From the IMG/VR virus record IMGVR_UViG_2681813421_000010: a stretch of 5,598 nucleotides of DNA; one strand, written 5' to 3'. This stretch comes from a virus. Its lineage: Duplodnaviria; Heunggongvirae; Uroviricota; Caudoviricetes. Made by a program: the position numbers and the translations under genes. This document shows positions 1 through 5,598 of the stretch, in pieces. How positions within the stretch are numbered: position 1 is the first letter of the stretch; each line of letters begins with the position of its first letter. The notes under the pieces are model-generated. The model had not been told where the DNA came from and did no database searches. It saw only the letters and a program-made list of their open reading frames with translations.

Positions 1-267
1 TTACTCTGCAGGTGAAGTCGGCCACTCAATATCAGGTGCGGTTGATGTATCAACACGGTTCAGCAACACCCGATACTTCTTCCAGGCTTCCAGCAACGAG
101 TTTTCTTCCTCCGTTGCGATCTCCAGATCTACAGCATCCTGAAGTGGCGCAATATGCTCACTGAATTCCTGGATGTAGAACTGTGTGGTGACGGTCTTCC
201 AGCCATTCGGCTCCTGCTGTATCGAAGCATACCAGGCTATTTCAATATCGCTATGCTGCGGCAGCAT
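1..267 (-). CDS. Short Tfa-like ORF (88 aa): the C-terminal ~55 aa is a conserved tail fiber assembly protein C-terminus, the N-terminal ~33 aa is unrelated; probably a tfa remnant
   Basis: Minus-strand ORF with ATG at 265-267 and TAA at 1-3. The C-terminal part ([50 protein letters not shown]) matches the conserved C-terminus of enterobacterial prophage Tfa proteins as I recall them. The N-terminal part has no Tfa resemblance and the ORF is less than half normal Tfa length (~190 aa). Confidence 0.6.
20..92. repeat. 73-bp direct repeat, copy A (conserved tfa 3' end)
   Basis: 20..92 matches 1069..1141 (offset 1049) with 2 mismatches (positions 40 vs 1089 and 79 vs 1128); both are synonymous in the minus-strand tfa frame. 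Confidence 0.9.
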
Positions 268-275
268 TTAACCCC

Positions 276-304
276 TTGTAATTCATCGCCATAATTGATT
301 TAAT
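276..304 (+). promoter_or_regulatory. Candidate sigma70 promoter for the methyltransferase gene
   Basis: TTGTAA at 276-281 (-35-like), 17-bp spacer, TTTAAT at 299-304 (-10-like), in the AT-rich 56-bp divergent intergenic region. Sequence match only. Confidence 0.2.
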
Positions 305-323
305 TCATAAACAAAACTATAAC

Positions 324-992
324 ATGGTGAAATTAATGAAAAAAAACACACATGATGGGGCTAAAATTTACACACCACTTACCCTAAAGCTTTATGACTG
401 GTGGGTTTTGGGAGTATCAAATCGTCTTGCATGGGGATGTCCTACAAAGGAACACCTTCTTCCACACTTTCTGGAACATTTAGGTAACAACCATCTGGAT
501 ATTGGTGTTGGAACTGGGTTTTACCTTACTCACGTACCTGAGAGTAGTCTGATATCTTTAATGGATTTGAACGAAGCTAGCCTGAACGCGGCATCTACAA
601 GGGCTGGGGAATCAAAAATTAAACATAAAATTAGCCATGATGTTTTTGAACCTTATCCCGCGGCGTTACATGGTCAATTTGATTCCATTTCCATGTTTTA
701 CCTTCTTCACTGCCTGCCTGGAAATATATCTACAAAAAGCTGTGTAATACGCAATGCTGCGCAGGCCTTAACTGACGATGGAACTCTATACGGAGCCACA
801 ATTCTTGGCGATGGAGTTGTGCACAATAGCTTCGGTCAAAAACTGATGCGCATTTACAATCAGAAAGGCATCTTTTCAAACACAAAAGATTCCGAAGAAG
901 GCTTAACACATATACTCTCAGAGCATTTCGAGAATGTTAAAACCAAGGTTCAAGGTACTGTAGTAATGTTTTCCGCTTCAGGGAAAAAATAG
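324..992 (+). CDS. Class I SAM-dependent methyltransferase (Rossmann fold), prophage moron of unknown substrate
   Basis: 222-aa ORF. Motif I LDIGVGTG (GxGxG SAM-binding loop), acidic residue after beta-2 (LMDLNE), and motif II/III-like segments (FDSISMFYLLHCLP, LTDDGTLYGATI). Alternative start at ATG 336 has a GGTGA Shine-Dalgarno 5 nt upstream. Visibly AT-rich compared with the tail genes. Resembles the methyltransferase-like genes found beside tfa fragments in E. coli K-12 cryptic prophages (ybcY/yfdM type, from memory). Confidence 0.8.
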   Translation: MVKLMKKNTHDGAKIYTPLTLKLYDWWVLGVSNRLAWGCPTKEHLLPHFLEHLGNNHLDIGVGTGFYLTHVPESSLISLMDLNEASLNAASTRAGESKIKHKISHDVFEPYPAALHGQFDSISMFYLLHCLPGNISTKSCVIRNAAQALTDDGTLYGATILGDGVVHNSFGQKLMRIYNQKGIFSNTKDSEEGLTHILSEHFENVKTKVQGTVVMFSASGKK

Positions 993-999
993 CATCCAA

Positions 1000-1032
1000 C
1001 CGCAGCACGTTCTTGCTTAAGACGTGCTGCGG
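1000..1032. terminator. Strong stem-loop between convergent genes (possible bidirectional terminator)
   Basis: Perfect 11-bp inverted repeat CCGCAGCACGT (1000-1010) / ACGTGCTGCGG (1022-1032), with further pairing possible inside the 11-nt spacer. Lies between the methyltransferase stop (992) and the minus-strand tfa remnant stop (1047). A T-run follows on the minus strand only after a ~10-nt gap; no T-tract on the plus strand. Confidence 0.35.
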
Positions 1033-1046
1033 CATAATCCCAATGA

Positions 1047-1139
1047 TTACTCCCTGACAGGGTTCGTAGGCCACTCAATATCAGGTGCAGTTGATGTATC
1101 AACACGGTTCAGCAACACCCGATACTTTTTCCAGGCTTC
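1047..1139 (-). pseudogene. tfa 3' remnant (encodes [30 protein letters not shown]), fused in frame to an invertase fragment
   Basis: My own minus-strand translation of 1139 down to 1047 (stop = reverse complement of 1047-1049). Tfa homology begins exactly at the E-A-W codons. This is copy B of the 73-bp repeat. Confidence 0.7.
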
Positions 1140-1141
1140 CA
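1069..1141. repeat. 73-bp direct repeat, copy B (conserved tfa 3' end)
   Basis: See copy A; 71 of 73 positions identical. Confidence 0.9.
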
Positions 1142-1281
1142 CCACCAGCACGACAAAATGCCGCATACAGTGACCCAGTCAGTCCAGTTTCCAGACAACT
1201 AGTGCGTCACCTTTTTGAAGGCGCTTTAAAGCACGTTTTAATCCAGGTCGGCCTGTCCTTGTTCCGCTTAATTTATCTTCA
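1140..1281 (-). pseudogene. pin: DNA invertase (Pin/Gin/Cin/Hin-family serine recombinase) internal fragment; in-frame TGA; 5' end lost in the N-run, 3' end replaced by tfa
   Basis: Minus-strand translation from the gap edge gives [46 protein letters not shown]. This matches residues ~32-78 of Gin/Pin invertases as I recall them (Gin ...[43 protein letters not shown]...). A TGA sits where Arg (CGx) is expected. The catalytic-Ser N-terminus and the C-terminal helix-turn-helix are absent. Confidence 0.75.
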
Positions 1282-1348
1282 NNNNNNNNNNNNNNNNNNN
1301 NNNNNNNNNNNNNNNNNNNNNNNNNNNNNNNNNNNNNNNNNNNNNNNN
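1282..1348. other. Run of 67 N (assembly gap or masked sequence)
   Basis: Literal n characters. Both flanking genes (invertase fragment on minus, tail fiber on plus) are truncated at the gap edges. Confidence 0.99.
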
Positions 1349-2221
1349 TTCAAATGGAGAAGCCGCCATGGCACCACAACAAAAGACCTGATGAATCTTA
1401 AATGGGGTGCTTTGTATGTTCTTGTTAAAGCCCTTTTCGGCAGTGAAGTAAAAATATCGACAGTCAATGCACTGAGGATTTTTAATTCATCCTTTGGTGC
1501 TATTTTTCGCCGTTCTGAAGAACACCTGCATATCATCCCTACACGAGAAAATGAGGGTGAAAATGGAGATATTGGGCCATTAAGGCCATTCAACATCAAC
1601 TTAAGAACAGGAGTTGTGTCTGTTGGTAATGGTGCCAGGATTGATGGCGGGCTGGCACTTGGCACGAATAACGCGTTGGGTGGGAACTCAATTGTTCTTG
1701 GTGATAATGATACCGGATTTAAACAGAATGGTGATGGTATTCTTGATGTTTACGCTAATAGTCAGCGAGTATTCCGCTTTCAGAATGGAGTGGCTATTGC
1801 TTTTAAAAACATTCAGGCAGGTGATAGTAAAAAATTCTCGCTATCCAGCTCCAACAACTCCACGAAGAACGTAGGGTTTAATTTATGGGGCACTTCATCA
1901 AGACCAACTGTTGCAGAGCTTGGTGATGATTCAGGCTGGCATTTCTATAGTCAGCGAAATACAGATAACTCAGTAACATTTGCTGTTAACGGTCAGATAC
2001 AGCCCAGCAACTGGGGGAATTTTGATTCCCGCTATGTGAAAGATGTTCGCCTGGGTACGCGTGTTGTTCAATTGATGGCGCGTGGTGGTCGTTATGAAAA
2101 AGCCGGACACGCAATTACCGGATTAAGAATCATTGGTGAAGTAGATGGCGATGATGAAGCCATCTTCAGGCCAATACAAAAATACATCAATGGCACATGG
2201 TATAACGTCGTACAGGTGTAA
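1349..2221 (+). CDS. stf: Side tail fiber protein (Stf), C-terminal portion; 5' end missing at the gap
   Basis: Open frame from the gap edge to TAA at 2219-2221. The product (...GVVSVGNGARIDGGLALGTNNALGGNSIVLGDNDTGFKQNGDGILDVYANSQRVFRF...IIGEVDGDDEAIFRPIQKYINGTWYNVVQV) resembles the C-terminal domains of enterobacterial prophage side tail fibers as I recall them. Followed 3 nt later by tfa, the usual stf-tfa pairing. The first in-frame ATG is at 1391, but the gene is most likely 5'-truncated. Confidence 0.75.
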   Translation, partial: FKWRSRHGTTTKDLMNLKWGALYVLVKALFGSEVKISTVNALRIFNSSFGAIFRRSEEHLHIIPTRENEGENGDIGPLRPFNINLRTGVVSVGNGARIDGGLALGTNNALGGNSIVLGDNDTGFKQNGDGILDVYANSQRVFRFQNGVAIAFKNIQAGDSKKFSLSSSNNSTKNVGFNLWGTSSRPTVAELGDDSGWHFYSQRNTDNSVTFAVNGQIQPSNWGNFDSRYVKDVRLGTRVVQLMARGGRYEKAGHAITGLRIIGEVDGDDEAIFRPIQKYINGTWYNVVQV

Positions 2222-2224
2222 TTT

Positions 2225-2698
2225 ATGCAGCATTTAAAAAATATTAAGTCTGGAAATCCAAAAACAAAAGAACAATATCAGCTAACAAAGAATTTTGATG
2301 TTATCTGGTTATGGTCCGAAGACGGTAAAAACTGGTATGAGGAAGTGAAAAACTTTCAGCCAGACACAATAAAGATTGTTTACGATGCAAATAATATTAT
2401 TGTCGCCATCACCAAAGATGCCTCCACGCTTAACCCTGAAGGTTATAGCGTCGTTGAGGTTCCAGATATTACAGCCAACCGCCGCGCTGATGATTCCGGT
2501 AAGTGGATGTTTAGGGACGGAGCTGTGGTTAAACGGATTTATACGGCAGACGAGCAACAACAACAGGCCGAATCACAAAAGGCCGCATTGCTTTCCGAAG
2601 CTGAATCAGTCATCCAACCGCTGGAACGCGCTGTCAGGCTGAATATGGCAACAGACGAGGAACGCACACGACTGGAAGCATGGGAAGGGGGCCCGTGA
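2225..2698 (+). CDS. tfa: Tail fiber assembly protein (Tfa), C-terminally truncated at the conserved LEAW motif (157 aa)
   Basis: Starts MQHLKNIK..., typical of one Tfa family, with AGGTG Shine-Dalgarno 9 nt upstream. Tfa-like through ...[15 protein letters not shown], then ends EGGP* instead of the conserved [21 protein letters not shown] tail, which is found on the opposite strand at 1..92 and 1047..1139. Confidence 0.85.
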
Positions 2699-2753
2699 TG
2701 AAATTCAGGCACAGATGCGCGATGGTGGTCTGTTCTCCGGAGGTGGACGATGA
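2697..2753 (+). pseudogene. 3'-terminal remnant (~18 codons) of the gene upstream of M (tape measure H in lambda order)
   Basis: Frame open from 2643 ends in TGA at 2751-2753, overlapping the M start as ATGA, the classic translational-coupling junction. Encodes ...[18 protein letters not shown]. No long upstream ORF exists in this frame. Assignment to H is by position, not recognised sequence. Confidence 0.35.
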
Positions 2754-3079
2754 AGACCTTCCGCTGGAAAGCGAAACCCGGTATGGATGTGGCTTCGGCC
2801 CCTTCCGTAAGAAAGGTGCGCTTTGGTGATGGCTATTCTCAGCGAGCGCCTGCCGGGCTGAACGCTGACCTGAAAACGTACAGCGTGACGCTGTCTGTCT
2901 CCCGTGAGGAGGCCACGGCGCTGGAGTCGTTTCTGGCTGAGCACGGGGGCTGGAAAGCCTTTCTGTGGACGCCGCCTTATGAGTGGCGGCAGATAAAGGT
3001 GACCTGCGCAAAATGGTCGTCGCGGGTCAGTATGCTGCGTGTTGAGTTCAGCGCAGAGTTTGAACAGGTGGTGAACTGA
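2750..3079 (+). CDS. M: Lambda-like minor tail protein M (109 aa)
   Basis: MKTFRWKAKPGMDV...SAEFEQVVN is near-identical to phage lambda gpM as I recall it. GGAGG Shine-Dalgarno 7 nt upstream. Stop overlaps the L start. Confidence 0.95.
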   Translation: MKTFRWKAKPGMDVASAPSVRKVRFGDGYSQRAPAGLNADLKTYSVTLSVSREEATALESFLAEHGGWKAFLWTPPYEWRQIKVTCAKWSSRVSMLRVEFSAEFEQVVN

Positions 3080-3777
3080 TGCAGGATATCCGGCAGGAAA
3101 CACTGAATGAATGCACCCGTGCGGAGCAGTCGGCCAGCGTGGTGCTCTGGGAAATCGACCTGACAGAGGTCGGTGGAGAACGTTATTTTTTCTGTAATGA
3201 GCAGAACGAAAAAGGTGAGCCGGTCACCTGGCAGGGGCGACAGTATCAGCCGTATCCCATTCAGGGGAGTGGTTTTGAACTGAATGGCAAAGGCACCAGT
3301 ACGCGCCCCACGCTGACGGTTTCTAACCTGTACGGTATGGTCACCGGGATGGCGGAAGATCTGCAGAGTCTGGTCGGCGGAACGGTGGTCCGGCGTAAGG
3401 TTTACGCCCGTTTTCTGGATGCGGTGAACTTCGTCAACGGAAACAGAGACGCCGATCCGGAGCAGGAGGTGATCAGCCGCTGGCGCATCGAGCAGTGCAG
3501 CGAACTGAGCGCAGTCAGTGCCTCTTTTGTACTGTCCACGCCGACGGAAACGGATGGCGCTGTTTTTCCGGGACGTATCATGCTGGCCAACACCTGCACC
3601 TGGACCTATCGCGGTGACGAGTGCGGTTATAGCGGTCCGGCTGTCGCGGATGAATATGACCAGCCGACGTCCGATATCACGAAGGATAAATGCAGCAAAT
3701 GCCTGAGTGGCTGTAAGTTTCGCAATAACGTCGGCAACTTTGGCGGCTTCCTTTCCATTAACAAACTTTCGCAGTAA
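3079..3777 (+). CDS. L: Lambda-like minor tail protein L (232 aa)
   Basis: MQDIRQETLNECTRAEQSASVVLWEIDLTEV... matches lambda gpL; start overlaps the M stop (TGATG); canonical position. Confidence 0.95.
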   Translation: MQDIRQETLNECTRAEQSASVVLWEIDLTEVGGERYFFCNEQNEKGEPVTWQGRQYQPYPIQGSGFELNGKGTSTRPTLTVSNLYGMVTGMAEDLQSLVGGTVVRRKVYARFLDAVNFVNGNRDADPEQEVISRWRIEQCSELSAVSASFVLSTPTETDGAVFPGRIMLANTCTWTYRGDECGYSGPAVADEYDQPTSDITKDKCSKCLSGCKFRNNVGNFGGFLSINKLSQ

Positions 3778-3781
3778 TCCC

Positions 3782-4525
3782 ATGACAGAGACAGAATCAG
3801 CGATCCTGGCGCACGCCCGGCGATGTGCGCCAGCGGAGTCGTGCGGCTTCGTGGTGAGAACGCCGGAGGGGGAAAGATATTTTCCCGGCGTGAATATTTC
3901 CGGTGAGCCGGAGGATTATTTCCGGATGGCTCCGGAGGACTGGCTGCAGGCAGAAATGCAGGGTGAGATTGTGGCGCTGGTCCACAGTCACCCCGGTGGT
4001 CTGCCCTGGCTGAGTGAGGCTGACCGGCGGTTGCAGGTGCAGAGTGATTTGCCGTGGTGGCTGGTCTGCCGGGGGGCGATTCATAAATTCCGCTGTGTGC
4101 CGCATCTCACCGGGCGGCGCTTTGAGCACGGGGTGACGGACTGTTACACGCTGTTCCGGGATGCTTACCATCTGGCGGGGATTGAGATGCCGGATTTTCA
4201 TCGTGAGGATGACTGGTGGCGTAACGGTCAGAATCTCTATCTGGATAATCTGGAGGCCACAGGGCTGTATCAGGTGCCGTTGTCAGCGGCGCAGCCGGGC
4301 GATGTGCTGCTGTGCTGTTTTGGTTCATCGGTGCCGAATCATGCCGCCATTTACTGTGGTGACGGCGAGCTGCTGCACCATATTCCTGAACAACTGAGCA
4401 AACGAGAGAGGTATACCGAAAAATGGCAGCGACGCACACACTCCCTCTGGCGTCACCGGGCATGGCACGCATCTGCCTTTACGGGGATTTACAACGATTT
4501 GGCCGCCGCATCGACCTTCGTGTGA
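3782..4525 (+). CDS. K: Lambda-like tail tip assembly protein K (JAB/MPN + NlpC/P60 two-domain protein), 247 aa from the ATG at 3782
   Basis: JAMM motif HSHPGGLPWLSEAD (H-x-H-x7-S-x2-D) with an upstream ExCG-type segment (APAESCGFVV). C-terminal NlpC/P60 Cys/His segments (TDCYTLF, NHAAIY). Start 3782 is 4 nt after the L stop and keeps the whole JAB domain. An alternative internal start at 3926 (GGAGGA 9 nt upstream) would give the 199-aa product corresponding to the classical lambda annotation. Confidence 0.85.
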   Translation: MTETESAILAHARRCAPAESCGFVVRTPEGERYFPGVNISGEPEDYFRMAPEDWLQAEMQGEIVALVHSHPGGLPWLSEADRRLQVQSDLPWWLVCRGAIHKFRCVPHLTGRRFEHGVTDCYTLFRDAYHLAGIEMPDFHREDDWWRNGQNLYLDNLEATGLYQVPLSAAQPGDVLLCCFGSSVPNHAAIYCGDGELLHHIPEQLSKRERYTEKWQRRTHSLWRHRAWHASAFTGIYNDLAAASTFV

Positions 4526-5094
4526 AAACGGGGGCTGAAGCCATCCGGGCGCTGGCCACACAGCTCCCGGCGTTTCGTCAGAAACTGAGCGATGGCTGGT
4601 ATCAGGTACGGATTGCCGGGCGGGACGTCAGCACGTCCGGGTTGACGGCGCAGTTACATGAGACTCTGCCTGATGGCGCTGTGATTCATATTGTTCCCAG
4701 AGTCGCCGGGGCCAAGTCAGGTGGCGTATTCCAGATTGTCCTGGGAGCAGCCGCCATTGCCGGATCATTCTTTACTGCCGGAGCCACCCTTGCAGCATGG
4801 GGGGCAGCCATTGGGGCCGGTGGTATGACCGGCATCCTGTTTTCTCTCGGTGCCAGTATGGTGCTCGGTGGTGTGGCCCAGATGCTGGCACCGAAAGCCA
4901 GAACTCCCCGTACACAGACAACGGATAACGGCAAACAAAACACCTATTTCTCCTCACTGGATAACATGGTTGCCCAGGGCAATGTTCTGCCCGTTCTGTA
5001 CGGTGAAATGCGCGTGGGATCACGTGTGGTTTCTCAGGAGATCAGCACGGCAGACGAAGGGGACGGTGGTCAGGTTGTGGTGATTGGTCGCTGA
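4423..5094 (+). CDS. I: Lambda-like tail assembly protein I (223 aa)
   Basis: MAATHTLPLASPGMARICLYGDLQRF... with a Gly/Ala-rich hydrophobic middle, matches lambda gpI. Overlaps the K 3' end by 103 nt in a different frame, as in lambda. Confidence 0.9.
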   Translation: MAATHTLPLASPGMARICLYGDLQRFGRRIDLRVKTGAEAIRALATQLPAFRQKLSDGWYQVRIAGRDVSTSGLTAQLHETLPDGAVIHIVPRVAGAKSGGVFQIVLGAAAIAGSFFTAGATLAAWGAAIGAGGMTGILFSLGASMVLGGVAQMLAPKARTPRTQTTDNGKQNTYFSSLDNMVAQGNVLPVLYGEMRVGSRVVSQEISTADEGDGGQVVVIGR

Positions 5095-5112
5095 TGAAAA
5101 ACGTTTTATGTG

Positions 5113-5140
5113 AAACCGCCTCCGGGCGGTTTTATCGTTT
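5113..5140 (+). terminator. Hairpin plus T-rich tail in the I-J intergenic region (possible attenuator)
   Basis: Perfect 8-bp stem AAACCGCC (5113-5120) / GGCGGTTT (5125-5132) with loop TCCG, followed by TATCGTTT. It sits inside an operon, so any termination is expected to be partial. Confidence 0.35.
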
Positions 5141-5155
5141 ATGGAGCATGACGAA

Positions 5156-5598
5156 TGGGTAAAGGCAGCAGTAAGGGGCATACCCCGCGCGAAGCGAAGG
5201 ACAACCTGAAGTCCACGCAGCTGCTGAGTGTGATCGATGCTATCAGCGAAGGGCCGGTTGAAGGTCCGGTGGATGGATTAAAAAGCGTGCTGCTGAACAG
5301 TACGCCGGTGCTGGACAGTGAGGGGAATACCAATATATCCGGCGTCACGGTGGTGTTCCGGGCCGGTGAGCAGGAGCAGACACCGCCGGAGGGATTTGAA
5401 TCCTCCGGCTCCGAGACGGTGCTGGGTACGGAAGTGAAATACGACACGCCGATCACCCGGACCATCACGTCGGCAAACATTGACCGACTGCGTTTTACCT
5501 TCGGCGTGCAGGCACTGGTGGAAACCACCTCAAAGGGGGACAGGAATCCGTCGGAAGTCCGCCTGCTGGTTCAGATCCAGCGTAACGGTGGCTGGGTG
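5156..5598 (+). CDS. J: Lambda-like tail tip/host specificity protein J, N-terminal part (continues beyond the window)
   Basis: MGKGSSKGHTPREAKDNLKSTQLLSVIDAISEGPVEGPVDGLKSVLLNSTPVLD... matches the lambda gpJ N-terminus. GGAG 9 nt upstream. No stop before the window end. Confidence 0.95.

Follow-up and report, generated by a model that had tools for sequence, protein, structure and literature searches.

The gene at positions 324-992 of the window (the whole stretch of 5,598 nucleotides analysed here) is almost certainly an intact ortholog of ybcY, known from Escherichia coli K-12 as a pseudogene of prophage DLP12, and we predict that it very probably encodes a functional enzyme. Its fold in the structural model and its motifs show a class I S-adenosylmethionine (SAM)-dependent methyltransferase, for which SAM binding and methyl transfer are predicted. 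Nothing in this is new in kind, since the gene is already in databases: RefSeq contains the identical protein (WP_122996854.1), the family is a PHROG (phrog_2132, unknown function) and the K-12 allele has a name. The literature on ybcY in E. coli treats only the K-12 pseudogene or the gene order, and the gene itself has never been studied, the apparent reason being that the reference strain carries a dead copy. This matters because the enzyme is conserved and selected, and about 70% of complete E. coli genomes encode it; ETEC H10407, O157:H7 and strains that have ompT in the uropathogen-type context are among them.

The comparison with K-12 accounts for the status of both copies. In DLP12 of MG1655 the genes run tfaD, ybcY (pseudogene b0562), tfaX, appY and ompT, and the earlier note was thus correct in placing pseudogenized methyltransferases beside tfa fragments in K-12. 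The two loci share about 98% nucleotide identity through the left tfa remnant, the promoter motif, the ORF, the hairpin and the 3' end of the right tfa, as well as the order tfaX / ybcY / tfaD. They differ in a 2-bp deletion that K-12 carries in TTAATGAAAAAAAAC, where the window copy is intact; according to the alignment, the G of ATG 336 and one A were lost, which shifts the frame read from ATG 324. We thus regard the window gene as the intact ortholog and K-12 as the exception. Since beyond the deletion only a few substitutions are found in the rest of the K-12 gene, its inactivation appears to be recent, and putting the two base pairs back could repair it. The sites differ as well: K-12 ybcY lies in argU/DLP12 beside appY-ompT, whereas the window copy lies at a prophage end next to potB and is joined to a truncated invertase gene, and the right tfa position is occupied by a near-full-length tfaD in K-12 and by the last 34 codons only in the window.

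The ORF listing of the window showed no internal stop across the 222 codons that follow ATG 324, in agreement with the undisrupted frame described from the sequence. The functional start is probably further downstream, at ATG 336, and the product would then be a single-domain protein of 218 amino acids and about 24 kDa. Several observations point to this start. In an alignment of 30 homologues, the methionine at residue 5 (M5) is an invariant column at which nearly all of them begin, a short N-terminal extension being present in the closest E. coli and Citrobacter sequences; the phrog_2132 profile matches residues 5-222 over its entire length (1-218 of 218, E 4.1e-156); in strain FDAARGOS_1262, ATG 324 is changed to ACG with the rest of the gene intact, and PGAP places the start at M5; and residues 1-14 are disordered in the AlphaFold model. 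PGAP also calls a 45-aa "hypothetical protein" (WP_001309429.1) at 937-1074 on the minus strand, a stretch that reaches from the methyltransferase 3' end across the hairpin into the beginning of the right tfa remnant. This protein had no match in a Pfam search and is probably a spurious call. The features of the region are collected in Table 1.

Table 1. Features in and around the methyltransferase gene (window coordinates)
Feature	Position	Strand	Remarks
Left tfa remnant (counterpart of K-12 tfaX)	1..267	-	C-terminal fragment; Caudo_TAP E 3.5e-26, HMM 75-131 of 131
Direct repeat, left copy	17..95	.	79 nt, 95% identical to 1066-1144
Promoter-like motif TTGATT-17-TATAAC	295..323	+	Ends directly at ATG 324
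Class I SAM-dependent methyltransferase ORF	324..992	+	ATG, 222 codons, almost certainly the intact ybcY ortholog
Probable true CDS	336..992	+	218 codons from conserved Met; eight-A run after ATG 336
Perfect 11-bp GC-rich hairpin	1000..1032	.	-23.9 kcal/mol, z = -5.6 vs shuffles
Right tfa remnant	1047..1151	-	Last 34 codons; Caudo_TAP E 3.4e-13, HMM 104-130 of 131
Direct repeat, right copy	1066..1144	.	79 nt, inside right tfa remnant
Pin-type serine DNA invertase remnant, part	1179..1281	-	PGAP "recombinase family protein", 72 aa (identical genome)

Positions 1-1281 are 100% identical to E. coli NZ_LR883050.1, where PGAP gives the order potB, partial tfa, WP_122996854.1, the 45-aa hypothetical ORF, partial tfa and the 72-aa recombinase remnant, followed by an invertible-type tail-fibre block, lom and J. 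From this gene order, a lambdoid prophage adjoining potB has the methyltransferase as its outermost gene. The left tfa remnant is located upstream of the methyltransferase gene and is transcribed away from it, and PGAP describes the remnant as "tail fiber assembly protein, missing N-terminus" over 1-174. That the gene sits between two decayed tfa fragments, as had been proposed, is borne out by the partial Caudo_TAP matches on both sides and by the annotation of both flanks as partial pseudogenes in the identical genome; the window thus has the synteny of the ybcY family, with flanking tfa fragments in a lambdoid prophage. The 79-nt repeat is equivalent to the conserved 3'-terminal sequence of tfa genes. 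We considered whether the two fragments could be the halves of an invertible segment and rejected this, the repeats being direct and not inverted. The block conserved with other E. coli prophages and phages extends over 21-1032 in Kati and CUVET19, 43-1038 in O157, 43-1120 in ev243, 21-1144 in K-12 and 241-1144 in FDAARGOS_1262, and we infer that the unit may have been shuffled among lambdoid prophages through homologous recombination in conserved tfa sequence. The Rfam family IS009 (RF02111, a predicted E. coli small RNA) matches 41-244 on the minus strand with 129 bits (gathering threshold 117, E 1.4e-30), and this "sRNA" family may be conserved tfa-fragment sequence.

Only the N-terminal 72 aa (VLLDGRFSVLIGYVRVSTNDQNTDLQRNAL...) of the invertase are left, the 3' end of the gene being cut at the tfa remnant and its 5' part running into a run of 67 N at 1282-1348 that stands for 364 bp of the otherwise identical genome (13282-13645 of locus L001). 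Among the missing base pairs are the 5' portion of the invertase remnant, intergenic sequence and 168 bp from the start of a tail-fibre gene, and the left crossover site of the invertible segment is expected there. That segment, a tail-fibre C-terminus plus tfa, occupies 1349-2686 (L001 13646-14983; L004 4692-6029) in the orientation of L1_E925, and in ATCC 43896 it is flipped, the two alternative tfa genes being exchanged. Since the local recombinase is a 72-aa N-terminal remnant, the inversion was presumably carried out by a Pin-type invertase of another prophage, or took place before the truncation. At 2685/2686 the tfa gene is cut 66 bp before its stop, and ORF 2225-2698 accordingly closes with ...EAWEGGP*. 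With an overlap of only 2 bp (AA), the window passes there into the tape-measure 3' end, after which come M, L, K, I and J. In the closest genomes the sequence to the right of this junction lies about 10 kb away on the opposite strand, and the junction was absent from the 5,426 complete E. coli genomes and the species-representative genomes searched. On this account we take the junction for a private inversion or else for a chimera of the assembly, formed at the tfa 3' repeat, which is conserved; it is without effect on the methyltransferase. The junction was also considered as the product of an invertase acting at a pseudo-site, but its flanks did not, by eye, resemble an invertase crossover site.

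The gene has a GC content of 0.405 (GC3 0.35), compared with 0.50 for the tfa remnants and 0.56-0.59 for M, L, K, I and J. The contention that it is much more AT-rich than the tail genes holds against these, but the adjacent tail-fibre C-terminus and tfa (0.43-0.45) differ from it only slightly. Its distribution among phages is patchy (15 of 50,697 phage records carry it, with varied neighbouring cargo), and together with the composition this supports the reading of the gene as horizontally acquired cargo, or moron. The motif TTGATT-17-TATAAC abuts the ORF, so that translation would begin from ATG 336 on a very short leader. It was kept in every E. coli background compared, at the Citrobacter locus (91% identical) and in the Salmonella homologue P0018 (79%), where homology extends over 295-988 and thus sets in with the initial base of the -35 hexamer and stops with the ORF. 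The generic promoter scan did not call this motif and reported 268-295 instead, because the -10 hexamer ends in C and lacks the terminal T. In a genomic SELEX study of the RpoD holoenzyme (PMC3946193), the same motif is listed for the K-12 ybcY promoter, with H-NS flagged there. The hairpin lies between the convergent methyltransferase gene and right tfa remnant, and in Kati, CUVET19 and O157 the conserved block stops at 1032-1038. The plus strand has no adjacent U-tract and the terminator scan made no call; the hairpin likely serves as a transcription stop for the methyltransferase gene, the right tfa remnant or both.

Among 5,426 complete E. coli genomes, 3,832 (about 70%) carry the gene, in roughly 4,900 copies altogether; the median is one per genome and the highest number four, and all copies are at least 95% identical. 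It is also present in the deposited phages ev243, 2G7b, Kati, Turner and the PhiR series with at least 98.6% amino-acid identity, and the 90%-identity cluster of the intact 222-aa form contains 6,589 sequences. The dN/dS ratio was 0.19 against a Citrobacter copy (dS 0.24) and 0.11 against a Salmonella copy (dS 1.0); over the summed pairs of six E. coli and phage copies there were 46 synonymous changes for about 146 sites and 23 non-synonymous changes for about 508 sites. Of the DLP12-site prophage of FDAARGOS_1262 (L014 5814-8796), little is left besides the methyltransferase gene, which is intact, and ompT: a tRNA-Arg and fragments of tfa and of a frameshifted integrase gene. This strain matches the context described for UPEC strains such as CFT073 and UTI89, in which ompT is close to ybcY (preprint 10.1101/594564). 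The low dN/dS, the 60 invariant positions described below, the size of the cluster and the persistence in FDAARGOS_1262 indicate, as far as sequence comparison goes, that the gene is under purifying selection and retained by the host. The impression conveyed earlier that this copy looks functional is thus supported by the intact ORF and by selection alike. In O157:H7 NE1127 (L012 8167-10380), genes for a general stress protein, two ferritin-like proteins and a manganese catalase stand between the methyltransferase and the phage tfa, and on the other side there are an ISEc8 element, an alpha/beta hydrolase gene and ompT; with such blocks on both sides of the gene, the stretch appears as a cargo hot spot.

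The methyltransferase assignment, which the earlier note had based on complete SAM-binding motifs and for which it had suggested profile searches, was confirmed: Pfam Methyltransf_12, _23, _25 and _11 all scored above their gathering cut-offs, and the protein displays LDIGVGTG (motif I, residues 58-65), LMDLN (79-83, including the acidic D81), FDSISMFYLLHCLPG (119-133) and LTDDGTLYGATI (149-160). In the 30 homologues (56-98% identity) 60 positions are invariant, among them D59, G61, G63 and G65 of motif I, D81, H105-D106 and D120; D81 closes strand 2, the place of the acidic residue that contacts the ribose hydroxyls in this superfamily, H105-D106 follows strand 3 and D120 is in strand 4, and these residues fit the model strands E76-81, E99-104 and E119-125. 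The predicted fold is a confident seven-stranded Rossmann-like methyltransferase with a two-helix N-terminal cap, and the model has the seven-stranded sheet with C-terminal antiparallel hairpin and the similarity to solved class I members that are expected of this class. The fold-level comparison proposed alongside the profile searches accordingly recovered a methyltransferase fold, but no closest characterised enzyme stood out. The ybcY family has in addition an invariant N-terminal motif (Y24-D-W-W-V-L...N33..A-W-x-C39) and an invariant C-terminal one (Y178-N-x-K-G-I-F-x-N186), both outside the core that aligned with solved enzymes in sequence searches. An exhaustive profile search of 1.84 billion representative proteins yielded 410 clusters (clustered at 50% identity) at E <= 1e-30, nearly all full-length, and only 1,740 at E <= 0.001, from which we conclude that the family is distinct from methyltransferases in general. 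According to this search and the cluster names, it is broad and includes Enterobacterales, Francisellaceae, Spartinivicinus, Acidobacteria and others. None of the family clusters had an informative name; all names were automatic, and the "UbiE" attached to distant members is an automatic JGI name.

Homologues in Salmonella, Erwinia, Yersinia, Citrobacter and Enterobacter are monocistronic, with large intergenic gaps and unrelated neighbours. No conserved partner gene was found in eight homologue contexts from these five genera, and no operon partner pointing to a substrate among the homologue neighbourhoods; in Enterobacter hormaechei the neighbours were identical at all three places shown. 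Copies from E. coli, Citrobacter and Enterobacter have a higher AT content than the sequence around them, whereas in Erwinia and one Salmonella lineage the composition of the gene fits its surroundings. In Salmonella enterica (L017 and L018, 3660-7320), an island beside mutS that carries an integrase gene contains a homologue of 67% identity, and directly after this homologue comes a gene with a ricin-B-lectin domain.

As to the substrate, a small molecule or a lipid seems to us somewhat the better choice. The structural neighbours of this kind, namely MM_2633 (3dtn), SpnL (7v6h), BelI (9fce), DhpI (3ou2), Coq5 (4obw), PmtA (8ys9), JHAMT (7ec0) and UbiG (4kdr), are only 10-21% identical, and none of them is clearly the closest; the top Foldseek match, PmtA 8ys9, has 15-17% identity and a TM score of 0.61-0.65. 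When the PDB was queried by sequence, the single protein and a profile of 30 sequences alike matched no more than the SAM core of JHAMT and UbiG, and this weakly. No NCBIfam family came near its cut-off, the best (CpaM, RquA and PmtA) scoring 15-17 bits against cut-offs of 175-390. Individual enzyme identities within this class were discarded: a phospholipid N-methyltransferase of the PmtA type (NF045882, 15.6 bits vs a cut-off of 390), RquA (NF038261, 16.9 bits vs 175), and the quinone-pathway enzymes UbiG, UbiE or Coq5, for which the PDB match to UbiG (E 1e-3) was confined to the SAM core. No ubi or men genes were near the gene in the eight homologue contexts.

Other targets were weighed against this. 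The product might act on nucleic acid, either as an orphan DNA methyltransferase protecting phage or host DNA from restriction or as an rRNA or tRNA methyltransferase altering translation in the lysogen, which we consider unlikely. A regular-expression search of the protein found neither the DNA methyltransferase motif IV (D/N/S)PP(Y/F/W) nor P-C, and neither a target-recognition domain nor structural similarity to DNA methyltransferases was observed, which agrees with and extends the earlier remark that a domain of this type is missing. A comparison with the PADLOC models of anti-phage defence gave nothing significant (only mad2, E 0.0031, 14.4 bits). Methylation of a host or phage protein, for instance a ribosomal, envelope or tail-fibre protein, would suit a class I fold, common as it is to protein methyltransferases, and a gene that adjoins tail-fibre genes in E. 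coli. Nevertheless, the homologues outside E. coli have no phage neighbours, which makes a tail-fibre target unlikely, no protein methyltransferase family was matched in Pfam or NCBIfam, and such enzymes were not prominent among the structural matches listed, so that we hold a protein target to be very unlikely. Proteins with this fold may also use SAM, or the fold itself, for chemistry other than methyl transfer: RquA transfers an amino group to ubiquinone, CmoA synthesizes carboxy-SAM, and SpnF/SpnL are cyclases. Here, conservation of the canonical SAM-binding residues is complete and follows the pattern of ordinary methyltransferases, the RquA profile gave the low score cited above, and SpnL and CmoA are only 12-17% identical, leaving this reading highly improbable.

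It is also conceivable that the gene is a recently acquired neutral passenger, now without function, that hitch-hikes with selected neighbours such as ompT. The E. coli copies are all at least 95% identical and would have had little time to decay, K-12 tolerates the loss of ybcY, and there are clusters of truncated forms (e.g. P0029, 161 aa, 445 members). Against this, dN/dS was 0.11-0.19 over an inter-species dS of 0.24-1.0, full-length conservation extends over the 410 clusters with 60 invariant positions in 30 sequences, and the gene is intact both in the window prophage, which has no adjacent ompT, and in strongly eroded ones. We therefore judge a neutral passenger improbable.

Overall, we believe that the most plausible explanation, and a reasonably probable one, is that of an intact, functional ybcY encoding a prophage-cargo methyltransferase that forms its own unit and has a small molecule or lipid as its target. 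According to this proposal, ybcY would be an accessory cargo gene of DLP12/Kati/ev243-like lambdoid E. coli prophages that encodes a stand-alone enzyme. Transcription would proceed from TTGATT-17-TATAAC and would not depend on the late genes of the phage, which are encoded on the other strand; it would begin near 329-331, within a few bases of ATG 336, where translation would start with a very short leader, and would probably end at the hairpin. H-NS damps AT-rich foreign DNA, and it probably damps this gene. YbcY would then act alone in the lysogen, transferring the methyl group of SAM to a small, probably lipophilic metabolite or lipid, and not to DNA, RNA or protein; this is the weakest step of the proposal. 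More tentatively, YbcY could be a lysogenic-conversion enzyme with a host phenotype, which modifies a lipophilic host metabolite or methylates an environmental toxin; the host metabolite may be an envelope lipid, an isoprenoid quinone or a fatty-acid-like carboxylate. If this were true, a benefit to the host would explain why about 70% of E. coli keep the gene after prophage decay, and the loss of the start codon in the K-12 copy would explain why the phenotype went unnoticed. An enzyme that alters a lipid, a quinone or a toxin would be a further case of prophage cargo changing host physiology. For work on it there are practical handles in the likely start at ATG 336, the exact 2-bp lesion of K-12 and the compact, clonable unit of putative promoter, ORF and hairpin.

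The place of the gene is the same in related phages: in ev243, 2G7b, Kati, Turner and the PhiR series it occupies the same accessory position between the tail-fibre/invertase genes and int. The neighbouring cargo differs, being an alpha/beta hydrolase and ompT in ev243, an AppY-like regulator and an OmpT-like protein in Kati, and none in the window. With the lambdoid morons lom, bor and the DLP12-linked ompT and appY, ybcY shares the character of an extra AT-rich gene in the late or accessory region, with a putative promoter of its own and a downstream hairpin, opposed to the late genes, present in only some related phages and retained by the host after prophage decay. Unlike these morons, which encode envelope proteins or regulators with known phenotypes, ybcY encodes an enzyme of cytoplasmic type that has no known phenotype.

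Follow-up and report, generated by a model that had tools for sequence, protein, structure and literature searches.

A truncated Gin/Pin invertase gene fused in frame to the end of a tail-fibre assembly gene beside an invertible prophage segment

Introduction

The locus described here is most closely related to two well-known switches: the G segment of phage Mu, with its invertase gene gin and its gix sites, and the P segment of the e14 element of E. coli K-12, with the invertase gene pinE. In Mu, the constant part of stf is followed by a recombination site, two variable stf-tfa cassettes lying tail to tail, a second site and the 5' end of the invertase gene. In e14, an intact pinE is followed by mcrA. 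Din invertases can stand in for one another and recombine foreign gix, pix and hix sites in trans (PMC12529663; PMC4272514). PinQ of Qin inverts the e14 segment in trans (PMC12529663), and Fin of Fels-2 acts with Hin on the Salmonella H segment (Kutsukake 2006, as cited in PMC4272514).

We analysed a stretch of 5598 nucleotides from a viral record (IMGVR_UViG_2681813421_000010), the whole of which we call the window. The locus it belongs to has the same layout as Mu G. The first 190 or so nucleotides of its invertase gene are 93–95% identical to Mu gin, and its invertase-side site agrees with Mu gix at 25 of 26 positions. Unlike in Mu, the host element is a lambdoid prophage (with J, lom and stf), the invertase ends at codon 77, where it is fused to tfa, and inversion must rely on an enzyme encoded elsewhere. 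The likeness to e14 lies in the 27 nt before the joint, which are of the pinE type and include a Chi octamer, and in an older form of the joint with a pinE-like 5' part; in contrast to e14, everything beyond codon 77 has been replaced. In the PinQ/e14 and Fin/Hin systems the segment's own invertase is also intact, whereas here an orphan segment is left with a stump. In kind, this is an ordinary and already annotated pseudogene in a well-known type of phage switch. We think it likely that this DNA is the scar at the right end of a lambdoid prophage with an invertible tail-fibre segment of the Mu G or e14 P type.

A truncated invertase read in one frame with tfa

The features on which the argument draws are listed below in window positions. 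L001 is the matching locus in the complete chromosome of ETEC E. coli L1_E925 (NZ_LR883050.1), our reference.

1–267, minus strand: second tfa remnant, without its N-terminus; the final prophage sequence before potB in the reference
17–95 and 1066–1144: 79-nt direct repeat of tfa 3' ends, 95% identical (family D3), bracketing the methyltransferase gene
324–992, plus strand: class I SAM-dependent methyltransferase cargo gene (Pfam methyltransferase domains; PGAP)
1047–1141, minus strand: tfa 3' remnant, last 29 codons and stop, in a frame shared with the invertase (Caudo_TAP match; PGAP)
1142–1281, minus strand: invertase (gin/pin) pseudogene, codons 32–77 visible (translation, Pfam, identity to Mu Gin and gin)
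1142–1149, minus strand: Chi octamer 5'-GCTGGTGG-3', the last 8 invertase-derived bases, native to pinE-type genes
1142–1168, minus strand: pinE-type 27-nt stretch (GTATGCGGCAT[T/C]TTGTCGTGCTGGTGG), unlike gin here; overlaps the following patch by 2 nt
1167–1184, minus strand: scrambled patch GAC TGA CTG GGT CAC TGT, codons 64–69, which holds the TGA; transition from gin-like to pin-like sequence
1282–1348: assembly gap of 67 N, standing for 364 reference bases
1349–2221, plus strand: silent, promoter-distal tail-fibre C-terminal cassette (99.7% identical to L001 8647–9519, 'phage tail protein'; Gp34_trimer match)
2225–2686, plus strand: tfa of the silent cassette, broken off at 2686 (Caudo_TAP E=1.6e-28; identical to the L001 tfa up to 2686)

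The minus strand of 1142–1281, with the translation read from 1280, encodes codons 32–77 of a serine invertase of the Gin/Pin family. Altogether, the fusion consists of invertase codons 1–77 and, in the same frame, the last 29 codons of tfa (1047–1141, minus strand). An invertase pseudogene fused in frame to the 3' end of tfa is what the initial annotation had proposed, and domain matches bear out both halves: the invertase part matches Resolvase (PF00239, E=7e-11, over 47 visible residues with the TGA taken as Arg), and the tail part matches Caudo_TAP (PF02413, E=5e-13) at profile positions 104–130 of 131. A similarity search with the minus-strand translation of 1140–1281 against invertases was likewise highly significant, which leaves the invertase assignment standing. 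The full-length chaperone domain of Caudo_TAP is absent from 1047–1141, which is a 3' fragment of tfa only. Existing annotation already covers both halves, as 'recombinase family protein' and 'tail fiber assembly protein, incomplete' in the NCBI pipeline, and PGAP labels 1047–1141 a tail fiber assembly pseudogene. The long plus-strand ORF that overlies the pseudogene (1085–2221) had been called spurious, and for its 5' part this is correct.

With the missing residues supplied by the identical reference, residues 1–77 show about 90% identity to Mu Gin (tblastn E=1e-40). At the nucleotide level, identity to the gin genes of Mu-like and Xuanwuvirus phages is 93–95% as far as window position 1183. 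The catalytic Ser9 (YVRVST motif) and the rest of the first 31 codons fall into the N-run of the window (1282–1348); the Ser9 motif (MLIGYVRVSTNDQ) can be read in L1_E925, whose complete genome matches window 1–1281 without a difference. In the reference, the 364 bases behind the N-run contain invertase codons 1–31, the region upstream of them, the invertase-side gix-type site and the start of the silent stf cassette.

Homology to invertases stops at codon 77 and gives way to tfa, so that helix E and the C-terminal HTH_7 DNA-binding domain are missing. The in-frame TGA that had been noticed earlier is there, at 1179–1181, which is invertase codon 65. A stump without helix E, without the HTH domain and with a stop at codon 65 cannot work and is a nonfunctional pseudogene. 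One could also argue that Pin(1–77) followed by the C-terminal 29 residues of Tfa has a function as a protein, perhaps in regulating inversion, given that the fusion is in frame and that the ancestral open frame of 107 codons has been retained in several lineages. However, the commonest form has the TGA at codon 65, the ST131 copies have more stops, and the fusion has neither the DNA-binding domain nor helix E, which forms the dimer interface. The shared frame is also accounted for by codon-aligned microhomology. We regard a functional fusion protein as very improbable.

The joint in complete genomes

The window is a gapped draft, and another of its joints, at 2685/2686, is absent from every complete genome. 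It could therefore be suspected that the fusion is an assembly or scaffolding artefact, a chimeric contig beside the N-run. However, window 1–1281 is 100% identical to the complete chromosome of L1_E925 (L001 7002–8282); the part beyond the gap, 1349–2686, is 99.7% identical to L001 8647–9984. With a 282-nt query spanning the joint and a coverage of at least 80%, the joint was found in 427 of 5426 complete E. coli genomes, and it is also present in many independent assemblies and metagenomes. A base-identical complete chromosome and 427 complete genomes rule out an assembly chimera at the joint. The region 1047–1281, for which the initial annotation had asked about assembly error, is hence not chimeric, and the chance of an artefact is negligible.

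The joint occurs in prophages at no fewer than three chromosomal sites: adjoining potB (L001 and the strains E54 and E8), near trpA/ompW (ST131, L004) and near bio/ybhB (HeN100, L005). Joint and TGA are unchanged across the copies at these sites. Among complete E. coli genomes, we found no intact ancestor of the window's exact allele; the opened matches of more than 97% identity are all truncated in the same way. The ST131 copy (L004 7001–7260) has decayed further, with TGG changed to TGA in the invertase part and TGG changed to TAG in the tfa part.

A tail-fibre segment that flips beside a dead invertase gene

The pseudogene adjoins the stf-tfa genes of an inversion system like Mu G or e14 P, as had been suggested. 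Annotation and protein comparisons in the reference place two stfV-tfa cassettes tail to tail, downstream of the constant 5' part of stf. Two 26-bp gix-type sites lie in inverted orientation 3.1 kb apart (L001 8429–8454 and 11560–11585); the invertase-side site reads TTATCTAAAACCTCGGTTTACAGGAA and the site inside stf reads TTCCTGTAAACCGAGGTATTCGATAA. In the window, one cassette is visible (1349–2686), the gix site by the invertase stump lies in the N-run, and the remainder is cut off at the 2686 joint.

To look for the opposite orientation, we built the flipped junction in silico from L001, joining the stump and its gix site to the other end of the segment. An unbroken, full-length match to this junction, with 99.8% identity, exists in 131 genomes; 133 genomes have the native arrangement. 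Both orientations occur within a Bangladeshi ETEC set, in which E54, E1433 and E1620 are flipped and E8, E1648, E1654, E1739 and E1316 are native. The comparison of E54 and E8 is particularly clear: after 6414 nt of 100% identical left flank, which includes the stump, a segment of 3157 nt is inverted exactly between the 26-bp sites. These alignments argue that the segment flipped recently, and that it did so in genomes in which its own invertase gene was already dead. The locus had been described as the scar of a switch destroyed by recombination. This holds for the invertase gene, which is indeed destroyed, but not for the switch itself, since its sites are intact and both orientations occur.

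The E54 prophage is heavily decayed, with fragmentary upstream head genes, yet its segment is inverted relative to E8. In this strain (L007 8448–12238) the tape-measure gene comes directly after the tail-fibre gene; M, L, K, I, J and lom have been lost, together with the 5' part of stf.

Which enzyme inverts the segment? The gene in cis is truncated, and there is no functional invertase gene in cis beside the segment. A serine recombinase stump of 64–77 residues without helix E and the HTH domain is incapable of inversion. Presumably another Din invertase of the cell acts in trans to flip the segment; this is the simplest explanation, because the segment flips although the stump in cis cannot act. 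Potential donors are common: 641 of 5426 genomes have intact gin-type genes, and in the ST131 strain 4/1-1 the stump and an intact gin-type gene share one genome. In the exact reference strain, L1_E925, we identified no trans-acting invertase and saw one second pin-like match. The pinE gene of e14 can be discarded as the donor there, because e14 is absent from L1_E925. The stump may retain one further part of the switch: over nucleotides 1–190 the gene differs little from Mu gin, and the recombinational enhancer of Mu lies in this part of gin.

The locus thus appears to be an orphan host-range switch, a natural case of a tail-fibre segment that still flips after its own invertase has died. The host range of the prophage, or the surface phenotype, would therefore depend on co-resident prophages. 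To call the switch dead from the neighbouring gene would be a mistake here.

The breakpoint and the Chi octamer

Alignment to intact pin and tfa genes had been proposed as a way to place the breakpoint. An alignment with K-12 pinE, the gin-type gene of phage 520873 and the tfa copy at window 1–267 puts it between 1142 and 1141. With a slash for the joint, pinE reads ...GTCGTGCTGGTGG/AGGAG, tfa reads ...TCGTTGC/TGGAAGCC, and the fusion reads ...GTCGTGCTGGTGG/TGGAAGCC. In codons, these are ...CAT CTT GTC GTG CTG GTG G/AG GAG TTG in pinE, ...AAC TCG TTG C/TG GAA GCC TGG AAG in tfa and ...GTC GTG CTG GTG G/TG GAA GCC TGG AAA at the joint. The joint thus falls at invertase codon 77/78, and one frame reads through both genes.

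The last G of the Chi octamer (1142) is the final base of the invertase, and tfa begins at 1141. The earlier claim that a Chi octamer lies exactly at the junction (1142–1149, minus strand) is accurate in the sense that the octamer ends at the joint. It is also the sole Chi in the window, for which shuffled sequences give an expectation of 0.28. As a special marker of the fusion, however, Chi does not hold up. The same octamer is found at the same codons (V-L-V-E) in K-12 pinE and in pin genes of E. coli and Shigella, and, being an ordinary stretch of pinE coding sequence, it was not created by the fusion. It is missing from gin and from the alleles of Salmonella, Citrobacter and Erwinia. When species-representative genomes were scanned with a 17-mer, most matches were due to chance and lay in unrelated phyla, and only about 10 were relevant.

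RecBCD enters DNA from a break, degrades it up to Chi and leaves a 3' tail that ends in Chi. At the joint, the 5' part of the invertase gene, which lies 5' of Chi on the Chi strand, is kept and the 3' part is lost. The polarity at 1142–1149 therefore agrees with RecBCD entering from the deleted side, downstream of pin.

It could also be imagined that the invertase itself made the joint, at a quasi-gix site in its own gene and in tfa. Din invertases do use quasi-sites, such as the cixQ sites of P1 Cin, and the joints cluster at one position. But the best gix-like 26-mer centred on the joint matches at 12 of 26 positions, against a background of up to 14 of 26 elsewhere in pinE, and the partner positions differ and have no common dyad symmetry. 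With no gix-like sequence at the joint, we reject recombination at invertase quasi-sites as highly improbable.

A mosaic stump with an older, open form

The stump is a mosaic. It is gin-like down to about window position 1184, followed by the 18-nt patch at 1167–1184 and then by pinE-type sequence up to the joint. Most other copies of the joint have CATCTT in the pinE-type stretch (27 of 27 positions as in pinE), and the window and L1_E925 have CATTTT (26 of 27). The patch carries seven differences from either parent, the TGA among them, and is the same in copies at three chromosomal sites. In the ancestral form, GAC AGG CTG GGG CGT AGT stands in its place.

This ancestral form is seen in open Pin::Tfa fusions of 105–107 residues (P0016, P0017), which have the same joint, an N-terminal part that is pinE-like throughout, and Arg at codon 65. 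One locus with the open form of the joint (L011) lies directly beside potB and has no methyltransferase gene. Because the 27 nt before the joint are of the pinE type and the older form is pinE-like throughout, the joint was made in a pinE-type gene. The copies show that it goes back to one old event and now resides at three or more chromosomal prophage sites. The in-frame TGA, correctly seen from the window, is secondary to the fusion, as the older form of the joint is an open frame of 107 codons.

By this comparison, the form in the window is a derived one, in which the 5' part of about 195 nt and the neighbouring gix site were later replaced by gin-type sequence. The TGA patch sits at the point of exchange between gin and pinE. 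Presumably the cassettes were replaced together with the 5' part of the stump and the gix site. The invertase stump and the constant part of stf could serve as flanking homologies for swapping whole cassettes, which would explain that the cassettes of ST131 and ETEC are only 70–80% identical.

Is the octamer a hot spot?

The joint in the window is not the only rearrangement to end in these eight bases. In an e14-like element (L010), pin is joined to tfaE as ...GTCGTnGTGCTGG/ATTAC with 8 nt of microhomology, and the 5' side of the invertase is kept. The 5' side is also kept in two joints to unknown DNA: one to AT-rich sequence (GCTGGTGGA/CGAAGATT), found in several assemblies and one viral contig (L012–14, L205), and one (GTCGTG/TACGTG) found in one short contig only (L210). 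Other joints keep the 3' side and begin at GAGGAGTTG; these are the stfP/pin, cro-like/pin and int-side/pin deletions in e14-like elements (L086–L089), and an internal deletion, GDTLV/EELRER, belongs with them, as do one IS26 end and one IS21-family end. In contrast, about 50 truncated entries of alleles without the octamer (gin type and others) have no joint at the homologous codons.

L010 needs a separate word. Its contig begins inside an inverted repeat, positions 1–300 being an exact inverted copy of 1646–1945, with the repeat starting at the pin::tfaE joint and an N at that joint. A simple reciprocal inversion is rejected as the origin of this joint, given that tfaE is also present at full length together with the exact inverted copy. 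The structure is compatible with a fold-back inverted duplication primed from a Chi-ended tail, or with a mixed population that confused the assembler.

How often events end at the octamer can be asked of the IMG/VR sample, in which 122 invertase 5' ends were anchored on a conserved 17-mer. This set contains the window's joint (7 loci), the AT-rich joint (1), an event at codon 42 (5), one further event and perhaps another. Hence 2 of the 4–5 N-side truncations lie at Chi in this anchored sample. In the 3'-anchored IMG/VR sample, 1 of 3 C-side events lies near Chi; the breakpoints in these genes were called without gaps, and false calls caused by mosaic alleles and small indels were taken out by eye. 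Most of the extra joints were found with protein queries that ended or started near the octamer, which makes that sample a biased one.

Homology-facilitated illegitimate recombination and the protective use of Chi on linear DNA have been described (PMC3240628). A route of this kind to the joint would run as follows. First, a break would arise downstream of pin, and RecBCD would resect up to the native Chi. Second, the Chi-ended 3' tail would prime on microhomology in tfa (TCGT-GCTGG in pin, TCGTTGCTGG in tfa). The observed joint has one TGG more than the simple product of this microhomology. We put forward this origin of the joint, by resection to Chi and priming on tfa, as tentative.

A competing explanation is ordinary microhomology-mediated illegitimate recombination, with Chi as a bystander. 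The codons GTG CTG GTG GAG are very common in E. coli, happen to spell Chi and find in-frame CTG-G matches in numerous genes. The partners do carry CTGG-type microhomology: TCGTTGCTGG in tfa, CGTGCTGG (8 nt) in tfaE, CAGCTGCTT in stfP and GGCTGG in the cro-like gene. An in-frame CTG codon is present in every identifiable partner and could alone explain both the clustering and the in-frame fusions, and every fusion is in frame, as codon-aligned pairing at CTG predicts. Further CTGG sites of pin have been used as well (P0112, P0150, P0140), and the joints that keep the 3' side of Chi map to the octamer too, as do the ends of insertion sequences. Three considerations argue in the opposite direction. 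First, pin has three or more other CTGG motifs in the 50 nt upstream, and these gather fewer joints. Second, little or no microhomology is visible at pin/CGAAGATT and at GCCGCTTT/GAGGAG. Third, the roughly 50 truncated entries without the octamer have no joint at the homologous codons. We judge that this explanation falls somewhat short of an even chance.

There is also evidence that does not sit well with Chi. Three of the deletions keep the 3' side of Chi, which is unexpected under simple Chi protection; under a Chi model, such joints would need to be the reciprocal products of unequal exchange. Overall, we see a causal role of Chi as possible without counting on it, give a pure microhomology hot spot a substantial but less than even share, and leave the remainder to coincidence. 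The broader proposal, that Chi at codons 75–78 of pinE-type genes is a natural hot spot of illegitimate recombination through RecBCD and CTGG priming, seems to us rather unlikely. If it were true, repeated truncations, in-frame fusions, inverted duplications and reciprocal deletions would have one source, the joint in the window would be a widespread fossil of it, and we would have a rare natural record of Chi shaping the mosaic joints of phages.

The structure also fits the usual picture of lambdoid mosaicism, with one homologous crossover on the stf/J side and one non-homologous joint. Typical joints of this kind fall at gene boundaries; the one described here falls within two genes, and its endpoint is a natural Chi. 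That the same eight invertase bases end several independent rearrangements would, if upheld, provide a handle, from sequence alone, on illegitimate recombination linked to Chi or to microhomology. Octamer endpoints would then offer a concrete mechanism for some of the non-homologous joints of phage mosaicism.

Two insertion sequences abut pin inside the octamer, an IS21-family end (...GTTGACA/TGGAGGAG; L211, about 2060–2080) and an IS26 end (...CAGTGCC/CTGGTGGAGG; L212, about 20–40). Given the many IS26 insertions elsewhere in invertase genes, these ends may be there by chance.

An independent Pin::Tfa fusion lies elsewhere in the gene (P0106, ...SLTDSIDT/AKAPDIEWPVSPE), at a DTS motif that is common to invertases (SIDTST) and Tfa (VDTSTAPD). 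Fusions of invertase and tfa therefore recur wherever short similarity exists.

Surroundings of the fusion

In the reference, potB is followed by the tfa remnant (minus strand), the class I SAM methyltransferase gene (plus strand), the fusion of tfa 3' remnant and invertase stump (minus strand) and then the silent cassette. Beyond the stump, the order is the silent stf C-terminal cassette (plus strand), tfa (plus strand), tfa (minus strand), the full stf (minus strand), lom and J.

The window departs from this order at 2685–2686. There, the tfa of the silent cassette breaks after ...GAAGCATGGGAA and runs straight into the last 66 nt of the tape-measure gene, with an overlap of 2 nt as the only link between the two parent sequences. 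After the end of the tape-measure gene, M, L, K, I and J follow on the plus strand. Reference genomes have all these tail genes on the other strand, at a distance of about 12 kb. This tfa-to-tape-measure joint was found in 0 of 5426 complete genomes; either the strain has an inversion of its own here or the draft contig is chimeric.

On the other side of the fusion, PGAP places a 'hypothetical protein' of 45 residues on the minus strand at 937–1074 (WP_001309429.1), which overlaps the 3' end of the methyltransferase gene and the tfa remnant and looks spurious. The methyltransferase gene itself varies among prophages. The lack of this gene in L011 matches what would be expected of recombination between the 79-nt repeats. 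In ST131 (L004) it is split by an IS66-family element, and in HeN100 (L005) a diguanylate cyclase gene takes its place.

Follow-up and report, generated by a model that had tools for sequence, protein, structure and literature searches.

A clonally inherited joint between tail-fibre assembly and tape-measure genes in a cryptic lambdoid prophage of ETEC O6:H16, probably the scar of an inversion

The stretch of DNA analysed here (5,598 nucleotides, hereafter the window) contains, at positions 2685/2686, a joint at which the tail-fibre assembly gene tfa' runs into the last codons of a lambda-type tape-measure gene, H, directly upstream of gene M. We consider it probable that this joint is a genuine, clonally inherited scar of illegitimate recombination in a cryptic lambdoid prophage that resides beside potB and is carried by a small ETEC O6:H16 sublineage, and that it most likely arose by inversion of about 10.3 kb. 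Its parental sequences can both be recognized, it is absent from all complete genomes searched, and it recurs exactly in an independent assembly. A simple inversion would moreover have created a reciprocal joint, made up of the 5' part of H and the 3' end of tfa', at a distance of about 10 kb.

The window constitutes the terminal 5.6 kb of contig JPXJ01000014.1 (133,169 bp) in assembly GCA_000773555.1 of strain F6097, an Illumina short-read draft. The strain is an ETEC of serotype O6:H16, sequenced from a Nextera library on a MiSeq instrument (2x150) and assembled with CLC Genomics Workbench 7.0 (PMC4271155). The layout of the window was derived from a list of open reading frames, reading of the sequence and a Pfam scan of the products. 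At its left end, adjoining potB, an 88-aa open reading frame (1-267, minus strand) represents a C-terminal tfa fragment that covers positions 75-131 of the Caudo_TAP profile and appears in sister strains as a tail fiber assembly pseudogene without N-terminus. The following gene encodes a class I SAM-dependent methyltransferase of 222 aa (324-992, plus strand; Pfam Methyltransf_12/23/25/11; WP_122996854.1 in sister strains) and sits as cargo between two tfa 3' fragments, the second of which (approximately 1047-1144, minus strand) is likewise a tfa pseudogene in sister strains and is fused to a pin remnant. This remnant, part of a truncated serine invertase gene of the pin type (1179-1281, minus strand), enters a scaffolding gap of 67 Ns (1282-1348) that is already part of the record of the F6097 contig deposited at NCBI. 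The gap replaces 364 bp of L1_E925 including the left gix-like crossover site: window positions 1281 and 1349 correspond to positions 9009 and 9374 of locus L002, in which the crossover site occupies 9150-9188. Coordinates tied to the gap and the crossover sites are 9010-9373 in L002 and 4091-4123 and 7215-7247 in L004.

Beyond the gap lies Sv', the C-terminal variable part of an alternative tail-fibre gene (1349-2221, plus strand), the 5' end of which is missing where it runs into the Ns. Sv' shares 99.7% identity with the fibre gene that precedes tfa' in sister strains; its match to Gp34_trimer is weak and stays under the Pfam cut-off. The next gene (2225-2698, plus strand), deposited as WP_052160488.1, was identified by Pfam and alignment as a tail-fibre assembly gene truncated after codon 153 and is designated tfa'-delta. 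It is followed by H' (2685-2753, plus strand), comprising the last 22 codons and the stop of a lambda-type tape-measure gene. The remainder of the window is occupied, on the plus strand throughout, by M (2750-3079; tail tip assembly protein, 109 aa; Pfam Phage_min_tail at full length), L (3079-3777; minor tail protein, 232 aa; Phage_tail_L), K (3782-4525; tail tip protein, 247 aa; Prok-JAB and NLPC_P60), I (4423-5094; tail assembly protein, 223 aa in the longest open reading frame; Lambda_tail_I), for which gene callers also use a start at 4522 (190 aa), and the first 148 codons of J (5155-5598; FNIII-A_GpJ), with which the contig ends.

Alignment with the genes of sister strains, including the intact tfa' and H of E8, and blastn against three sister loci agree on the position of the breakpoint: similarity to tfa' extends up to window position 2686 and similarity to the 3' end of H begins at 2685, the microhomology at the joint amounting to two bases (AA). 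A preliminary description made from the sequence alone had noted an odd junction at this spot with stf-tfa directly upstream of M, and both alignment and blastn bear this out. Some of its details need adjustment. It had tfa cut after LEAW; the gene is indeed truncated, but the cut lies after LEAWE, beyond which three foreign codons (GGP) and a stop are read from H DNA. The resulting open reading frame comprises 157 aa, as compared to 175 aa for intact Tfa', with the C-terminal 22 residues of the 175-aa relative swapped for GGP. The product matches Caudo_TAP (PF02413) with 99.9 bits against a cut-off of 22.1 and covers positions 2-107 of the 131 profile positions, thus less than the full length. 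The remnant of an upstream tail gene was also seen correctly and derives from H, but it counts 22 codons instead of the proposed number of about 18. Where a complete H would precede M (855 aa in ATCC 43896), the window contains this remnant only, which matches the H ends of ATCC 43896 and E8 at 100% identity. The stop of H and the start of M overlap as ATGA at 2750-2753, as had been read before, and the same H/M overlap is annotated in ATCC 43896. Across the H/M boundary, the DNA is 94.6% identical to that of lambda. The preliminary description further let a shift in base composition near 2700 coincide with the junction. This does not hold: the GC content is 0.31-0.47 up to about 2400, reaches 0.51-0.54 over 2401-2700, i.e. 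already inside tfa', and amounts to 0.57-0.62 beyond 2700. The rise is gradual and reflects the normal difference in composition between fibre genes, which are AT-rich, and the GC-rich left arm of lambda; it is not a mark of the joint.

Pfam assignments and the DNA match to lambda identify homologues of M, L, K, I and J in lambda order on one strand. The arrangement thus resembles the H-M-L-K-I-J region of lambda in containing complete M, L, K and I genes, the start of J and the ATGA overlap between H and M; it differs in that a fibre chaperone gene and not the rest of H precedes the H remnant, and in that the lambda-like block is inverted relative to the neighbours that it has in sister strains. 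A scan of positions 1000-5598 for promoters and terminators yielded nothing near the joint and nothing above shuffled expectation. Between I and J, a GC-rich hairpin followed by a T-rich stretch, GAAACCGCCTCCGGGCGGTTTTATCGTTT at 5108-5137, was spotted by eye; it is absent from the list produced by the terminator scan.

The origin of both parental sequences becomes apparent from related strains. From purB to pin', the chromosomal flank agrees with that of L1_E925 at 100% identity over 9009 bp, and in close complete genomes the potB-adjacent locus is occupied by a lambdoid prophage in canonical order. In ATCC 43896, head genes are followed by Z, U, V, G, T, H (855 aa), M, L, K, I, J, lom, a 1029-aa stf, the 3' end of which corresponds to the Sv' sequence, and tfa'. 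Beyond tfa', there are a convergent tfa with a short fibre-tip gene, a 73-aa invertase remnant, a tfa fragment, the methyltransferase gene, a further tfa fragment and potB. A comparison with related strains and an alignment with the 3' ends of H genes had been proposed beforehand: the canonical H-M-L-K-I-J-lom-stf-tfa order exists at the same potB locus, and the H remnant finds its full match there. The sequences to the left and right of the joint match separate parts of one sister-strain prophage at 99.7-100% identity over 1.3-2.9 kb, and because of these matches the joint is not a chance pattern.

In sister strains, inverted 26-bp sites (TTCCTGTAAACCGAGGTATTCGATAA and its partner), which we take to resemble the gix site of Mu, bound a segment of about 3.1 kb with two convergent gene pairs, Sv-tfa and tfa'-Sv'. 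The two orientations of the segment are equally frequent among the 12 closest complete genomes (6 versus 6), a count that compares strains and not cells of one culture. The invertible segments Mu G (Gin), P1 C (Cin) and e14 P (Pin) have the same layout. The likeness extends to the two convergent fibre-tip/chaperone pairs, the inverted 26-bp sites, an adjoining serine invertase gene and the occurrence of both orientations; the differences are that the invertase gene of the sister strains is cut to 64-73 aa and that the arm present in the window is scarred. An intact serine invertase gene was found adjacent to the segment neither in the window, where positions 38-73 of the Pfam Resolvase profile are left, nor in sister strains, where a 'recombinase family protein' of 64 or 73 aa is encoded. 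Flipping of the segment must either be driven by an invertase encoded elsewhere or be older than the truncation of pin.

The window itself contains one fibre-tip/chaperone pair with a truncated chaperone gene; the left site falls into the N gap and the right one beyond the window. To judge from its sequence, this pair is the Sv'-tfa' arm in the orientation beside the invertase remnant, severed from the N-terminal part of the fibre. The stf upstream of tfa that had been described is therefore present as fibre sequence, but only as the C-terminal variable part with its 5' end in the 67-N gap, and instead of an expressed fibre module the pair is the silent alternative arm Sv'-tfa' of an invertible segment of the Mu-G/e14-P type, located beside a truncated pin. 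In F6097, the placement of Sv' beside pin' is due only to CLC scaffolding over the N gap. The contig of GCA_012388215.1 that covers the same region starts about 20 bases from the gap end (window position ~1370), which suggests a repeat boundary near this end, probably common to other invertible fibre segments of the genome.

A 601-bp query spanning the joint was covered by none of 5426 complete E. coli genomes and by none of 50,697 phage records, and exact junction strings of 24-30 bases did not occur in the species representatives of GTDB or in metagenome and viral contigs. None of the phage records has tfa natively followed by M at this level of similarity. The exact junction protein of the window is encoded on one contig only, JPXJ01000014.1. 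This single-contig match first suggested a private event or an artefact, but the junction protein with the allele of the relatives was then found under two further accessions, EFD3088630.1 and EFD3098235.1, on two contigs. The relatives' allele was looked up because tfa' of F6097 differs from that of all relatives by a 4-base patch. This patch at 2313-2317 consists of four substitutions within five bases (TATACA to TGGTCC; YT to WS in Tfa') when F6097 is compared with three sister strains and the other joint-bearing assembly. Elsewhere, the WS allele is frequent in Tfa' proteins that are intact (899 contigs), and the patch goes back either to gene conversion over a short tract, with a paralogous tfa as donor, or to a mixed consensus in the assembly made with CLC.

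The second assembly was reached through the K protein. Its contig AASJQK010000110.1 (GCA_012388215.1, 5224 bp) carries the joint, spans window positions ~1370 to ~6593 as calculated from the coordinates, has ends different from those of the F6097 contig and is identical to window positions 2182-5598 except for the 4-base patch; the match is exact across the joint. This finding bears on the possibility of an assembly chimera, i.e. a fusion of unrelated contigs by the CLC assembler or scaffolder. Such an artefact would be in keeping with a draft assembly that has an N gap 1.3 kb away, with a region full of prophage repeats and with the absence of the joint from the 5426 complete E. coli genomes. 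However, the same joint is present in a separately deposited assembly with different contig ends and a 4-base difference, its junction protein has one more GenBank entry, and an overlap of two bases makes no graph edge without spanning reads. Because spanning reads are thus needed, and because an identical chimera in a second assembly is not credible, we discount a mis-join and regard it as very improbable. The preliminary description had left the choice between a mis-join and a genuine deletion or inversion scar in a defective prophage. The exact recurrence in an independent assembly argues strongly against the former and, together with the canonical order in the sister strains, whose prophages are all defective, sustains the latter. 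The joint is real and common to a small clone.

The contigs of both assemblies cross the joint unbroken, with flanks of 1.3 kb and 2.9-3.9 kb, which speaks against survival of the parental adjacencies in these genomes. This is of importance for another conceivable origin, in which the joint is the novel junction of a duplication. A block of about 10.2 kb reaching from H' to tfa'-delta could have been duplicated in tandem in the other orientation of the segment and later been flipped by an invertase, or it could have been duplicated in inverted form by template switching, with intact tfa' and H being kept in either case. One non-homologous joint would be enough for such an event; in the orientation found in ATCC 43896 tfa' and H reside on the same strand, tfa'-delta followed by H' corresponding to a head-to-tail joint, and the F6097 genome is the largest of its set. 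Yet, duplications are unstable, whereas the joint is common to several assemblies, and parental adjacencies, if kept, should make the assembly graph branch to the left and right of the joint, whereas the contigs of two assemblies pass straight through. We therefore consider a duplication improbable.

An inversion can be formulated on the basis of the sister loci. Window positions 2685-5598 are 100% identical over 2914 bp to H'-M-L-K-I-J of ATCC 43896, on the opposite strand relative to the flank, and positions 1349-2686 are 99.6-99.7% identical to Sv'-tfa' of sister strains. Because of the opposite-strand match of 2685-5598 to ATCC 43896, the block from M to J is inverted with respect to Sv'-tfa'. 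The ancestor would have carried H-M-L-K-I-J-lom-stfN, followed by the 3.1-kb invertible segment (Sv-tfa, tfa'-Sv') and the truncated pin, with the segment in the orientation that places Sv'-tfa' beside pin. Inversion of a stretch of about 10.3 kb, a span calculated from sister-locus coordinates, would have reached from tfa' codon 153 through tfa, stf, lom, J, I, K, L and M to H codon 833. It would have proceeded by non-homologous exchange with a two-base overlap at the joint and would have left Sv'-tfa'-delta abutting H'-M-L-K-I-J. The predicted second joint, between the 5' part of H and the 3' end of tfa' (...GACATGGCCCGTAA joined to CGCTACAGTGTTCTGG...), would lie about 10 kb away and should be recognizable by the string ...GTATGACATGGCCCGTAACGCTACAGTGTTCTGGTCAGCC....

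Of the two joints expected from an inversion, only one is seen, and the window as well as both contigs end within J. The precise reciprocal fusion protein predicted from H of ATCC 43896 (857 aa) was absent from the protein collection, which is a weak test, since it would miss an imprecise joint, a deviating H or a contig broken within H. The preliminary statement that the tape-measure gene and everything 5' of it are missing is accordingly valid for the window only; after an inversion, the rest of H would be situated about 10 kb off in opposite orientation.

One-step inversions with two non-homologous joints are rarer than deletions, and a route in two steps may be considered. The whole late-gene block would first have been inverted via inverted repeats, by homologous or site-specific recombination, bringing H downstream of tfa' in the same orientation; an illegitimate deletion would then have removed the 3' end of tfa', the head genes and most of H. 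The loss of the tape measure would then be real, as originally described. Deletions with an overlap of few bases are the commonest decay events, and there are many at this locus; the failure to find the predicted reciprocal fusion in the protein collection points in the same direction, and an unforked contig through the joint is equally compatible with this route. On the other side, the required intermediate is present in no relative, no suitable inverted repeat is found between tfa' and tfa, whose spacer measures 28 bp, and two events are invoked where one suffices. Simple inversion and deletion after inversion both fit the data. We prefer the single inversion because no relative shows the intermediate and because a suitable repeat between tfa' and tfa is lacking, and hold the two-step route to be possible but rather unlikely.

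As an invertible segment bounded by gix-like sites, which has evidently been flipped in this lineage, lies right beside the joint, and as the two-base overlap equals the size of an invertase crossover core, an invertase of the Pin/Gin/Cin type acting at quasi crossover sites in tfa' and H also came into consideration. The 26-bp contexts of the breakpoints match the local sites at only 5-9 of 26 positions, however, against a background with a median of 8 and a 99th percentile of 13, and the core of the real sites is GA but AA at the joint. With site scores at background level and a mismatching core, this origin was rejected and is hardly conceivable.

A single inversion by illegitimate recombination, our preferred reading, would have struck a prophage that was decaying in any case. 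The prophage is defective in every strain seen. Its terminase gene lacks the N-terminal part in ATCC 43896, where it abuts an IS66-family element, L1_E925 has suffered a deletion from the peptidase gene to J, and E8 contains a truncated H and L-J fusions. Further lesions were found in many draft loci sharing the same M and K proteins (L005-L034): an 824-aa product in the position of H with a faint match to Minor_tail_Z in Pfam, possibly a Z-H fusion, a 626-aa H, L-J fusions and a split L; another draft locus has lost the genes that separate the Phage_attach (FII-type) gene from K. These draft loci form a natural series of decay states of one prophage. Because nearly every related strain has a different deletion, decay by illegitimate recombination appears as the normal fate of the locus. 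Rac, Qin, e14 and DLP12 of strain K-12 and the defective lambdoid prophages of O157 are well-known examples of cryptic prophage decay, and like the locus studied here they show deletions, fusions and rearrangements that differ between strains and have joints of little or no homology. The sole oddity of the lesion in F6097 is that it is of the inversion type and not a plain deletion. The event is of a known kind and the breakpoint an ordinary one.

We infer that the joint is without function; in a prophage already defective, it cuts short both a silent chaperone gene and the gene for the tape measure. Its biological weight is small, and it serves as an illustration of cryptic prophage decay and as a clonal marker that is specific to one small ETEC O6:H16 sublineage. 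WP_052160488.1, annotated as a tail fiber assembly protein, is in reality a truncated fusion product. The case also demonstrates that odd joints in short-read drafts can be checked without access to the reads by seeking the exact fusion protein in independent assemblies.

One consequence would follow from the inversion model only. If the inversion was simple, the right crossover site would have been flipped with it, leaving the two gix-like sites in direct repeat at a distance of about 10 kb, and the fibre switch would be locked; invertases of the Din type act poorly on direct repeats. The expressed fibre would then be fixed as stfN-Sv-tfa in one block with M-J. Such a natural lock of a fibre-switching module in one ETEC clone is a speculative idea of low probability.

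Some minor features were observed to the left of the gap. Two direct copies of the tfa 3' end with 95% identity (17-95 and 1066-1144) flank the gene for the SAM-dependent methyltransferase (324-992). The methyltransferase-containing remnant is widespread: at least 80% of window positions 1-1281 are present in 2726 of the 5426 complete genomes. A Chi sequence, GCTGGTGG, at 1142-1149 on the minus strand coincides precisely with an older joint, that of the invertase remnant with the second tfa fragment. Any significance of Chi at this place was dismissed, as it is a single match in 5.6 kb and 46 of 200 shuffles contain at least one, which is within chance. The older joint between pin' and the tfa fragment, like that at 2685/2686, is located at the 'EAW' codons of tfa.
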